Part shown: positions 1 to 64,000 of the stretch, in pieces
How the letters are laid out: every line of letters starts with the position of its first letter
Numbering within the stretch: the first letter of the stretch is position 1
DNA from: an uncultured virus (IMG/VR IMGVR_UViG_3300047160_023228)
Lineage: Duplodnaviria; Heunggongvirae; Uroviricota; Caudoviricetes
Reading direction: 5' to 3' (one strand)
DNA length: 64,000 nt
Virus record (IMG/VR): IMGVR_UViG_3300047160_023228
The notes under the pieces: generated by a model
What the model saw: only the letters and a program-made list of their open reading frames with translations
What the model was told of the DNA's origin: nothing
The model's database searches: none
Made by a program: the position numbers and the translations under genes

Positions 1-422
1 GCGCCGCAGAAATCTTTAAACAGCTTCCACTGCTCGGCAAGGCGCGATTCGTGCGAGCCGCGATCGAGAAATCGCCCGGCAGCTTCATACAGCAGCGGTA
101 GCTTGCGCTGTTCCACCTCTTCAAAGTTGACCGGGCCGCCGCGGCCGGCCAATCCCGCTATCCGGTCGCCGTCGATCCAGCCCCAGTCCGACAGGAATTC
201 CAGGCTGATGAGATAAGGGTTGCCCGCAAACGCCGACGACCCCGCATACGGAGAGTTGCCAAATCCCGTAGGGCACAGGGGCAGCACCTGCCACACGTGC
301 TGTTTGGCTTCGGCGAGAAAGCCCAAAAAATCGTAGGCCGCCGGTCCGAGGTCGCCGATGCCTCCGTAAGACGGCAGCGAGCTTACGTGCAGAAGTACGC
401 CGGAGGAGCGCTGGAAATCCAT
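1..422 (-). CDS. malQ: 4-alpha-glucanotransferase (GH77), 5' part, runs off window
   Basis: Hand translation from ATG 422: MDFQRSSGVLLHVSSLPSYGGIGDLG...WQVLPLCPTGFGNSPY...SAFAGNP, the typical amylomaltase N-terminus; absent from the ORF track. Confidence 0.92.
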   Translation of the reverse strand, partial: MDFQRSSGVLLHVSSLPSYGGIGDLGPAAYDFLGFLAEAKQHVWQVLPLCPTGFGNSPYAGSSAFAGNPYLISLEFLSDWGWIDGDRIAGLAGRGGPVNFEEVEQRKLPLLYEAAGRFLDRGSHESRLAEQWKLFKDFCG

Positions 423-447
423 GGTCCTATTATCCGATGCCAAAAAC

Positions 448-483
448 AGGGAACGAGGGACCAGGGGATCAAGCGACCAAGGC
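448..483. repeat. degenerate heptamer tandem repeats (GGGACCA-like)
   Basis: cagggaacgagggaccaggggatcaagcgaccaagg between divergent genes. Confidence 0.45.
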
Positions 484-539
484 TACAATGTGGGGTGACT
501 CAATTTCCTTCTAATTCAGCTTCGCAGGGGTACGTTGCC

Positions 540-3212
540 GTGCTTAAGCGCTTCTATGTCGCCATGTTAATGTTATCGATCCCAACCTTGCTGGCTGCGG
601 CTGTTCCCGCCGGCGCGCCCCTGCCGCAGGTACTCTCGGCCGGATGGTCGTTGCAGGATGTCGCCAAAGTGCCTGAGCCCGGCGCTCGGGTCTCCTCGGC
701 GCACTTCAAGACCAAGGGCTGGTACGCGGCCACGGTGCCGGGCACGGTGCTCGCGACGCTGGTCAACAACCGCGTTTATCCTGAGCCGCTCTATGGCGAG
801 AACAATCGGCCGGAAACCATTCCGGACAGCCTCTGCCGCACTTCGTACTGGTACCGCACTGAAGTAAAGATCCCAAAGGAATATCGCGGTCAGCACATCT
901 GGCTCAACTTCGACGGGATCAATTACTCATCGGCGATTTGGGTCAATGGCACGCAGGTTGGCGTCACCCGCGGCGCTTTCATTCGCGGCAAATTCGACAT
1001 TTCCGCCAACGTACGGCCGGGCAAGAAAGCCGTCATCGCCGTGCTCGTGGCGCCGCAGCCGCACCCCGGCGAGCCCCACGAACACACGCTGCGCGCCGGC
1101 ATGGGATTGAACGGCGGCATTACCGCCATCGACGGGCCCACGTTCCTTTCCACCATCGGATGGGACTGGGTGCCCGCCATTCGCGATCGCGACACGGGCA
1201 TCTGGCGCAAGGCTTATCTATCGGCCACCGGTCCGGTCCTGGTGAAGGATCCCCTCGTCACCACCGATCTGCCGCTGCCCAGCACCGATTCTTCCGACGT
1301 GGCCGTGCAGGCGACCGTGGAGAACGTCACCGATCAGCCGCAGAAGGGCGTTTTGAAAGGAACGATCGAAAACATCGCCTTCGAGCAGCCGGTTGAAATC
1401 GCCCCACACAGCACTCAGAAGATCGCCTTCGACAAAACAACAACGCCGGCGCTGCATATCGAACATCCGCGCTTGTGGTGGCCGAACGGCTACGGTCCGC
1501 AGAACCTCTACAAGCTGCATTTGAGCTTTGAGGCAAATAGTGCGCCCTCCGACACGCAGGATGTCACCTTCGGCGTTCGCAAAATCACCTACTCCGTGCC
1601 CGATTCCGAAAACCTCACCATCTCTGTGAACGGCGCGCGGGTCTTCATTCGCGGCGGCAATTGGGGACTGGACGAAGGCCTCAAGCGCATTCCGCGCGAG
1701 CGCCTCGACGCCGAAATCCGCATGCATCAGATCGCGCACCTGAACCTCATCCGCAACTGGGTGGGCCAGAGCACGAACGAGGATTTCTACGAGCTCTGCG
1801 ACAAGTACGGCATTCTCCTTTGGGATGAGTTCTTCCAGCCCAACCCCAGCGACGGACCCGACCCCACGGACCTCGACACGTACATGGCCAACGTGCGCGA
1901 CAAGATTCTGCACTTCCGCAATCACCCATCCATCGCGGTTTGGTGCGCGCGCAACGAAGGTTTCCCGCCCAAAGAGATCGACGACCGCCTGCGCGTGCTC
2001 ATGGCCGAGCTTGAGCCCACGCGCCGCTACCAGCCCAGTTCGACCTCGGGCGCCGGAGTGCGCTCGAACGGGCCGTACAACTGGCGCACGCCGCGTGAGT
2101 TCTACAAGATCACCGACGACTTTTTCAAGACTGAGACCGGCAGCATGTCGGTGCCCACGCTCGAATCCATCCACGGCATGATGCCCCAGAAGGATTGGGA
2201 GACCATCACCGATGCCTGGGCCGAGCACGATTTCGCAAAAGGCGCGCAGCGCGGCGATCTCTATCCGGCCATCGTCGCAAGCCGCTATGGAAAGGTGCGC
2301 AACCTTGCCGACTTTGTGCGCAAGGCGCAGTTGATGAATTACGAAGCGTTCCGTGCCATGTACGAGGGCCGCAACGCGCAACTGTTTCATCCCACCACGG
2401 CGATCATTACCTGGATGAGCCACCCCGCGCAGCCGAGCTTCGTGTGGCAGCTCTATCACCACGACATGGAGCCGAATGCTTCGTTGTTTGCGGTCCGCAG
2501 CGCGGGCGAAATGGTGCACATCCAGTTCAATGAAGAAAACGGCGAACTGCAGGTCGTCAACAACCTGCCCGATGCGTTTACCGGCGGAACCGCGCACCTC
2601 GCCATCTATAACCTGGATGGCAAGGTCGCCTACGAGCAAGACGCCGCGGTAAACGCACCGGCGGCAACGGCGGTCAGCCTCGGAGCGGTCGATTTCCCTG
2701 CGCAATTGTCCGGTGTCCACTTCATCAAGGCCGACCTGAAGGACGCGGCAGGCAAGCTGGTATCGACCAACCTCTACTGGCGCGCCGTGCCCGAGCACCA
2801 GGACGATCTCACTGACCTGAACAAGCTCCCTGCGGTGATACTGGAGTCACAAGTATCGCGCACAAATGCAGACGGCAAATGCAAAATCACCGTGACCCTC
2901 AAGAACACGTCCTCGAGCGTCGCTTTGATGGCGCACCTGCAGCTGCGGCGGAAGAAGTCAGGCGACCGCATGCTGCCGGTATTTTACGACGCCAATTATG
3001 TTTCGCTCGTCCCCGGCGAACAGCGGGACGTCACCATAGAAGCCGATGAAAGCCAACTGAACGGCGAAGATGCCCTGGTGATGGTGGATGGCTGGAACAC
3101 CACTGTCGCTCCGGCATCGTCGAAGGGCGTCGCGATCGCGTCGAATGTCGACGCGCAACCCGTCCACTCCCCCGAAACCGGCCTGCCCTTCCAGACCGAA
3201 GGGCTTCGCTAG
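540..3212 (+). CDS. secreted GH2 glycoside hydrolase (exo-beta-glucosaminidase/beta-mannosidase-like)
   Basis: Signal peptide after GTG 540; GWDW..IRDRDTGIW, NHPSIAVWCARNE, ETG motifs; the ORF-track start at 297 overlaps malQ. Confidence 0.88.
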   Translation: MLKRFYVAMLMLSIPTLLAAAVPAGAPLPQVLSAGWSLQDVAKVPEPGARVSSAHFKTKGWYAATVPGTVLATLVNNRVYPEPLYGENNRPETIPDSLCRTSYWYRTEVKIPKEYRGQHIWLNFDGINYSSAIWVNGTQVGVTRGAFIRGKFDISANVRPGKKAVIAVLVAPQPHPGEPHEHTLRAGMGLNGGITAIDGPTFLSTIGWDWVPAIRDRDTGIWRKAYLSATGPVLVKDPLVTTDLPLPSTDSSDVAVQATVENVTDQPQKGVLKGTIENIAFEQPVEIAPHSTQKIAFDKTTTPALHIEHPRLWWPNGYGPQNLYKLHLSFEANSAPSDTQDVTFGVRKITYSVPDSENLTISVNGARVFIRGGNWGLDEGLKRIPRERLDAEIRMHQIAHLNLIRNWVGQSTNEDFYELCDKYGILLWDEFFQPNPSDGPDPTDLDTYMANVRDKILHFRNHPSIAVWCARNEGFPPKEIDDRLRVLMAELEPTRRYQPSSTSGAGVRSNGPYNWRTPREFYKITDDFFKTETGSMSVPTLESIHGMMPQKDWETITDAWAEHDFAKGAQRGDLYPAIVASRYGKVRNLADFVRKAQLMNYEAFRAMYEGRNAQLFHPTTAIITWMSHPAQPSFVWQLYHHDMEPNASLFAVRSAGEMVHIQFNEENGELQVVNNLPDAFTGGTAHLAIYNLDGKVAYEQDAAVNAPAATAVSLGAVDFPAQLSGVHFIKADLKDAAGKLVSTNLYWRAVPEHQDDLTDLNKLPAVILESQVSRTNADGKCKITVTLKNTSSSVALMAHLQLRRKKSGDRMLPVFYDANYVSLVPGEQRDVTIEADESQLNGEDALVMVDGWNTTVAPASSKGVAIASNVDAQPVHSPETGLPFQTEGLR

Positions 3213-3234
3213 CACGCCACGTTCTAACGAGCTT

Positions 3235-3278
3235 CCGTGCCCCATCCTCGCGACTTCTTTCTGTCGCGAGGGTGGGAA
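3235..3278. repeat. REP-like palindrome
   Basis: ccgtgccccatcctcgcgac-ttctttct-gtcgcgagggtggga hairpin just after the stop codon. Confidence 0.6.
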
Positions 3279-3525
3279 ACCACCAACGTCCACGCCTTCT
3301 CCAACCTCCGTTGAACCAAATCCCTCCCCGCCTCGTATCACATCCCATACATGCGTCGCCGCCCGCAACCTTCGTGTTCATTTATGGACAGGCGATTCGG
3401 ATTCGAACGAAACCCTGCCCACCCTCCCCATTCAGCGCGCTGATTCCACAAGGATTAGGGGCCGAACATTTGGCGGGGCAAGTGCAACCTGACTTCTCAT
3501 TCCGGATCGTGCAAGGGGAATCCGT

Positions 3526-6018
3526 ATGCAAAAACTGCGCTTCGATCTTCGCGTCGTCCTGCGGCAACTGGCCAAGTCACCCGGGTTCGCGATTACGGCA
3601 GTGCTGATGCTCGCTCTGGGCATCGGCGCCACGACGGCCATCTTTTCCATCGTTGAAGCAGTGCTGCTGCGGCCTCTTCCCTTCCCCGATTCCGAACGCC
3701 TGATGACCCTCTCCGACCGGCTGGAAGGCGTAAACCTTGGCGGTAATAACCAGGTGGGCGTCACCGCTCCGGACATCAAGGCCTACTCGCGCGACACGCA
3801 CGGGTTCACGGCAACGGGCGGATACCAGCCGTCCGGATGGGAAATGTCAGGAAACGGCGAGCCGGCGCAGGTGAATGGCTCCAGGCTCACGGCTGGCGTG
3901 TTCGCCGCGCTGGGCGTGCAGCCGCTCATGGGACGAGTCTTTACCGCGGATGATGTCGAGCACAGCCAGCAAGTGGCCGTCCTCAGCTATGGAACGTGGG
4001 TGCGGCGCTTCCACAGCGATCCGCGGATTCTCGGCCAAAAGGTCCAGCTCGATCGCAAGGCATACGAGATCGTCGGCGTGATGCCGCGGAACTTCGAGTT
4101 CCCGCTCATCTCCGGACAACTGAACCGCTCGGAGTTGTGGGTTCCGATGAGTTGGAGGCCCGACGAAATTGCGCCCGTTGCGGCGGCCAACTGGAGCTAC
4201 GGAATGGTGGGCCGCCTTAAACCGGGCTGGTCCGCCAAACAGGCCCAGGACGATATGGACGTGGTTTCCCGTCAGATCATGGCCAACTTCCCGCCCATGA
4301 TCGCCAACCTGCACATCAGCGCGATGGTGTTCCCGCTGCGGCAGGATGCTACGGACCAGGCCCGTCCCTTGCTCCGCACGCTGTTTCTGGCTGTCGCCGT
4401 GGTTCTGCTCATCGCATGCGTCAACCTGGCGGGGCTGATGCTGGTGCGGGCCATCCGCCGGCAGCGCGAGATCGCGGTGCGGCTGGCGCTTGGCGCCAAG
4501 GCCGGCGCGCTTCTCAGGCAGGCCATCCTGGAAGCGCTGGTATTGAGCTTCAGCGGCGGCGCGCTCGGCCTTATCCTGGCGGCGGTGGCCCTCCGCACTG
4601 GCAAGAGCATGCTCCCTGAGAGCCTCCCCCGCGTCAGCGAGATCGGGTTGAACTGGAGCGTGGTGGGATTCGCCCTTGCCCTGGGCGTGATCACAGGCCT
4701 GGTGTGCGGGCTGGTTCCGGCCTTCGCGGCTTTGCGCACCAACGTGAGCGGAAACCTCAAGGAAGGCGGGCGTGGCGGTTCGGAAGGCGGCGGCCATGCG
4801 CGCCTCCGCTCGACGTTAGTGGTTGCGGAAATCGCCATCGCACTGGTTCTGCTCGCCGCGTCGTGCCTGCTTCTGCGCAGCTTCGAAAAGATGCGGTCCG
4901 TCGATCTCGGCTATCGGCCCCAGAACGTGACCACCGGCTCCTATGGGCTGCCGCAAAAACAATATTCAAAACAGTCGCAGGTGGATGAGTTCAATCGCGA
5001 GGTGCTGCAGCGGCTGAATGCCCTCCCCGGAGTCACGGCCACGGGTATGACGACGCAGCTCCCTTCCAGCGGCATCAACAACAATCAGACCTTTGTCGTG
5101 GAAGGATACACGCCTCCCAAGGGCGGGGACATGAACCTCGCGACCGTATCCTTCGTGCAGGGAAACTTCTTCACAGCAATGGGCATTCCGCTGCGGCGCG
5201 GACGGTTGTTCACCGATTCAGACCGGCACGGGGCGCAACTTGTCCTGATCGTCAATCATGAGCTTGCGCAGCATTTCTGGCCCGGCCAGGACCCGGTTGG
5301 AAAGCATATCCGCATCGGAACGCCGGAAATGCAAACGCCATGGATAACGGTAGTGGGTGAAGTGGCCGACGTTAAGCTCACCTCGCCCGATCAGCCCGCG
5401 ACCAAGCAGTATTACCTCCCCGTGGATCAAACGGCCGATGATGTCGGCGCCCTGGCCTCGCCAACCGATCTGAACGGGAATGGCGGATTCTTCGTGCTGC
5501 GCTCGATGCTGCCCCCGGAACATATGGAAAACGCGCTTCGGTCGGTGGTCCGGTCGCTCGATCCTCTTCTGCCTTTGAACCAGGTGCAGACGATGGAGCA
5601 GGCCGTTTCGCAAAGCGAGGCCCCGCGGCGCTTCAATACAGTGCTGATCGGCAGCTTCGCGGGTGCCGCGCTGCTGCTCGCAGTGTTGGGCATTTACAGC
5701 GTCATCGCGTTTTCGGTGGCGTCGCGCGTTCAGGAAATGGCCATCCGCATGGCGCTGGGCTCGCAGCGGGGAGCCATCGTCAAGCTGGTGCTGCAGTCGG
5801 GGGCAAAACTCGCCGTCGTCGGCTGCATCCTCGGGCTGGGCGGGGCCGCTGCCGCTTCCACGATTATGAAATCGATGCTGTTCAGCGTAAGCCCGTTCGA
5901 CCCGATTGCTCTTTCCGCGGCCGCTGTCGGAGTCATGCTGCTTGCGCTCGTTGCCACCGTGTTGCCGGCCTTCCGCGCCGCTTCCATCGATCCCATGCGG
6001 GCCCTGCGATCGGAATAA
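3526..6018 (+). CDS. MacB/FtsX-like duplicated ABC permease (ADOP family)
   Basis: LALGIGATTAIFS, LLIACVNLAGL..R.REIAVRLALGA, two FtsX/periplasmic halves, DPMRALRSE C-terminus. Confidence 0.92.
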   Translation: MQKLRFDLRVVLRQLAKSPGFAITAVLMLALGIGATTAIFSIVEAVLLRPLPFPDSERLMTLSDRLEGVNLGGNNQVGVTAPDIKAYSRDTHGFTATGGYQPSGWEMSGNGEPAQVNGSRLTAGVFAALGVQPLMGRVFTADDVEHSQQVAVLSYGTWVRRFHSDPRILGQKVQLDRKAYEIVGVMPRNFEFPLISGQLNRSELWVPMSWRPDEIAPVAAANWSYGMVGRLKPGWSAKQAQDDMDVVSRQIMANFPPMIANLHISAMVFPLRQDATDQARPLLRTLFLAVAVVLLIACVNLAGLMLVRAIRRQREIAVRLALGAKAGALLRQAILEALVLSFSGGALGLILAAVALRTGKSMLPESLPRVSEIGLNWSVVGFALALGVITGLVCGLVPAFAALRTNVSGNLKEGGRGGSEGGGHARLRSTLVVAEIAIALVLLAASCLLLRSFEKMRSVDLGYRPQNVTTGSYGLPQKQYSKQSQVDEFNREVLQRLNALPGVTATGMTTQLPSSGINNNQTFVVEGYTPPKGGDMNLATVSFVQGNFFTAMGIPLRRGRLFTDSDRHGAQLVLIVNHELAQHFWPGQDPVGKHIRIGTPEMQTPWITVVGEVADVKLTSPDQPATKQYYLPVDQTADDVGALASPTDLNGNGGFFVLRSMLPPEHMENALRSVVRSLDPLLPLNQVQTMEQAVSQSEAPRRFNTVLIGSFAGAALLLAVLGIYSVIAFSVASRVQEMAIRMALGSQRGAIVKLVLQSGAKLAVVGCILGLGGAAAASTIMKSMLFSVSPFDPIALSAAAVGVMLLALVATVLPAFRAASIDPMRALRSE

Positions 6019-6118
6019 CCGCGTGCCGGTGGCTCTGCTTCCGGAGGGAGCGCCAAAGCTAGCCCAAGGTGGACCCTGAGCCTGGTCGAAGGGGAAACCT
6101 TGGACTACAGAAAACCAG

Positions 6119-6752
6119 AGTTACTGTATCCCGAAGTCACTACATTTGAGTCGGAGCGACCAGCAGGACCGGGGTCCCCGCAGAAAGGTCTTCGTCTGCG
6201 GGGTGTAGCGAGCGCCGACCTTGACCAAAACCCGACTCTGGTTTTGCTCTAGTGTCCTGAGTCTAAAGTTCGCACCAGAAAAACTGCCGTCATCCTGAGC
6301 GAAGTTTGGCCGTTTTACGGCCAAACGCAGTCGAAGGACCTGTATCTACTTCTGTGACGAATTAGGACTCACCACACTAGGTCTCATAAATCCGCTTTGA
6401 AAGGGCACGGCTTTAGCCGTGCCGCAAGACTCCCCTCAAGACCGTGGGCTTTAGTGTCTGCATGAGAACTGGACGAAAGGGCCAACTTGCTAACTCGCTA
6501 TGTCGCGAAGCGACGCTAACTTGCTGTTTTTGTCTTAAAACCGATTCCTTTCCTGTTCCCGGATGCCAACCCGCGAGTTCTCACGCAGACTCTTTAGCCC
6601 CTGAGGGATGTCTTTGGCGGATGGCACGGTATTTATGAGATGACTTCTAGGGTCCTGTCGCTGTGAGGGCGTTACTGTGCATTGATCTTTAAACAGCGTG
6701 TCATCCTGAGCGAAGTTGATCGCGAAGCGATCAACGCAGTCGAAGGATCTGC
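6119..6752. repeat. cluster of several REP-like elements
   Basis: gtcatcctgagcgaag...cgcagtcgaagga at ~6289 and ~6700; ggcacggctttagccgtgcc at ~6404; ccccgcaga..tctgcgggg at ~6176; element shared with 60937. Confidence 0.75.
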
Positions 6753-6927
6753 AGTTGCTCTTCTACGATGTTGGTAATGAATTCTCTGCGACAGCGCCAT
6801 CCAGTCCCTGTGCTTTAGGCTCTTTCATCCAGGGAAGTCTTACACTATGATGTCCTGATACAAATCGTTCCCCCGCAGAGCAACAAGTGAAATCGGAATT
6901 CAGAAAACTGAAGTCAGGAGGTCCACC

Positions 6928-7344
6928 ATGACTCGGTTCAATGTTTTCGGAGTGACACTTTTGGCGGCGGCATCAATGCTGTCGTTGGTGCTATTCGGTA
7001 CATCGCGAGTTAGAGCTTCTGCACAATCAGATGATGACAATTCCTCCTTCGCCGCCAACCTTGCGTTCGGAGATGATCAGGTCACGAGCAACCGCTTCAC
7101 AGTGCGCGCGTTTGTGCCAACCGGCAGCTTGGATACAAACTGTCTGGCAACGCTGTCTGAGTCAAACAACGCGACGCCGGGCATAACTGTATTCTGCGCT
7201 CCGCGCGAGTTCCAAGGCCAGAAAGGAATACTATTCTCGGCCTTCTTTCCACAGCCAATACCATCCGGCCTGTTCCTCAGTGCCACGGTCCATCAGGACC
7301 ACGCACGTGGATACGGCGCCCCCGTATTCTATCCCGGAACTTAA
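6928..7344 (+). CDS. hypothetical secreted protein
   Basis: AGGAGG RBS, signal peptide (…RASA|Q). Confidence 0.7.
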   Translation: MTRFNVFGVTLLAAASMLSLVLFGTSRVRASAQSDDDNSSFAANLAFGDDQVTSNRFTVRAFVPTGSLDTNCLATLSESNNATPGITVFCAPREFQGQKGILFSAFFPQPIPSGLFLSATVHQDHARGYGAPVFYPGT

Positions 7345-7731
7345 TCAGGAATGGACGGCGCCGGCATGCGGTCTGCATGCCGGTTTGCCCGAGTGTGGTT
7401 GTTCTCTAAAAAGATCAGGTCCACCGTATTGGCGGCATGCAGCTGCCTGAGAAATTTTTGCGCATTATTTAATCGAAATTGTCACAATAGAGTTGTGACA
7501 GCAAGGCCGAGTCCTGCGCAGCCATGCTGCCGGCCGTTCGCTGTTTCAGGAAAATCGCAAAAAACGCGGTTTGAAAGCCAAAAAACGCAGTTTCAACCCA
7601 CGTTTTTTGCTCGTATATTGATTTGTTTCTGGGGGTTGGGGCACAAAATCGATCTGCCCCCTCCCCCTTCCACTGCCCTCCGATGCAAAGGTGATTCAAA
7701 TCACAGGCAGATCGCTTCGCAGAACTGGCCC

Positions 7732-8737
<1,006 letters not shown>

Positions 8738-8794
8738 TAAAAGGAACGGCCGCACTGGCCCGCCTCGCACCTCGCAAAGCCGGCCCGCGCCGCA

Positions 8795-9853
8795 TTACTC
8801 GGATTTGAGCGAGGCCATATCGATAGAGAACCGGTACTTCACGTCGGACCGGGCGAGGCGCTCGTACGCTTCATTGAGTTTTTGGATGGGAATGACCTCG
8901 ACGTCGCTCGTAATGTTGTTTTGAGCGCAGAACTCGAGCATTTCCTGGGTTTCGGCAATGCCGCCAATCAACGATCCTGAGAAACTGCGCCGCCGGAACA
9001 ATAATCCGAACACGCCAATCGGCAGCGGAGCCGCGGGCGCGCCGACCATCGTAAGATTCCCGTCACGGGCCAGCATATTGATGTAGGTGTTGATGTCGTG
9101 TTCGGCGGCGACCGCGTCGAGAATGAAATCGAAACTTCCGGCGTGCTTTGCCATTTCGTTCGCGTCGCGCGAGAGAACAACCTCATCTGCTCCGAGCCGA
9201 AGAGCGTCGTCCTTCTTGCTGGGCGAAGTCGTGAAAACGACCGTGTGCGCGCCAAGTGCATGCGCGAACTTGACCGCCATGTGGCCCAGCCCGCCCAGGC
9301 CCACCACACCCACCTTCTTGCCCTTGGTCACGCCCCAGTGGCGCATAGGCGAGTAGGTAGTGATGCCCGCACAGAGCAGCGGCGCGGCGCCAGCAAGGTT
9401 CAGGTTGCCGGGCACGCGCAACACAAAGTGCTCGTCTACCACAATCGAATCGGAGTAGCCGCCGTACGTCACCTTCCCGGTGTGCTTATCGGGAAAGTTG
9501 TAGGTCAGCGTCATGTTCGGGCAGAACTGCTCGAGTCCCGCCTTGCACTCCGGACAGGTACGGTCCGTGTCGACCATGCAGCCCACGGCGGCGAGGTCGC
9601 CCGGCTTAAATTTGTTGACAGCGGAGCCGACCTTGGTCACGCGGCCGACAATCTCGTGGCCCGGGACGCAGGGATACACCGTCGGCATCATGCCGGACCA
9701 TTCATTGCGGGCCTGGTGCAGATCGGAGTGGCATATGCCGCAGAACAGAATCTCAATCTGAACGTCGTGCTCGTTAGGATCGCGGCGAGGAATGGTGGTT
9801 GAAGCGAACTGTGAAGTCGGACTTGAAACGGAATAGGCTTTCGCGTTGTACAT
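8795..9853 (-). CDS. Zn-dependent NAD(P) alcohol dehydrogenase (YahK/AdhC-like)
   Basis: CGICHSD, GHE, GCMVD..C..C..C, GLGGLG motifs. Confidence 0.95.
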   Translation of the reverse strand: MYNAKAYSVSSPTSQFASTTIPRRDPNEHDVQIEILFCGICHSDLHQARNEWSGMMPTVYPCVPGHEIVGRVTKVGSAVNKFKPGDLAAVGCMVDTDRTCPECKAGLEQFCPNMTLTYNFPDKHTGKVTYGGYSDSIVVDEHFVLRVPGNLNLAGAAPLLCAGITTYSPMRHWGVTKGKKVGVVGLGGLGHMAVKFAHALGAHTVVFTTSPSKKDDALRLGADEVVLSRDANEMAKHAGSFDFILDAVAAEHDINTYINMLARDGNLTMVGAPAAPLPIGVFGLLFRRRSFSGSLIGGIAETQEMLEFCAQNNITSDVEVIPIQKLNEAYERLARSDVKYRFSIDMASLKSE

Positions 9854-10104
9854 AAAATCACCTTTGCGCTTAAGATGTGCAAAATGGGCGAGAACCGTCA
9901 GCCCTGCCTGCCTGAATGGACCTTAACACCCGTGGCCGCGCTTAATGTGACCGCCGCGGTTTGTGCTGCAGACGCGCCGGACTCAAATTAGGTTAAGCCT
10001 AAGGAACGCGGGGTGTCCTGCGATACTCCGATCCTGCCTGTTTATTGCCTATTCCTGCCGACCGACAGATTTTTGGGGTGTTGTTCAGGAAGGATGAAAA
10101 AGGC

Positions 10105-10162
10105 TGGCGGACGAGGCGGGAATCGAACCCACAACCCCCGGCTTAGAAGGCCGGTGCTCTAT
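10105..10162 (-). pseudogene. displaced 3' part of host tRNA-Arg(UCU) at the left attachment site
   Basis: Minus strand ATAGAGCACCGGC-CTTCTAA-GCCGG-GGGTT-GTGGG-TTCGATT-CCCGC-CTCGTCC-GCCA; no tRNA 5' end upstream. Confidence 0.9.
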
Positions 10163-10297
10163 GAAGTTTCAGCCGGTGCTCTGAACACTTGCTGATTTCT
10201 TTCGAGCTTGGAGCGTCTGGCAACGCTTCTGTGTGGTTGTGTTTCCCGAACCGGGGCTGCAACCCCGATTCGTGTCCTATAGTGAAACACTCCGCCT
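10163..10297 (-). ncRNA. putative structured RNA of the left phage arm (5' part of an att-spanning tRNA-like/antisense RNA)
   Basis: Hairpins GUGUUU/GGACAC, GAAUCGGGG/CCCCGGUUC, AGCGU/ACGCU; 5' AGGCGGAG complementary to CUCCGCCU-ACCA in the right arm; boxes antisense to 52771-52795. Confidence 0.5.
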
Positions 10298-10387
10298 CCG
10301 CGCGTATGTGACGGGGAGCACAAAGTAACGTGACGCGCGGATTACTAGAGTCCTACGAAAATTGCAAGCGGAATCACGCCCCAATTG

Positions 10388-10573
10388 TTACTCTTCTGGT
10401 TCCTTCCCGCGGGGTGTGCGGTGGCTCACCAACTTGGAGTCACAAGTATAGCGGATGCAATAACGGATTGCGTTGGTCAGATCAAAGCCCTCCTGTTCCG
10501 CTAACTTCTGTAAATCCTTATACATTGCTGGAGCCAGGCCCAGGTTGATCCGTTTGCGTGTCATTGTCGCCAT
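10388..10573 (-). CDS. ribbon-helix-helix (CopG/Arc-like) DNA-binding protein
   Basis: RKRINLGLAPAMYKDLQKLAEQEGFDLTNAIRYCIR: alternating beta-strand plus two helices; divergent from the integrase. Confidence 0.7.
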   Translation of the reverse strand: MATMTRKRINLGLAPAMYKDLQKLAEQEGFDLTNAIRYCIRYTCDSKLVSHRTPRGKEPEE

Positions 10574-10686
10574 CGTACGGCCATCCCCAGGCACCGTGCG
10601 GTGTCGGCAATAACACCGCGATGACACAAAAGTGTGCATCGCATTGTGCCCCACATCACTTTCAACCCCATTGGTAATGAGGAAAG

Positions 10687-11859
10687 ATGATGGCCGATTC
10701 GAAAACACAAACTAGGGCCACGGCTACGGGCGGAAAGCTTTCACACACGCCCGACCATCAGGATTGCCCTGCCTGTAAGGCGGCAGATTTGCTCTTGGTT
10801 CAGATTGATTCTGATTTTTCCCGGCGTCTGTTCAGGGAAGCCGCGGAACTCTGGATGACGATTCGCCGGCGCGATAACAGCTTGAAAGCCCGCACCCACG
10901 AAACCAACACACAGTACATCGAGGCCCTGGGCCGATTCTTTGGTAACATGCGCCTCAATGACATCTCCCCCGGCCACCTCAAGATGTACCAGGACGCGCG
11001 GGCGAACAATCTCCTGATCGTTGCCGAAAAGGAAACCCACCCGTGGAAGCGCGCGGCCGGGCATTCGATCATCAACCACGAAATCTCCACCCTGGCGCAG
11101 ATCCTGAAGCACTGTAAGCTGTGGGATCGGCTTCGCCCGCTCTACTTCCCGCTCACCACCCCGAAGTGGAGTCCGCGCGAAGAAAAGATTTTGAGCGAAG
11201 AGGATGAACAGGATTTGTTTGAGAAAGCGGCCAAACATCCCGAATGCGCGCTTGCCTATTGGGTTGCGTGCATCACCAACAACACTTCCGCGGCGGGGTG
11301 CGAGTTGCGCGGGCTTCGCCTGAAACACATTCATCTTCGGCCCGGCAATGATATCTCCGAAATCTACGTGCCCTCGGACGCGGTGAAGAACGATGCCCGG
11401 CCGCGCAAGATCGCGTTGAACCGCACCGCGAAGTGGGCTGTGGAGCAATGCTATGGGCGCGCCCTCAAGTTGGGATCGTGCCAGCCCGATCATTACCTGT
11501 TCCCGTTGCGCCTCAACCGGGAGAAAACCACGGACGGCGCCAAGCACCGGGACAAGTACGATCCGACGCGGCCGGCTTCGCGGTGGTTCATCCGTAAGAG
11601 TTGGGAGAAGCTTCGCAAGGTGACGGGCTTTACGGAATTAAACCCGCACGATCTGCGCCATCAATGCATCACCCGTCTCTTGGAAAACGGCGTGGAACCG
11701 GAGACGGTTCGCTCCATCGCCGGGCACGTCACCCAACAGATGATGGAGTATTACTCCCACCTTCGCCGGCGGGTGAAGTACGAAGCGGTGATGGCGATTG
11801 AACTGGATGAGCAGCGGCGCCGCAAGCAAGGCCCGCAAGCGGTGCGCCGGTACGCCTAA
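10687..11859 (+). CDS. tyrosine recombinase/integrase homolog with atypical box I
   Basis: HDLRH, SIAGH, MMEYY; box I reads TSAAGCEL (no Arg); next to att. Confidence 0.85.
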   Translation: MMADSKTQTRATATGGKLSHTPDHQDCPACKAADLLLVQIDSDFSRRLFREAAELWMTIRRRDNSLKARTHETNTQYIEALGRFFGNMRLNDISPGHLKMYQDARANNLLIVAEKETHPWKRAAGHSIINHEISTLAQILKHCKLWDRLRPLYFPLTTPKWSPREEKILSEEDEQDLFEKAAKHPECALAYWVACITNNTSAAGCELRGLRLKHIHLRPGNDISEIYVPSDAVKNDARPRKIALNRTAKWAVEQCYGRALKLGSCQPDHYLFPLRLNREKTTDGAKHRDKYDPTRPASRWFIRKSWEKLRKVTGFTELNPHDLRHQCITRLLENGVEPETVRSIAGHVTQQMMEYYSHLRRRVKYEAVMAIELDEQRRRKQGPQAVRRYA

Positions 11860-11867
11860 GACACGAA

Positions 11868-11891
11868 GGCCGGGGATCGATCTCCCCGGCC
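11868..11891. terminator. hairpin between convergent genes
   Basis: ggccgggga-tcgatc-tccccggcc. Confidence 0.55.
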
Positions 11892-11897
11892 CGGAAC

Positions 11898-11914
11898 TTG
11901 TATCGTACGATGCA
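11898..11914. promoter_or_regulatory. palindromic operator-like site, copy 1
   Basis: ttgtatcgtacgatgca, identical at 36679-36695. Confidence 0.6.
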
Positions 11915-11929
11915 CGGACGATAAAGTGC

Positions 11930-12337
11930 TTATACCCCCCCCTGATTCGGCTTGGACGCTTCGCATCCCTTCCACGGGTCCTGATTCTCGAAGTAACACA
12001 GGAACGCGGCGTTGCAAATAATCGCGTCGGTGTTGGCGTCGTCGGTGTTGCCGTTGTCGATGTAATTGAGCAGGTGTTTCATTAGGTGATTGATGGTCGC
12101 CTTGCGGAACTCCGGGCCGCCCACCCGCCAGTTATTCTCCCCGTGGTTGCGTGCGCCCAATGCCAGGCGCCGCGCCAGGGCATCAATTGCTTCCTTGGGG
12201 ATGAGATCGTAACGCTCTTCCAACACCGAGCGCGTTGAGCCGTCTTCGAATACCGCCTTTGCCATTGTTCCCTTTCCTGGTTTTGAAATCGGACGATCCC
12301 CACAGCACGAAGCCGGTGTCTGAATCGTCGTACTCAA
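11930..12337 (-). CDS. dATP/dGTP diphosphohydrolase-like protein (DUF5664 type)
   Basis: RYDLIP..AI..LA..LALGA..HGENNW...H...H...CNA pattern; start uncertain. Confidence 0.75.
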   Translation of the reverse strand: MSTTIQTPASCCGDRPISKPGKGTMAKAVFEDGSTRSVLEERYDLIPKEAIDALARRLALGARNHGENNWRVGGPEFRKATINHLMKHLLNYIDNGNTDDANTDAIICNAAFLCYFENQDPWKGCEASKPNQGGV

Positions 12338-12352
12338 GCGTTGTTTCGTACA

Positions 12353-13486
12353 TTACCGATACCGGCGTTCGTAGAAGCCACGATCAAAGAACGGGAACCA
12401 CTCGGAAGCAAAGCGGGTGATGATGCCCCGCGTGTTTTGCTTGATGCGAATATCCCAGAAGCCCACGTGCGCGGCGATCTTCTTTTTGCGCATGAACAGG
12501 CTTTGATCTTCGGTTGTGCCGGCCTGAAGGCAATGCACTTCGCGCGGATAGCCGTACTCCGCCTTGTGGTAGTGCCCGATGATGAGCACCTGGGGCTTTT
12601 CCCCGCCCTGGTAGCTTTCCACGATCTTCTGGGCCGTGTAAGACGTGGCGTAGGCCGATCCACCGCCGGGATGGAGGACGCGCATCACCGATTCCCCGGC
12701 GCCGCATTTCAGCGCGACATCGGCCTCGCTGTACCCGAGGTACTCAAGATCACGCCGCCCGGCGCGCTCCGCCCGCATCTGAAGGTATTGGCCGGGAATG
12801 ATGCCCTCGCGTTGGGCATACCACCCTTCGTGATCGTCGCCATCGATGAACAGGGTCCGGATTCCCGCGCGGTGGGGGAAGTTATCAATGAAGTAATCGA
12901 ACTGGTTATCCATCCCCGGCGCGGTGACAAGCTCCGTCTTATTGAAGCGGGCTTCGCCGTCCACGTAGTTCCCGGCGTTGAGTGCGGTGGTGATCCCATT
13001 GCGTTCCGCGTAGTCGTACGCCGCATGGAGCACATCGAGGCGGGATTGCCGGTTGCACAGATGGTTGTCAGACGTGATCAGGAAGCGATGCGTCCATTCG
13101 GCGCGGGGATCGCCCTTGATCTCATGCCGGCCAGGCGCCAGGGCCGCGGTGGTAGTCATCTCGAATACCCCGCCGGGATATTCGGTAATCATCACCCCAC
13201 GCTCTTTCATTTCGGCCATCGTGCGCCGAAGAGTTGACACGTTCACGCCTAACTCTTGCGCGAGATCCTTTGCGGCCACCGCATCTCGGCGGAGGCAATC
13301 GCGGATTTTCTTTTCGATCTCTTCCGGGCCAACCACCGCCGGTTCGATCACGCCGCTATGGCGGTACTTGAGAACGGTGGTGTTGTGAAGGCCCAGGCGC
13401 TTGCCAATGGCCCGATCCGAAAGGCCGCGGCCGGAAAGCTCAACGATCTTGCGCTGCTTGCTTACAGGGACAGGCGGTGACGCCAT
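12353..13486 (-). CDS. calcineurin-like metallophosphoesterase with N-terminal HTH domains
   Basis: SDNH, AGNYVDG, GDDHE, H, GHYH motifs; two HTH-like segments; TAATG coupling to upstream gene. Confidence 0.8.
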   Translation of the reverse strand: MASPPVPVSKQRKIVELSGRGLSDRAIGKRLGLHNTTVLKYRHSGVIEPAVVGPEEIEKKIRDCLRRDAVAAKDLAQELGVNVSTLRRTMAEMKERGVMITEYPGGVFEMTTTAALAPGRHEIKGDPRAEWTHRFLITSDNHLCNRQSRLDVLHAAYDYAERNGITTALNAGNYVDGEARFNKTELVTAPGMDNQFDYFIDNFPHRAGIRTLFIDGDDHEGWYAQREGIIPGQYLQMRAERAGRRDLEYLGYSEADVALKCGAGESVMRVLHPGGGSAYATSYTAQKIVESYQGGEKPQVLIIGHYHKAEYGYPREVHCLQAGTTEDQSLFMRKKKIAAHVGFWDIRIKQNTRGIITRFASEWFPFFDRGFYERRYR

Positions 13487-13767
13487 TAGTGCCTCGCTAT
13501 CGCCAACAGGTGATACGCCACTTCGATCAGCCCCACCACCGCGGCCACCAGCCAACCCGCGCCGCCGGCGCGCTGTTTCAAGCTTTCCAACACGCCGATC
13601 CGTTCCTCGTGGCTTGCCACTTGCAGTTCGAGCCGCGGAATACGGCCCTGCGGGTTCTCTGATTTTTCGTCAGGTGTGCCGAACATCTTCGTGAGGATCA
13701 CGCGAAAATCCGCGCGAAGGCCGCGTACTTCGTCGGTGAGTTCATGGAAGTTATCGGTTGGCGCCAC
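13486..13767 (-). CDS. small coiled-coil protein with C-terminal TM (lysis region)
   Basis: GGAG RBS; heptad region, then AGWLVAAVVGLIEVAYHLL. Confidence 0.65.
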   Translation of the reverse strand: MAPTDNFHELTDEVRGLRADFRVILTKMFGTPDEKSENPQGRIPRLELQVASHEERIGVLESLKQRAGGAGWLVAAVVGLIEVAYHLLAIARH

Positions 13768-13857
13768 TGGTCTTACTCCCCTGAAACCACTATGCCGCTA
13801 AGTGGAAAGGCCCCGCGAGTTAGGCGGGGCCAACCATGGTTTGTTTGAATGTGGGCC

Positions 13858-14214
13858 TTAGTTCTGTTGAGCCGCGGGAAGGGTGTTGAGAGCCGCCACA
13901 ACCGCGTTGACCCATGCCTGAACGTTGACGGGAGTGACGGGAATGTTATTCGCCTTGGCGAAGGCGTTGTATTCGCCCTCAATCGCCTGGAGTACAAGCG
14001 CGAGTTTCTGCGATCCGCTTCCGGTCTGATTGCCAGCCGCAATGGCAACGGCCTCGGCCTTGCCGATCTCCGCCACCGTCGCATTGAACAATGGCGCTAC
14101 GCCGGGGAACAGAAGGTTGACGAAGGGTTCGGCCACCTGGGCAACCTTCACGGCATCGGTAAAGAACACCTTGAGGCCATGCCCCACGGCGGAAAGAATG
14201 CTCTTGAAATTCAT
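13858..14214 (-). CDS. holin-associated/LL-H holin-like protein
   Basis: GSGSQKLALVL pattern; position in lysis cassette. Confidence 0.5.
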   Translation of the reverse strand: MNFKSILSAVGHGLKVFFTDAVKVAQVAEPFVNLLFPGVAPLFNATVAEIGKAEAVAIAAGNQTGSGSQKLALVLQAIEGEYNAFAKANNIPVTPVNVQAWVNAVVAALNTLPAAQQN

Positions 14215-14262
14215 GTCTGATCCCTCACGATCATGATTTGGCGGTTGACATTGATGGCCGGC

Positions 14263-14460
14263 TTACTTGCCGGCCGGGTCCTTTGCGATCAGGCCCAGGA
14301 GCACGGTGGCAACCGCGGTGATGAGTTCTACCACCGTTCCCGTTCCCGCATGGCCGAGGGTGATGCCCTGGCCGCTGAGCGCGCCGGCAATCGCCACAAT
14401 GGCGATCAGGATGCCAGCGGCTGAAGTCTTGGGATGATTCCAGATATTCGAGAAACTCAC
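14263..14460 (-). CDS. holin (2 TM)
   Basis: 65 aa, two hydrophobic helices, overlaps endolysin stop. Confidence 0.7.
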   Translation of the reverse strand: MSFSNIWNHPKTSAAGILIAIVAIAGALSGQGITLGHAGTGTVVELITAVATVLLGLIAKDPAGK

Positions 14461-14828
14461 TCAATTACCTCCAGGCGATCATCGCCCTCGGTTGCTTTCA
14501 CCCGCACGTAAGCGCGCGTGGCGTGGTTCTGGATAATGCATCCTTCGCTGGCGGTGTGATTGCCGGCGGAGTTATCGCCGTGCAACATGAACCCATCGCG
14601 GCCGTGCATCTGATTGCCGGGATCGGGAACCAGGTCACACACGCACGGGCCTTTGTGCGCATCGTCGCGCCAGTTGCGGATGGCGTAGAAGCCGCGCGGG
14701 ATCGGCCCGAGGCGGTGCAACTCCTGATCGGTGGGTTGGTTCGCATGGTAGCCGTGCCCCGAGTAACCCACACCCGCAACCTTGCCATCCCGCGATAACT
14801 CACCCGTGCTTTGCCGATAGGTCCACAT
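14457..14828 (-). CDS. Tlde1/DUF2778-type L,D-transpeptidase-fold putative endolysin
   Basis: GYSG, GPIPRG, GRDGFMLHGD, ASEGCI motifs; next to holin. Confidence 0.8.
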   Translation of the reverse strand: MWTYRQSTGELSRDGKVAGVGYSGHGYHANQPTDQELHRLGPIPRGFYAIRNWRDDAHKGPCVCDLVPDPGNQMHGRDGFMLHGDNSAGNHTASEGCIIQNHATRAYVRVKATEGDDRLEVIE

Positions 14829-14837
14829 TGCCGTACC

Positions 14838-15461
14838 TTAGTTGGTGCTTGAGCCGCCGTTGAAGAATGAGAGCGCGGATGCGCTGGCGCCCTGATCGGT
14901 CCACACGGCACAACCATTCGTCACGCCGCATGTTTCGCTCGTGGTCCCGCCTGATCGGTTCCAGGTGGGAGCGGTGCTTGCGTTCACCCATCCCGCGGTG
15001 GTGGCTTTCTGAAAATGGCTGCCGTCATAGATCACGGTGTTCAACGCGATGTATTGATTGGGAAGCCACACGTTCTGTGCGCCGGCCACAACCATATCGG
15101 TGACAGCGAACGCGGTAGACACAGCCGCCGCGGCGATGCCATTGAGAGTGAGCGTCGAAGGCCAGTACGTGTTGTACGTGGCGGTGGAAATCAGGCCGTC
15201 ATACCGGGGTGTGCCGGTGGCATTGCTGTAGCAATGGCTGGCGCCGGGAACGGGCTGCGATCCACCCGTGAACACCGTCTTGTTCACGTACCCGACGACA
15301 CAAAAAGAAACGGTTCCCGAAGAGATCGTGACGTTGGTGGGAATCCAGTAAGTGACGGCAACGCCGGCGGGAGTCGTATAGCTTGGAAGGGAGATTGCCG
15401 TTTGCGCGCTTGCGAATGTGCCCGCAACCAACAGCGCAAAGGAGATCAGAACTCGCCTCAT
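14838..15461 (-). CDS. secreted protein with W..N…TAG…PTWN…W module
   Basis: GAGG RBS; signal peptide MRRVLISFALLVAGTFASA|Q. Confidence 0.75.
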   Translation of the reverse strand: MRRVLISFALLVAGTFASAQTAISLPSYTTPAGVAVTYWIPTNVTISSGTVSFCVVGYVNKTVFTGGSQPVPGASHCYSNATGTPRYDGLISTATYNTYWPSTLTLNGIAAAAVSTAFAVTDMVVAGAQNVWLPNQYIALNTVIYDGSHFQKATTAGWVNASTAPTWNRSGGTTSETCGVTNGCAVWTDQGASASALSFFNGGSSTN

Positions 15462-15607
15462 GTTTCTTCTTACCTCTAAGGCGAGGATGGCCCTGATCGG
15501 GAATTCCGAGCGAAAAATACGGGCCGATGCGCCCAAGGAAGAATGAACACCGGCCCGCCCTCAACCCCAGGATGGAAGCGGATTTCCTGAGAGTTTCTAA
15601 CTTGGGG

Positions 15608-17842
15608 TTACGTTCCGCTACAGGCCGTGGTCTGTGAGACAAGCTGGCCGGAAGAGTTGATGCATAGATAGCGGGTTCCGGTGGTGGACTTCAGAAGCGG
15701 GATATACACGTTGCCATCACTCCCGACACGCAGGGCCTGGGTGTTGTAGTTCGTCGCGCCGCCCTGGTAGACGATGAAGCCGCCCGTGCCCGATGTAGAC
15801 GTGTTGTTGACTGTCACCGCGGCCGTGCCTTCACTATCGATCTCGGTTCCGCTTCCGTTGTAGAGACGCATGTGCGTCACGCCGCTTCCGGATGAATAGC
15901 TCTTGATGTTACACACCGAAGTGCTGGCGCAATCGAACCGCCAGGCCTCGGTACTCCCCGAATAGAAGCGGTGATACCCGTAGTTGGTGAAGTTGCCGGA
16001 ACCGTCAAGCGTGCCCACGGTAGCCGGCGAAGCTCCGCCCGAACTGAAGACCACGCCGCCCGTGCCGGAATTGGTAGAGCAGTTGAAACAGACACTTCCG
16101 GTCCCGGCCCCGTTCACCGCGGTCTGGTTGTTTCCGCCGGCGGTGTTGAGTTGGCCGATCTGCAGCCGGATAGCGTTATTGATCAGGTCCTGGTAGATCC
16201 AGTTGCTTGCGCCGGCCGCGCCGTCCGTGGTTCCCCAAAGCCAGTTATAGACGCTGTTCGACGTTCCCTGATCCACTTGCGTTTCCCACTGAAGGCCTCG
16301 CACCGTGCCGGTTCCCGTGCCCAGGCGAAGATGATTCACCACGGTGGCATCCTGTTGCGATGCGTACCAATCGCCCTTCATCCCGTTTACGGTGCGATGA
16401 AAGGCGTCCTGGAAACTGTTCCGCGAACCGTTGTCGATCAGTTGCCCGGTGAACAGGGTCCCGCCGGTAAACACCGAATTGAAGCTCGCGCCGGAATCAG
16501 CCTGGTATTGGATGGTGGAGTTCTCATTGCGAAGGCCCGTCACCGTGTTATTGACGGCGTTGGCGCCGAGGTGCATCATCGTGGAACAGCTTTCGATATC
16601 TCCACCCACCCAGGTATTACCATCGCCGGCAACGATGTTCACGCCGTAGGTGCCGGCCACCGGGCTTCCGCCGCTCGTGGGGCAAGCGATGTGAAGCCGG
16701 GTGAAGGTGCTTGCGTTGGCGAAATCGCCAACCACCGATCCGGAGAGATGGCCCGTCATGTACACGCCGGTAGCGAAGCCGCCAAGCGTGTCCGAATCGA
16801 ACGAACCGCCGGAATAGTTTCCGGTCCCGTCAAGGTAGATGCCCACCTGGCCCGTGCCCTGATTTCCGTTGCCGTAGACGTTGCGCAGATCGATCTCCTG
16901 GGTGCGATAGAACGCGAACCCTTGTGCCGTGCTTCCCCCGCTTGCGGTGTTGAGGTTGATGTTATCCAGGTGGAAGCCCTTCGTGTCTACGGCGTAGGAA
17001 GTATCGCCAACCTGAAACGCCGCTCCCGATCCGGTGTACACCCACACCGTTCCGCCCTGCGTCCCGCTTGCGGTTGAGCCGCCCTGATACGCACAGCCGT
17101 GAATGCTCACATTGCGCGTGCCGGCGGCAACGATGATCTTCTGCGCCGTGGTAACGGTGGAACAGGGCAGGTATATCACGGTGTTGGCTTTGGAAATCGT
17201 GACGGCGGTGGTCATGGTGATGCTTTGCCCGCCATAGTTCCGGCCTTCGCAGATCCCGCCGTACGTGCTGTTGATGGCTGTAAGACAGGAATTCAGCTTC
17301 GCGCCGAAGTCGGACCCGGAAAGCAAGCTGAAATCCGTGGCGCCGGGAAGGCCGCCCGCCGGTCCCGGAGTCCCTTGCGGGCCGGGAATGCCGGTCTGTT
17401 GCACCACGAACGCGGTAGTGGCCGGCGCGTAGTTATCCAGGTTGCACGTTCCGCTTGCACACCAGGTATTGTTCGCCGCGGGCTGAAGACACGGATACAG
17501 CCCCACGTTCTGTTTCGCCGGCGGTAGCGTCGGGTCCACGAGGCGCGCGTAGAGACACAGGTTTTGCGGGTTGGTGAGATTGGTATCCGGCACGGTTACG
17601 CCGCCCCACAGGGCGCCGCTAGTGACTTGGAAACATACTTCGTGAGTGGTTCCCTGGCCGCCCCCGCCGTACTGAAAATTGATCACCGCGCCGGCGTTGT
17701 TGGCCGGGACCATGCACAGCTTTCCGGTGAAGGTTTTTCCGGAGAGCGTCTTGGTATTCGAAGCGATCAGATTGACGGTCTGCGCGCCGGCCGTGACGGC
17801 GATCAGCGCGCACCCGAAAGCGGTAAGTAACTTGCGTCCCAT
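15608..17842 (-). CDS. tail fibre/spike-like beta-helix protein with signal peptide
   Basis: Follows J; Gly/Thr/Asn-rich beta-helix-like body, collagen-like GIPGPQGTPGP, signal peptide …TAGA|Q. Confidence 0.75.
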   Translation of the reverse strand: MGRKLLTAFGCALIAVTAGAQTVNLIASNTKTLSGKTFTGKLCMVPANNAGAVINFQYGGGGQGTTHEVCFQVTSGALWGGVTVPDTNLTNPQNLCLYARLVDPTLPPAKQNVGLYPCLQPAANNTWCASGTCNLDNYAPATTAFVVQQTGIPGPQGTPGPAGGLPGATDFSLLSGSDFGAKLNSCLTAINSTYGGICEGRNYGGQSITMTTAVTISKANTVIYLPCSTVTTAQKIIVAAGTRNVSIHGCAYQGGSTASGTQGGTVWVYTGSGAAFQVGDTSYAVDTKGFHLDNINLNTASGGSTAQGFAFYRTQEIDLRNVYGNGNQGTGQVGIYLDGTGNYSGGSFDSDTLGGFATGVYMTGHLSGSVVGDFANASTFTRLHIACPTSGGSPVAGTYGVNIVAGDGNTWVGGDIESCSTMMHLGANAVNNTVTGLRNENSTIQYQADSGASFNSVFTGGTLFTGQLIDNGSRNSFQDAFHRTVNGMKGDWYASQQDATVVNHLRLGTGTGTVRGLQWETQVDQGTSNSVYNWLWGTTDGAAGASNWIYQDLINNAIRLQIGQLNTAGGNNQTAVNGAGTGSVCFNCSTNSGTGGVVFSSGGASPATVGTLDGSGNFTNYGYHRFYSGSTEAWRFDCASTSVCNIKSYSSGSGVTHMRLYNGSGTEIDSEGTAAVTVNNTSTSGTGGFIVYQGGATNYNTQALRVGSDGNVYIPLLKSTTGTRYLCINSSGQLVSQTTACSGT

Positions 17843-17875
17843 AGTTCTAACATGGCCTGAGACGCAAGTTACGGG

Positions 17876-20800
17876 CTATTTCAACTGGTTGATTGCTCCA
17901 CCCCGGAAGTATGCGCCCCCGCCGAACACCCAGGAGATTTGCCACACCACACAGCCCGCGGCCATTGCTGAATTGGCGTCCCGCGTATTCGGCACCGTTC
18001 CCGGAAGGCCGCCGGGCGCAGTGGATGGGTTGGGGAACACGCCAAGGTTCGCCGATGCATCGAGGTACGCATAGGCGTAATACGTGGTGTTGGCCGCCGG
18101 CGTCCCGAGGTATTGGAAGATTTGATGCGGGATGGAAATGATCGCACCGCCCGGCCCCACGAGGTTCCCGGTTGGCGATTGCCACCCGATAGGCGGGTTG
18201 GCAACATCGGCGATCACGAGGCCCGGCGGGTCCTGAATCACCGTACTGCTGAGCGTGTAGGCGGGCGGCTGATATTGCCACGTTGCCGGCGTGATGCTTT
18301 CGACGCTTCCGGTTGCAAGCGAACTCACAGCCACGATCATGTACACGCCGCTGCGCACCGTGGTATCGGTCCACGTGGTTCCCGATCCACTCCACAGCAC
18401 TTCCGAAGTGAGCCAGGTGGACGCCTGGGGATTGTCGGTGTAGCGGATTTCGTAGTGATCGGCGCCAGTTGCCGGGTTCCACGTGAACACGGTCAGGGTG
18501 CTGGTCTGGTTGCCCGCGAAGCCGGTCACGTTGGCGGGCGCGTTGGTGGAGGCCTGGACGGTGATCGATCCGGTCAATGGCGTTCCGCGAAGGTTCCCCA
18601 TCCAATCGAAACCCGTCACGCGCACGTTGTAAGTGGTGCCGATGTAGCCCACGAACGTACAGCCCTGGCCTTGAATGTTGCTGATAGTGTTCCAATCCCC
18701 GCCGCTTGCCTGTACTTCCACCTTCGCTCCCACGGCGGTGTTTCCGTTCATCCACCCCACGGCCACAATCGAAGTGTTGGTGCTTCCCGTGAGCGCGCCG
18801 TTCTGATACACCTCGGTCAAGCTGAGATTGGAGATCATCGGCGCCGAATCCGGAATGCCCACGATCTCACCATAGTTCGGCACTACGTCTTCGTAGCAGA
18901 TCAGGTTGTACTCAAGGGCGGAGATATCGAAGTTGAAATCCCCGTTGCGCCGCACACCCACCACCCGGAACAGCTTCGCGGGCTGATATCCGCCGCTCTG
19001 GCCGTAGGCCCAGGCGCTGTCCGGAGTCGGGATGGCTGAGAAGTTCCCGGCAACCGTGATCGTTCCCCCGGTGGCTGTGAGGTTCACCGCGGTCACGTTG
19101 AGGTTATCGATCACGTTGAGATCGTAGAGCGTCACCGCCTGGCCGGCGGCCAACGTGCCCGTACTTCCCGAGATGGTGATAGCCGTCCCGCCGTACCCGG
19201 TGACGATGTATTCCGTCCCATCCGGGCTAACGGCCTTGACGATGCGGCCGGCGGGAACCGCCGCTGTGAGGGTGACGATGTTCCCGGCGGTGGATTGGAT
19301 CGTGCGGGTTCCGCGCTGCACAACCGGGTGCTGCACGGTGACGGTGTACCCCGAGGACGCCGCGAAGGTGATATCCGTGCGATCCACCGCCAATGTGTTG
19401 AGGGTTGATCCAAGCTGAATGCGGCCACCCACGGCCCACTTGGTTACGTCCGATTGCACAGCGATCACCGAACCGCGCTTGCAACACACGGCCTCGATGG
19501 GCGCCGTGATCTGAATCGTGCGCAGGGTAAGCTTCGTGCTGAGCAATTGGTAGTAGGCCCATCGCCAGGCCTGATCCCGGCTTGTGCATCCAAGCAAGCG
19601 CGTGCGCGTCACCTTCGGCGGCAAGCCCGAATTCACATCATCGGTAGTCATCACCGACACGGGGAGGTCCATGCGGTAGTTGCGGGCCGCGTCGGCAAAG
19701 TCGCATTCGATCAGGGTGCAACGATCATCGAGAGCCAGCCACATTTCCTGGAAGCTGTCTTTCTTGGTGTTGCCCACGGTGAACAGTTGCACGGGATCGG
19801 CGGGCGCATCGATCACCACCGTGTAATTCATGCCGATGGGGATGATGTTCGCGCGGCTCATGTTGCCGATGGTCTGCAGGACTTTCCAGGCATCGCCGCT
19901 TTGATCGAACACCCCGGCGAAGATGTGCCGGCGCACCTGGGTCCCGTCCTGATTCATGACTAATTCATCGTTGAAATCGGCCCAAGCCTGGAACGCCGGA
20001 ACATCGATGTTCGCGGCGGAAATGTTCATTCCATAGGTGGGATTGGTGAGCACGTCATAGGCAACGATGGCCGGGTTGTCATGTTCGTACGCGGCGAGCT
20101 GCGGTGGAAGAGAAGTATCCGCGCCGATGTCGTGCTCAACATCGCACATCACCTGGATATTGAGGCCGCTCAATTGCGAAGTGGCGAGGGCCTTCACACC
20201 CACGAGGATCATGTTCGGGTAAGACAGGTTCGACCAGGTAACTTCGTTGACGTTCCACAGCCACCCGTCGCACACGTGCTTTGAGTCGGTGGAGTCGCCC
20301 ATCACGAAATCGGAACCCGTATCGTTCATGTACCCGATCTTCGTTACGCGCGTGTCCCATTGCCCGGCCGCGAGGCCGTAAACGCTCACGGTGTCAAAGA
20401 TGGGCGAGAGCGTGTCGTTCTGCACCACCCGGTAGCCCTGCCACCAATTGAGCACCCGAACCTGATTCATGTTCGGATCGCACGGTTGCCATTCGCCCTG
20501 GAAGGTGTGAGACACGGTGGAGTGCGATCCATCGAGGTTGTACACAGCCACATTCTGATTGATCGTCACCTTATCGCCCGGCGTGTGGCTGGTTCCGCTC
20601 ACGTCTTCGTCATAGACGATGCCCGAACCCGCGAACCGATCGGTAGGCACAACCACCCAATTCGGCCAGGTCTGCGTTCCATCGGTGTGAGTGATGGCGA
20701 TAGTTTCGGTGTTCTGAGGAAAGAGCGGGACCGTCCATGCGCTTGTGCCATGCGGCGCCACTTCTACTTTGTAGATGAACTTCAACGGGACGTAATTGCC

Positions 20801-21799
20801 ATTGTCGGTGACGCGGTAGAGGCCGCCGGGGAACTTCACCGTAATCTCAAGGCCCTGCACGTTGGTTCCCGTGCCCGGAACCACGATGGGCGGAGCGGAT
20901 ACCAGCATCTGGGTTTCCTGCGGGTAGCCGTTCACGGTTTTGTCGAAGCCATCGATAGGCGTCTGATTGTTCGTGCCCAGGCGCACCTGATAGCTGCAAT
21001 TCATGTAGTTGTTAATAGACTTGCCGTTGATGCGCGGGTTGGTGACAGACTTCCCCGGCCCCCACCCGTAGCACGTCAGGACGTTGATATAGGCGTCTTT
21101 GCCATCGAAGTTGATGTAAGACGAAACCACGTTCCCACACCAGCCGAACTTGCTATACGCCTTCGGAACAGGTGTGCCGGGCTGTGCGGTTCCCTTTGGC
21201 CCGGTGGGATCGTAGGTGGTGGAGTATTGGCCGGGACCCGGAAGCCCTGGCGCCAATGCCCAACTCAGCAAGCCCGCGCCGATGCTTGCCGCGGTAGCGA
21301 ACATCGCGGCAACACCGGTAGCCCCGAGGGCGCCGATCATCGCCGGGAACGCGAACAGGAGCGCGCCGAAAGCCATCATGCCGAGCGCAGCGCCGGCAAG
21401 CACGATCAACAGGCCCATTAGTTGCTTGCCGAAGTTTCCGCCGGCGGCCTGGGTGAGCAATACAAGCTCCTGGCCGGGCTTCGCTACGGTGCGCCAGATC
21501 TCTTCATCGGGAACTCGTTCGCCGTTGAGGCTGATCGCATAGGCTTCCGGATCGCTGAGATCGGCAACGCGCGAAAGGATCGCCCCGATGCTTTCGTTAT
21601 CCAGCGGGGAAACATTGAAGACCCGCCGCTCTTCGAGGCGGAACGGGTTCCGGTTTTCGATGATGCGGACAGGGCGGGCGGTAAGCGCGTGCGAGATTTC
21701 TTCGGGAGACGCTACGCCGTCAATGCGGGTGGGAACCTGAACAACGGAAACATTCGCAAGAGATTGAACTAACTCTGCGCCTTCATCGTGCCTATCCAT
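17876..21799 (-). CDS. tail tip/host-specificity protein J with N-terminal gpI-like ubiquitin-fold segment and FN3 domains
   Basis: LSYPNMILVGVKALATSQLSG, DNPAIVAYDVLTN, GCTSRDQA, ISALEYN; gene order M-L-K-J. Confidence 0.88.
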   Translation of the reverse strand: MDRHDEGAELVQSLANVSVVQVPTRIDGVASPEEISHALTARPVRIIENRNPFRLEERRVFNVSPLDNESIGAILSRVADLSDPEAYAISLNGERVPDEEIWRTVAKPGQELVLLTQAAGGNFGKQLMGLLIVLAGAALGMMAFGALLFAFPAMIGALGATGVAAMFATAASIGAGLLSWALAPGLPGPGQYSTTYDPTGPKGTAQPGTPVPKAYSKFGWCGNVVSSYINFDGKDAYINVLTCYGWGPGKSVTNPRINGKSINNYMNCSYQVRLGTNNQTPIDGFDKTVNGYPQETQMLVSAPPIVVPGTGTNVQGLEITVKFPGGLYRVTDNGNYVPLKFIYKVEVAPHGTSAWTVPLFPQNTETIAITHTDGTQTWPNWVVVPTDRFAGSGIVYDEDVSGTSHTPGDKVTINQNVAVYNLDGSHSTVSHTFQGEWQPCDPNMNQVRVLNWWQGYRVVQNDTLSPIFDTVSVYGLAAGQWDTRVTKIGYMNDTGSDFVMGDSTDSKHVCDGWLWNVNEVTWSNLSYPNMILVGVKALATSQLSGLNIQVMCDVEHDIGADTSLPPQLAAYEHDNPAIVAYDVLTNPTYGMNISAANIDVPAFQAWADFNDELVMNQDGTQVRRHIFAGVFDQSGDAWKVLQTIGNMSRANIIPIGMNYTVVIDAPADPVQLFTVGNTKKDSFQEMWLALDDRCTLIECDFADAARNYRMDLPVSVMTTDDVNSGLPPKVTRTRLLGCTSRDQAWRWAYYQLLSTKLTLRTIQITAPIEAVCCKRGSVIAVQSDVTKWAVGGRIQLGSTLNTLAVDRTDITFAASSGYTVTVQHPVVQRGTRTIQSTAGNIVTLTAAVPAGRIVKAVSPDGTEYIVTGYGGTAITISGSTGTLAAGQAVTLYDLNVIDNLNVTAVNLTATGGTITVAGNFSAIPTPDSAWAYGQSGGYQPAKLFRVVGVRRNGDFNFDISALEYNLICYEDVVPNYGEIVGIPDSAPMISNLSLTEVYQNGALTGSTNTSIVAVGWMNGNTAVGAKVEVQASGGDWNTISNIQGQGCTFVGYIGTTYNVRVTGFDWMGNLRGTPLTGSITVQASTNAPANVTGFAGNQTSTLTVFTWNPATGADHYEIRYTDNPQASTWLTSEVLWSGSGTTWTDTTVRSGVYMIVAVSSLATGSVESITPATWQYQPPAYTLSSTVIQDPPGLVIADVANPPIGWQSPTGNLVGPGGAIISIPHQIFQYLGTPAANTTYYAYAYLDASANLGVFPNPSTAPGGLPGTVPNTRDANSAMAAGCVVWQISWVFGGGAYFRGGAINQLK

Positions 21800-22164
21800 C
21801 GATAGAAGCCCTCAATTCGGTTGTGCCACGGAAACGCGTTGTAACGCTCCCTTACGACATAGCCGATATCTTGATGGGCATGAATCATGTATCCACCGCC
21901 GGTAACTACGCCAATGTGCCACTTGGGCCGGGTGGAGTGGATCAGGATTCCATCGCCGGGTTGGGGATTGTCGGTGCGCTCCCACTGTTCCTTCGCAGCG
22001 TGCAACAGGCGCGGGCGGCTTCCCCAGGGTGGAATCTCACGGCCGAGGCGCCGTTCGATCTCAAGCATGAGGCCCACACAGTCATACTCGTGCGGGCCAC
22101 GGGCGCCGAAGCGATACGGCTTGCTCAGAAGGTCAAGCCATATCGCGGCGGGAAGAGTGTTCAT
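21769..22164 (-). CDS. NlpC/P60 tail protein (gpK-like)
   Basis: YDCVGL, HIGV, MIHA. Confidence 0.88.
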   Translation of the reverse strand: MNTLPAAIWLDLLSKPYRFGARGPHEYDCVGLMLEIERRLGREIPPWGSRPRLLHAAKEQWERTDNPQPGDGILIHSTRPKWHIGVVTGGGYMIHAHQDIGYVVRERYNAFPWHNRIEGFYRWIGTMKAQS

Positions 22165-22826
22165 TGCTGCGAGGCAAGCACGATGCCATTGGTTCCGATT
22201 CCGGGGAACGCGCCGAAGCGGGTTGCATTGTTATGCGCGATGCACCCTTGCGGGCCGTTATAGGTGCCGTCACAGTTCGCCATCGATCCGGAGTATTGGC
22301 ATTGCGGGCCTTTGTACTTGCTCACCCACATACAGAAGTTCGCGCGATAGAGGAAGCGCGGGAACAGTTGCCGCATGGGTGACGGCGCCGAGAGTGAGAG
22401 CGTGACCACATCGGCCGCGCACACCGTCTTCATCACGGTGGTGGTCAACGCAAGATCGGGTTCGCCGGCGGGATGGGCGGTGTTATAGACGTAGATATTG
22501 GCGGTTGCACCCACCACGCCGGCATACTGTTCGATGATCCCCTGAAGGATGCGCATCACGTTCGATGCCTTGAGGATCATGGTTGGCAGTTGAGAGCCGC
22601 CCGGCTCTTCAATGGACAGGTCGAAATTGAAGGGCTGGTAAACTTGCGGGCCGTTGCCGTCGCCCGCATCAAAGGTGATCGGGTCCACGTTGCGCGCCAG
22701 GCGGAAGTGTTCGCCGCTCCAGATGATATCGAGCAGCAGAATCCACGCATCGCCGGAAGCAAGCTTGGACTTATCGCGCTGTGCGGCCAGGGATAGCACC
22801 GCCATGGGTGAGTAACCGGCGGACAC
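22161..22826 (-). CDS. minor tail protein L-like
   Basis: C-terminal Cys motif C-W…CQY…C…C…FGAFPGI. Confidence 0.85.
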   Translation of the reverse strand: MSAGYSPMAVLSLAAQRDKSKLASGDAWILLLDIIWSGEHFRLARNVDPITFDAGDGNGPQVYQPFNFDLSIEEPGGSQLPTMILKASNVMRILQGIIEQYAGVVGATANIYVYNTAHPAGEPDLALTTTVMKTVCAADVVTLSLSAPSPMRQLFPRFLYRANFCMWVSKYKGPQCQYSGSMANCDGTYNGPQGCIAHNNATRFGAFPGIGTNGIVLASQQ

Positions 22827-23738
22827 TTATACCTCCGTGAGTTCGAAGTTGACGCCGTACCGTTTCACGCCGCTGCCGATGCCAATGTCCGAATACTCCG
22901 GAATCTTCGTGAACCGCACGGGCCGCGGTAGCGCATCGCTTCCCACCATGCGGCCGTACATCTGCACCGGGGTGAGCAGTCCTACACCAACCGCATCCCA
23001 CAACACACAGGCCGTTCCATCGAGGGCATTGCCGGCGGCCGAGAGCGAAGCTTCGAGCGTGAGAGTGAACGTTGCGGCGTTGGCCGGGACGGTGATCTGT
23101 TGACTTACCAACTGCCACGTTGGGGAAGCCATAAAAACAGGTGGATTCAAAGGCGAGAGCGCATTTCCATTCGCATCTCTGAAGGCAACGGAAATCGCCG
23201 GCGCAAGGATGCCACCAGGAAGCGTACCCACCACCGTCTGACAATACCCCGCGAACAACAGGACATCACCCGGCGTGCAAGGGATCGGGACCGTGGTTGT
23301 CAATTGGCCCGCGGTAATGGCGCCTACTTGCCCGGCCACCGTTCCGATCTTGATGGCCGCGGCGCCGTCATACGCATTCACGGCGGTGGAGACGATGGAG
23401 AATTGCGGATTGCCATCTGTGCGATTCCACCCTTGCGCGATTTCAACGGCGTTGCATGGCAGGAACTCAAAACTCCCGTTCGGCAACAGGTTCGGAAAGA
23501 GGAAGGCGTTCGCGCCGCGGGCGGCCGTAACTTTGGTGAACTGATCCAGGGCGCGCTTGTCTTCGGCCACCAGGTTCCGGATGTTTACCTTCCACGTGTC
23601 ACGGGCGCGAGTGTTGCGCGGGCGGGTGGCAACGTAACCCAATTCCATCTGATCGCGGATCGTGTCATCTTCGGTGCTCTTCGAAGAATCCATGCTTGGT
23701 TGGCGCGATAGTGACGGAACAATGGGGTAAGTCGCCAT
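22827..23738 (-). CDS. distal tail protein (gpM/Dit-like) with inserted carbohydrate-binding-like domain
   Basis: GY..TRPR.T…F…GA..F N-terminus and VRF…FELTEV C-terminus, split by a NLLPNGSFE…WD segment. Confidence 0.72.
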   Translation of the reverse strand: MATYPIVPSLSRQPSMDSSKSTEDDTIRDQMELGYVATRPRNTRARDTWKVNIRNLVAEDKRALDQFTKVTAARGANAFLFPNLLPNGSFEFLPCNAVEIAQGWNRTDGNPQFSIVSTAVNAYDGAAAIKIGTVAGQVGAITAGQLTTTVPIPCTPGDVLLFAGYCQTVVGTLPGGILAPAISVAFRDANGNALSPLNPPVFMASPTWQLVSQQITVPANAATFTLTLEASLSAAGNALDGTACVLWDAVGVGLLTPVQMYGRMVGSDALPRPVRFTKIPEYSDIGIGSGVKRYGVNFELTEV

Positions 23739-23784
23739 AATCTCAGCGTGTCCCGAATCAAGGAATCCGCGCTAAGTTGAAGGC

Positions 23785-24498
23785 ATGGAAATACGCGCCA
23801 CAGTTGACGTATCCGAAGCCGTTGCCGGCCTGAATGATCTACAGAAAAAGCAGATCCCGTTCGCGCTTGCGAAGACGCTCACAGGCTGTGCGAAGCGTGC
23901 GCAGGGCAAGGTGCAAGAGGGCCTGGGCGCGAAGTTCACCCTTCGGAACAACTTCACCAAACAGGGCATCCGGTTCAAGCCGGCGGAAAAGAAATCGGCG
24001 CGCATCGAGGCCGATGTTCACACCGACACGGCGAACCGGGCCACGGGCGCACCCGATTACCTTGTGGCGCAAGAGGATGGCGGGGAAAAGGTTCCCCACG
24101 GTGGCCGGCAATACCTGGCCATCCCGACGCGCTACCTTCGCAAGATGGCGCCCGGCGTGATCCCCCATGAGCTACGGCCGCGGAACCTGTTGGGCGCGGT
24201 GGGTGGCCGCTACACGGGCCGGAACCGCAAAGGCCAGATCGCCCTGCGGAATCAGCGGATAGTGAATGGCTTCGTGTTCTTCATACAGGACATCAGCGAC
24301 GGACACAAAGCCATCATGGGCCGGTATTGGACGGAACGGGACGCCTATCCCTTTTACCTATTGATTCCCGAGGGCCACATTCGCCCGCGGTTGGATATGC
24401 AAAAGACGGTGGAAGCCGCCGCGCGGCAAGCGTTCCCGGAACTGTGGGCTGAAACGTGGCGCCAGATCATGGTTCGCGGGTTGCGCATCACATCGTAA
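23785..24498 (+). CDS. tail-completion/neck-like protein (gpZ/HK97 gp10-like), inverted orientation
   Basis: KQIPFALAKTLT, YL..QEDGG, RPRLDM pattern; basic. Confidence 0.6.
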   Translation: MEIRATVDVSEAVAGLNDLQKKQIPFALAKTLTGCAKRAQGKVQEGLGAKFTLRNNFTKQGIRFKPAEKKSARIEADVHTDTANRATGAPDYLVAQEDGGEKVPHGGRQYLAIPTRYLRKMAPGVIPHELRPRNLLGAVGGRYTGRNRKGQIALRNQRIVNGFVFFIQDISDGHKAIMGRYWTERDAYPFYLLIPEGHIRPRLDMQKTVEAAARQAFPELWAETWRQIMVRGLRITS

Positions 24499-24550
24499 GC
24501 CTTGACATCCGTGCTAAACTGCTGGCGTTTTCCGTTCAACAGGAGTTCCC

Positions 24551-25069
24551 ATGCGCACGGCGGTTGCCCTGTTTGTCTTTGCTCTTGCCTCGGTTGCCTT
24601 CGCGGATGATGACTATCAAAAAACCGCTACTTACAATTGCGGGTTTGGACACGAAGAAACCCATGTGCTCATGCATCGGGATTCTCTGAAGGAACCATGG
24701 CAATTCGAGAATGAAAATGCGGCCAATTGGGTGACTCAGAATTGCAAGCCCGCAGATCGGGTCAAAAGGGTAACTCCCAAAAGCCATCAGGCTATCGAGA
24801 CTCCGCCCGCGTTCGCCCAATCAACACCACCCGTCACGCCGGCGGTGAATACTTCCCCCGATCCGGGAGTGCCGTACTTCGGCCTCGCGCTCGTGGTTCT
24901 CACGTTGTTGATCTACTTCATCCCCACGCTGGTATCGGGGGCGCGCGGGTGTAAGGCGCACGGCGGGATCGTGGTGGTCAACATCTTCCTGGGATGGACG
25001 TTCATCGGGTGGGTGGTGGCGTTGGCCTGGGCCGCAAGCGGAGAGCCGCGGCCCAAGGTTACAGCTTAG
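24551..25069 (+). CDS. superinfection immunity membrane protein (T4 Imm-like C-terminal domain)
   Basis: IYFIPTLV…I.VVNIFLGWTFIGWVVALAWA; signal peptide; AGGAG RBS; TGcTAAACT extended -10 upstream. Confidence 0.85.
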   Translation: MRTAVALFVFALASVAFADDDYQKTATYNCGFGHEETHVLMHRDSLKEPWQFENENAANWVTQNCKPADRVKRVTPKSHQAIETPPAFAQSTPPVTPAVNTSPDPGVPYFGLALVVLTLLIYFIPTLVSGARGCKAHGGIVVVNIFLGWTFIGWVVALAWAASGEPRPKVTA

Positions 25070-27096
25070 GGAACCATCAACAGGCCCATGATGGCCTGGG
25101 CAATCGGCCCGTTACTCTCCATCTGTTTCATCATGATCTGAATCACCTGGGCTTCGCCGCCATCGCCGCCGGCTTGCTGTTGCGCCGTGGCTTGCATCGG
25201 CGGCCCCTGGTTCTGAATCACCACCTGTACACCGCCCGATCCCGGCGGCTTCCCGGTTTGCATCAGAGAGGCCGCAGCCGTCGCTATGGTGCCCGCTCCG
25301 CCGCCTACGCCGCCATTAGACGTGACGCTGGCGCCCTTGGGATGGAAGAGGCCCGCCATATCGCTCAGAAGCGTTCCTGCAAGCCCCGCGTGCCCGGAAG
25401 GACGGTTCGGATTGCCTTCCCAACTCCCACCGCTCAGCCCGCGCCCGCCGCGGCCGTCCGGATCGCCGAACAGCATCCCGAAGAGTTGCCCTTCGGCAAG
25501 CTGTGCCAGGTCCCGGATCAGATTGTTCTTGAGTTGCTTCCACCGCTGATCCCACCGCTCCGTAACATCGAAGATCGGATCGAAGACGCTGTGCGCGAAC
25601 TTTTCCCCGACATCCCGCAACGCGCTGAGGTCCTGCCCTTGTTTCCCAAGCACCACGTTCGGAAGCGTAGTTTGGATGGATGGTAGATTGTTGGCATCCA
25701 TGCCGGCGAGCATCTTTTTCCAATCCTCATCCTGGAACCACGCGCCGGAATCGCGCCGGAACTCCTCTCGCTGTTTCGCGGTGAAATCCTTCCAAAGTTG
25801 ATCTTGTATATCGAGGGCATCGGTATCGATGGTCATTACCGCGCCTTCGTCAGAAGCCTTCGGCGCCTTGCCCGGCTTTTCCGGCTTATCGGAGCCAATC
25901 GGCGCGCTCGAATCGATCCGTTTCTTTGCCGCTTCGATCCGATCCATCGCATCGGCCTGTTGCTTCAACAGGTCCGCAAGATACTCCTGTTCGTGTTTCT
26001 GCCAGGCCGCGCTTCCGCTCTTGACGTTGGCCAGGTTGCTTTCGGCGCGCGTGATCTGATCGTTGAGGTCAACGAAGTACGCCTGGTTTTCGCGGAGATC
26101 GGCTTCGTTCCACTTCTTTTCGAGGGCCTGTTTCTTTTTGCGGTATTCCTCTTCGGAGATGTGCTTTTTACTGTGCAATTCCTCAAGGGACTGGAGTTCC
26201 TTTTGAAGCCCGAACTTCTCTCCGCCTTCGCGCCGTGCAACCCGGCCGGGATCGGACGCGCCGGCGATGTCTTCCGGCAACGCCTTGCCCATGGAAGTCG
26301 CGCGCTCCGCTTGCATGGTGGCCGGGCTTACTCCCACCAGCCGGGACAGGGCCTCGGTGATGCGCATCCCTACAGCCTTCCATGCGGCCTCAAGCATCAC
26401 GGCCTCATGCCGCATCTCTTCCATTTTGCGGATGCCCTGTTCGTCCCACACGATTCCGAGGGCATTGGCTTCGCCTTTCAGTTCTTCCAACTTGCCGCCC
26501 ATCTCATTCAAGATGGGAATCATTTCGGCGCCCATCCGGGTTCCGAAGATTTTGGCCGCGGCGTCACTCTTGGCAATGCCTTCCGGGAGTTGGCTGAATT
26601 TATCGGCCAGGAGTTCGAGAACGCCGTACATATCGTTCCCTTTGCTCCGCAACTCTTCCACGCTGATCCCAAGTTGCTGAAAGCCCTTCGCGGCCTTTGC
26701 GTTGCCGTTGTCGGCATCGTAGACAGTCACGGCAAGCTTCTTAAATCCACGAGTGAGCACTTCGAAATCAACCCCGGTGGCCTGGGCCGCGTACTTCAGC
26801 ATGGAAAGGTTCTCAACCGAGATCCCGGTTTGCTGATTCAAATGGCCGATCTCCACCGCCGTTTCAATAGTGGATTTCACCATCTCCTTGAATTGGCTCA
26901 CCACTTCTTGAAGGCCGATGGCAATGCCGGCGGTTTCCAGGCCATGCTTGAGCATTTCGCCCATCTCACCAAACGACAGGCCGGTTTCCTTCGCCTTCAC
27001 CTGGGTGTCGGCAAGGTGCTTCTGTACCGCCCGGAAGACTTCACCGGACTTGTCTTCGCCGGCAACGATGATCGTCACGCCCTGTTTACTGGCCAT
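25066..27096 (-). CDS. tape measure protein
   Basis: Helical Ala/Lys/Glu-rich 676 aa, QQTGISVENLS.L.YAA motif, downstream of chaperones. Confidence 0.88.
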   Translation of the reverse strand: MASKQGVTIIVAGEDKSGEVFRAVQKHLADTQVKAKETGLSFGEMGEMLKHGLETAGIAIGLQEVVSQFKEMVKSTIETAVEIGHLNQQTGISVENLSMLKYAAQATGVDFEVLTRGFKKLAVTVYDADNGNAKAAKGFQQLGISVEELRSKGNDMYGVLELLADKFSQLPEGIAKSDAAAKIFGTRMGAEMIPILNEMGGKLEELKGEANALGIVWDEQGIRKMEEMRHEAVMLEAAWKAVGMRITEALSRLVGVSPATMQAERATSMGKALPEDIAGASDPGRVARREGGEKFGLQKELQSLEELHSKKHISEEEYRKKKQALEKKWNEADLRENQAYFVDLNDQITRAESNLANVKSGSAAWQKHEQEYLADLLKQQADAMDRIEAAKKRIDSSAPIGSDKPEKPGKAPKASDEGAVMTIDTDALDIQDQLWKDFTAKQREEFRRDSGAWFQDEDWKKMLAGMDANNLPSIQTTLPNVVLGKQGQDLSALRDVGEKFAHSVFDPIFDVTERWDQRWKQLKNNLIRDLAQLAEGQLFGMLFGDPDGRGGRGLSGGSWEGNPNRPSGHAGLAGTLLSDMAGLFHPKGASVTSNGGVGGGAGTIATAAASLMQTGKPPGSGGVQVVIQNQGPPMQATAQQQAGGDGGEAQVIQIMMKQMESNGPIAQAIMGLLMVP

Positions 27097-27490
27097 CTGA
27101 ATCCTCTTGCTTCAACTTTGCATTGCGGGCCGCAAAGAACGCATCGAACGCGGCCACCGGGCTGGCGAAGTTCCGTTGGCGCTTGCGCCGCGGTTCCCGG
27201 CCGGTGACTTTCGCCACCATCGCTTCCACATCGTCTTTGGCGGTGTGCGGAAGCATCAACCAACTCACCATCCACGCCAGCTCATCGTGTTGCGCGCGCC
27301 GTTCGCGGCGGATGCGGTCATGGTAGCCGTACAGGATCAACGCCAGTTCGCTGTATTGGAGCGCGTAGAACTCCGAGGGCGCCAGGCCTATTTCGCCGCA
27401 CATAATACGGAAGGCATCTTCCCAGGTCCATAACTTCGCTTTCGCCCCGCGCCGTTTGCTTACTTTGCGGCGGGGGCGATTGCTTCCCCC
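27086..27490 (-). CDS. tail assembly chaperone -1 frameshift extension (gpT-like)
   Basis: -1 frame open from GGGGGAA (27484-27490) through WTWEDAFRIMCGEIGLAPSEFY. Confidence 0.78.
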   Translation of the reverse strand, partial: GGSNRPRRKVSKRRGAKAKLWTWEDAFRIMCGEIGLAPSEFYALQYSELALILYGYHDRIRRERRAQHDELAWMVSWLMLPHTAKDDVEAMVAKVTGREPRRKRQRNFASPVAAFDAFFAARNAKLKQEDSDGQ

Positions 27491-27840
27491 GGTTGTTCGT
27501 CACCGTAATACTGGTTGATGCCCATCAACACCGCGGCCACGGCTTCGGTGATTTGCCGCTTGCACGTCAGGAAGCGGCCCACTTCCTCCTGGGTCAACAT
27601 CTCCCCGCGCCGGCGGGCATCGTCCTGCAGCCCGGCCCACAGGTACACGCGAAGGTTCTCTGCGTTCACGCTCAACACCGGCTCGTCTTCGCCCGTCTCT
27701 TCGTTGTGGCGCTTGCCGATGGTTTCCAGAACAGTCTTTCCGGCCGCGGCGGTCCCTTTGATCAGGATTTCAGTATTGAGGTTGAAAATCACTTCGCGCC
27801 GGCGGTCAAGCTCTATGTAGATCGGCGTCTTCTGAATCAT
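27460..27840 (-). CDS. tail assembly chaperone (gpG-like)
   Basis: Between tail tube and TMP; ends …PGEAIAPAAK. Confidence 0.8.
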   Translation of the reverse strand: MIQKTPIYIELDRRREVIFNLNTEILIKGTAAAGKTVLETIGKRHNEETGEDEPVLSVNAENLRVYLWAGLQDDARRRGEMLTQEEVGRFLTCKRQITEAVAAVLMGINQYYGDEQPGEAIAPAAK

Positions 27841-27994
27841 TGCCTTCCCTTTCGCGCCCTCATAAACAAAGAGGGCGGTGCCCCCTCCGAGCACCGCCCT
27901 TCCCCCAACTCACGCGGCGAAGGCGGGTTCCGCGTGAGTTCTTGTGGCAGCCCGCACAGCCCCAGAGTGAAGGCCGCCACGTCTCAGAATTTTG

Positions 27995-28435
27995 TTACTG
28001 TGGGACTACCGTAAACGGTCCCGCGCCCTTCATGGTGATCTGCACACCCTGCACATCGGTGTTCTTTCCGTCCCACTTCCAATCGGTGATGATCACCGAA
28101 CCCTGATAGGAGTCTTCCCCGCTCGATGCGGCGATCTCCGGAAGCAGGGTAATGTTGATCGCCGTCTGACTCAACATCGCGGTGCGGAGATACTGTTGCG
28201 AAGTGTCGCCGGCGATGTAATCGAGCTTCGCCGATCCATCGAAATCCAGCAGCCCGTTCATACGCGACTTCCACCCGTTGTTGCCGTGATCGGTGGCATC
28301 GAGTTGTTCCGAAGTGAATGCGCCTTCCAGGTCCTTCAGGCCGGCAACGGTCAAGGCCGCCCCGCCGCCCGTAGGCGTGTACTGCAATTGCGCTTTGTAG
28401 CCTTGAAGCTTGTGCGGCGTGATGGCGGTTGGCAT
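27995..28435 (-). CDS. major tail tube protein
   Basis: DATDHGNNGWKSRMNGL, ITMKGAG; GGAGG RBS. Confidence 0.85.
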   Translation of the reverse strand: MPTAITPHKLQGYKAQLQYTPTGGGAALTVAGLKDLEGAFTSEQLDATDHGNNGWKSRMNGLLDFDGSAKLDYIAGDTSQQYLRTAMLSQTAINITLLPEIAASSGEDSYQGSVIITDWKWDGKNTDVQGVQITMKGAGPFTVVPQ

Positions 28436-28455
28436 TGCTTTTCTTTCCTCCGTGC

Positions 28456-28911
28456 TTATTCAGCCAGATAAGTCTTGTTCACTGACGGGTCGTTTCTGTC
28501 TACTTCCACTTCAACCCGGATCGTGATATCTACGCAAACCTGATCACTCATGGACTTATCGACGTACCCGGTTTCGATGTTGTCAATGTAGGTATCGCTC
28601 ACCAGCTTCCCCAGGGTGGGATCGGAGCGAACCTGTTTCCAGGCCCACAGCACAAGCGGATCGCCGGCCACGTCCACTTCGTCAGTTGCGGACACGTAGC
28701 CGCGCACAACGAAGGTGGCATCGATCCCCACGGCGTCATGCGGCGCCTCTTGCCTGACATCGATCTTCGTGGGGAACACGTTGAAGGCCGGCGCCTGTTC
28801 CGGATCAACGCTCTCGAAGCGTGCGCGGAACGCCGCGGCGGGCGATCCCGGCGCGTTGAGAGCGGCCATGATCGCCGTGCCGGCTTGGGTCCAAATAGTT
28901 TGCGTGCCCAT
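28456..28911 (-). CDS. tail terminator (gpU-like)
   Basis: DPTLGKLV motif; directly upstream of tube gene. Confidence 0.7.
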   Translation of the reverse strand: MGTQTIWTQAGTAIMAALNAPGSPAAAFRARFESVDPEQAPAFNVFPTKIDVRQEAPHDAVGIDATFVVRGYVSATDEVDVAGDPLVLWAWKQVRSDPTLGKLVSDTYIDNIETGYVDKSMSDQVCVDITIRVEVEVDRNDPSVNKTYLAE

Positions 28912-29048
28912 CAAAGCCACCGCTTTCTGGTGAAGCATTCCAGGAACCCGACGCGCACGATATGCAACCGCACGCCGAACGGCATTCGGTAAAATACCGC
29001 GCCGTAGAGGATTCCAAGGAAGATAACGAAGCGATCAGCCCAAACCAT
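28911..29048 (-). CDS. 45-aa membrane peptide (not in ORF track)
   Basis: MVWADRFVIFLGILYGAVFY…RKRWL; TGATG overlaps at both ends. Confidence 0.55.
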   Translation of the reverse strand: MVWADRFVIFLGILYGAVFYRMPFGVRLHIVRVGFLECFTRKRWL

Positions 29049-29428
29049 CAGAAGCCCTCGCTATAGGCGTTGGCGGGAACTTCGGGCTGGCGGTCCGTGG
29101 CGCCGTCCAACAGGATCAGATCATCGGCAACGATGTTCGTCTTCCACCGCTTCACCTGGTGATCGTCTTCCCAGGACGTAGTGCGAAGCCGGCCGGAAAT
29201 GTAAACCTTCGAACCTTTGCGGAGATACTGTTTGGCGATTTCGGCCAGGCGGCCGAAGAGCACAACCGAATGCCATTCGGTGTGATCCACCCAGGTTTCC
29301 CCGCTTTTCTTGCGTTCGTTGGTGGCAACGGAAACCATCGTCAACGTGCCACCGTTGCCCAGGTTCTTCGATTCGGGGGCTTGGCCGATGTTGCCCAACA
29401 GGGTAACGGAATTCACAGACTTGCTCAT
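29048..29428 (-). CDS. ssb: single-stranded DNA-binding protein
   Basis: VNSVTLLGNIG, TEWHSVV.FGRLAE…YLRKGSKVYISGRLRT. Confidence 0.93.
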   Translation of the reverse strand: MSKSVNSVTLLGNIGQAPESKNLGNGGTLTMVSVATNERKKSGETWVDHTEWHSVVLFGRLAEIAKQYLRKGSKVYISGRLRTTSWEDDHQVKRWKTNIVADDLILLDGATDRQPEVPANAYSEGF

Positions 29429-29474
29429 CGCATTCCTCGCTTTCAGGAGTCAGCACAAAAATAGTGATCAGTGA

Positions 29475-29795
29475 TCAAGAGGCCACTGGCTTGAGGTAAT
29501 AGTTGGACAGCGAAGTGTCCTGATTCTTCGTGGGAGCTTTCACGATGTAATCCACGCCGTCAACCGTAATGGTGTCCTTCGGCTTCGGCATGGGATTGAA
29601 GGCATTCCATGGGATCGTCAGGATCAGTTGTTCGGTATCGAAGCCGCCCGGCCCGCCGGCGTGTGAGAACACATCGGCATACTGGCTCAACATGCCCTTG
29701 ATCGGCGCCCCGTCCTGATAAGTGGTAGTTCCGCCGAAGGCCACCGGCACACCCATATCGGCAAAGAACGCGGGAAGATCTGCGTCACCGAACAT
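29475..29795 (-). CDS. head closure/head-tail joining protein (gpFII-like)
   Basis: PKPKDTITVDGVDY; size and position. Confidence 0.7.
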   Translation of the reverse strand: MFGDADLPAFFADMGVPVAFGGTTTYQDGAPIKGMLSQYADVFSHAGGPGGFDTEQLILTIPWNAFNPMPKPKDTITVDGVDYIVKAPTKNQDTSLSNYYLKPVAS

Positions 29796-29798
29796 GGT

Positions 29799-29990
29799 TT
29801 ACTTGGCCTTCGCGGGCACGGGTTCGGTATACCATTCCGCCTTTTGCGCCATGATCAGCGCGTGCGCCTCTTCCTCGGGAACTTCGACAACGCGGCCCTC
29901 TTCGACGTGTTGACCAAGAAGACGGGTTGCGCCCGTGATGCGGACGCGGGCTGTTTTGCCAGGCGTAACCTTGATGAACTCAACCGGCAT
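29799..29990 (-). CDS. small capsid-downstream protein
   Basis: GRVVEVPEEEAHALI..KA pattern; RBS. Confidence 0.65.
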   Translation of the reverse strand: MPVEFIKVTPGKTARVRITGATRLLGQHVEEGRVVEVPEEEAHALIMAQKAEWYTEPVPAKAK

Positions 29991-30011
29991 GGTTCCTTCC
30001 TCTCCGTTGAA

Positions 30012-30049
30012 CCCGCGCCGAGGCCCCAGGTTCGGGGCTTCGGCGCGGG
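30012..30049. terminator. strong hairpin after capsid gene
   Basis: cccgcgccgaggccc…gggcttcggcgcggg. Confidence 0.5.
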
Positions 30050-30083
30050 GTGCTGCGTTCGTTGTTGGGTGTAGGTCGATGTC

Positions 30084-32027
30084 TTACAGGAGCGGGTTGG
30101 CGTCCACGATGGCCGAGAAACTCTCGGGGTGACGCACGTTCACATCGCACGTGTCGAAGGTGGTGACTTCGATCATGCCCTGTTTCTTCAGGCGGTACGG
30201 GTCCACGATCACTTCAAGGGCTCCCCACTCACCGATGAGCAACTGATTCCACACGCCAAAGATGCACGAATGCAGAACAGGCGAAGTGCCAAACGTGGGC
30301 ATCTGATTCGATACCTCGGCGCGGTATCCGTTCACTTCGCCGTTATCCCACACCGGCAGGGCCAGGGTGTTGTTCAGCTTGGCAACCTGCTTCAGTTTGC
30401 CGCGCATCGCCGCATCGGTGAGATAGGCCATCGTGCCGATATCGGCGTTGGCGGTTGCCACCTGGGTTTCCTGTTGCACGAAAGACGCATAGGTAAGCGC
30501 GGTTCCACCCGTGGCAACCGATCCGATGCCGGTCTGATTCAGGATGCCTTTGGGCTGATTGGACGCGCCCGAACCGTTGATGGCTGCCAGATCGATGGCA
30601 CGGGCAACAATCGCCATCAGGTCATTACGCACGAGAGCTTCCACATCCACCGAAGACTGTAGCAACAGTTTGCGGCTGAAGCTGGTGGAACTTTGCAGGA
30701 GCTTCGGAGACATAGTGATCTGCGCGAACGTCAGATTGGAATCAGCAACATCGGCGCCGGGGTTATCGGCAACCCAGGTTGCGGTTCCGGCGGAAGCCTG
30801 TTTCGGGAACGCGATATTGGAAGACAGGCCCGAAAGAACGGTGGCGCCCAGGTCACGAACCTTCATCTTGTTGCGGAGCAGTTCGATCAGCGACACGTAC
30901 TCGGTGAAGATGGTTTCCGTTCCCTTGGTGGCCGCGGTGGCATCCAGGCCGGCGCGCTGATTTATGCCGTAGGGTGCGCGGCGGTCAAAGCGTTCGTTGT
31001 CGGACAACCGCATCCGCACATCCATGGGCACGAAGAACCCATCGCGCCGGGCGGTGCGTCCAAGCTTGCGGCTGAGTTCCTGGCTTACTTCCAACTCGAA
31101 ACAGTTGCCACCATCGGCGGCCGTGTTGAGGGCGCGCAGGATGGAGTAGCTTTGCTTTTCTTTGTCGGAGAGGCCGGCAACATTGATGTTGCGGACTTCG
31201 TTGCTCTTCGCGTCGGCAATCTGGGCATCCAGGACGTGACGCCGAACCGCATCGGCGGAAGTGTTCTCGTTGATGAACTTCTCCGCCTGTTCGCGGGTGA
31301 TCTGTTGCGGATAGCGAGCCGCCAGAGCGTTGATTTCCGAAACGCGCGAACGTTCCGCAAGCACCGCGGCGTTGTGGTCAACCGCCGGCGTACCGGCGGA
31401 AGCAGTCGTAGGGTCCATGCTTCTCTCCTGGGTTGCGGCCGGAGCCGGATTGAGTGTTGCGGTTTCCGCGGCAGCATTCGGGCTGTTGGCCGTAAGACAG
31501 CGCGCGGGAAATACGGGTGTGCCGGCCGGAAGTTCGCGGCCCACACCAACGGTGGGATCGGCGGGGATCGGCACGAGCGAACCTTCGACGGGTTCCCAAT
31601 CGCTAATGCGATAGGTGCAATTACCGTTCTCGTCCTTGGATTCGAGGTCGTAGGCGTGGACGATGTAGCCGCCCGAAGCGTCCACAAGAATCCCGTCCTG
31701 CACATCGCGGAACTTCTCTTCGGCCAGGGCCGAATTGCCGAACCGCGCGGTTACGGTCAACTTGCCGTCCTTGATGCCGTAAGACTCGATGCGCCCGATG
31801 TGCTGTTGGGTGTTGTGCCCGAACAGCAATGGAACGCCCCGCTTCAGACGATCCTGGCGAATCGATGCCGGCTTGTGGTCAAGGATCTCGCGGCCCCACC
31901 AACGATCCACCGGAGTTTCGGACGTGAGCGCAAACGTCACGGTTCGCTTTTCGGCGTCCACGCTCTCGACGGTGGCCGCGCGATGCAACACCGGCAACGC
32001 CGCGGGAATCTGTTTCTGACTGTCCAT
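30084..32027 (-). CDS. prohead protease-major capsid fusion (HK97 fold)
   Basis: LLFGH, SGGY, EGSLVPIPADPTVG protease part; capsid part GSGASNQPKGI…RHPESF. Confidence 0.92.
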   Translation of the reverse strand: MDSQKQIPAALPVLHRAATVESVDAEKRTVTFALTSETPVDRWWGREILDHKPASIRQDRLKRGVPLLFGHNTQQHIGRIESYGIKDGKLTVTARFGNSALAEEKFRDVQDGILVDASGGYIVHAYDLESKDENGNCTYRISDWEPVEGSLVPIPADPTVGVGRELPAGTPVFPARCLTANSPNAAAETATLNPAPAATQERSMDPTTASAGTPAVDHNAAVLAERSRVSEINALAARYPQQITREQAEKFINENTSADAVRRHVLDAQIADAKSNEVRNINVAGLSDKEKQSYSILRALNTAADGGNCFELEVSQELSRKLGRTARRDGFFVPMDVRMRLSDNERFDRRAPYGINQRAGLDATAATKGTETIFTEYVSLIELLRNKMKVRDLGATVLSGLSSNIAFPKQASAGTATWVADNPGADVADSNLTFAQITMSPKLLQSSTSFSRKLLLQSSVDVEALVRNDLMAIVARAIDLAAINGSGASNQPKGILNQTGIGSVATGGTALTYASFVQQETQVATANADIGTMAYLTDAAMRGKLKQVAKLNNTLALPVWDNGEVNGYRAEVSNQMPTFGTSPVLHSCIFGVWNQLLIGEWGALEVIVDPYRLKKQGMIEVTTFDTCDVNVRHPESFSAIVDANPLL

Positions 32028-32055
32028 AACTTGACGGTGCGCCAAAAAGAAAAAA

Positions 32056-32072
32056 CCGCGCAAAAAGCGCGG
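32056..32072 (-). terminator. intrinsic terminator overlapping capsid promoter
   Basis: Minus strand ccgcgc-ttttt-gcgcgg followed by ttttttctttt. Confidence 0.6.
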
Positions 32073-32105
32073 CTCTTTCTGATCATTGACCACTGATCAC
32101 TGTTT

Positions 32106-33206
32106 TTACTGCACCTCAGAGACGTTGCAATTCGTGCCATCGTAGGCAACCGCGAGGATGACAGGCTTCGTGGTTCCGGGCGGGATCACGATGCCGCCGG
32201 CCAGCGAAGACAAACCCGAACCCACCGCCGGCCACCAGGCACAACCCGTGCCGAAGGTGACGGAGAGCGGTGCGCCCATATCGCGCCACACGGCGTTGGG
32301 CGGTCCCGATCCACCCGATTCGGCGGTATACGCGCCGGCGGTGTTCCAGGTTGGCTCAGTGGCGCCCGTGTACCCGGCGGTGGAGACTTCCTGAAGATGA
32401 CCATTCTCGTCCCATAACACCTGGCCCACGGTCACCGAAGTGTTCGCGGTCCACGATGCAAGAGTGGTGGTAACAGGGATCGTCACCGGGTAGGGCGGAG
32501 AAATTACCACAGCAAAAGTGTTGCCCGCGGTCAAGCCGGTCACATTCAGCGTTCGCGCAGGTATGGACGCATTCAAGGGAAGCGTAAAGGCGGAATAGAG
32601 ACGGTTGGCGTTCGCCAGGGTGACGGTAGCCGCATCGGTAAGCATGATCTGAGCCGCCGGTGGTGCCACGTACATCAACGGCTGCGCAGTCAGATTGGGA
32701 GTGTAGTGATCGAAGTTACACACGTTGGCCTGGCACCAGTCGCCGGAATTCACCGCGGTCCCGTGTGGCTGCACGCATTTATAGCCACCGCCTAACATCG
32801 TCTTGCCCTGCGCGGCGACGGTCACGGCGTAACAGACGTTTTGCGGATTGCCCAGGCTCACATCGGGAAGAGTGACAGAAAAGGCGCCGGCGGTAACGGG
32901 CACGGTGATCGGCTGCGCGGCCGTCTGTCCACCGCCGCCCATTTGAAACGAAGCCGGCGTGCCGTTGGTGAGCGTCGGGGTAAAGGTGATGGTTCCGGTG
33001 ATCGGCGTAGTCCCGCCGAGCCGGGTTGCCATCACGGTCACGGTTTGCGAAGACAGGGAAGCGGGCATCGCAAAACACAGAAGCAATAAAGGCCACTTCC
33101 GCCGGTCCGCGATGCGCGGCAAGAGATCGAATAGGAAGCACCCCCAACCGATCAGGGAACCGATAAGCACGATGCACACGAACGCCACGCCCGCGAAGTT
33201 ATCCAT
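32106..33206 (-). CDS. membrane-anchored/exported protein sharing modules with 15608-17842 and 14838-15461
   Basis: TGATG coupling to portal; TM plus signal-like segment, then shared Cys-containing domains. Confidence 0.72.
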   Translation of the reverse strand: MDNFAGVAFVCIVLIGSLIGWGCFLFDLLPRIADRRKWPLLLLCFAMPASLSSQTVTVMATRLGGTTPITGTITFTPTLTNGTPASFQMGGGGQTAAQPITVPVTAGAFSVTLPDVSLGNPQNVCYAVTVAAQGKTMLGGGYKCVQPHGTAVNSGDWCQANVCNFDHYTPNLTAQPLMYVAPPAAQIMLTDAATVTLANANRLYSAFTLPLNASIPARTLNVTGLTAGNTFAVVISPPYPVTIPVTTTLASWTANTSVTVGQVLWDENGHLQEVSTAGYTGATEPTWNTAGAYTAESGGSGPPNAVWRDMGAPLSVTFGTGCAWWPAVGSGLSSLAGGIVIPPGTTKPVILAVAYDGTNCNVSEVQ

Positions 33207-34747
33207 CAGTTCGATCCCCCTTTCGATTTCTGCGTGCTTCCCTCTTCGGAGTCTTCCGGCGCGTCGGCAACACCCTTCGCGTCGGTTCCCAACTTGAGGC
33301 CGTATTTCTTGATCAGGGCTTCCTCTTCGCTCAGTTCCTGCAGCGTGTCTTCGAGGTCGTAGCCTTGTTCGCCAAGCAAGCGTTGCCGGGTGGTGAAGCC
33401 GTTCTGCACCCCGAGCGCGTTGGCTTGCTGATCCTTCACCGGGTCCACCCACGGCCACCCGCGCGGATGCCACTTGCACTGTGCGGCCGCCGTATCAATG
33501 TCGCGCATGCCCAGGTTGATGCGCCCGGCAAGCACGGCCTGTTCGAGCCACTTTTTGAACACCGGCCGATGAAAGCTTTCGATCATCCACCGCTGGCGTA
33601 CGCGCCACATATCGCGCTCGTTCAACAGGCCGGCGCGAATCGAAGAGAAGTTGACGCCTTCCAGATCTTCGGCGAGCGAGTTGTAAGACACGCCCAACGA
33701 TGCGGCGATTCCGCGCTTGACTTCCTTCACGAAGTTGCCGAACGCGGTGTTGGGGTGGTTGGGATCGAACTTTTCGAAGCTCTGACCCGTCACCTGCAGG
33801 AAGCCGCCCGGCGTGGCTTCAATGTTCACCGTACCGTCTTCGTTTCGCCCTTCGCCCTCAAACTCATCCGTTCCCTTATCGTTGACGATCACGCCCATCT
33901 GACAGGCGCCCACGCGCGCCGCGGTCACTTCGGCTTCCATGTAGCCGCGCAGCATGTTCATCTGGAACATGGCCGGCGCCATCCACGGAACGCCGCGGGT
34001 TTGCATGGCGGAATCGAGGCGGTAAGCGTGATGCACCTGTTCTGCCGGGACGCGGATGTGGCTTTGGGCGCGCGAACTCGATTCGTTGGGGTGACGGTTC
34101 CACAGGTGGTAGGCCAGCGGCTTGCGGAACTTATCGACTTCCACACCCATGCGGATTTCGGTTCCGGCGGAGGTCTGTTCGAGGAAGAACGTGTGATCCA
34201 ACTGATCGATGTCAATGAACTGCAGGGCGAAGCCCCACGGGTTATCCGTGGGCTTGTCCAACACCAGGAATTCGCCGTCCATGGCGGCCGTACGGATCAA
34301 CAACCGTTCCAATTCATCGAAGGCCATCAACCCATCAACCGTGCAATTGCCGCGCTGGCACCACAGCAACCACTGTTCACGGATTTGTTGATTGAGCGAA
34401 TCGGCCAGGCCGTCACCGCGAAGATTCTTCACCTTCGCCTGGAAGCGCACGCCATGCTTGCCGATCACGTTGGCTTCGCACAGGGAGAGAAACTTCGCGG
34501 CGGTGGGATCGTTGTCGGCAAGTTCGCGCGCGCGGGAGCGGAGCTTGCGGAGATCAGTCCACAACTTCTGATCGCGCGAAAGAATCGACATCGCCCAATC
34601 GAAGGTGAGGCGGCCCATCTGCGCGGCGGTGAAGGAACGCGCGCCCGATCGCACCGGGCCGGAACGCTGTGCAAGGTTCGCGTAGCTGCGCGCTACCGCC
34701 TCGCGGCGGGCTTCGGAGAGATCAAGCGGTTCAATAGTTGTAGCCAA
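33206..34747 (-). CDS. portal protein, lambda family
   Basis: LRSRARELADND, QTRGVPW, VNFSSIRAGLL, WVDPVKD. Confidence 0.93.
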   Translation of the reverse strand: MATTIEPLDLSEARREAVARSYANLAQRSGPVRSGARSFTAAQMGRLTFDWAMSILSRDQKLWTDLRKLRSRARELADNDPTAAKFLSLCEANVIGKHGVRFQAKVKNLRGDGLADSLNQQIREQWLLWCQRGNCTVDGLMAFDELERLLIRTAAMDGEFLVLDKPTDNPWGFALQFIDIDQLDHTFFLEQTSAGTEIRMGVEVDKFRKPLAYHLWNRHPNESSSRAQSHIRVPAEQVHHAYRLDSAMQTRGVPWMAPAMFQMNMLRGYMEAEVTAARVGACQMGVIVNDKGTDEFEGEGRNEDGTVNIEATPGGFLQVTGQSFEKFDPNHPNTAFGNFVKEVKRGIAASLGVSYNSLAEDLEGVNFSSIRAGLLNERDMWRVRQRWMIESFHRPVFKKWLEQAVLAGRINLGMRDIDTAAAQCKWHPRGWPWVDPVKDQQANALGVQNGFTTRQRLLGEQGYDLEDTLQELSEEEALIKKYGLKLGTDAKGVADAPEDSEEGSTQKSKGGSN

Positions 34748-35336
34748 AGCTCACCCCGATGGTTTTCTTCGGCGGGCGCTCGCCGCGCCGGATGCGGAGC
34801 GCGCGCACGCGCTGTTCGAAGACGGTTTTCAACTGAAGGATTTCCTGCCAGGAGTAGTGGCGTAGTTCGCGCTCGAAGACGCGGTATTCCTGTACGTCCT
34901 GGGTGGCCTTGCCCTGGATCAGCGCGTTGATGTTATCGAGGGTGATCTCATCCGGTTCCCGGTCATCGAAGCCACCGGTTGCCGCCTGAAGATTGGGAAG
35001 AACTTCCACCTTGCCTTCGGCGATGGTGTAGCGGTTGCCGGCCTGATCGTTGATGTAGGCTTGCCACCGATAGGAACCGGGCGCCCAGGCCGCGGTGGTT
35101 GCCGCGGGAACCGTGATCTCATAGTTCTGCGATCCGGCAACCACCGCCGGGCCGTTCACCTGGAAGTTGGCGAAGCGGTTCACGATGGCATAGGAAAGCG
35201 AATAGCCCTGGGTGGGGGGATAGTCGTTACAGGCGCGTTGCCATTGGACAGTATCACCCGCCCTGATCTCCCGCGGTTCGGATTGCGGGGGATCAGGAAT
35301 GGCAAGCGGATCGAGATCAATCGGAAAGGTGCTCAC
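34731..35336 (-). CDS. head-tail adaptor (gpW-like C-terminus)
   Basis: AGDTVQW…T.AW.PG.Y.W; VQEYRVFEREL; upstream of portal. Confidence 0.7.
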   Translation of the reverse strand: MSTFPIDLDPLAIPDPPQSEPREIRAGDTVQWQRACNDYPPTQGYSLSYAIVNRFANFQVNGPAVVAGSQNYEITVPAATTAAWAPGSYRWQAYINDQAGNRYTIAEGKVEVLPNLQAATGGFDDREPDEITLDNINALIQGKATQDVQEYRVFERELRHYSWQEILQLKTVFEQRVRALRIRRGERPPKKTIGVSFGYNY

Positions 35337-35384
35337 CCTTCCAACGTGGCTCTTTTTGAGGAAATTACGCCAATTTAGGCGAGA

Positions 35385-36035
35385 TTAAGACGCCGCAACC
35401 ATGATCTGCGGATCGGAAGGATCATCTTCGAAACACACACCGCAAATCAGCACGGCATCGGGTTTCGCCCAGGCGTTCTGATCGCATTCCGGGCACGTGT
35501 ACTTCGTCTTGCTGTCACTCTTCGCTTTGGCTTCGGCGGCCAACGGTGACGGCGATTCCCACCGCAACGCGAGGCCCTGTTTTTTGAGGTTGGCATAGGC
35601 GCGCGCATACGGGCCATCCTTCACCACGAAGTGAGTGACGTGTTGCCCGGTTTCCTTGCCGCCTGGTTGCCCGGTGGTGGTGGGCTGCAGCCCGATCTCT
35701 TTCATCTTCGCGGCCCATTGCCTATCGTGGTAGCACTTGCGCGGCGCGCGGCCGTGCGCCTGTTGCCACAGGTGAACCATTTCGTGAGCCAGGGTGGACA
35801 GGATACGCTCGTCGGTTTCGTCGCAAAAGCAATCGGGGTTCATGGCGATCTCATGAACCGTGGTTTTGTTGCCGCGACCGTGGAAGCGTTCGGGCGCGAA
35901 ATAGCCGCGGGCCTTTGAATGGCGCTGCAGGGTAACAAGCACCTGGGGAAGATTGCCGGCGAAGAGCTTGCCGTTGAAGTAATCGAACGCTGTTTGAAAA
36001 TCCATGTATTGCTGAGTGGTGATCGTCTCTTTCAT
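35385..36035 (-). CDS. SprT-like zinc metalloprotease
   Basis: TLAHEMVHLWQ…YHDRQW, C-terminal CPEC…CGVC. Confidence 0.88.
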   Translation of the reverse strand: MKETITTQQYMDFQTAFDYFNGKLFAGNLPQVLVTLQRHSKARGYFAPERFHGRGNKTTVHEIAMNPDCFCDETDERILSTLAHEMVHLWQQAHGRAPRKCYHDRQWAAKMKEIGLQPTTTGQPGGKETGQHVTHFVVKDGPYARAYANLKKQGLALRWESPSPLAAEAKAKSDSKTKYTCPECDQNAWAKPDAVLICGVCFEDDPSDPQIMVAAS

Positions 36036-36277
36036 CGCGAGAAATCCTCTTCCACGCCTACGTGTTCCAATTTCCGCCAGATCATCCATCCACGCTCGAC
36101 GCCGGCCCAATACGCATCGGCTTGAACAGTTCCCATCTTGAACCGCTTGGGGAACTCCGTACCCGCGGTGCGCCGGCAAAGACAATCAATCGCGCCGAGC
36201 CGATAGACGTTGCTTCGCGGATCGCCGTGCTGCATCGCCTCATCCACGATACGGGCCATCTGTTCACGGTTATCCAT
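36032..36277 (-). CDS. hypothetical protein
   Basis: MDNREQ…ADAYWAG; ATGA overlap with the SprT gene. Confidence 0.6.
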   Translation of the reverse strand: MDNREQMARIVDEAMQHGDPRSNVYRLGAIDCLCRRTAGTEFPKRFKMGTVQADAYWAGVERGWMIWRKLEHVGVEEDFSR

Positions 36278-36281
36278 CTGG

Positions 36282-36431
36282 TCATTCCCCCACGATGTGA
36301 CGCGCGAAGTTTTCCGGGTGATCGTACTCGAAGGGATCGGACCAATCCGGAAACCCGGCGATCCACGCGATTCCCAGGAGCACGGCGAACAGCAGGGCGA
36401 ACGCCGCAACGTGTTGCATGAAGTTCTTCAT
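36282..36431 (-). CDS. 49-aa single-TM peptide (not in ORF track)
   Basis: MKNFMQHVAAFALLFAVLLGIAWIAGFPDW…; ATGA overlap. Confidence 0.55.
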   Translation of the reverse strand: MKNFMQHVAAFALLFAVLLGIAWIAGFPDWSDPFEYDHPENFARHIVGE

Positions 36432-36661
36432 GCTTCCACCACCTCGTCTAAGTAGCTCACAGCCTCATCGAGGCTTTGCATGGCGCTGTCCAACGTATCG
36501 ATTGCCGTCTGTGCTTTGTCACCCTTCTCACCGGCCTGAAAGTTTTCCGGCATATTGTCGTAATACTCTTCCTCTTCGGACTTCGCTTCCATCACTTCAT
36601 CACGAAGACTGAAGAGTTCTTCTCTGAGTTTTTCGATTCGCTTCCGTCTTGCTGCGTTCAT
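36428..36661 (-). CDS. small acidic helical protein
   Basis: MNAARRK…EEEYYDNMPENFQ.GEKG. Confidence 0.72.
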   Translation of the reverse strand: MNAARRKRIEKLREELFSLRDEVMEAKSEEEEYYDNMPENFQAGEKGDKAQTAIDTLDSAMQSLDEAVSYLDEVVEA

Positions 36662-36678
36662 CGTTCCCGCCTTTCATT

Positions 36679-36695
36679 TTGTATCGTACGATGCA
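36679..36695. promoter_or_regulatory. palindromic operator-like site, copy 2
   Basis: Identical to 11898-11914; 17 nt upstream of the moron operon start. Confidence 0.6.
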
Positions 36696-36739
36696 ATCTA
36701 ATAACGCGATGTGACAGCCAGCACTGGCGCATGTTTATT

Positions 36740-38833
36740 TCAGGAACGCCAACCGGAAATGAAGCCGGCGGGCTTGCGCGGCCGTGGATAGTTGGCAGGA
36801 CGGGGGCGGCCATTGTCTACCGGATCGGCGAGTTTGGCGGGCGCCGCGGCGGGCTTCGTTTCCGGAGCGGGAACGGGTTCCGGTTTGGGAGTCGGCTTCG
36901 GCGCGGGCGCACCCAGGGGAACCTGCTCCACGGGGGGGTTCTGGCGAAGCTGTTCCGTGGTTATATGGCGGTCCAGGTTGCGCTTGATCTTGCGGAAGTT
37001 GGGGCGGAGCACGGCCACCGCGGCGCGGGCATACACGAAGCAATCCAGGGCCTCGTTGCGTTCCGAAGTCTTAACCCATTGCATCGTGGTCACGAATTCG
37101 CGGGTTGTCTTCACTAGTTTTTCGGCGGTCACCTGGCGGAAGTATTCGGACGGAAGGCCCTCGCTGAAATGGCAATACCCGGCGCCGATCTCCCCCACCC
37201 GGAAGGAAGTGAAGATGTCTTCCTTCGCGGTGTCCACACCCACCGTGTACAGGAGAGTCTTGAAGGGTCCGACACGGTTCCCGGAGCTTGCCAGCGGCTT
37301 GCCGATGCCCGGCCTGCCCACGATGGCATACCAACGGCGGAGTTCATGTTTGCGGGTGAAGTCGTACACCCGTTCGGTGTGGTGGCCGCCGGAATCGACC
37401 AGCACACAGGAAACATGCATCGATACGCCGAGAGCGTGATCCCACGGTTCCAACAGGTATTCGCGCAGGGCGGCCCATGGGCTTTGCGCGTCGGTTTCCG
37501 GTAAGGATGGATCGCCGGGGAACACGCGGTGATCGATCACCCACCGTTCATCATCGAGGCCCCACCCGATCACCGAACATTCAAGGCGGTTGTCCTGGGT
37601 ATCGACGCCGGCGGTCAGGAACAGCACGCCGGGCGGTAGCAGATCCGTGTACGTCTCTTTGCGCTTTTCGAGTTCATGGAGATCGGCGCCGGTCCCGCGG
37701 ATTTCCCACGTTTCCGCGAGGCGTGTGTTGATGAACGTCTTTTTCCGCTCCAACGAACCTTTGGTGTCGAGCCATTCCTGGATAAGCTTGATCCACTCCA
37801 ACACGGGCGAATACAGCGCGTTGATGTGGAAGCCGGCCGTCTTGCCATCGTGACTGAGCGCGGTGGCCCGCCACTCCCCGCGGCGGATCATCTCGTGCTT
37901 TTCGTGTTCCTGAATGATGCACCCTTCGCCGCACACGTACCACCAATCGATAACGCGCGGCCGTAAACCTTCGCCCAGGCTTTCCGTCTTCCACTTGAGG
38001 CGGGGGAATTCGAGCACCTGGTAGGTTCCGCAATGCGGGCAGGGCACGTAGTAGCGGCGTTTGTCGGATGAGTCGTACGCCTTTTCGATGCGGGAGAGGT
38101 TCTTGATGCCCGGCGTGGACGCGAGGATGATCTTGCGGTTCCAAAAGGTGGTGGTTCGCTTGGTGGCCAGGTCTACGGGATCGCCTTCCGTGCCCGCGCT
38201 CTCATCGTAGCGATCTACTTCGTCGGGGAGCAGGACGCGGATCGGCATGGAGGCCAGGCCCGCGGGCGCGTTGGCGCCGGCCAGGATCAGGACGCCGCCG
38301 GGGAATTCCTTGTTGAGCAGGGTATTGCCGGAATCACGGGCGCGCGGGGGCGGATAGAGCTTGCGCAACACCGGGGTGGAACGGATCATCTTGGCGATGC
38401 GGTTCTTCGAATACTTCTCCGCTTCCCCGAGGGACGCTTGAACCATAAGCATCGGCGATGGTTCCCAATGGGTGTAGAAGCCGATGGCGTTGTTTTGTAT
38501 CTGGCTTTTGCCGGTTTGGGCGCCCATCATCATCACGATGGTTTCCACGCCCCGATCCGTGATGGCGTCCATGATGCCGCGCTGGTATTCGGCGAAGTCG
38601 GTATGGAACTTGCCGGGAGTGGCGCCGGCTTCGGGGGGAATGAAGGCGTATTCGTCGGACCATTGGGAGAGGGAGAGTTGCGGGCGGGGGCGGTAAATCT
38701 CCGCCGCGCGGCGGATGGCGCCGGAAAGGGCGGAAAGGCCCTCGGGAGAGGTTTGGTAGCGGGGGCGGGGGCGGAAGGCTAGCACGGGGACCCCGCCGGC
38801 GGGTCCTGGTCGGTGGGGTGTAGGAACGGTCAT
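36740..38833 (-). CDS. terminase large subunit (gpA family)
   Basis: AQTGKS, PDEVDRY, ASTP, CPHC, GVDTQ, RNEALDC. Confidence 0.95.
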   Translation of the reverse strand: MTVPTPHRPGPAGGVPVLAFRPRPRYQTSPEGLSALSGAIRRAAEIYRPRPQLSLSQWSDEYAFIPPEAGATPGKFHTDFAEYQRGIMDAITDRGVETIVMMMGAQTGKSQIQNNAIGFYTHWEPSPMLMVQASLGEAEKYSKNRIAKMIRSTPVLRKLYPPPRARDSGNTLLNKEFPGGVLILAGANAPAGLASMPIRVLLPDEVDRYDESAGTEGDPVDLATKRTTTFWNRKIILASTPGIKNLSRIEKAYDSSDKRRYYVPCPHCGTYQVLEFPRLKWKTESLGEGLRPRVIDWWYVCGEGCIIQEHEKHEMIRRGEWRATALSHDGKTAGFHINALYSPVLEWIKLIQEWLDTKGSLERKKTFINTRLAETWEIRGTGADLHELEKRKETYTDLLPPGVLFLTAGVDTQDNRLECSVIGWGLDDERWVIDHRVFPGDPSLPETDAQSPWAALREYLLEPWDHALGVSMHVSCVLVDSGGHHTERVYDFTRKHELRRWYAIVGRPGIGKPLASSGNRVGPFKTLLYTVGVDTAKEDIFTSFRVGEIGAGYCHFSEGLPSEYFRQVTAEKLVKTTREFVTTMQWVKTSERNEALDCFVYARAAVAVLRPNFRKIKRNLDRHITTEQLRQNPPVEQVPLGAPAPKPTPKPEPVPAPETKPAAAPAKLADPVDNGRPRPANYPRPRKPAGFISGWRS

Positions 38834-39405
38834 TCGTCGTCGTCCTGTTGGCCCTTGTGCGCGCCGGCCTCAAAGACGGATTCGACGGTGGCCAGATTGC
38901 CCAGGAGCACGTTGGTTTCGCGTTCCAGGATGGCGTAGATGCGGGAACGATCATCCACCCCCAACAGTTGGGTGGAGAGAACGGACGGCAGGGCCTGAAT
39001 GAGTTTCTTGGTTGCGGCGTTCGCGCTGGTCAGGGCCTTTTCTACGTCCGCAATGGAGGCGGCTTCGCCCCGTTCGCGGGCCAATTGAAGCTCTTTGAGG
39101 TCGGCTTCGGCGCGGGTTTTGCGGGCCAGGGCCTGTTCGTAGTCTTCGAGCGGGACTTCCGGGCCATTGGGGTCGGTTCCGGGCTTCCGAGTTCCGCCAC
39201 TTCCGCCGTTTTGCTCCACCTGATAGGCCACATACCACTTCAGCGTGACGGGCCAATCTAACGTACGGCTGCCGGCCGGGCCTTTCACGGGTAAGCCCTT
39301 GTCTTTGATCCAGTTACGCACCCACCGATCCGTGACGCCAAGTAGCTCCGCCACTTCGGCAACGGTAAGTTCGGATAAGTTACGCGGCTTTTCGTCTTTG
39401 GGCAT
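38830..39405 (-). CDS. terminase small subunit (Nu1-like)
   Basis: wHTH VAELLGVTDRWVRNW..KGLP; AEADLKELQLARERGE. Confidence 0.88.
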   Translation of the reverse strand: MPKDEKPRNLSELTVAEVAELLGVTDRWVRNWIKDKGLPVKGPAGSRTLDWPVTLKWYVAYQVEQNGGSGGTRKPGTDPNGPEVPLEDYEQALARKTRAEADLKELQLARERGEAASIADVEKALTSANAATKKLIQALPSVLSTQLLGVDDRSRIYAILERETNVLLGNLATVESVFEAGAHKGQQDDDE

Positions 39406-39455
39406 ACCGGCGGAAGCGGAAGTGATGGTAAAAAGTTCTGGCGCTAGAAGACACG

Positions 39456-39500
39456 TGGGGTGGCGCGTCACCCTCAACGCGATGGATCGCGGAAGGACCC
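39456..39500 (-). other. putative cos site (cosQ-like GGGTCCT plus dyad)
   Basis: Minus strand GGGTCCTTCCGCGATCC…GGGTGACGCGCCACCC just upstream of terS. Confidence 0.7.
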
Positions 39501-39716
39501 AAAGCCGAAAGTGACACAGGCCACCATCTATCCATTGAGTTGGTAACTCACATCAAGTGAGTGGCTTACGCTCTCTTCAACCCTCCAAAGCAGCGCGCGG
39601 TTGGCCCGTCAGGGAGTGTGGACATCTGGCTACCGATCCCACCGAAGCGTTCGGCACATCATCACAACCCGTAAGTTGTGGCCGTCCCGCAACCGCGCTC
39701 TACTCTCAACCTGCCT

Positions 39717-40904
39717 TCACTTCGCCAATCCGCGCAAAGAATCCACGTGCTCAGCCCACCGGGCAAGCATGTCCCGCCGTTGTTCGGCGTATTCAGCGCG
39801 GTTGTAGATGCCCTTCACACCCGGCGGCTTATGGTTCAAACACTTCTCAATCCACTTCTCTTCGAATCCCATCTCACTCAACCTTGTGGTTGCTGTACGT
39901 CGCAGATCATGCACAGTGAAATGGGGCAGCCGTACGGCCACCCGCGCAAGTTGTTTATTCAGTGTGCTTTTGGAGATGGATGCCCATGTTCCGCCTGGCG
40001 CCGGCAACACACAGCCTTGCGGCGCATCGCCCTTCATCAGCGAACGAAACAGCCGAACCGCGCGGGTGGATAGATAGACGATCTGGCCTTGCCCCATCTT
40101 GTCATGGGCCTCGGGGATCGCCCATTCGCCACGGCTGAAATCGATCTCCGTCCATTCGGCCAGGCGCAACGCGCTCTTTCGCACCAACGTCAAAAGAATC
40201 AGTTCCAACGCCGCTTTGTACCGGGCTTCGATGGGCGCCCGATCCAACGCGCGCAGAAACACGCCGATTTCGGCCTCGTTCAAAGCACGATCCCGTTTCA
40301 CGCGCTCCGCAATGTACTTGGGAGATATCTCACGGGCCGGGTTAGCTTCCATCACCCCGCACACAATCGCGTAATCGCACAGCCGCTTGAGGATGTCCCG
40401 GATTGCAAGGGCCGAAGATCGCTTGCCTTCGTCGCGCCGTTCGAAGACGATTTCCCGCACGTGATCGGTGTTGATCGAACTCATGGGAAGGTGGCCGATG
40501 CGCGGCAACACGTCGCGTTCAAGATAGCGGCGCACATCGTTCGGAGCCAATCTATCTTTGGCAACCACTTCGCGTAAGTAACGCTCCGCAAAGTCTTTAA
40601 GCGTAGCGCGTTTCAGCTTCCCCAACTTCGCCTGGCGCTTGAGATCGTCCGGAGAGATGCCCTTCTTGATCGATGCGGCAAGCTCATCTCTTTTCTTTCG
40701 GGCTTTTTCGAGCGTGACGGTGGGATATCGCCCCAGGTTGATCTTTCCCGGCTTGCCGTGCAGCCGATAGCGAAACCGCCAACTCTTCACGCCGCTTGGT
40801 TGGATTTCCATGCCCAAACCGCGGCCATCGGTGACGGTGTAACGCCGATCTTTGGGCGCGAGTTCGTCAATGTCCGCAACTTTCAGGGATTTTCTTGTTC
40901 CCAT
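39717..40904 (-). CDS. P4-family tyrosine integrase
   Basis: Arm-binding DGRGL…SGVKSW…LGRYP; R (LVRKS), HDLRR, CLNH, Y all present. Confidence 0.93.
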   Translation of the reverse strand: MGTRKSLKVADIDELAPKDRRYTVTDGRGLGMEIQPSGVKSWRFRYRLHGKPGKINLGRYPTVTLEKARKKRDELAASIKKGISPDDLKRQAKLGKLKRATLKDFAERYLREVVAKDRLAPNDVRRYLERDVLPRIGHLPMSSINTDHVREIVFERRDEGKRSSALAIRDILKRLCDYAIVCGVMEANPAREISPKYIAERVKRDRALNEAEIGVFLRALDRAPIEARYKAALELILLTLVRKSALRLAEWTEIDFSRGEWAIPEAHDKMGQGQIVYLSTRAVRLFRSLMKGDAPQGCVLPAPGGTWASISKSTLNKQLARVAVRLPHFTVHDLRRTATTRLSEMGFEEKWIEKCLNHKPPGVKGIYNRAEYAEQRRDMLARWAEHVDSLRGLAK

Positions 40905-41018
40905 GTACCCAAAGTGCGCACCCAACGCGAAAACGGGCAACTAATTCCCTTAGAAATCAAAGCTGGAATACTTAATGAGCTAGAAAATCCCCGATTCCCG
41001 CAAGTAAACTGAATCCGT

Positions 41019-41096
41019 GGCCCCGTAGCTCAGCCCGGATAGAGCATCTGCCTTCTAAGCAGAGGGTCGTTGGTTCGAGTCCAACCGGGGTCACCA
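41019..41096 (+). tRNA. tRNA-Arg(UCU), phage-borne, intact
   Basis: GGCCCCG/CGGGGTC acceptor, GCTC/GAGC D stem, TCTGC-CTTCTAA-GCAGA, GTTGG-TTCGAGT-CCAAC, ACCA. Confidence 0.95.
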
Positions 41097-41103
41097 TTCA
41101 GAC

Positions 41104-41130
41104 AAAAGAAAAGCCCGGCCGGCGCCGGGC
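41104..41130 (-). terminator. intrinsic terminator ending the early/middle operon
   Basis: Minus strand gcccggc-gccg-gccgggc-ttttctttt. Confidence 0.7.
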
Positions 41131-41150
41131 AAAGTGGGAGAACAAGCGAA

Positions 41151-42353
41151 TCAGGCTTCTTCGAGCGCGTTGACTAAGAGCGGTTGGATCGTGCCATCAC
41201 GGTTGATCCTGTCCAACATGGCATCGCCGGCGGCTTCAGTCCCATCCCATCCCCGCGGCCAGGTATTGGCCGCAATGAGTTCCCGGATGCGCGCCTCTTC
41301 CTCAGAGTTGATTAGATCGATTGTTGGCCTACTCAACCGCCGGGCGGCTTCGTTGATTTCAGCCTGAATGCCAAGCACTGTTTTGAGGCCGCACAACCGG
41401 GCTTCCATAGTCAAGGGTCCAACCCGCTGTGGATTCGCCGCCGGGGTTCCATCCTTTCGCAATTCGATCTCCGTCTTACGTAAGCGGTTCGCATGGTCAA
41501 ACGAAAGATCGTGGTACAGCGGTTTCAACCGGGTAAGCGGAGTGAGATACGACCATTGAGTATCACGAATCACGGCCTGTAACGCGGTGTCCCGACTAGC
41601 AAGCGGACAACCGATGCACCCGGTTCGCGCGTTCAATTCCTCGGCCTGGGCGCCGCCATAAGCAACAGCAATCGGAATGGTCGGGAAGCCGAGATCCGGA
41701 GCGTGAGCCGTGAGCCATGCCCAAACATGGCACACCCGCCAATGAAGCAAGGGAGCAAGTGTGTCCGCAACCGCTTCCGGCGTAGCTTCCTGAAACCATC
41801 CCTGACCACATTCGGCGCCGTCACGGCTGCAACTCAAGATGATCCGTGCATCCCGTTGCGCGGACTCGCCGATCCGAACGCCCGTGATCATCAGAAGTTT
41901 TTCGCCGGCCCGGGCGCGCAGAGTTTCCAATGCGTGAACCATCGGCTCAATCTTGATCTGGGCCGTACACCACCGAAACCTGTTTTTGGGCGGTGGAACG
42001 CCGCGGCCAAGCATGTAGACAAAGAACCGCTCATCGATCTCCGGAAGCACAACCCGCGTGTCTATGCCGCGTTCTCTCAACTCCGCCATTACCTTTGTGG
42101 CCGCCACTTGAAGCGGTGGTATCTCCATTCGCGTATCGGCATAGAGCACCGTCAGGCTTTCCGGCGATGGTATCTGTTCCGTTTCGATCAGGTGAGCCAC
42201 GATGGTCACGGTTGCGCTGGAATCCTTGCCGCCCGAATATGCAATAGCCCAATGCCGGTGTGTCTGTGCGTAAGTTAAAAGCGATTGCTTTGTGAGTTCA
42301 ATCGCTTCTTTCAGTGTGGTTCGGGCGCCCTCAAACAGAGTGGGAGCAATCAT
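41151..42353 (-). CDS. DndC-like PAPS reductase-family protein
   Basis: YSGGKDS, ADTRME, LGRGVPPP..RFRWCT..IKIEP, GVRIGES..R, RTGCIGC. Confidence 0.82.
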   Translation of the reverse strand: MIAPTLFEGARTTLKEAIELTKQSLLTYAQTHRHWAIAYSGGKDSSATVTIVAHLIETEQIPSPESLTVLYADTRMEIPPLQVAATKVMAELRERGIDTRVVLPEIDERFFVYMLGRGVPPPKNRFRWCTAQIKIEPMVHALETLRARAGEKLLMITGVRIGESAQRDARIILSCSRDGAECGQGWFQEATPEAVADTLAPLLHWRVCHVWAWLTAHAPDLGFPTIPIAVAYGGAQAEELNARTGCIGCPLASRDTALQAVIRDTQWSYLTPLTRLKPLYHDLSFDHANRLRKTEIELRKDGTPAANPQRVGPLTMEARLCGLKTVLGIQAEINEAARRLSRPTIDLINSEEEARIRELIAANTWPRGWDGTEAAGDAMLDRINRDGTIQPLLVNALEEA

Positions 42354-43966
42354 CCGATCACCGCCTCAACCAACGCTTTCGCGGTGTGAGTCGGAACGGC
42401 GTTGCCAATCTGTTTCACGATGTCATCCCGCTTGCCGGTGAAACGATAGTGATCCGGGAAGCCCTGGGCGCGGGCAAGCTCACGCGGCTGCAACATCCGA
42501 AAGCGGATATCGAGCCGGTAACGCTTCACTTCGGGCTGAATCAGGGCGAACCGTTCTTTAGTGGTGACAGTTGGAACAGGATCGGCGGCGCCGCTCAAGT
42601 TCTCTGTGCCGTAGTAACAGATCAGGAACGGTTCGCAGATCCCCACTCCAATCTTCGAAGTTGCGGTGGGCATCGGTTCATCAACAGACTGTGCGGCGCG
42701 CGGCGTCTCACCTTCGCCGTGGTTCACCGTGACCATGTACGGCTGAATCAGGGCGGTATGGTTCTCTGTGACCACGGTGGCCAGAGGATCACCGACGCTT
42801 CGCGGTTCGCGTCCTTTGCCTTCCGGGCCGCCAGCTTGCATAAGAAATGGTTCAACGAGGGATAGATCACAACTTGTAGCTGTCACCGTCCGAACGGGCT
42901 TATCGATGCTTTGTGGCTGATCATTCTTCCGCGGATGTGGGAGTAAGAACGGTTGCACGATCCCGGTGTTGGCCTTCGTTACCACCGTGGGAATCGGCTC
43001 ATCGATCCCGCGGTTCTTCCCGCTGTCCGATCCCTGCTGATCCCATTGCACGAGATACGGCTCAACCAACCCGTAGTGATTCCCGCCGGCGGTGACGGTG
43101 TGTAACGGCTCATCCACCGCCTGGGTGGTCCCGGTTCCGCGCATCACTACGAGAAACGGGCGAAGATTCTCCGCCACACACCGCCCGAGATCGATATCCA
43201 AACCGCAAAACCGCTTCAACCCTGCCTGAATCCGTGAGAGCGTCTTTTTCGCTAAAGGCCGCTTGCGATCAAAGATGCTTTGCGAATCCATCTTCCAATC
43301 GATGATTTCGCGGGCGGTGCGCCACGGTTGCCTCTGATCCGGGATTAGTTCATTGCGCAACCGCGTGTGTGTCGGCTTCGGCCAGTGAATCTGTTTGCCG
43401 CCGCGGCGGGCGATGATGAACAGGCGCCGCCGGGTGGTAGGATCGCCGTAATCCGCACACGTGAGAATGCGCCATTCCACGCGATAGCCCAAAGCTTTCA
43501 GGGATGAGACGAACTGCAGGAACAGTTCGCCGCGCTTGGATTTCAACGGGCGGCCGTTCGCTCCCAACGGCCCCCACGAAGTGAATTCCGGCACATTTTC
43601 GAGGATGATGTTATCGATGTACAGGGCTTCGGCGAACCGCAAAACGTGCCAGGCCGAAGAGCGCGATTGATCGGACATCGGCTTTCCGCCGCGCGCAACG
43701 GAATGATGAGTGCATTCCGGCGAGGCGCACATCACGTCCAACCGGCCGCCGGGAATCAGCTTTCGCGGGTCCACGTTATCGATTCCGGTACAAGCGTGTT
43801 GCGCGTAAGGATGGTTGATGCTGTGGGTATCGATTGCAACCTGCCAATGGTTCACGGCCACAAGACTGAGATCAGCCCCGATCTCGTTGGCCGCCATAAG
43901 TAAGCCCTGCGATGTTCCGCCTGCTCCGCAAAAAAGGTCTGCTGCCTTGATCTCTTTCTTTTTCAC
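42350..43966 (-). CDS. DNA (cytosine-5) methyltransferase with repeat-expanded variable region
   Basis: DLFCGAGG, SPECT, ENVPEF, R.R, QIGNAV; repeated S.D.P..TVT units. Confidence 0.92.
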   Translation of the reverse strand: MKKKEIKAADLFCGAGGTSQGLLMAANEIGADLSLVAVNHWQVAIDTHSINHPYAQHACTGIDNVDPRKLIPGGRLDVMCASPECTHHSVARGGKPMSDQSRSSAWHVLRFAEALYIDNIILENVPEFTSWGPLGANGRPLKSKRGELFLQFVSSLKALGYRVEWRILTCADYGDPTTRRRLFIIARRGGKQIHWPKPTHTRLRNELIPDQRQPWRTAREIIDWKMDSQSIFDRKRPLAKKTLSRIQAGLKRFCGLDIDLGRCVAENLRPFLVVMRGTGTTQAVDEPLHTVTAGGNHYGLVEPYLVQWDQQGSDSGKNRGIDEPIPTVVTKANTGIVQPFLLPHPRKNDQPQSIDKPVRTVTATSCDLSLVEPFLMQAGGPEGKGREPRSVGDPLATVVTENHTALIQPYMVTVNHGEGETPRAAQSVDEPMPTATSKIGVGICEPFLICYYGTENLSGAADPVPTVTTKERFALIQPEVKRYRLDIRFRMLQPRELARAQGFPDHYRFTGKRDDIVKQIGNAVPTHTAKALVEAVIG

Positions 43967-44913
43967 TTTCCGTCCTTCGGGAACATCTTCCATTGGCTGT
44001 TATCGAGAAACGATCCGGCGTCTTTCTTGCCCACCTTGTACACCGCCGCGGCACCGTCATTCCCATCAAGCTGGTAGGTGTACAACCCGAACTCCGGATC
44101 AGGGCGATCCCGGCCGGCAACGGCGTGAAACGTTCCGTCATACGAAACCAGGCTGTGCGCGCTGCAACGGTGGAACTCCTGATCCACGCGCATCTGACGC
44201 GCCGGGAACCATTCGCCCCATTGCTTGAAAAAGAACGGGACGCCGGCCACCTGGCATTCGACGCGTACATCGCGCGCCCAATCGGGATGCATCGGCCTGG
44301 CCGCCGATCCGCTCTCCCCGCCACATATCACCCAATCCACGTGCTCGAATGCGCGGCTCAACACCAGGTCAAGCGGTCCCAGGGCGGGTTCGTAGCTCAC
44401 GAAGAACATGGGAACCGAAGGATGCCGGGCGCGAAGCCGTGCCACGTGCGCCAGGCGTTCTTCCAACCGCGTCTGATCTTCGGCGGTGAATCCCGGCTTG
44501 ACGTTCGCGGGCCAGCTCCGCAACCACCGATCCGGCATGAACGCTTCGTAGTTGTGCGCGCGCTTGGTCAGGATCAGGAATTGGAGGTTGCTGCAAACAT
44601 CGGCCTCAAGGTAGAAACGTTGACGCTGATCCCGCGGGCCATCGTCATCAAGAAAATCGGCCAGGGACGCGACGAACACACGGCGCATCACGCCGGCTGC
44701 TTTGGACGCGCGGTCCCACTTGCGAAGCTGATTCCAGTTGGCAAGCGAAGTGATCTTGCGCGGCGCACCCGGCCCCCACCCGCCGCCGGTCCAGTTGTAG
44801 AGCTTGTTTTGGGTTTCGGCGTAGCAATTCTTACAGCCCGGCGAAACCTTGGTGCATCCGATCCACGGATTGAAGGTGTGATCCGTCCACTCGATTTTGG
44901 AATTCTCTCCCAT
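43963..44913 (-). CDS. Gp37/Gp68 (DUF5131) family protein
   Basis: SKIEWTDHTFNPWIGCTKVSPGCKNCYA, LTKR, WVICGGESG, FFKQWGEW. Confidence 0.92.
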   Translation of the reverse strand: MGENSKIEWTDHTFNPWIGCTKVSPGCKNCYAETQNKLYNWTGGGWGPGAPRKITSLANWNQLRKWDRASKAAGVMRRVFVASLADFLDDDGPRDQRQRFYLEADVCSNLQFLILTKRAHNYEAFMPDRWLRSWPANVKPGFTAEDQTRLEERLAHVARLRARHPSVPMFFVSYEPALGPLDLVLSRAFEHVDWVICGGESGSAARPMHPDWARDVRVECQVAGVPFFFKQWGEWFPARQMRVDQEFHRCSAHSLVSYDGTFHAVAGRDRPDPEFGLYTYQLDGNDGAAAVYKVGKKDAGSFLDNSQWKMFPKDGK

Positions 44914-44915
44914 GG

Positions 44916-45236
44916 TCAGAACTCCGTAGACGCGAAGTAGCGCGGGAACTTGGCGCCTTCGGTGATGAGTTTGTTCAACTGTTCGCGGAAAGAGCGCGGC
45001 TTGTATCCGGGCTTTCCAAAGCCCTCATCGTCTTCATCGTGGAACTTGAGACGGCGCATTTCCTTCACACTGAGTTCACGCGGGCAACCGTCCTTGATGT
45101 CGATCAGATCATCCTGCACAACCCGATCAAGGCTCATGCTCATGTTTTCCGCGTAGCCGATGGCGGCCTCAAGCGGTGATGCCGCGGCCATCCATTCGCA
45201 ATCGTTCATCTCGTAGACTTTAACTTCGCTGTCCAT
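44916..45236 (-). CDS. hypothetical protein
   Basis: Co-oriented, RBS. Confidence 0.7.
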   Translation of the reverse strand: MDSEVKVYEMNDCEWMAAASPLEAAIGYAENMSMSLDRVVQDDLIDIKDGCPRELSVKEMRRLKFHDEDDEGFGKPGYKPRSFREQLNKLITEGAKFPRYFASTEF

Positions 45237-45244
45237 CGCCTTCC

Positions 45245-45736
45245 TTATGCAAACAACGCCATCTGATCCCGCGCCGACACAACCCGGAACGCTTCAAACA
45301 GCGGCTCAATATCATCCTTCGGTTCGGACGTGCTCAAAGCTTCGAGCCGCGCCCAGGCTTCATCGGTGTCAAAATCGCCCGCTTTGTCGATGGCATCGAG
45401 CAACGCCATGCGCGAAGCTTCCACGTTGGCGCCCAGGTGCTCACAGCATTCGGGGAAGCTCACAAACGGCCATTCCCCGCGCGGCTTCAATGTTTCCGAA
45501 GTGGCGATCCAATCGCGGGCGAGCAACGCTTCGTCGGTGGGCCGCGCTTGGGGATCGGCGGCGGGCTTCGGCAACGCCACGATCACGCCGCGGGAGATCG
45601 AAGCCAGGCCCAGGCAACAATTGCAATCGATCACCGCCACTTCGATCACGCGGAGATAGAACTGCATCGTAGGCGTGTAATGCCATTGCGGCCGGGCCGC
45701 TTGCCACCTTGAGACATCCAACTTCGATTCCGCCAT
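45245..45736 (-). CDS. hypothetical protein
   Basis: ARDWI…SFPECCEHLG; co-oriented. Confidence 0.7.
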   Translation of the reverse strand: MAESKLDVSRWQAARPQWHYTPTMQFYLRVIEVAVIDCNCCLGLASISRGVIVALPKPAADPQARPTDEALLARDWIATSETLKPRGEWPFVSFPECCEHLGANVEASRMALLDAIDKAGDFDTDEAWARLEALSTSEPKDDIEPLFEAFRVVSARDQMALFA

Positions 45737-45748
45737 CTTGCCCTCGTG

Positions 45749-46003
45749 CTACAGAACGCGGCGCACGATCACGCCGGCAATGCCGTACTCATCCACCTTC
45801 TCGGTTGCGAACTTCATGCCCTTCAGGAAGGGCGAAACCCGCGTCAATGTGCGGCTGATCGAACCCATGCGCTTGCGCAAGTGATCCACGGATTCACCCT
45901 TGGCGGTGACGAAGAAACTATCGCCAACCTGCAGATCCCGCCACGGATACTTCCGCCCGCCGCATTTCCTGTCCGGTGGATCGATCCAAAACTTTTCCAT
46001 CAC
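45749..46003 (-). CDS. small DNA-binding-like protein
   Basis: KYPWRDLQVGDSFFV pattern. Confidence 0.7.
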   Translation of the reverse strand: MMEKFWIDPPDRKCGGRKYPWRDLQVGDSFFVTAKGESVDHLRKRMGSISRTLTRVSPFLKGMKFATEKVDEYGIAGVIVRRVL

Positions 46004-46360
46004 TTACCTAACCTGTTCGTCGGGGTTTAGTTCGAATTTTCGGCAGAGTTCACGAGCGTACGTCGAACCCAACGCAAACACAGCCGATACCGCAACCCAT
46101 CGGGGGTGCTTTGTGCCTTTACGCTGCGCATGATCACGTGCGCCCCGAACAGCACGGCGCAATAAATCTTCGGCGGTGATCTCATGCAGGAAATGCCGGT
46201 ATTCCAACTCCGCCGCGCAAAGAATCCGCTGGCGCAACTCGCCCGCCGCATGAGATCGGCACGGGCAACCGGGCTTGCATGTGTTCTCTTCGTGTGCGCC
46301 ATAGATTCCACGCGCATCGAGAATCTCTTCGATGATGTCTTCCAACTGTTCAATCGCCAT
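46004..46360 (-). CDS. hypothetical protein
   Basis: Co-oriented, abutting neighbours. Confidence 0.65.
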   Translation of the reverse strand: MAIEQLEDIIEEILDARGIYGAHEENTCKPGCPCRSHAAGELRQRILCAAELEYRHFLHEITAEDLLRRAVRGARDHAQRKGTKHPRWVAVSAVFALGSTYARELCRKFELNPDEQVR

Positions 46361-46363
46361 CGC

Positions 46364-46831
46364 TTACCTCGGCATCGTGCCCCGATAGCGCGGGGCTTTT
46401 TCGTTCACTTCCTCAAGCGAGTGATAGTCCACGTGGTTGTACCGGAAAACCCCATTCGCTTCGATCCGTTCGCGGGCAACCTGCCAGAACAGGGTGAGTT
46501 CGGCATGGCGTTCCCGTTCGGCCCATTGCTGTTCTCTCCGCCGGTTTGCCAGGTGCTCAAGCGGTTCGATCAGTTCGCCCAATTCCGGCCAGGCTTTTTC
46601 GCCTTCGCCCCGCCGGCGCCGCGCTACCCGGTGAACCACCGCCGTCACATCGGCGTCGGGGAATTCCGAAACCGCCGTGGCGTACATCTCATACGCTTTG
46701 TCACTGACAGTCGCGCCCCGCGCTTCCGCCAGGAGTCTCATCAAGCCGAGCAAGGATAGAAGCCGCTGCGCGTCTTGCCGCTTCGTCATTTGCGTCGGAA
46801 CGTTGCTGACCACCATGCCCAAAGTTGCCAT
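46364..46831 (-). CDS. replication-associated protein (helicase loader/inhibitor position)
   Basis: Follows the initiator; WPELGELI; start uncertain, overlaps upstream gene. Confidence 0.5.
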   Translation of the reverse strand: MATLGMVVSNVPTQMTKRQDAQRLLSLLGLMRLLAEARGATVSDKAYEMYATAVSEFPDADVTAVVHRVARRRRGEGEKAWPELGELIEPLEHLANRRREQQWAERERHAELTLFWQVARERIEANGVFRYNHVDYHSLEEVNEKAPRYRGTMPR

Positions 46832-47633
46832 TGCCGCCCCCGTTCGGTCTGGATTGGTTCTGTGCGCGCGTAAGCCAGTTCACGATGAACCGCCGCATTC
46901 CCGCCGGCGTCTTGCGGTTGCGCGGGTTGGCCTCAAGCCACACGCTGGCGCGAAGCAACTCCGTGAGCACGTTCACGCCGGGGAACGCATCGGCCCACTT
47001 CGCACAGTCTTCTGGCAACACCGGCCATTCCTCGCCGGTCACGGTGGGTATGTACATCGGGTTCCCGTTGGCGTCAAGAGCGGGACTGGGAGCGGGTGTT
47101 ATCTGCGCGCCGCTTGCCGGCGGGCAAGAGTTGTTGTCTTTTCCCTCTACGTCTTCATCAACGTCTACGTCTACTTCGTCGCGTTTTGTATTGCTTAACG
47201 ATTCGTTTTGATCTTCTAAACTATTCCATAACGAATCGTTTTGTTTCTGTTGTTGAGCCTGTTTCGCCGCTTTCGCAGCAGCCGCTTTCAGGGTCCGGTC
47301 CACGTGCGCCAGGTGCAACGCCTTCGAAGCTTCCCACGTCTCGAATTGCACCCGGTTGTAGACACGGCCGGAACCGTCCGATACGAAATGGGCCATTACT
47401 TCCTCGCGGATGGTAGGAAGGTTCTTCCTCTTCCGAGTCCACAAGCACAGTGAACGGCTGTACTTCGCCAGTTCGTTGTTGTCTTCCGGGAGCTTCCCAT
47501 CGGGCTGTTGGAACTGCGCCATGATGAGGTTGTGAAACGCGCGGTAGCCCGCGTCTGTAAACGCCTGTACGGTGGCTGAGCCTTGCCAGGCGTCAATCTT
47601 ATGCTTGTACCATTGCTGCCAATCTGAAGCCAT
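46701..47633 (-). CDS. replication initiator (YdaU/DUF1376-like N-terminus)
   Basis: WYKH.IDAW…GRVYNR, DVDVDEDVE linker, RFIVNWL C-domain. Confidence 0.75.
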   Translation of the reverse strand: MASDWQQWYKHKIDAWQGSATVQAFTDAGYRAFHNLIMAQFQQPDGKLPEDNNELAKYSRSLCLWTRKRKNLPTIREEVMAHFVSDGSGRVYNRVQFETWEASKALHLAHVDRTLKAAAAKAAKQAQQQKQNDSLWNSLEDQNESLSNTKRDEVDVDVDEDVEGKDNNSCPPASGAQITPAPSPALDANGNPMYIPTVTGEEWPVLPEDCAKWADAFPGVNVLTELLRASVWLEANPRNRKTPAGMRRFIVNWLTRAQNQSRPNGGGNGNFGHGGQQRSDANDEAARRAAASILARLDETPGGSAGRDCQ

Positions 47634-48289
47634 TACGCCGCCTTCTCCAGCCACTTCGTATTCAGGTCGATGCTTGCCTGTAGCGCCATCATTCGTTCCA
47701 CGCGCGGATCGGCTTGCAGGTCCACCGCCGGCTTTTCCCGCATCAGCAGGTTGTACAGCCGTTCCACGCGCAGCGCGTTGTAGGCCGTGACGAACTTCGC
47801 GCCGTAGAACTGAATGCCATCCTTGCGGCGATAGCCCAGGCGTTCGGCAAGATCGGACTTCGTGACGCCAAGTTCCGCAACCATCCAATCGATTCGGCGG
47901 GTGGTTTCCTTCGCGTTCACCAGCGATCCATCGGAGCGGGCATCGGTGGTTACGCGCATGATCTTCTCTTCGGTGCTTTGCCGGATGCGCTTTTGCGTGC
48001 CGTTGGCGATCTTCATTAGCCGAACGTCGCTGATCCCGGTCACGTCCCACACCGCGCGCTTGCCTACGTGCGCCTGGCGGAGCATCAACAGGTGTTCCCG
48101 TGCGAATTCCGCGCTCACGTAGTAATCCATGTCGGAACGCTTGCGGCGGGCGCGCTGGTCGCGTTGGTGGGCCGCGTAAGCCGCGCGGCAACCATCACAG
48201 CGGCAACCCGTGCGATACCTTGCCGCGGTCCCGTGGGCCGCCTGTGTGTGCGCAGAACGGCCCTTGTAGTTTCCGGGTGCCCAGGGCAT
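47633..48289 (-). CDS. Zn-finger plus HTH protein
   Basis: HGT..RY..GCRCDGC; HTH-like segments. Confidence 0.7.
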   Translation of the reverse strand: MPWAPGNYKGRSAHTQAAHGTAARYRTGCRCDGCRAAYAAHQRDQRARRKRSDMDYYVSAEFAREHLLMLRQAHVGKRAVWDVTGISDVRLMKIANGTQKRIRQSTEEKIMRVTTDARSDGSLVNAKETTRRIDWMVAELGVTKSDLAERLGYRRKDGIQFYGAKFVTAYNALRVERLYNLLMREKPAVDLQADPRVERMMALQASIDLNTKWLEKAA

Positions 48290-48292
48290 CGC

Positions 48293-49456
48293 TTACTTCT
48301 CCAGCCGCATCGGCATCACAACGTAGTCGAGATGATCCCCTTCGGCGGGATCGGCGGAGAACATCAGCGCGCTTTGGTTGGTATCCGGCAAGCAAATGCG
48401 GACATCGCCGGATAGGAGCTTGAACAGGTCCAACAGGTATTCGCCGTTGACGCCAACCGAGAACGGCTGTTTGGGTGTACCTTGGCAATCCACCGTCTCG
48501 CGGGCTTCGCCGCTCTGTGCGTCCGATCCTTCGAGGGTGATCTCTTTATCGAACGTGAGTTTGACGCTGCAGGAACGTTCATCGCTGAGCAATAGGCAAC
48601 GTTCCAGGCTTGAGCGGAGTTCGCCGGCCTTCGCCGTGATCACCGTATTGTTCTTCGGCACAACCGCTTCCCAATTGGGAAATGGCCCGGCAAGTTTCTT
48701 GTGCGCCACGTGAACCGGAGTCTCACCCGGCAACGCGGCGATGATCTGTTGATCGTCGAAGGTGACATCCACGCCGCCATCGGAGAGCATCGGCAACAGG
48801 GCCTTGACCATGCCGGCTGGGATCAGGAGGTTCTTGAGCTTGTCTTCACAGGAGATCGAATAGATCATCATCGTGTGCCCGTTGGTGGCCACGAACTTCA
48901 GGTGCGATCCATCTCCCACGGCCAGAATGCCGTTGAGCGTGTAGCGGCTGGCTTCCTTGCTCACGGCGATCTGTGCGAAGCGAAGCGCGCGGGCAACACC
49001 CTCCTGGTCAAGCGTGATGGCGCCGCCATTGGCTTCGAACGAAATCTGCGGCCATGAACCAACACCCATGATCGGAAGCACGGCGCGGGCACGGGCGCAT
49101 TGCAGCGTTGCCCGGCGATCCGTGAGGCTGAGCTTCACTTCATCGCCCGTGAGAAGCTTCGTCCAATCGAGCAGTTTTTCCGCGGGGATCACCACAGGCT
49201 TATCGATGGTGGTGGATTCGGGAACCGCGGCGCGGATGGCCAGGTCAAGGTTGGTGGCTTCGAGGATCAGGCCCGCCGGCGTCTGTTCCACCTTGACGCA
49301 GGTCAGAATCGGGATGGTGGTTTTGCGCTCGATGGCCGCCGAAACAGTCTTGAGCGCGTGTTTCAAATTGGAGAGAGATACGGTGGCCTTCGAGGGCGCG
49401 GATTCCGGCTTGTCAACCGTTGCGGCCTCGGGCTTGTCTGTTACCGCTGTTGCCAT
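48293..49456 (-). CDS. dnaN: DNA polymerase III beta sliding clamp homolog
   Basis: KTTIPILT, ATNLD, SRYTLNG, ATNGH, FPNW..V.P, YVVMPMR. Confidence 0.9.
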   Translation of the reverse strand: MATAVTDKPEAATVDKPESAPSKATVSLSNLKHALKTVSAAIERKTTIPILTCVKVEQTPAGLILEATNLDLAIRAAVPESTTIDKPVVIPAEKLLDWTKLLTGDEVKLSLTDRRATLQCARARAVLPIMGVGSWPQISFEANGGAITLDQEGVARALRFAQIAVSKEASRYTLNGILAVGDGSHLKFVATNGHTMMIYSISCEDKLKNLLIPAGMVKALLPMLSDGGVDVTFDDQQIIAALPGETPVHVAHKKLAGPFPNWEAVVPKNNTVITAKAGELRSSLERCLLLSDERSCSVKLTFDKEITLEGSDAQSGEARETVDCQGTPKQPFSVGVNGEYLLDLFKLLSGDVRICLPDTNQSALMFSADPAEGDHLDYVVMPMRLEK

Positions 49457-49460
49457 GCTT

Positions 49461-49788
49461 GCCTTCTTTCGAGGGTTGAGGGTTTACGTTGCGGGGGAGG
49501 GCCGGTGGTTTAGCGAATCGGCGCCGGGATATCGGCCCCATTGATCTTTCGCTTGAGCGAAATCGCTTCGCCGTCCTGCTGTTCCAGGCGGTCTTCATCG
49601 ATCCAACGGCCTTCGGTGAAATCGCCTTCCTTCTTGACGGGCGGCTGTACGAGGTACTGAGAGCAACCCGTGATGTAGGTAGTGAAGCCGGTCACGGTTC
49701 CGGTGAAACCCGTGATCTTGTCTTTTACCTTCAAGCCGAACTGAATGTTCTGTGCTGCCATGTCGCCTTCTTTCGAGGGTTGAGGGTT
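49461..49788. repeat. 24-bp direct repeats flanking an 83-aa gene
   Basis: gccttctttcgagggttgagggtt at 49461-49484 and 49765-49788. Confidence 0.85.
49510..49761 (-). CDS. hypothetical phage protein
   Basis: VKDKITGFTGTV…ITGC..YLVQP…WIDEDRL. Confidence 0.78.
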   Translation of the reverse strand: MAAQNIQFGLKVKDKITGFTGTVTGFTTYITGCSQYLVQPPVKKEGDFTEGRWIDEDRLEQQDGEAISLKRKINGADIPAPIR

Positions 49789-49797
49789 GTGGTTGAA

Positions 49798-50217
49798 TCA
49801 AGCCGCATCGGGAACGATCAACAGTTCCATCTCGATCAGCTTTCGTGAGAGCCGGTCCAATGCGGCCGGAAACTTGTAGGCCATCGTGCGCGCGGCCATC
49901 CCCAGGAGCTGCGCGGCTTCGGCCTGGGTATACTCCTGAATCACCACGCGGTTGAGGATGTCTCTATCCAGCGAGGGGAGCTTTTCGATGGCGCGTTCCA
50001 TATCGCGCACAAAGATCACCGCGTCTTCGAACGAATGGATCGGGCGGCTTGAAACCCATCCGCCATCGTTGGGGTTCTGCAAGGTGGATGCGGTTCGGCT
50101 GGTTTGCATCGCGGCGTAGAAGTAACGCCGCAACAGGCCATGCGCCTGGGAGCGGTAGAACTGTACCGCCATCTCATCCACCATCTCGGGGATCGTGAGC
50201 TTCTTTTGCTTTGCCAC
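49798..50217 (-). CDS. sigma70 region-4-like HTH regulator
   Basis: IEKLPSLDRDIL…YTQAEAAQLLGM..RT; TAGTG coupling. Confidence 0.72.
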   Translation of the reverse strand: MAKQKKLTIPEMVDEMAVQFYRSQAHGLLRRYFYAAMQTSRTASTLQNPNDGGWVSSRPIHSFEDAVIFVRDMERAIEKLPSLDRDILNRVVIQEYTQAEAAQLLGMAARTMAYKFPAALDRLSRKLIEMELLIVPDAA

Positions 50218-50420
50218 TACGCACCTGCCTCGGCCAACTTCCAATTGGCGAACTTGCCTTTGCGGGTGGGGCGCCCGCGCATCTTGCGGGTTTCTGGCGT
50301 CGGGAAGTTCTTGAGCAGCGTTTCGCACGCGGCGCAATAAGCGGATTGCTGAGTGACAGGCCGCGTGAAGATCGAACCGCACGCCTCGCAGATTTTGAAT
50401 TCCACCGAGATATCGGTCAC
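50217..50420 (-). CDS. small zinc-ribbon protein
   Basis: CEAC…CAAC. Confidence 0.65.
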   Translation of the reverse strand: MTDISVEFKICEACGSIFTRPVTQQSAYCAACETLLKNFPTPETRKMRGRPTRKGKFANWKLAEAGA

Positions 50421-51052
50421 AGCGCGGCCACCTTTCGTTCCGCGCGGCGCGCATTGTTGAGCGCGTGGAAGCGGCGAAGAAATTCCACTTCGGCCCGATC
50501 CGGACCCATGGGGTAGATCGTCTTCGGCAACACGCCGTCATGCCAGGTGGCGCCGTGCATCAGGTCCCGCATTTCGGTGTTGAGCAGGATGCGATCAGCG
50601 GCCTTCACCGCCGGCGGTTCCGGGCCGCACAGATCGAAGCGGTGGGCGATGGCTTCCATCAGGTTGTGTTCGAAGCCGCGGTAGATATCGCCGATCCCCG
50701 GCGTGCGCTTGATCGGGCTTGGCATGTCGCACAGGTACGCCTCGGACGCATCGTGCATCAGGCCCCACAGCGCGATTTCGCGGGCATAGGGAACGCGCAT
50801 CGATGCGGGCCAATCCCTTACCGCGGTCATGGCCAGGCGAACCGCAAGGGTGCTCACGTACAGGCTGTGTTCGGCCACCGAATAGAAGCAATAGGTGTGC
50901 CCGGTGAAGCGTGCGACCAGGGAGAGCGCGTGCGCGATATCGTCAATGTCGATATCTTCCGGTTGCGGATTCAGCGGCCAGAACTTCCGGCCGGTATAAG
51001 TGCGGATGTAATTCGAATCGGTGCGTTCGATCTTGGTGGCCTCGGAGATCAT
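50417..51052 (-). CDS. HD-domain 5'-deoxynucleotidase-like (YfdR type)
   Basis: IDDIAHALS..RF.GH, YSVAEHS, LMHDASEAYL.D...PIK. Confidence 0.88.
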   Translation of the reverse strand: MISEATKIERTDSNYIRTYTGRKFWPLNPQPEDIDIDDIAHALSLVARFTGHTYCFYSVAEHSLYVSTLAVRLAMTAVRDWPASMRVPYAREIALWGLMHDASEAYLCDMPSPIKRTPGIGDIYRGFEHNLMEAIAHRFDLCGPEPPAVKAADRILLNTEMRDLMHGATWHDGVLPKTIYPMGPDRAEVEFLRRFHALNNARRAERKVAAL

Positions 51053-51456
51053 CAACATGCCAGGGCTGCCTTTCTTTCTTGCCATGCCAGGCGCACGCTC
51101 TCGGCGATCTTTGCCCGGTGGTGTTCGGGAAGATGGTTGCTATTGCGGGCGCGGCGTAGCTTCGGCCTTCCGCCCGCGGAACCCAACATGAGGTTGTAGC
51201 CGTTCTCAACCGTGTTGAATTCGCGGATAAACTTGCGTTCCATCTGATTCAGCCGGCGTTGGCAATCGGCTTCGCCCAGGCAGACCACTTCGAAGACATC
51301 AAAGCCAAATTGGCGCATGTCCCGGTAAAGCGGCCAATCGTAGCGGCCGATGCGCGCTTCGGTTCGGTGCTGGCGCCAACGGGCCTCGACGGTGCGCGTG
51401 GTTTTGCCCACGTAGCACTTACCGTTGACTCGATTTCGAAGCAGATACACGTTCAT
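51052..51456 (-). CDS. GIY-YIG nuclease (NUMOD3-like tail)
   Basis: VYLLRN.VNGKCYVGKT…R..QH…E…NGYN; EHHRAKIAES. Confidence 0.82.
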   Translation of the reverse strand: MNVYLLRNRVNGKCYVGKTTRTVEARWRQHRTEARIGRYDWPLYRDMRQFGFDVFEVVCLGEADCQRRLNQMERKFIREFNTVENGYNLMLGSAGGRPKLRRARNSNHLPEHHRAKIAESVRLAWQERKAALAC

Positions 51457-51721
51457 TGCGCTTTCCGTTGCCTTCGCGTTGCCGCATGAGTTCGGACACC
51501 AGGCCCGCGGTTTCGAGTTCAAGCCGGTGCATAATGTCCCGGATGGGCATCTGTGGATCGGCCGCAATCGCGGAATCGAACACGAAGCGGCCATCATCGT
51601 CAGGTGCTGCGCCGGCGCGAACAGCCACCACGAACAGGGCGCCCGAACCTTTCCTGATCCACTCGCACGCGCCCTCAAGCGAATGCCGGCTGGTGAGGTC
51701 CCATTTGCCGTTGTTGCTCAC
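51419..51721 (-). CDS. hypothetical protein
   Basis: GTGA coupling. Confidence 0.6.
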   Translation of the reverse strand: MSNNGKWDLTSRHSLEGACEWIRKGSGALFVVAVRAGAAPDDDGRFVFDSAIAADPQMPIRDIMHRLELETAGLVSELMRQREGNGKRNERVSASKSSQR

Positions 51722-52056
51722 GCCGCGGCCTCTTCTTTCCGGAGTTGCTTGATATCGAAGCCGTATTCGTGAAGCTTGCGGTAGAGGGTGGTTTTGCCGA
51801 TGCCCAGGAGCTTGGCGGCCAGGAGCGGGCCTTTGCGTTCGATGGCGTGCAGGATGGCTTTCTTTTCGAGAGCATCCAGGGGCACGATGCCGTCTTCGTA
51901 GTTGGTGGCATCGCCTTCGGCCTGAATGCGGGCCGGGACAAGTTCTGTCTTCAGCCGCGCGAGTTCCTGTTGCCGCTGCAGGATCAGGGCGCGCACCCGG
52001 ATCAGTTCGCTTTCGATCTGGTCAATGCGCTGGCACGCGCAACCGTGGGAACTCAT
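51718..52056 (-). CDS. Fis-like HTH protein with coiled coil
   Basis: LDALEKKAILHAI…AAKLLGIGKTTLYRKL. Confidence 0.82.
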   Translation of the reverse strand: MSSHGCACQRIDQIESELIRVRALILQRQQELARLKTELVPARIQAEGDATNYEDGIVPLDALEKKAILHAIERKGPLLAAKLLGIGKTTLYRKLHEYGFDIKQLRKEEAAA

Positions 52057-52382
52057 GCCGCGGCCTCTTCCTTGATGGCGCGATAGGACCACAGGCCGCT
52101 GGCGGGAGCGGTGCGCTGGCGTTCGATTTTCCATCCGCCGCGGCGCATGTCCCGAAGGCGGGCGGAGATCGACGTTTCCGATGCGCGAAGGCTGTACTGC
52201 TTCACCAGGTCCCTGGCGATCTTGGGAAGGGTGCGCCACTGTCCATCGCTCATCAGGTGGGCAACGCACGCGCGCTGTCCGGAGAGGCGGGCGCCGTCCT
52301 GTTCGGGCGAGAACGATTCGCCGAAGATGGCGGGCTGTTGGGCGGCCGGCGGGGCGATGTCAAAAAGGGCGAGGCTGTTCAT
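52053..52382 (-). CDS. winged-HTH protein
   Basis: DGQWRTL..I…SETSISARLRDMR. Confidence 0.75.
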   Translation of the reverse strand: MNSLALFDIAPPAAQQPAIFGESFSPEQDGARLSGQRACVAHLMSDGQWRTLPKIARDLVKQYSLRASETSISARLRDMRRGGWKIERQRTAPASGLWSYRAIKEEAAA

Positions 52383-52756
52383 CCGCGCACCGCCTTGGTG
52401 AACGTTTCCAGACTCATGCCCTCGTGAAACGGATGAGCGTTTAATGCACTATTCAGTTGGGAGGCTTTGTGGAGAAGCTTGCGGGCATTGCCGCGGCGCA
52501 CGGTATCGGTGGCCTTGCGCCACTTGCCGATGAAGATACCGGCGTCGGCGTGCTCGAAATCAGCCTGGAAGAGATAAAGCCGGGTTGCTCCGCAATCGAG
52601 GCAGGTCTGGCGGTTGTTGAACGGAAGGCTGAGATGGGAATGCCGGCACGGAAAAAAGAAATCGGCCAGGCGCGTCAGCACCGTTTGGAGGGCAGATCTG
52701 TACCCCGTTCGGGTTACTTCTGCCGGTGCTCTAAGAGTGAGGGCGGGGCTTTGCAC
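52379..52756 (-). CDS. first early-operon gene, Zn-binding hypothetical protein
   Basis: AAGGAG RBS; CRH…CLDCG. Confidence 0.65.
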   Translation of the reverse strand: MQSPALTLRAPAEVTRTGYRSALQTVLTRLADFFFPCRHSHLSLPFNNRQTCLDCGATRLYLFQADFEHADAGIFIGKWRKATDTVRRGNARKLLHKASQLNSALNAHPFHEGMSLETFTKAVRG

Positions 52757-52796
52757 TTGACAATCTCCTTGAAAAATCAGAAGATTGCCAAACGCG

Positions 52797-52873
52797 TGGT
52801 AGGCGGAGCCGGTGTGAATCCGGCAACCCCCGGCTTAGAAGGCCGGTGCTCTATCCGATTGAGCTACTCGCCC
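52797..52873 (-). tRNA. chimeric tRNA-Arg(UCU): host 5' part plus non-canonical phage 3' end, probably impaired
   Basis: GGGCGAG-TA-GCTC…GAGC-A-CCGGC-CTTCTAA-GCCGG-GGGTT-GCCGG-ATTCACA-CCGGC-TCCGCCT-ACCA; T loop not TTCRA; acceptor has an A.C mismatch and two G.U. Confidence 0.7.
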
Positions 52874-52909
52874 GCGTTCTTCCATTGTACTTTGAGTTCC
52901 GTAGCGAAC

Positions 52910-53452
52910 CTATCGGCTGCGCGCAATCACTTCAACAACCTCAGGCAGTGCCGCCGAAAGCATCCCGAGCGCATCCGACCGGCTGGAACCGCAGGCGGTC
53001 ACGTATAGGGTGATGCCCAGGCCCGGTCGATCAGGTGTGATGAAAGCGCGGCGGACGACGAAATCGGCGCGGCACTTGCGCAGCTGAATTGAGCGAAGAG
53101 CCGTGCACATTTGCCTGCAGCAGCGCTCCGCCAATGGGGGAGACGCCCAGTGCCGGCCGCTTCTCGGCAACATGTCGATGTAAGCGGCCATGGCACAAGC
53201 TACGCTTCCCTCGTCGGCATCGAGTTCGCACGGATCAAATTCTTCCACGTTCCACACGTCGCATTTTGAAGTCCAGACGTCTGACAGAGGCCCGTTTAGG
53301 CGGTTCAGCGCAGGCGCCAAACCGGGAAGCTGCGATCCTTCAGAGATCTCCGCAACCCGCGACGCATCGCTGCGCAGATCGACGAAACCCTCCCAGCACC
53401 CATCGATCACGGGCGATTCGCCGCCAATTTCCATTTCCCAGTCGGCTTCCAT
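52910..53452 (-). CDS. hypothetical protein
   Basis: MEADWEMEIG…WTSKCDVW; TGATG coupling. Confidence 0.72.
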   Translation of the reverse strand: MEADWEMEIGGESPVIDGCWEGFVDLRSDASRVAEISEGSQLPGLAPALNRLNGPLSDVWTSKCDVWNVEEFDPCELDADEGSVACAMAAYIDMLPRSGRHWASPPLAERCCRQMCTALRSIQLRKCRADFVVRRAFITPDRPGLGITLYVTACGSSRSDALGMLSAALPEVVEVIARSR

Positions 53453-54498
53453 CAGGGTTGGCCGGCAAACTGGAGAAGGTAGCGAATCACCGTAGATTCC
53501 GCCCAGTGAATATCGTCTCCAGGTTCTCCGCAGAGATAGGCGCAATGGCCGCCGTTGGGCGTCTCGATCAGCCGGATGTTCGGATTACGCAGGATCTCCT
53601 CGCGAGTCTTGGGAGTCACGCGAATGAAGGGGTCGTCGAGAGCGCGCAGGATCAGTGTCGGGAGCGCGATGCGGTCGATGACGCGCGCACTGGCCACGCG
53701 GTAGTAGTAGTCGTCGGCATCACGAAAGCCGCAATAGCGGGCAACAATTTTGTCGTCGAACTCGCGCAGCGAACGGACCGGCCCCACCCGCGGGTTCTTG
53801 TAAATATGCGGGAATAGCTCGGCTTTGCGGCGGAAACGGCGCATGAGGCGGCGCAGGAAGTGCCACTCATACATGCGATTTGCCAGCTCATGCAGCGCAT
53901 CGGACCCGGCCGCGAGATCGATCACCGGGCAGACGGTTGCCACGGCGCACAGCGGACGGCGCGTACCCCATTCGCCCGCCAGTTTCAACACCAGGTTGCC
54001 GCCCATTGAGTAGCCCACAAGCGCAACGCGCTCCAGCCCGAAGCGCCGCGTGTAGCGCTCCACTACGGCGCCTACATCGCCGGAAAAACCCGAGTGATAC
54101 AGTGTGGGTGTCAACGTGTCCGAGCCATTGCAGTTGCGCATATTCATGCGCACCACGTTGCACCCTGCCGCCCACGCGCGCGAGGTCAAGCCCCGGATGT
54201 AGCGCGAATCAGAAGAGCCCTCGAGTCCGTGGACCAGCACCAGCGTCAGGCGCCCGCTCATTTCAGGGCCGCGATGCCAGTGCGCGTGGCACAACACACG
54301 GCTTCCGTCGGCGGGGTCCACCTCCACTTCATCTGTCTCAAACGGAAGGCGGAATGCCCCGCGTGGCAGGAAATTTCCCACGATCGTCTGCACGTGCCCG
54401 TTTCTCAGCCCGCGACGCGGTGCGAAGGCGGTGAGCCAGTCCGCCGCGGACGGCAGAGTTTCTTTTGCAGTCAATTGGGCCGGGGAATCAGCGCTCAC
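53452..54498 (-). CDS. YheT-like alpha/beta hydrolase
   Basis: NGHVQT, HGLEGSS, GYSMGG, DDPF, GGH. Confidence 0.9.
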   Translation of the reverse strand: MSADSPAQLTAKETLPSAADWLTAFAPRRGLRNGHVQTIVGNFLPRGAFRLPFETDEVEVDPADGSRVLCHAHWHRGPEMSGRLTLVLVHGLEGSSDSRYIRGLTSRAWAAGCNVVRMNMRNCNGSDTLTPTLYHSGFSGDVGAVVERYTRRFGLERVALVGYSMGGNLVLKLAGEWGTRRPLCAVATVCPVIDLAAGSDALHELANRMYEWHFLRRLMRRFRRKAELFPHIYKNPRVGPVRSLREFDDKIVARYCGFRDADDYYYRVASARVIDRIALPTLILRALDDPFIRVTPKTREEILRNPNIRLIETPNGGHCAYLCGEPGDDIHWAESTVIRYLLQFAGQP

Positions 54499-55055
54499 CT
54501 AAAACCTTGGTTCAAGATGGATTGGTTCCAGGCGGCGCAGCACAAACGCTCTCCGGAACTTCTATCTCTATTTTAACGCACTGCAGACGGTGCCGATCAT
54601 GCGTGGCACCTTCTTCAAGATGGCTTATGCGGCTCGGGTGCAAACAGCCCGTAACCGGGCATGAATGCGGTGACCTACGCTCAAGATTGAACGATCTGCC
54701 GGGATCACTGGACACAACGCGCCATTCCGATACTTTACGGACCTGCACGTCATTTAGGAACATGTATCGCCTCCGCGAACTAGGTGCTCGAAAGGGTTAG
54801 ACTAACGCGATAACGGTGCGTCCCTTGGAATGCCGGAAACATTGCAGACATTGCGCACGTCTGTCTCGAAATCGGTGCGGTCATCCCATTTTGTAAACCG
54901 CTCAAAACGCTCTATATCCAGAATGCAATTTGAGGAGTTCCGGAGACTATAGATTTCAGAACATGAAGTTTCCGTCATTAGTTCGAATCTAATGTTCAAC
55001 TAATCTCCATCTAATTGACGATTTGGCATCCTGTGCACGGTGAGCAAACACCGGC

Positions 55056-55319
55056 ATGGGAGAAAAAATGTTCAGACAAAGCATTACGCGTTTACTTGGC
55101 CTGGTTCTGCTGATTACGACCCTGCTGGCGGGGAGCGAGTTTGGATTCGCCGCCAGGAAACCGATACCCGGCAGGAAAACTACAGATGCCGCCGGCCGCA
55201 CGCATGTGCGTCCCGCCGGCCGCATCTCGGACGCGCAGCGCCGCGCCGCAGCCCGGCAGCGCAGAACTGTTCGCGATCACTTCATGCGATCCATCAAGAG
55301 CAACGGGGGTCGCCAATGA
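55056..55319 (+). CDS. small exported basic protein
   Basis: Signal peptide, RISDAQRRAAARQR; ATGA overlap with the oxidase gene. Confidence 0.6.
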   Translation: MGEKMFRQSITRLLGLVLLITTLLAGSEFGFAARKPIPGRKTTDAAGRTHVRPAGRISDAQRRAAARQRRTVRDHFMRSIKSNGGRQ

Positions 55320-58300
55320 AGAGGGCGCTCGTTCTGATGTTGCTCGTCCTGTCCGCCGCGCTTGGATCGAGCCAGGCCCCGGACCCCGCCAAAAACCCCC
55401 ACTATTTCGGCCCCTATCCGAACTGGGCCAACAGCCCTCTGACCACCGTTGACGCGAGCATTCAATTGACTGATACATGCGGCAACGGCGCAGGAACGGG
55501 CGCCTCCGCGGTGGCATTGGTCGATTCCAAGGGCTCGATTACCGGCGTTACCGTTACCAGTCAAGGCGCGGGCTACACGTGCCCCCCCGATGTTTCCATT
55601 ACCAGCACCTACGGCAACGGCGCGGCCGCCCATGCAACGTTTGCGGCAACCTCGGGCTATATCAGTTCCATTAGCCTGGTGAATGGCGGCACCAACTACT
55701 TTGCGCCCGTAGTGGTCATCAACGGAAATGGCACAGGGGCCACGGCGGACGCCACGGTCGATCCATACAGCGGCGCGATCACCAGCATCTCGCTGACCAA
55801 CCCCGGCTCGGGATACACGTCGGCCACCATCAGCATTTCCGATGGCGGGGGCACCGGGACGGGCGCGATGGCCACGGCCACGGTGAGCACGTCCACGATC
55901 GGCGTTATTGTGGATGCGGCGGGCATCGGCTACAGAACGCCCGGCGGCTTGAGGAAGTTCGTCGATACGCTGCCCGGGCTCGGCCCGTCGGCAGCCAACA
56001 ATCTCGGACAGTATGTCTCTGTAGCGCACCCGGACACGACCACTTACCCGGGATCCGACTACTACGAAATCGCCGTGGTCGAGTACTCAAGGAAACTGCA
56101 CTCCGACCTCTCCCCCACCAAGCTCCGCGGCTACGTGCAGCTCAATAACGGCACCGACTCCAACGGTCAGAACACTATTGCTCCGGATGGCCCGCAGTTC
56201 CTGGGCGCGACAATCGTAGCGACCAAGGACCGGCCGGTGCGCATTCTTTTCCGCAACAATCTGCCAACCGGTGAGGCCGGCAACCTGTTCCTCCCGGTGG
56301 ATACGACCATGATGGGCGCCGGCATGGGTCCCGACATGGGCGGAATGAAGGAGACGGACAGCAGCAGCGTGTTTGACGGCGTCCGCAACCCGATGTGCGG
56401 CAATGCCGGCGCCAAGCCTATGGGATGCTACACCGAGAATCGCGCCACCCTGCACCTGCACGGCGGCCTGACCCCGTGGATCAGCGACGGCACGCCGCAC
56501 CAGTGGACCGTGCCCGCAACCGAGTCGACCATGTATGAGAAGGGCGTGAGCGTCAGCAACGTCCCCGACATGTGGTACGACGCGAATGGAGCCACACTTT
56601 CCGAGTGTGCCGGCCAGAATACCTGCGCAGTTGCCAATGCTACCAACAACCCGGGCAAAGGCGCTCTCACCTTCTACTACACCAACCAGCAGAGCGCGCG
56701 CCTGCTGTTCTATCACGACCACTCCTGGGGCATAACCCGCCTGAACGTGTATGCGGGCGAAGCCGCCGGCTATCTCATCACCGACAACACAGAAAAGACG
56801 CTCACCGCACCCGGCGGGGCGCTGGATGCTTCCGATCCCGCGCTTGGCCTGGGAATCCCGCTCGTGATTCAGGACCGCACGTTTGTGCCCAGTGCCGCTC
56901 AGCTTGCCACACAGGACCCCACATGGGATGCGGCGCGCTGGGGTACCGAAGGAGATTTCTGGTATCACCACGTCTACATGCCCGCGCAGAATCCTGCCGA
57001 TCCTACGGGCGCCAGCCCCTTCGGGCGCTGGATGTACGGGCCGTGGTTCTGGCCCCCGGCGAACCAGGCCACCACTCCCTACCAGCCCATTCCCAACCCG
57101 TACTACGATCCGGCCTGCGATCCGGCGAATGCGCCGAATGGCTTCTGCGAGCCGCCTATGATTCCCGGCACGCCGAACATCTCGGTGGGCATGGAGCAGT
57201 TCAACGACACCCCGCTGGTCAACGGCACGGCCTATCCAACAATGACCGTGGAGCCGAAAGCCTACCGCTTCCGCCTGCTCAATGCGGCCAACGACCGCTT
57301 CTTCAACTTGCAGTGGTACGTGGCCGACTCCAGCGGCACCGAAGTGGCGCTGAAGGCCTCTGATGTGGCGGCGGCACAGGTAGACCCAAACGTATTCCCC
57401 ACGCCCGACACCAACATCAGCCCCGCCGGCCCGAGCTGGCTCCAGATCGGCAGCGAAGGCGGATTCCTGCCTACGCCGGCAACCATTCCGAACCAGCCGA
57501 TCACGTGGATCACCGATCCCACGCGGTTCGATTACGGCAATGTGGACCAGCACTCGATGTTGATCGCTCCCGCGGAGCGCTCGGACGTGATCGTGGACTT
57601 CTCGAAGTTCGCGGGCAAGACGCTGATCCTTTACAACGACGCGCCTGCCGCGTTCCCCGCGCGCCAAGCCAGCTACGACTACTACACCGGCGATCCCGAC
57701 AATACCGACATCGGCGGCGCGCCCACGACTGTGCCCGGTTTCGGTCCGAACACGCGGACCATCATGCAGGTGAAGGTGGCCGGCACGCTTACCAAGGCCA
57801 GCGCCTTCAGCCTGTCCAAACTGGTCACCGCCTTCGCGCACAATGCCAATGGCACGGGCGTGTTCGAGTCCGGCCAAAACCCCGTCATTGTCGGCCAGGC
57901 CGGCTATAACCGCGCCTATGGCAGCACCTTCACTACCTCCGGCGATTGCTCAAACCCCAAGACCACCACCAAGTGCGACGGCTTCGCGCGCATCAACCTG
58001 CAGGGCGGGGACCTGTTCACGTTCGACACCCTTAGCGGCAAGAAGCTGTCCATTCCGCTGCAGCCGAAAGCGCTGCACGATGAAATGAACTCGACCACAT
58101 TTGACGAATACGGCCGCATGACCGCCAACCTCGGCGTGGAAGCGGTTCCGGCGAATGCGGGCGCACAAAACGTGGTTCTGTATCCCTACGTCAACCCGGC
58201 GACCGAGATGATCGACGGCACCAACCTGCCTTCAGCCTCGGGCATCAAGATCGCCCCGATCGCCACCGCCAACGATGGCACCCAGATCTGGAAGATCACC

Positions 58301-60796
58301 CACAATGGCGTGGATACGCACCCCATCCACTTCCACCTCTATGACGTGCAAGTTATCAACCGCGTCACCTGGGACAACATCATCATCCCGCCCGATACCA
58401 ACGAACTGGGCTGGAAGGATACCGTTCGCGTCAGCCCGCTGGAAGATACGCTGGTTGCGCTGCGGCCTGTCACTCCCAGCCTACCCTTCCAGATACCGAA
58501 CAGCATCCGCCCGCTGAACCCCGGCATGCCGGTCGGATCGATGATGGGCTTCAGCAGCGTCGGCCCCGACGGCAACGCGACCACATCCAACATCGTCAAC
58601 GACATCGTGAACTTCGGGTGGGAGTACGTGTGGCACTGCCACATTCTCAGCCACGAAGAAATGGACATGATGCGCCCCGTGTCGTTCGCAGTCCCGCCCG
58701 CGGCTCCTGCGAACCTGGTCGCCAACTCCAACGGCACCGCAGTGGCGTTGAATTGGACCAATGCCGCGGCGAATGCCACGGGCTACACCTTGCAACGCGC
58801 TACCGACAGCGCCTTTACGGCTAACCTCCAGACATGGCGTGTAGGCATGGTGAACGCTTACACCGATTCCAACGCCAATCCCGGCTCAACCTACTACTAC
58901 CGCGTGTTTGCGACCAACACCGTCGGCAGCACCATGGACTCCGGGTTTACCCAATCGCCGGGCGGCAATTCCATGCCCACGATGACGGTCAACTCCGGGT
59001 ACTCGAACACCGCGCCTGTCCTGGCCGGCAACCCGGTTATCGGAGTGGCGCCTGCCGCGCTCAACTTCGGAAATGTGCTGCTGAACACCAGCGCCGGGCC
59101 GCAGTCCGTCACACTCTCCAACACGGGCGGCGTGGCTCTGACCATCAATAGCATCGGGCTGGGCGGCGCAAATGCCGGCCAGTTTGCGATGCCGGCGTCG
59201 GCTACTCCGTGCGGCTCAACCTTGAACGCGGGCGGCAATTGCGTGATCAACGTGACATTCTCGCCGACAACTCTCGGCGCGCAGTCCGCGGCGATCACCA
59301 TCGCGACCAACGATCCGTCCAGCCCGGTATTGACCGTGCCGGTAACCGGTTCCGGCATCGCGAGCACGACCTTAGCCCTCAGCGCCCCGGCCATCACCTA
59401 CGGACAGAACGGCGTGGTCACGCTAGCCGTGTCCTCCACGCAGGTGAACCCGGTCGCCGGGAACATAACCCTAACTGTTGACGGTGGAGCCCCGCTCAGC
59501 CAGGTCCTCGCAAACGGCTCTGCAACCTTCACGCTAACCGCGCCAGGCGCGGGAACCCACACCCTCACCGCAAACTACGCGGCCCAGGGCGGCGTATCGG
59601 CGGCCTCGGCAACCGGCACACTCGTGGTCAACTCGGCAGCGCTCACCATTACGGCGAGCAGCGCGTCACTGGCCTATGGCGCACCTGTTCCAGCCATCAC
59701 TCCGGCGTATAGCGGTTTCGTGCTCGGACAAGGGCCCACAAACCTGACGGGAACAGTTAGCTGCTCGACCACGGTGACGAGCACCAGCCCGGTGAGCGGC
59801 AATCCGTATTCCAGCACCTGTTCGGGAGCGGCAAGTACGAATTACGCCATCAAGTACGTCGCGGGCACAGTCACTGTAAACCAGGCCTCGACAGCCACAG
59901 CCATTACCTCTAACTTGCCGAATCCATCGATCCCGGGGCAGATCGTCACCATAACGTTCAAGGTGACTCCGCAAGTCAGCGGCAGTCCGACCGGAAGCGT
60001 GAAGGTCCTGGCCAGCACCGGCGAGAGCTGCTCGGCAATTCTTCCGGCCGCGAGCTGCACACTCAGCTTCGCAGGCTCGGGCTCGCGGACGCTCACGGCC
60101 ACCTATGGCGGCGACAGCAACTTCACCGGATCGGTGTCGCCTGCAGCCAACCAGCAGGTGGTCAGCGGGGTTGTTCTCAGCACGACTTCGCTGCTGTTCG
60201 GCAATCAGCTTGTGAACTCAACCTCGGCCAGCCAGGCAGTCACAATCGCCAACGTTGGCACAACGACTCTCACCATCAATGGGTTTAGTTTCGGCGGATT
60301 GAACCCGGCGGACTTCACCCAGACAACCAACTGCGGCAGAACGTTGCGAGCTGGACAGAACTGCCGCGTGAACGTTTCGTTCCGGCCTGGCGCCGCGGGT
60401 GTGCGCATGGCAACCCTTATCATCAGCGACTCCGACATAAGCAGTCCGCAAACGGTGTCGTTGACAGGTACGGGCGTGCAACCTACCGCGACGCTAACCC
60501 CGGCTTCCTACAACTACGGCACCGTGCTGCGCGGGCGGACAGCCTCCTATGGCTTCACGCTGTCCAACACCAGCGTAGCTTCGATGACCATCAACCGGAT
60601 CAGCATCACTGGAACAAACGCCAACCAGTTCTCGCAGCGCAGCAACTGCGGCAACACTCTTGGCGCGGGCCTGAGCTGCACGATCACGGTGACGTTCGCG
60701 CCGACGCAACGCGCTACTGCTAACGCTACCCTTAGCGTGAGCAATAACGCAGTGGGAAGTCCGCACACTGCCTCGCTCACCGGTTTGGGGCAGTAA
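55316..60796 (+). CDS. large secreted multicopper oxidase with FN3 and multiple Ig-like domains
   Basis: HLHGG, YHDH, HPIHFH, WHCHILSHEEMDMM; signal peptide; C-terminal Ig/ASPM-like repeats. Confidence 0.92.
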   Translation: MKRALVLMLLVLSAALGSSQAPDPAKNPHYFGPYPNWANSPLTTVDASIQLTDTCGNGAGTGASAVALVDSKGSITGVTVTSQGAGYTCPPDVSITSTYGNGAAAHATFAATSGYISSISLVNGGTNYFAPVVVINGNGTGATADATVDPYSGAITSISLTNPGSGYTSATISISDGGGTGTGAMATATVSTSTIGVIVDAAGIGYRTPGGLRKFVDTLPGLGPSAANNLGQYVSVAHPDTTTYPGSDYYEIAVVEYSRKLHSDLSPTKLRGYVQLNNGTDSNGQNTIAPDGPQFLGATIVATKDRPVRILFRNNLPTGEAGNLFLPVDTTMMGAGMGPDMGGMKETDSSSVFDGVRNPMCGNAGAKPMGCYTENRATLHLHGGLTPWISDGTPHQWTVPATESTMYEKGVSVSNVPDMWYDANGATLSECAGQNTCAVANATNNPGKGALTFYYTNQQSARLLFYHDHSWGITRLNVYAGEAAGYLITDNTEKTLTAPGGALDASDPALGLGIPLVIQDRTFVPSAAQLATQDPTWDAARWGTEGDFWYHHVYMPAQNPADPTGASPFGRWMYGPWFWPPANQATTPYQPIPNPYYDPACDPANAPNGFCEPPMIPGTPNISVGMEQFNDTPLVNGTAYPTMTVEPKAYRFRLLNAANDRFFNLQWYVADSSGTEVALKASDVAAAQVDPNVFPTPDTNISPAGPSWLQIGSEGGFLPTPATIPNQPITWITDPTRFDYGNVDQHSMLIAPAERSDVIVDFSKFAGKTLILYNDAPAAFPARQASYDYYTGDPDNTDIGGAPTTVPGFGPNTRTIMQVKVAGTLTKASAFSLSKLVTAFAHNANGTGVFESGQNPVIVGQAGYNRAYGSTFTTSGDCSNPKTTTKCDGFARINLQGGDLFTFDTLSGKKLSIPLQPKALHDEMNSTTFDEYGRMTANLGVEAVPANAGAQNVVLYPYVNPATEMIDGTNLPSASGIKIAPIATANDGTQIWKITHNGVDTHPIHFHLYDVQVINRVTWDNIIIPPDTNELGWKDTVRVSPLEDTLVALRPVTPSLPFQIPNSIRPLNPGMPVGSMMGFSSVGPDGNATTSNIVNDIVNFGWEYVWHCHILSHEEMDMMRPVSFAVPPAAPANLVANSNGTAVALNWTNAAANATGYTLQRATDSAFTANLQTWRVGMVNAYTDSNANPGSTYYYRVFATNTVGSTMDSGFTQSPGGNSMPTMTVNSGYSNTAPVLAGNPVIGVAPAALNFGNVLLNTSAGPQSVTLSNTGGVALTINSIGLGGANAGQFAMPASATPCGSTLNAGGNCVINVTFSPTTLGAQSAAITIATNDPSSPVLTVPVTGSGIASTTLALSAPAITYGQNGVVTLAVSSTQVNPVAGNITLTVDGGAPLSQVLANGSATFTLTAPGAGTHTLTANYAAQGGVSAASATGTLVVNSAALTITASSASLAYGAPVPAITPAYSGFVLGQGPTNLTGTVSCSTTVTSTSPVSGNPYSSTCSGAASTNYAIKYVAGTVTVNQASTATAITSNLPNPSIPGQIVTITFKVTPQVSGSPTGSVKVLASTGESCSAILPAASCTLSFAGSGSRTLTATYGGDSNFTGSVSPAANQQVVSGVVLSTTSLLFGNQLVNSTSASQAVTIANVGTTTLTINGFSFGGLNPADFTQTTNCGRTLRAGQNCRVNVSFRPGAAGVRMATLIISDSDISSPQTVSLTGTGVQPTATLTPASYNYGTVLRGRTASYGFTLSNTSVASMTINRISITGTNANQFSQRSNCGNTLGAGLSCTITVTFAPTQRATANATLSVSNNAVGSPHTASLTGLGQ

Positions 60797-60936
60797 CAGA
60801 CTGGGGCGGGGGGAGCTACTCCCCCTCTCCCCCGCACCATTAATGCGAATTTCCTCGTGCAGCGGCGCCGGGAGGGAGCGATCCCTCCCGCTTTTTTGTT
60901 CGTTCAGGTCCGGGATCTCGCTAAAGCAAAACCGCA

Positions 60937-61382
60937 GTTACTGTATCCCGAAGTCACTCCATTTGACTCGCCGCGACCAGCAGCGAACGCCGGCCTTGAC
61001 CAAAACCCGACACGACACACCTGTTCTGTTTCTGATCAAGGCAGTCCGCCAAAACATTTGCGCACAATTATCAACCGATTTGCCACAATGGAATCGGGGT
61101 ACTGGCGCGCTCTTTGCCTCTCAGGGAATCCGAACCAACAAGCCCCGCTCCATGGTTGCATGACTGAAGCTCGTTTTGAACCAATCCGGCGGCTTTAAGC
61201 TCGGTTTCGCGCCATTCAGGAGCCATTAAGACCGGCTTTAGAGCCATTCAGGAGCCATTCAAACTACAGCTATCTGCAAGAAAATAGAAGTGATATTTGT
61301 CAAATCGGCACCCCCCCCGGGGGAACCAGCAGGGAGCGCCGACCTTGACCAAAACCCGACAGGACACACCTGCTCTGGTTTC
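60937..61382. repeat. dispersed repeat copies and 11-mer tandem repeats
   Basis: ttactgtatcccgaagtcact…ccttgaccaaaacccgac shared with 6121; second partial copy ~61325; gccattcagga units ~61210-61260. Confidence 0.7.
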
Positions 61383-61385
61383 GCT

Positions 61386-62855
61386 CTAATCTTTTAGAAC
61401 GGGCTTTGCGGCCCTATTTGCAAGCTGGCGGATTTGAGAGAATTCTCTTTCTGACAGGGTAAGAGAAGGAAGGGTAATCGTGAATACCGCGCCTTCGTCC
61501 GGCGCGCTCGTCACATGAATGGCGCCTCGGTGCTGCACAACCACCCACTTCGTCAGCGCGAGGCCGAGGCCGCCCGGGGTTTCATGTTGCGCCTGCGAGT
61601 CATCGGCGCGATAGGAATGTTCGAAGATATGCGGCAAGTCCGTAGCGCTGATGCCGCGCCCCGAATCGCGGATCTCGACTGTGACGGTGTTCGCAACCTG
61701 CCGCGTCGTAACCTGGATGCGCCCGCCGCTGGGCGTGAATTTCAGCGCATTATCCAACAGGTTCAGAAACGCCCGTTCCATCCACTCGCGATCGGCGAGC
61801 ACTTGTATGTCCCCTTCGCCGGTGAGAGTTACCTGCACGCCGTAGCCTTGAGAGAGAGGCTCCAGTTCCCTGGCGACAGAGGCAAGGCTTTTTCTGAGGT
61901 CGAGGCGCTCGCGGTTCATGCGAATGCCGCCGGTCTCGGCCTTCGCGATCAGTAGGAACCGATTGATCAGCCGGCTTAGCTTGTCAAACTCCTCGAGGTG
62001 GCTGGCGAGATGTTGCCGCCATTCGTCGGGCAGCTCGGGACGCATCAGCTCCACCTCGATCTCTCCGCGCAGCACCGTCATGGGCGTCCGTAGTTCGTGG
62101 GCCATGAAGTCGGCAAAATTCCGCATCTGCCGCACGCTGGCCTCCAGCCGCCCGAGCACCTGGTTGAATCTTTCGGTAAGCGAATCCAGTTCGTCTTTTG
62201 TGCCGCGCAGAGGCAGGCGGCGGCCCAGGTGCTGAAAGGTGATCTCGTCGGCTTCCTCCTCCAGGTTGCGCAGCGGGCGCAATGTTCTGCCTGCGGTCCA
62301 CCATGCGCCCGCAACGGCAATCGCCGTGGCAAACGGAAGCAGCACGAACAATACGTTGCGGAGTTCGGCCAGGCCGGCCAGGTCGTGCTCCACCGAGACG
62401 CCTACGCGCACCAGGTAAGGGTGCCCGCCGGACTGAAACACCGCGCTTCGAAAGCGCAGAGGGACCTTGTTGTGTTCGCTTGTGTCGATGCCCGGATGAG
62501 CGGCGAACCGAAGAGCCTGCCCCGGGCTGAGCGCAAGTTGCTCGAGCGCCGAGTCGTCCGACTGCAGCAACAGCTTCCCATCGCGCGCATCGTAAATCTG
62601 GTAATAGCGCGTGGCTTCACGCAGAAAGTACGCCACGTAGGGGTTGTGCGGATCGAATTTGATCGCAGGCGAATCGCCGTGGAATTCAACATAGCCCCAG
62701 AGCCCCGCGACGTGGTCAACGAGATTGTCGTCCGCGGCATCCCGCAGCCGGTATGCCAGCAACTCGTAAACTGCGAGCCCGGAGGATCCCAGCAGTGTGA
62801 CAAACAGCACGGCATACGAAGCCGCCAGCTTGGTGCGCAGCTTAAGCGGTGGCAT
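61386..62855 (-). CDS. sensor histidine kinase (CusS-like)
   Basis: 2 TM, HAMP, AHELRTP, NLLDNALKF, DSGRG, GLGL. Confidence 0.93.
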   Translation of the reverse strand: MPPLKLRTKLAASYAVLFVTLLGSSGLAVYELLAYRLRDAADDNLVDHVAGLWGYVEFHGDSPAIKFDPHNPYVAYFLREATRYYQIYDARDGKLLLQSDDSALEQLALSPGQALRFAAHPGIDTSEHNKVPLRFRSAVFQSGGHPYLVRVGVSVEHDLAGLAELRNVLFVLLPFATAIAVAGAWWTAGRTLRPLRNLEEEADEITFQHLGRRLPLRGTKDELDSLTERFNQVLGRLEASVRQMRNFADFMAHELRTPMTVLRGEIEVELMRPELPDEWRQHLASHLEEFDKLSRLINRFLLIAKAETGGIRMNRERLDLRKSLASVARELEPLSQGYGVQVTLTGEGDIQVLADREWMERAFLNLLDNALKFTPSGGRIQVTTRQVANTVTVEIRDSGRGISATDLPHIFEHSYRADDSQAQHETPGGLGLALTKWVVVQHRGAIHVTSAPDEGAVFTITLPSLTLSEREFSQIRQLANRAAKPVLKD

Positions 62856-63531
62856 TTCGTTGGTCCGTGAGCACGTACCCCACCCCCCTCACGGTGTGGA
62901 TCAGGGCTGGCGAAAAACGCTTGTCGATTTTGTTGCGAAGGTAATTGACATACACGTCCACAACGTTGGTGAATGTGTCGAAATGCATGTCCCAGACGTG
63001 TTCAATGATGTTCGTGCGTGTGACGGGTTTTCCGGCATTTTGGAGGAGGTACTCGAGCAGAGCGAATTCCTTCGCCGACAGGTCAATGTTTTGTCCTCTG
63101 CGCGAGACAGTGCGGTGCGCCGCGTCCAGGGTCAGATCGGCAATCTGGTAGGTGGCCACTCCGCGGTCACCTCGGCGCAACAACGCTCGCACACGAGCCG
63201 TCAGTTCCGAGAACTGAAATGGCTTCTTCAAATAGTCATCGGCTCCGGCGTCCAGCGCGGTAACTGTGTTATTAAGCGAGTTATTTGCGGTCAGAACCAA
63301 AACGGGAAGGTTCTTCCGGTGCTCGCGGATTGCCCGTAGTACCTGCATGCCGCTCAGCTTGGGCAGCATCATGTCGAGAATCACAAGATCGTAGACCGGA
63401 TCTCGCGCCATCGACGCCGCTTCTTCCCCGTCCGCAGCGGTATCCACCGCGTAATGCTCCTGCGTGAGACCTCGCCGAATGAAGGAAGCAATCTTTGGAT
63501 CGTCTTCCACTACGAGCAACCGCATTTGCAT
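62842..63531 (-). CDS. OmpR-family response regulator (CusR/CopR-like)
   Basis: LVVEDD, ILDMMLP, GADDYL.KPF, NVVDVYVNYLRNKID, TVRGVGY. Confidence 0.93.
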   Translation of the reverse strand: MQMRLLVVEDDPKIASFIRRGLTQEHYAVDTAADGEEAASMARDPVYDLVILDMMLPKLSGMQVLRAIREHRKNLPVLVLTANNSLNNTVTALDAGADDYLKKPFQFSELTARVRALLRRGDRGVATYQIADLTLDAAHRTVSRRGQNIDLSAKEFALLEYLLQNAGKPVTRTNIIEHVWDMHFDTFTNVVDVYVNYLRNKIDKRFSPALIHTVRGVGYVLTDQRNATA

Positions 63532-64000
63532 TCCCTCCCGCAAGCGCGACGATTTCACCGGCTCCATTCGCAGTTCGCGAATAGAAGAGAAATGTTGGGG
63601 GACACCTCAGGATACATGAGATTTCAATTCTTCACAGGTTCGTTGGAACCATGACGAGCCGGATTCCGAAAACGGAACTCGCGGGAAGCAAAGATTCTCT
63701 CCTCATCCACCCCGTGCGGGATCTCAATGCAAAACTAGGAACGGTATTAAGCGTCTTTGTCCACCCGAGTTTGCCCCTGATCTAGGGGACGAACCAGTCA
63801 GGTCCTCGGGCGGACCCGAAGTTCGCGTTACAGACGGTCTCCATGTCCGTCACTGGGGTGCGTTCGCCGCGACCGAAAACGGGATCTAGAACTTCCTCGA
63901 TACAGAGGCAACGCCTCGTCCAACGATTCTCTACTTCGATCTTCGGACGGGAGGTTCGATTCCTGTATTGCCTAAGGATCGAATGCCTGTGCCCGACGAC

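Follow-up and report, generated by a model that had tools for sequence, protein, structure and literature searches.

The window, a stretch of 64,000 nucleotides from an uncultured tailed virus, contains a prophage of which the early operon is probably controlled by a translational lock-and-key, with the two halves parted by integration and rejoined by excision. This reading is based on sequence comparison and predicted RNA folds. An earlier note had proposed that joining the phage arms at attP completes a tRNA-like regulatory RNA; judged by the related phages, this RNA is not the conserved element, and a different attP-spanning helix is. The general idea of that note, an integration-dependent RNA switch with halves that meet only at attP, is retained, with another helix and another mechanism. 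In the prophage, the host tRNA promoter would read into the early operon and give a transcript without the key. The ribosome site would stay shut and the translationally coupled operon silent, which would insulate it from host tRNA read-through. On the excised circle, a promoter in the left arm would yield a leader bearing the key, which would capture strand A of the lock hairpin before strand A' is made, and the ribosome would load. Integration would take away both promoter and key.

The 42.7-kb prophage is bounded by two 31-bp repeats located in a minus-strand tRNA-Arg(UCU) gene (Table 1). The 7-nt crossover overlap is presumed to be the anticodon loop (10149–10143), a position deduced from relatives with shorter cores. 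The head, tail and terminase genes and the early genes are all on the minus strand; the integrase is on the plus strand. In named genome records, relatives of this integrase belong to Acidobacteria MAGs in 14 out of 14 cases, and the sequencing runs containing the DNA of the window are soil metagenomes. Contigs from four DNA runs stop at the shared tRNA core; one of them has the right arm beside the core, as expected of attP and attR alike.

Table 1. Positions of the features discussed in the text
Feature	Position	Strand	Remarks
Displaced host tRNA 3' half	10105..10131	-	Canonical T arm, acceptor strand and CCA; in-silico attB score 123.4
Att core, integrase end (attL)	10132..10162	-	D-stem 3' strand, anticodon arm and variable loop of tRNA-Arg(UCU)
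Extra half-site copy	10172..10182	.	22 bp from core half site; putative integrase site
Key (B), left-arm strand complementary to lock strand A	10213..10231	-	16 Watson-Crick and 2 G.U pairs
Leader 5'-end hairpin (5' end putative)	10248..10271	-	GNRA-capped in several close relatives (loops by eye)
Candidate -10 hexamer CACTAT	10279..10284	-	22 nt after box; putative start around 10272
Strand of the earlier note with extension	10290..10312	-	Pairs with 52808-52787 across CCA; candidate anti-key in upstream-starting transcripts
TGTG-N8-CACA palindrome, conserved	10307..10322	.	CRP-family-like box
RHH-like small gene upstream of leader	10388..10564	-	Weak Pfam RHH_5 match, E 0.012
Tyrosine integrase marking the family	10687..11859	+	No arm-binding domain match
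Intact phage-borne tRNA-Arg(UCU), isotype of the target	41019..41096	+	Rfam 67.8 bits; score 123.1
First early gene, 125 aa	52379..52756	-	Heads genes with overlapping stop/start codons (52382; 52056, Fis-family HTH; 51721)
Further half-site copy, inside first early gene	52722..52732	.	Reads RAPA in frame
Lock hairpin, A (52795-52777) and A' (52772-52753)	52753..52795	-	Buries SD AAGGAG (52770-52765) and GTG start (52756-52754); no U tract
Rebuilt tRNA-Arg(UCU) at attR	52797..52873	-	Host 5' part and degenerate phage 3' half 52823-52797
Att core, early-gene end (attR)	52824..52854	-	Identical 31 bp

Relatives were gathered by scans with the integrase, with its alignment and with att patterns. 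Natural attP junctions were collected from L013, L049, L051, L114, L058, L138, L117, L168, L086, L091 and L064, and prophages with both ends from L067+L029, L088+L189, L060+L230, L090+L322 and L096+L321. L061 and L204 were joined through their record names and a common core variant, after the pairing of key and lock had already been seen by eye. As controls served 42 attL junctions, with 23 ids (attP loci and chance matches) kept out of the set, and L046, of which the left arm is as in the attL loci L106 and L130 and the right arm is of another type. L046, and also L110, are read as two tandem prophages at one tRNA, the left arm of one facing the right arm of the other, so that a key meets a lock it does not match. 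A search of 401 family genomes for attR with the hairpin returned none, the pattern being too strict and the genomes incomplete; in viral contigs the hairpin pattern gave one locus.

The lock hairpin and its key

The lock begins 1–2 nt past the CCA. Opening of the ribosome site is predicted to cost 17.6 kcal/mol in the attR transcript and 7.0 kcal/mol with the key joined. Mismatches in the lock are G.U rather than A.C (25:6 across 14 phages, p 4e-4), which marks it as a hairpin of the RNA made from this strand. In 25 right arms, where the hairpins were located by this very feature, the 3' strand of the lock bears the SD and the start codon, also before unrelated first genes. An open frame of at least 54 aa follows in all 25; besides that of the window, 15 are homologous to its protein and the rest are not. 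No Pfam or PHROG family matches the first early protein. The stop and start codons overlap at the first three gene junctions downstream of the lock, so a single lock could silence several genes. The third gene of the operon (51718–52056, minus strand), of the Fis-family HTH type, may encode an excision or directionality factor. As a general feature, a 5' toehold beyond the lock stem was considered and dropped, since only 7 of the 14 phages have it.

The key is located in the arm opposite the lock, 60–80 nt before the crossover, and is co-transcribed with strand A only at attP. The key-lock duplex is significant in all 14 cognate tRNA-Arg pairs (z -2.8 to -7.2, p at most 0.023 against 300 shuffles), with a mean energy of -26.7 kcal/mol for cognate and -15.6 kcal/mol for non-cognate combinations. 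The windows for this test were chosen after the pairings had been seen, and were then applied unchanged to held-out tRNA-Val phages, of which four out of four pairs pass (z -3.8 to -6.6; two are near-identical, making three independent). In the controls, 2 of the 42 attL junctions have p below 0.05 and the tandem junction of L046 gives z +0.5.

The opening cost drops in 14 of 14 pairs, from 13.1–18.5 kcal/mol in attR or trailer to 3.4–12.0 kcal/mol in attP. When leaders are swapped among 13 pairs (L091 was left out of this matrix), it is 6.6 kcal/mol with the cognate leader and 13.3 kcal/mol with a swapped one (permutation p 1e-5, the pairs being phylogenetically related). Leaders of close relatives cross-react, while swapped ones otherwise mostly fail. 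For 11 of the 13 pairs, shuffled leaders equal the real one in none of 40 trials; L051 is weak, with 3 of 40 as good. The 24 nt after the CCA have a median identity of 37.5% among phages, so key and lock co-change and the pairing does not reflect shared sequence. At 32 of 33 informative G.U positions the key gives the Watson-Crick partner, in an alignment that favours matches to the reverse complement of A. These comparisons of cognate and swapped pairs were used in place of column-wise covariation of the RNAalifold or R-scape type; when nine natural attP loci were aligned with MAFFT, the key strands failed to line up. In L091, a phage of opposite orientation, the pairing is retained on the anti-tRNA strand. 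In L080, an attP of opposite orientation kept outside the statistical tests, no clear key-lock pairing was seen by eye. Taken over the sequences compared, key and lock appear to be kept, with covariation, across integrases 37–71% identical to that of the window, two target tRNAs and both orientations.

The predicted folds of this phage favour the lock at full length and at equilibrium (-92.8 versus -89.0 kcal/mol, a gap of 3.8), while the key helix is at 0.94–1.0 as the sequence from A to the SD emerges. As the lock wins at equilibrium and the key prevails up to the synthesis of the start codon, the switch in this phage must be co-transcriptional. The key helix is at most 0.14 at full length in 4 of the 14 pairs, which would thus depend on kinetics.

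The pairing could also be real and act mainly on transcription or processing, by relieving a pause or Rho loading or by shielding the RNA from the nuclease that removes the 3' trailer of pre-tRNA, instead of on ribosome access. We consider this unlikely. In its favour, untranslated RNA invites Rho, and the lock starts just where a pre-tRNA is cut; the Tn916 precedent moreover works on transcription, according to the accessible part of its description (PMC11658703). Against this, the lock does not behave as an intrinsic terminator: all 25 right arms lack a U tract, with 0–3 T in the 8 nt after the stem, a terminator scan finds none, and an SD with a start codon lies in the 3' strand even before unrelated genes.

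A second alternative is that B, A and A' are DNA repeats, such as RHH operators or sites for the integrase or an RDF, with incidental RNA folding. An RHH-like gene adjoins the leader, and inverted repeats fold on both strands; the strand asymmetry of the key-lock duplex is indeed weak, with G.U:A.C at 17:8 (p 0.054) and similar sense and antisense energies (p 0.17). The lock wobbles, in contrast, are strand-specific, the duplexes are bulged with variable spacing, and the sequences vary freely among phages with identical core half sites. In addition, the key fits the complement of A better than it fits A' in 17 of 17 pairs (L090+L322, a near-duplicate, was not used) and never contains GGAG, which argues against it being a third copy of a DNA operator. 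Incidental folding is therefore very improbable, and translational control by key and lock remains the preferred reading.

Leader promoter and the tRNA-like helix

The leader promoters were predicted with custom patterns, which assigned 36 of 48 arms; a plain sigma-70 scan of the window leader returned no promoter. Distant relatives have TTGACA-(16–18)-nAnnnT about 100–130 nt before the overlap, directed into att. Among close relatives, 10 of 11 dereplicated arms have the TGTG-N8-CACA box with nAnnnT 21–22 nt beyond it, and in the tRNA-Val phages this gap is 20–21 nt (by eye). We take the box to resemble CRP sites, and its distance to the hexamer presumably fits a class II CRP-type promoter, from which a start near 10272 would follow. 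Relatives of the RHH-like gene upstream are present in 79 loci, duplicates included.

The elements of the tRNA-like RNA described in the earlier note can all be found. The phage 3' half contains the 5-bp stem, the 7-nt loop, TCCGCCT and ACCA, and the complementary AGGCGGAG is present at 10297–10290. When the 193-nt in-silico attP is folded, a 7-bp helix forms at a pair probability of 0.89–1.0, with the eighth pair at only 0.09. The note had allowed that the 8-nt match could be chance; in this phage chance is unlikely, since shuffling the 226-nt arm 3000 times produced the exact 8-mer in 17 cases. The identity of the RNA as tRNA-like did not hold up, as ARAGORN makes no own-strand tRNA call on the attP RNA, even with a relaxed threshold or introns allowed. 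Nor is there a free ACCA in the unprocessed transcript: the helix runs through and past the CCA (10312–10290 with 52808–52787). Among the 14 cognate arm pairs the helix is significant in one, that of this phage, and three others have p 0.06–0.07. For the helix of 10290–10312, z is -5.7 here and -3.0, -2.0 and -1.6 in three relatives (box-bearing pairs). In one subgroup it may persist as a secondary helix.

P1 C4 and P4 CI, the analogues named in that note, are processed trans-acting immunity RNAs. On the circle, an RNA with its ends at 10297 and 52797, released by RNase P and by cleavage at the CCA, might regulate like them, a reading that we hold about as improbable as incidental folding of DNA repeats. 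The helix is strong in this phage, of which the acceptor strand departs from the canonical form at two positions, both preserving the pairing with its own left arm; the left arm of L044, the only arm available for it, pairs with the canonical form. RNase P can cleave hairpin substrates without a T loop, and as such a possible non-tRNA substrate the fold resembles C4 and CI in this one respect, as far as the accessible part of the source goes (PMC5499578). Opposed to this are the single significant pair, the covered CCA and the ordinary tRNA repair in relatives. If the promoter prediction is right, the 5' strand of the helix furthermore lies in the promoter spacer, upstream of the start. Phages with the TTGACA promoter lack the helix and retain key and lock. 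There is thus no conserved terminal helix, and Rfam gave no match to C4 or CI in the sequences scanned: the window, with tRNA matches only, and four natural attP loci (E at most 1), with tRNA and one chance miRNA match.

In a scan of leader 5' ends, the start codon is predicted to cost 1.4–1.9 kcal/mol to open only for ends from 10231 to 10272, compared with 12.5–14.7 kcal/mol without the key and 10.3–14.5 kcal/mol when the strand of 10290–10312 is included. In one subgroup its helix may act as an anti-key in read-through transcripts. More tentatively, longer transcripts carrying this strand would fold back over the 3' end of the tRNA and block the key, and the subgroup promoter would be activated via the CRP-family box. 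The predicted folds are mixed: the anti-key is unformed for a start 100 nt upstream and weak in L049, yet the site is harder to open for six out of six longer ends.

It is conceivable, if doubtful, that the attP junction itself is the lysis-lysogeny switch of these Acidobacteria phages, with no need for a CI-type repressor. In the subgroup, a CRP-family activator of the host would then pick the start between anti-key and key, the long transcripts being tRNA-like and perhaps cut as such, and early translation would come only from a circle within a host in the right metabolic state. Among the ORFs chosen (52 against PHROGs, 30 and 30 against Pfam) there was no CI-like family. Near the integrase end, a 400-aa protein (12353–13555, minus strand) has N-terminal HTH domains, with a weak match to a 'repressor' HTH, and a weak metallophosphoesterase match.

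The rebuilt tRNA and the integrase sites

Integration displaces the 3' half of the host tRNA, and the half supplied by the phage is degenerate: its T loop lacks the TTC register and an A6.C67 mismatch is present. The resulting attR tRNA scores 107.8, the lowest of 13, where the 3' halves of 12 relatives placed on the 5' half of this host score 115.2–126.5 and the intact gene 123.4. The claim that the RNA is complete only on the circle was overstated, as attR is still called tRNA-Arg by ARAGORN and by Rfam (50.4 bits), in degraded form. The 3' halves contributed by the phages in 15 of 16 relatives (L019 is degenerate) combine a canonical TTC(A/G)A T loop with an acceptor strand that fits the host 5' half, and by their sequences these halves are ordinary tRNA repair. 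The window phage, judged likewise, restores the host tRNA poorly, and has an intact tRNA-Arg(UCU) of its own. This second tRNA-Arg gene was absent from the earlier note, as were the SD-hiding hairpin just past the CCA and the half-site copy at 52732–52722.

The intact tRNA-Arg is head-to-head with a second integrase, which has an arm-binding domain (P4-like), between the early genes and the terminase (39717–41096). In L218–L220 (72% identity) there is no tRNA next to the second integrase; one of these (G407) has both integrase types and rebuilds tRNA-Val well. Relatives of opposite orientation at the tRNA-Arg anticodon loop (L068, L092, L095, L112, L137, L140, L147 and L157, in which the core and the start of the integrase are at most about 500 nt apart) mostly supply no 3' half to the host 5' half and are candidates for tRNA-dependent lysogeny. 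In this connection, an intact tRNA was not found in G408 and G409, both incomplete.

The duplication of AGAGCACCGGC at 10182–10172, which had been assigned to the RNA, is present, and behaves as a DNA site. In 47 arms the copy is best matched at an offset of exactly 22 bp relative to the core half site, with 5.15 of 7 matches versus 1.1–2.9 at other offsets. When the phage orientation flips, the copies follow the integrase arm (5 loci flagged, more by eye), and further copies lie about 100 bp inside the other arm. Because of the fixed offset and the tracking of the integrase arm, the duplicated 11-mer was rejected as an RNA element, and its copies are read as extra core-type sites for an integrase without an arm-binding domain match. 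The left arms of L143, L155, L141, L149, L096 and L100 have three or four half-site copies each, at longer distances. This pattern suggests that attP consists of core-type sites in arrays. At the N-terminus of the integrase (10687–10780), the motif H-x3-H-x2-C-P-x-C is nearly invariant in 109 aligned relatives and is possibly a zinc finger replacing the arm-binding domain.

Relation to known systems and further features

Many prophages lie behind host tRNA promoters, and repressors and terminators are usually credited with their silence there; in this family, a base-paired lock with a key delivered by excision appears to be used. Lambda sib is a negative element, located entirely to one side of att, that acts on the int mRNA via nucleolytic decay. 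The likeness is that of an RNA element across att, active in one integration state only, in the accessible part of the source (PMC6379469). Here, the activating helix would come from both arms and govern the early operon. The hairpin of IS10 and IS3 is bypassed by transcription that starts inside it. It also resembles the lock, as it hides the ribosome site in read-through transcripts from outside promoters, according to the portion of the text available (PMC13181058). The phage hairpin, unlike it, would be opened by a distant strand that recombination delivers.

Tn916 is the closest system. Terminator T1 insulates one of its ends, and the promoter and cis-acting canT at the other overcome T1 only after excision; canT is processive, acts on heterologous terminators and is suspected to target RNA polymerase (PMC11658703, accessible part). 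As in the phage, where the promoter is putative, a promoter and a relieving RNA are split by att from their genes. The Tn916 insulator is an intrinsic terminator, while in the phage a hairpin that hides the SD and lacks a U tract would take this role. In contrast to processive canT, the key is a strand of about 20 nt pairing only with its own lock, and swapped leaders mostly fail in silico. A further difference is that we deal with a tailed prophage, in which the junction passes through a tRNA half (all comparisons with the same partial text, PMC11658703). The earlier statement that no att-split RNA regulator was known is incorrect, given the precedents of Tn916 canT/T1 (PMC11658703) and lambda sib (PMC6379469), within the accessible parts of both sources. 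No base-paired att-split translational switch was found in the literature searched, which lay mostly outside subscription journals, older papers and supplements (the supplementary figures on relatives of Tn916 could hold cases). With att-split RNA regulation already known from Tn916, the reading that we hold likely, a base-paired translational lock-and-key assembled by excision and predicted from sequence and folding, would be a new form of it.

In the mycobacteriophages BPs, Brujita and Charlie integration itself also serves as a switch; theirs is small and has no lambda-type circuit. In the BPs type, attP lies within the repressor ORF and a degradation tag is removed, whereas here the RHH ORF ends (10388) about 225 bp before the core (10162) and the switch would be of RNA; both statements on these phages follow the accessible part of their description (PMC3694055). 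Phages with tRNA-dependent lysogeny also target a tRNA gene and carry an intact tRNA of the same isotype. Their core, however, is 8–17 bp, short cores being about 10 bp, and the window phage has 31 bp and still supplies a degenerate 3' half (PMC10865867, text seen in part). From its sequence, the window phage is an intermediate state relative to tRNA-dependent lysogeny.

The arrangement offers a directly testable coupling of gene expression to the state of the DNA within about 250 nt, and a natural collection of largely orthogonal lock-key pairs. The screen, in which joined arms are folded, is applicable to any prophage.

Elsewhere in the window, a superinfection immunity protein (PF14373; 24551–25069, plus strand) is encoded opposite to the tail-gene strand, beside a 237-aa plus-strand ORF. 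The regions 41151–44913 and 48293–49456 (minus strand) contain a PAPS-reductase-like gene, a DNA methyltransferase and a DUF5131 gene consecutively, and the phage encodes its own sliding clamp. Outside the prophage, host intergenic repeats of 30–56 nt, in two or three copies, are located at 6111–6236, 60928–61031 and 61325–61380.

Follow-up and report, generated by a model that had tools for sequence, protein, structure and literature searches.

A prophage in the DNA analysed here probably carries a translational switch whose two parts are separated by integration and rejoined by excision. The lock, at attL, is a hairpin that hides the ribosome binding site (RBS) of the first early gene. The candidate key, at attR, is a short sequence (box A) complementary to one strand of that hairpin. 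Excision would place both parts on one transcript, where our folding models predict that the key would act in cis to open the RBS. The predicted sign is opposite to that of C4/CI silencing. We put the probability of this reading at about 0.6. In what follows, the window is the whole stretch of 64,000 nucleotides that was analysed.

The prophage and its attachment site

The window contains a 42.7-kb prophage, between 10132-10162 and 52824-52854, that carries integrase, terminase, portal, capsid and tail genes. These two intervals are copies of a 31-bp direct repeat, the att core, which lies in the anticodon arm of a tRNA-Arg(TCT) gene. Relatives of the window integrase in named genomes are from Acidobacteria. 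The tRNA features are as follows.

10105..10131, minus strand: host 3′ remainder of tRNA-Arg(TCT) at attR; canonical pairing with the host 5′ half; Rfam tRNA fragment at 10116-10174
10132..10162, minus strand: attR copy of the att core, a 31-bp direct repeat spanning the anticodon arm
41019..41096, plus strand: intact phage-borne tRNA-Arg(TCT); Rfam, 67.8 bits
52797..52873, minus strand: attL hybrid tRNA-Arg(TCT), made of the host 5′ half, the core (52824-52854) and the phage 3′ half; ARAGORN, and Rfam at 50.4 bits
52884..52889, minus strand: TACAAT, probable −10 element of the promoter of the host tRNA, from which lysogen transcripts would enter the early leader; identified by eye

A TAnAAT motif, also read by eye, occupies the same place in most host flanks of the right-arm set described below. 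Our σ70 scan did not flag the TACAAT at 52884-52889. The phage 3′ half of the attL hybrid is degenerate; its acceptor stem has an A.C mismatch and two G.U pairs, and its T loop lacks TTC. The intact phage-borne tRNA may complement the damaged hybrid, a possible case of tRNA-dependent lysogeny. A tRNA-Arg gene beside the second integrase was also seen in one relative (G407) but not in two others (G406 and G408).

In the circular form, the order on the minus strand is the gene for a ribbon-helix-helix (RHH) protein, the left arm with box A, the core, the tRNA 3′ half, the leader and the first early gene. Key and lock flank the att core, so excision would bring both onto one transcript; the distance between them shrinks from 42.5 kb in the lysogen to about 120 nt, along a single strand, once the phage has excised. 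Four loci (L045/L133, L053/L142, L056/L121 and L113) are natural joined attP sites with the same order of RHH gene, box A, core, hairpin strands B and C, and early gene. One of the four is in a record with terminal repeats. Among the listed contigs from four DNA runs, the attP junction of the window phage was absent, but contigs break at the core, which makes this absence uninformative. Related elements in the opposite orientation occupy the same tRNA-Arg in L152/L157, L155/L160, L154 and L105. The far ends of L157 and L160 each carry a tRNA 5′ half and, belonging to it, a promoter-like TACAAT.

The first early gene has its RBS and start codon within a hairpin

The lock consists of an anti-RBS strand (B), a loop and a strand (C) that contains the RBS and start codon.

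52379..52756, minus strand: first early gene, 125 aa, with a CxH...CxxC motif; GTG start at 52756; Atlas matches are unnamed Acidobacteriota clusters
52753..52795, minus strand: hairpin hiding the RBS and start; strand B (52795-52778), loop, and strand C with AAGGAG (52770-52765) and GTG (52756-52754); from folding and covariation

Pfam and PHROG searches with the early gene product gave no match. Its homologues sit behind right arms of type A. The hairpin has a predicted energy of −22.4 kcal/mol, with a z-score of −5.7 for the sense strand compared with −0.9 for the antisense strand.

Right arms were gathered using a pattern of core and downstream repeat, of which the hairpin was not a part. 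This gave 38 distinct rows. Three (L095, L101 and L119) were other tRNA loci without a phage arm and were dropped, and the remaining 35 were folded. The hairpin formed in 34 of the 35, at −13.7 to −23.9 kcal/mol, just after the tRNA CCA. A start codon follows the RBS in 31/35; the hairpin is still present in three of the four arms that lack one. The RBS core was at least three-quarters paired in 28/35, and the outer stems vary between arms yet cover the start region. None of the 35 arms has a U-tract, defined as at least 5 U in the 8 nt after the hairpin, and a terminator scan called no terminator at the leader hairpin.

For the alignment we used 29 arms, omitting five near duplicates (L111, L112, L114, L116 and L123) and the arm with no hairpin (L103). 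Here, 85.7% of cells were paired and 8 of 14 pairs showed two-sided changes. With an alignment blind to G.U pairs, G.U outnumbered A.C by 52 to 9; the sequences are related, and counted as distinct column and type events the ratio is 9 to 7. The sense strand was more stable than the antisense strand in 27/29 arms. The RNAalifold consensus energy was weak (−0.95). Taken together, the sequence comparisons give us high confidence that the B:C hairpin acts as RNA. On the plus strand, the 3′ strand of the hairpin (52747-52763) reads TTGACA in most type-A arms, a motif absent from type-B arms. This is a possible −35 element of an antisense promoter directed toward att.

Box A is complementary to the anti-RBS strand

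The initial annotation pointed out that plus-strand segments 10213-10231 (box 1, here box A) and 10192-10203 (box 2) resemble minus-strand 52795-52771, which ends directly before the AAGGAG at 52770-52765. These coordinates are correct.

10213..10231, minus strand: box A, complementary to anti-RBS strand B and the proposed opener, with a predicted local hairpin (10212-10227); from duplex energy and covariation
10192..10203, minus strand: box 2; complementarity equalled by 45/2000 shuffles

Box A and 52795-52778 form 16 Watson-Crick and 2 G.U pairs, interrupted by a 1-nt bulge. The duplex energy, −28.8 kcal/mol, was reached by 0/1000 dinucleotide shuffles of the left arm. Thus, the complementarity to the early leader that had been claimed for box A is borne out, and a local hairpin is predicted around it. 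The proposal that the loop of this hairpin kisses a UUGGCA target is not supported. The target is not a free loop, with a probability of being unpaired of at most 0.01 in the attL transcript, and UGCCA is evident in the loop only in the window and L133. Box 2 is marginal. It was weaker in the six other pairs (−0.8 to −4.0 kcal/mol, compared with −5.7 for the matching window segment). Its target also overlaps that of box A by 3 nt, and the order is wrong for one continuous helix. We regard box 2 as probably due to chance or specific to the window.

Elements for which both ends are available were used to ask how A and B vary together. For the first seven pairs, shuffles equalled or bettered the A:B duplex in 0, 1, 1, 0, 4, 14 and 0 of 1000 cases. 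For three more distant elements the values were 6, 75 and 0 of 1000, and each of these arms preferred its own target; the element with 75/1000 (G006) is not significant. A covaries with B in 10/10 both-end elements, nine of which beat shuffles at 14/1000 or better. Matched compensatory changes are found in L113, L065/L110 and G005, and the covariation spans elements whose integrases are 52-71% identical to that of the window. In a 7 × 7 matrix of arms and targets, the cognate arm was best for its own target in 4/7 columns.

Two elements, G006 and G005 (the ends of the latter come from two separate contigs), are inverted relative to the tRNA, so that the leader is not behind the host promoter. 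In the circle, a single strand still carries both, with box A upstream of B. Two further elements, L093 and L117, are in tandem on one contig, at one tRNA-Arg, and have different lock sequences. We had considered L093 as an attP with a poor A:B match. This was rejected, since it is a tandem junction and the true partner, L117, is on the same contig. The L093 left arm reaches −26.0 kcal/mol (0/1000 shuffles) with the leader of its own element, which lies at a distance of 41 kb. Conversely, its pairing with the adjacent foreign leader reaches −13.7 kcal/mol, a value matched by 706/1000 shuffles.

Oppositions in A:B are nearly all Watson-Crick (G.U 4, A.C 2), so the duplex gives no strand signal. 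The antisense duplex was as strong as A:B, or stronger, in L133, L113 and G003. Internal indels between A and B occur in 6/7 pairs. Left arms with no known partner (L002, L046, L048, L051, L052, L054 and L080) were not counted as pairs, and neither was L061/L068. One of these, L002, showed no complementarity to any of the seven targets tried. The second end was not found for G002 and G004, and the strict left-arm pattern was absent from the 401 family genomes searched. We conclude from these comparisons that the complementarity of box A is real, conserved and covarying, and that it probably acts as RNA. Upstream of box A there is an 11-bp hairpin (10244-10275) with no U-tract; a similarly placed hairpin occurs in several relatives.

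Box A is predicted to open the RBS

Box A never covers the RBS. Its target is strand B, which hides the RBS. Without box A, the leader is already closed by its own hairpin, and opening the RBS costs 7.7-11.8 kcal/mol. A leader that is shut by its own hairpin, and a box that binds the anti-RBS strand, predict activation. The early-operon silencing that had been proposed for box A is therefore not supported.

Modelled in the attP form, the RBS took 0.7-6.2 kcal/mol to open, compared with 6.7-11.6 kcal/mol when the box was shuffled. At most 1 of 40 box shuffles (0-1) gave a cost as low, in all seven elements. The drop was also found in 3/3 further elements (0/30 shuffles), giving 10/10 in total. 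Folding of transcript prefixes showed A:B formed while the RBS emerges. For the window, the roughly 17 predicted pairs of A:B drop to 0.1 after the transcript passes the start codon. In full-length attP folds the RBS was mostly paired in 5/7 elements, the window included, with a mean probability of being unpaired of 0.01-0.20. In L093/L117 the freed RBS pairs again downstream. Since full-length folds keep the RBS mostly paired, the model would need a kinetic window or co-transcriptional loading of ribosomes. The σ70 scans found a promoter in neither att-flanking region; transcription across attP is presumed in the model.

The proposed switch would work as follows. While the phage is integrated, transcripts that run on from the promoter of the host tRNA would contain B:C but not A, and the first early gene would not be translated; the operon would probably also be subject to Rho polarity. 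After circularisation, transcription coming from the RHH side would pass through attP and yield A, core, B and C in that order. Box A would take up B while C is still to be transcribed, and ribosomes would find the RBS free. Key and lock would be parted by integration and rejoined by excision. Repression and immunity would be the job of the Arc-like RHH protein and not of RNA. It is about an even bet that these Acidobacteria phages, in which no lambda-type CI was found, gate lytic entry with such a two-part RNA switch. Its halves would lie at opposite prophage ends, and site-specific recombination alone would write and erase the RBS-freeing structure. Key and lock would co-evolve, each key opening its own leader only, even where a foreign element adjoins it in the tRNA gene.

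Integrases and core-type repeats

The sequence AGAGCACCGGC occurs exactly four times in the window, all at att. Two copies are additional to the core.

10172..10182, minus strand: additional core-type AGAGCACCGGC repeat, 22 bp away from the core copy; same offset in 7/7 left arms
52722..52732, minus strand: extra core-type repeat AGAGCACCGGC, within the first codons of the early gene; offset 100-101 in 7/7 pairs
10687..11859, plus strand: tyrosine integrase of the tRNA-Arg att; Pfam; conserved N-terminal HxxxHxxCxxC
39717..40940, minus strand: second tyrosine integrase, mid-genome, with Arm-DNA-bind_3; Pfam; about 12 kb from the nearer att end

In the 35 right arms, which were selected for an offset of 90-106, the offset of this second repeat is 95-101. 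The copy at 10172-10182 is likely to be an accessory integrase site, which would act at the DNA level. The suggestion that box A and box 2 are themselves DNA arm sites suits these AGAGCACCGGC copies better, with their fixed distances from the core. Box A is 18, 20, 21, 21, 21, 35 or 37 nt from the fixed accessory site, out of step in 3/7 cases. Such variable spacing, like the internal indels by which A differs from B, is more in keeping with an RNA duplex than with a site for a protein.

The att-linked integrase gave no match to a Pfam arm-binding domain. Across its family, the N-terminal His/Cys motif (10687-10790) is nearly invariant and stands in place of a known arm-binding domain; this possible zinc site could bind DNA. 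The family has extra core-type repeats on both arms.

A protein repressor candidate

Beside the integrase gene is a short gene with the features of a repressor.

10388..10564, minus strand: 58-aa Arc-like RHH gene, transcribed toward att; PHROG Arc-like repressor, E=0.005; RHH_5, E=0.013 (below the cut-off)
10307..10322, plus strand: TGTGA-N6-GCACA palindrome, a candidate operator on the downstream side of the RHH gene; repeated at 10645-10660, on the other side of the gene

The Atlas places the product with RHH_1/Arc clusters (0.92-0.93), and the profile matches are weak. The RHH gene is divergent from the adjoining integrase gene in 23/35 loci with at least 450 bp upstream. A TACGAT at 10572-10577, a TAnnAT motif read by eye, is 7 nt before the ATG, and the gene is probably leaderless. 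The palindrome is at the same place in most of 11 aligned left arms, L045 being an exception; over the window as a whole, the pattern by itself shows no enrichment (15 occurrences, with 13.9 expected). An Acidobacterium LexA-box motif has six matches in the window, none of them near att.

The conservation of the RHH gene beside the integrase gene means that a protein repressor candidate exists. The initial annotation had RNA acting in place of a CI protein. We indeed found no lambda-type CI; in searches, Peptidase_S24 was absent from 5/5 records, and HTH_3 from the record closest to the window and from 3/4 relatives. The other half of the claim is not supported; the Arc-like protein would be the likelier repressor.

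Alternative explanations

The same geometry could serve transcription instead of translation, with the hairpin acting as a terminator, a pause or a Rho/RNase signal and box A as a cis antiterminator. The hairpin directly follows the tRNA CCA, at the expected place of the displaced host terminator, and is kept in the three arms that lack a start codon. There is also a precedent in SL3 of ICEKp1, as described in the available part of PMC13023037. We nevertheless think this unlikely, since the 8 nt that follow the hairpin contain 5 or more U in 0/35 arms, three-quarters or more of the RBS is paired in 28/35, and the outer stems vary yet cover the start region. Somewhat less probable is that A, B and C are DNA sites around the core, such as integrase arm sites, sites for a directionality factor, IHF-like sites or repressor half-sites. 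They do flank the core as inverted repeats and A:B is almost all Watson-Crick; B also overlaps a match to the IHF consensus. Against this, the distance from box to accessory site varies over 18-37 nt where the AGAGCACCGGC sites are fixed, A and B differ by internal indels in 6/7 pairs, and B:C is strand-biased toward G.U. Moreover, the integrase linked to att lacks a Pfam arm-binding match, and the second integrase is about 12 kb away.

Box A could also act in trans. As an activating small RNA like IsrK, for which the available text of PMC4825925 gives the precedent, a 3′ transcript of attR and the RHH gene would open the leader of the integrated prophage and help induction. Box A lies within the probable 3′ UTR of the RHH gene, and dimer folds form A:B in 5/7 pairs, at −4.3 to −11.1 kcal/mol. 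With five relatives binding in this way, trans activation is a live, minor rival, to which we assign a slim chance. In the window, predicted binding is just −2.7 kcal/mol, which speaks against trans action as the main mode; in L065/L110 it is −1.8 kcal/mol, and B:C stays intact in both. Further, box A is always just upstream of the core and on the same strand as B, inverted elements included, an arrangement that trans action does not need. Very unlikely, in our view, is a C4/CI-like antisense RNA that silences the early operon in trans and confers immunity. The complementarity near the RBS is real, lambda-type CI was not found, and RNase III might be attracted by a duplex some 20 bp long, or a 30S standby region obstructed by it. 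However, box A leaves the RBS uncovered, the leader is closed without it and the target is not a free loop. There is no second exact target in the window (two-mismatch matches number 24, with 17.9 expected), an Rfam scan of the window at gathering thresholds gave three tRNA matches only, and an RHH repressor candidate is present. The least probable explanation is that the similarity was left behind when strand C was duplicated long ago, and serves no function today. Box A does resemble C in direct orientation, and G006 is not significant; covariation of A and B across elements with 52-71% identical integrases, and the tandem control L093, argue otherwise.

Comparison with known systems

The closest parallels to an RBS opener assembled by excision come from integrative elements. 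In ICEKp1, stem-loops in the int 5′-UTR damp read-through from the tRNA gene, and a 15-bp sequence from the other end relieves this after excision by a pairing proposed in silico (available part of PMC13023037). As there, the present element is in a tRNA gene, has a stem-loop when integrated, and has a short sequence at its other end that would give relief after excision. The accessible portion of PMC13023037 has as target the integrase of an enterobacterial ICE, with stem-loops read as a terminator. Here, by contrast, the target is a phage early gene, and the hairpin is over the RBS and start with no U-tract. The pairing is in silico only in that portion, whereas here there is covariation across 10 elements. 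Similarly, Tn916 has an insulator (T1) at one end and a cis RNA override (canT) at the other, joined only in the circle. In the available text of PMC11658703, canT antiterminates processively and is also effective on heterologous terminators; here, a sequence-specific pairing of 15-25 nt is predicted to act on translation. Excision-dependent read-through is described for Tn916 and ICEclc in the part of PMC5812530 available.

Like these systems, the present one has a predicted inhibitory structure inside an att end, downstream of a putative host promoter (34/35), and a co-oriented candidate reliever that is upstream only in the circle (10/10, with four natural attP). The insulator did not show the marks of a transcription terminator, with no U-tract in 35/35 arms and no terminator call; Rho-dependent termination may still occur. 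Since it covers the RBS without terminator features, we do not count the element as a strict member of the ICEKp1/Tn916 group. Relief by joined ends at att has an experimental precedent in ICEKp1. A literature search, incomplete in coverage, found no paper dealing with the present phage family, or with pairing across a phage attP that opens an RBS.

In lambda sib retroregulation, an RNA element lies across att and its linkage is set by integration state. The sib element is downstream of int and negative, whereas box A is upstream and predicted to be positive. The element is mentioned in the portion of PMC6379469 available. In mycobacteriophage BPs, too, the integration state of att gates an element of the lysis-lysogeny decision. 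There, attP is inside the repressor open reading frame and acts via protein stability, and the available part of PMC4557955 describes no RNA pairing. P4 CI, P1-P7 C4 and Gifsy-1 IsrK resemble box A in that a phage RNA pairs with an early leader, and IsrK opens an RBS helix. Conversely, CI and C4 are trans repressors; CI is a processed RNA that has two targets in its own operon and causes termination, and in the available text of PMC4825925 and PMC8198154 none of these RNAs is split by att. Box A shows none of three C4/CI characteristics, namely an Rfam match, two accessible targets and, in our models, a repressing sign. As in tRNA-dependent lysogeny (available part of PMC10865867), integration may damage the host tRNA, and the phage carries the same isotype. 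Here, however, a degenerate 3′ half is still supplied and most relatives rebuild an intact tRNA, and we regard this as a side feature and not as the switch.

Many elements in tRNA genes land behind a strong host promoter. How they are silent there, yet expressed as circles, is only partly understood, and the family of the window prophage offers a compact answer at the level of translation. Pairing between ends, in silico only in the available text on ICEKp1 (PMC13023037), becomes directly testable with the natural compensatory variants, the inverted integrations and the tandem control. If the model is correct, the physical state of the phage DNA would gate gene expression. An RNA example would also be added to integration-dependent control of lysis and lysogeny, in phages of an abundant and little-studied soil phylum. 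The arrangement suggests a recombination-gated expression part for synthetic biology.

Other features of the prophage

The second integrase gene sits between the small terminase and methylase genes. It has homologues in 3/5 relatives, with a stop inside the match in two. A superinfection-immunity family protein (PF14373) is encoded at 24551-25069 on the plus strand, opposite to the tail genes. Genes for PAPS-reductase-domain, C5 methylase and DUF5131 proteins are in a row at 41151-44913, and a phage-borne beta sliding clamp is encoded at 48293-49456.

Follow-up and report, generated by a model that had tools for sequence, protein, structure and literature searches.

A prophage in tRNA-Arg(TCT) with an integrase gene next to its attachment site

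Within the window (the whole 64,000-nucleotide stretch of DNA that was analysed) lies a 42,692-bp prophage in which Pfam identifies terminase, portal, capsid and tail genes. Its ends are marked by an exact 31-bp repeat at 10132-10162 and 52824-52854, which spans the anticodon arm of tRNA-Arg(TCT), and the first copy of this core lies 524 bp upstream of the gene for P0001, the integrase studied here. The attachment sites and the integrase genes are laid out as follows.

10105-10162, minus strand: attR, the host 3' half of tRNA-Arg(TCT), with the core at 10132-10162 (repeat and tRNA search)
10172-10183, plus strand: accessory core-type site GCCGGTGCTCTG on the phage side of attR (sequence comparison)
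10687-11859, plus strand: tyrosine integrase P0001 (Pfam, AlphaFold model, Foldseek)
39717-40940, minus strand: P4-like tyrosine integrase P0121, with an arm-binding domain and all catalytic residues (Pfam, residues)
41019-41096, plus strand: phage-borne tRNA-Arg(TCT), sharing its isotype with the integration target (tRNA search)
52722-52733, plus strand: accessory core-type site on the phage side of attL (sequence comparison)
52797-52873, minus strand: attL, the host 5' half of tRNA-Arg(TCT) joined to a degenerate phage 3' half, with the core at 52824-52854 (repeat and tRNA search)

A 12-mer of the core has one further copy at each end, to the phage side. All four of its exact copies in the window lie at the att ends, and when up to one mismatch is allowed the window holds 6 matches against 0.76 expected. 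In relatives that target tRNA-Val(TAC), the accessory copy matches the Val core (16 and 4 hand-picked regions).

The tRNA-Arg(TCT) at attL is degenerate, with the T loop ATTCACA, an acceptor mismatch and an Rfam score of 50.4 bits; the phage's own tRNA-Arg(TCT) scores 67.8 bits. This pairing resembles tRNA-dependent lysogeny as outlined in the part of PMC10865867 used here, but the core in our case is 31 bp long. The same internal tRNA occurs in the related element G004, and in G031, G023 and G051 the attL tRNAs look ordinary and no tRNA sits beside the second integrase. A permissive ARAGORN run returned noise.

The gene at 10687-11859 is a stop-free frame encoding 390 amino acids. P0001 matches both PF00589 (56 bits, against a cut-off of 27.1) and Phage_int_SAM_3 in Pfam, consists of core-binding and catalytic domains, and has no Pfam match to an arm-binding domain. 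An AlphaFold model built from a 110-sequence alignment has a mean pLDDT of 90, and its Foldseek matches include XerA, IntI4, Tn1549 Int, Cre and lambda Int. Near the N terminus, residues 20-30 (window 10744-10776) form an HxxxHxxCxxC motif that recurs in 103 of the 120 closest homologs (best 120 of 386), 55 of the 149 distant representatives listed and 2 of the 117 sister proteins described below; it is possibly a metal-binding motif, sited where arm-binding domains usually lie.

The box I arginine is absent across the P0001 family

According to Gibb et al. (2010), only 91% of tyrosine recombinases have the box I arginine (Arg I), and whether the remainder have another geometry or are inactive was left open there. 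The residues of P0001 that bear on this question are listed below.

11293-11295, plus strand: Ala203 (GCG), in the column of the canonical box I Arg (profile alignment)
11302-11304, plus strand: Glu206, the box I acidic residue (141 of 141 R238-type representatives)
11386-11388, plus strand: Lys234, the catalytic lysine, on the beta2-beta3 hairpin (141 of 141 R238-type representatives)
11398-11400, plus strand: Arg238 (Lys+4), proposed stand-in for the box I Arg (exclusion pattern, trees)
11647-11658, plus strand: box II, His321-x-x-Arg324 (residue alignment)
11725-11754, plus strand: His347 to Tyr356, with the nucleophile Tyr356 at 11752-11754 (residue alignment)

Columns were assigned with a profile of 140 family members aligned to the structures 5hxy, 6en0 and 4a8e. 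The family profile runs without a gap through box I against XerA (5hxy, TGVRVGEL), Tn1549 Int (6en0, TGLRISEL) and 4a8e, and places T200-S-A-A203-G-C-E206 of P0001 on T-G-x-R-x-x-E. Thus, A203 occupies the Arg I column, and its codon is at least two substitutions away from every Arg codon. A preliminary description of this DNA had reported the missing arginine with its GCG codon more than one substitution from Arg, an intact HxxR, GH and Tyr in a clean frame, and a position adjacent to att, and we find all of these (G346 precedes H347).

Arg was found at column 203 in 0 of the 120 closest homologs (best 120 of 386), which instead carry A (77), S (35), V (5) or other residues (3). The loss is therefore not due to chance or to a sequence error. 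A profile search reached 431 clusters (50% identity) at E values up to 1e-30, of which 150 were listed, 149 of them new, and among the matches listed Arg stands at 203 in only 4 of the 144 distant cluster representatives that could be scored. The preliminary description had proposed aligning homologs to see whether the loss extends to the whole family, and it does. The rest of the catalytic set is retained: in the 141 representatives with R238, E206 and K234 are each present in 141, R324 in 136 of 136 ungapped sequences and Y356 in 136 of 137, and Y356 is found in 120 of 120 close homologs (best 120 of 386). The second-box His (His II) is looser, being H in 67 and Y in 55 of the 141. It would be unexpected for a derivative that does nothing but bind DNA to retain the nucleophile across 30-60% identity.

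Viral and metagenome loci were fetched with patterns that contained an Arg-less box I, and so do not serve as evidence that Arg I is absent; R238 is present in 79 of the 80 metagenome loci kept (of 151). A genome scan with a single protein found nothing, and among cultured phages there was no relative above 24% identity over most of its length. The genome loci of close relatives all come from Acidobacteria (16/16).

Arg at position 238 and Arg at position 203 exclude one another

The family shares the motif K234-N-x-x-R238-x-R240, and the state of column 238 mirrors that of column 203. In the close set (best 120 of 386), 119 proteins have R238 only and 1 has neither arginine. The 149 representatives listed comprise 139 with R238 only, 4 with R203 only, 1 with neither (P0169, which also has Phe in the Tyr column) and 5 that are gapped and unscorable, one of which (P0163) has K203 and G238. 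A sister set seeded from the four R203 representatives, and hence not independent of them, is R203-only in 117 of 117 proteins, and its residue at 238 is G in 115 and A in 2. Scanning genomes with P0227 yielded 69 loci, of which 54 could be scored: 40 R203-only, 12 R238-only and 2 with neither, the latter being weak and distant matches. Across all proteins scored in the close, representative, sister and P0227-scan sets, none has both R203 and R238.

We then asked how the two states are distributed on trees. With the trait columns removed, a FastTree of 162 rows (8 of the 120 close homologs, 133 of the 149 representatives after 16 fragments were dropped, 20 of the 117 sisters, and P0121 as outgroup) places the R203 rows in three separate lineages among the R238 rows. 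Independent pairs are concordant in 3 of 3 cases, too few for the sign test (p 0.25) to be informative, and a rough, length-weighted estimate of the chance that three gains land on six loss branches is 3e-5. In an IQ-TREE analysis of 36 rows, picked after the FastTree result had been seen, three changes are required and a single R203 clade is rejected (AU p 1.1e-5). On these reconstructions, whose root is unreliable, at least two of the three R203 lineages must be separate switches. The closest natural swap pair, P0176 and P0258, is 51% identical. As a control, 45 columns are at least 80% conserved in the 146 non-R203 representatives, and only column 238 is lost in all three R203 lineages.

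Three other arginines were considered as stand-ins and set aside. The preliminary description had suggested a rewired active site, naming the Arg in ELRG as an example; the general idea gains support through R238, but the ELRG arginine itself (R208) persists in two of the three box I Arg-bearing lineages, all of which have lost 238. R240 is retained in all three, and R303 varies (76 of 141 R238 representatives) and does not track Arg I.

A position for R238 near the active site is spatially plausible, since in Cre Glu176 bonds Arg173 and the Lys201 backbone, holding the beta2-beta3 loop beside the site (PMC2943603, in the part used here), and Tn1549 Int (6en0) has Gly at Lys+4. The exclusion could nevertheless be steric instead of catalytic: P0001 would then be an active integrase in which R238 is a mere packing or DNA-binding partner, and the role of Arg I would be spread over R208, R240 and R303 or be dispensable. 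That none of R208, R240 and R303 varies among the 120 closest homologs (best 120 of 386) is in keeping with such an arrangement, as is the tolerance of Cre for His at Arg I. Yet these residues behave as just described, R240 being equally present in Arg I-bearing relatives, and 238 alone tracks the loss of Arg I; moreover, Cre R173A loses activity (both Cre results from the same part of PMC2943603). We therefore regard a purely steric explanation as unlikely.

The tRNA target follows the Arg-less integrase and not the second integrase

The second integrase of this prophage, P0121, has an intact box I and the Arm-DNA-bind_3 domain, which P0001 lacks (Pfam), and BLASTP finds no match between the two proteins. 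Its gene lies 29 kb from att, between the early genes and the small terminase gene and co-directional with the late genes. Intact P4-like integrases far from att are also found in G003, G004, G005, G019, G023, G031, G051 and G053, and they assort independently of the att-side integrase. Candidate roles for them include a resolvase, alternative insertion and regulation.

Target tracking was examined in ten elements with a second recombinase, including two outliers (G053 and G039) and one with a trimmed att. The att-side integrases of the four Arg(TCT) elements are 62-72% identical to one another and those of the three Val(TAC) elements 72-96%, against 55-61% between the groups. The second integrase of the window, by comparison, comes closest (72%) to the second integrases of two Val elements, and it is only 46-51% identical to the Arg ones. 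Thus, the tRNA target follows the Arg-less protein, not the P4-like integrase. The identity matrix has G053, whose Arg target is in the opposite orientation, and G039 as outliers, and they are neutral on this point. Insertion into tRNA-Arg(TCT) in that opposite orientation, with the tRNA 5' half beside int, is seen in G053 (C78 23791 and 59832-59908), L019, L035 and L054.

Relatives of P0001 are the only recombinases of some elements

Forty-nine virus records carry relatives of P0001; 11 are at least 90% complete, although provirus ends may be trimmed. The Arg-less integrase is the sole PF00589 match in 5 of these 11, none of the five having a serine recombinase (0/5), and a second tyrosine recombinase is present in the other 6, this phage's own record included. 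Among 51 loci with at least 400 bp of upstream flank, 25 have a tRNA half no more than 1.5 kb upstream and the other 26 have no tRNA att under the filter used, and a tRNA piece was found in 40 of 80 metagenome loci (25 TCT, 14 TAC, 1 TTT); both locus sets contain near-copies. Both states of the family, R203 and R238, occur at tRNA anticodon-arm sites.

Two small islands, L132 (2973 bp) and L120 (6064 bp), lie between tRNA-Pro(GGG) duplications, and the only recombinase in each is an R238-type protein, 37-38% identical to P0001. These islands could have been inserted in trans. The integrase frame runs through the tRNA-Pro att site in both (L120:5641-6858, L132:5581-7128), so the C terminus of the integrase would change on excision. 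A third locus, L122, holds two inverted copies of an R238-type integrase with inverted tRNA-Pro(TGG) pieces, which may be a real duplication or an assembly artefact. One candidate sole-integrase case was discarded: the 43.6-kb, tRNA-Val-bounded element G052 also has a complete 496-aa recombinase and a 174-aa fragment. G054 was set aside as well; no att was found near its gene, the only tRNA-Arg being 26 kb away.

These observations bear on a further possibility, namely that P0001 is a non-catalytic att-binding accessory, regulator or directionality factor, while catalysis is left to the P4-like integrase (39717-40940) or to a host enzyme. The preliminary description had likewise raised a repurposed regulator or directionality factor. 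An intact second integrase is indeed present in this phage and in 5 other near-complete records, inactivity is one option for Arg I-less enzymes in the part of Gibb et al. (2010) used here, and SroF offers a precedent for a repressor with a recombinase fold. However, SroF is without the tyrosine (bioRxiv 2025.11.27.690993, as far as used here), whereas here Tyr, Lys and Arg II are near-invariant; the second integrase, encoded 29 kb away from att, does not follow the target and is missing from 5 of 11 near-complete records and from the two bounded islands. An accessory role for P0001 is accordingly disfavoured, and we consider it highly unlikely. Recent decay of this one prophage copy, which the preliminary description had linked to close homologs all keeping Arg, has the missing residue and nothing further to recommend it and is scarcely credible, being excluded by the clean frame and by the lack of Arg at column 203 throughout the best 120 of 386 homologs.

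A proposed mechanism and its relation to known recombinases

In our assessment P0001 is quite probably the active, tRNA-targeting tyrosine integrase of this prophage, with the role of Arg I moved to R238 on the beta2-beta3 hairpin. We infer both that the protein is catalytically active and that R238 contacts the scissile phosphate. P0001 would bind inverted core sites on either side of the tRNA-Arg(TCT) anticodon loop and use normal tyrosine chemistry, in which Y356 would attack, K234 and R324 would play their usual roles, and H321, H347 and E206 would contribute. The guanidinium usually provided from box I would be given by R238, reaching into the gap left at the small residue 203. The extra core-type sites may organise attP and set direction in place of arm sites, perhaps helped by the TGTGA-N6-(T/G)CACA box and the divergent ribbon-helix-helix-like protein described below.

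The hairpin of tyrosine recombinases moves between active and inactive protomers. With both the Lys and the Arg I equivalent on it, the family might have a different catalytic switch, in which hairpin motion toggles the protomer or the Arg is donated to a neighbouring protomer, and the family would have changed from one active-site architecture to the other three times or more. This is a speculative extension to which we give only a small chance.

The closest parallel is with IntDOT/Int_CTnDOT, active integrases that lack the box I Arg and in which an Arg further downstream replaces it functionally (Smyshlyaev et al. 2021, PMC8138268, in the sections used here). The P0001 family is similarly without the box I Arg and has an Arg downstream instead. 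In the Int_CTnDOT profile, however, Arg is enriched at node 280 and Lys at node 282, placing the Arg at Lys-2, and Lys+4 has no Arg preference in the part of the PMC8138268 supplement used here; in the P0001 family the Arg stands at Lys+4, and just 2 of 259 proteins have Arg at Lys-2, where P0001 has Ala. Thus, the Lys+4 Arg would be a solution separate from that of Int_CTnDOT. In those same sections, Int_CTnDOT has an arm-binding domain and is found mainly in Bacteroidetes, whereas P0001 has no Pfam arm-binding match and close relatives in Acidobacteria. IntDes has a shifted first Arg and Tyr in place of the first His (PMC8138268, same sections), and Tyr is likewise found at the first His in 55 of 141 P0001-family representatives, P0001 itself keeping H321. 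By its description there, IntDes is confined to Desulfovibrio and has an arm-binding domain, which sets P0001 apart from it.

Like the arm-less XerA, Cre and integron IntI, P0001 has a core-binding and catalytic fold and keeps Glu, Lys, HxxR, His and Tyr, but where they have Arg I in box I it has Ala, with Arg at Lys+4. It differs from P4-like integrases in the absence of Arm-DNA-bind_3. With SroF, a repressor of SPbeta-like phages, the family shares an integrase fold minus a catalytic residue; unlike SroF, it retains the tyrosine and is located at att sites (bioRxiv 2025.11.27.690993, in the part used here). In the literature searched, we found no description of a Lys+4 Arg or of the P0001 family.

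P0001-family phage integrases of soil bacteria thus appear, from their sequences, to be working enzymes with a rewired active site rather than broken genes. The family would offer a specific, testable answer to the question raised in the portion of Gibb et al. (2010) used here, with a second Arg position distinct from that of IntDOT. Annotation rules that equate loss of the box I Arg with inactivity would give the wrong verdict on a considerable number of Acidobacteria integrases (the profile search reached 431 clusters at E values up to 1e-30, 144 of them scored). Compact, arm-less integrases acting at conserved tRNA anticodon loops could also become integration tools for Acidobacteria, which have few genetic tools.

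Flanking features and cargo

Two further features lie between attR and the integrase gene.

10307-10322, unstranded: near-palindrome TGTGA-N6-GCACA between attR and int (recurs in relatives)
10388-10573, minus strand: divergent 61-aa open reading frame, probable ribbon-helix-helix protein (Arc-like match, 27 of 65 loci)

The near-palindrome resembles a CRP/FNR consensus, and TGTGA-N6-(T/G)CACA was found in 29 of 258 loci, in most cases between att and int. The 61-aa protein has a weak Arc-like PHROG match (E 0.005) and an RHH_1 lead in the Atlas, its divergent frame is present in 27 of 65 loci, and it is a candidate regulator or directionality factor. A promoter scan returned 0 sites.

Cargo identified by Pfam (11930-13555, 14457-14828, 24551-25069, 41151-44913 and 48293-49456) comprises a dATP/dGTP diphosphohydrolase, an HTH-bearing 400-aa protein, a Tlde1 domain, a superinfection immunity protein on the opposite strand, a PAPS-reductase domain, a C5 methylase, DUF5131 and a full DNA sliding clamp. 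The host sequence contains dispersed intergenic repeats of 30-56 bp that are 89-97% identical (6111-6236, 60928-61031 and 61325-61380).
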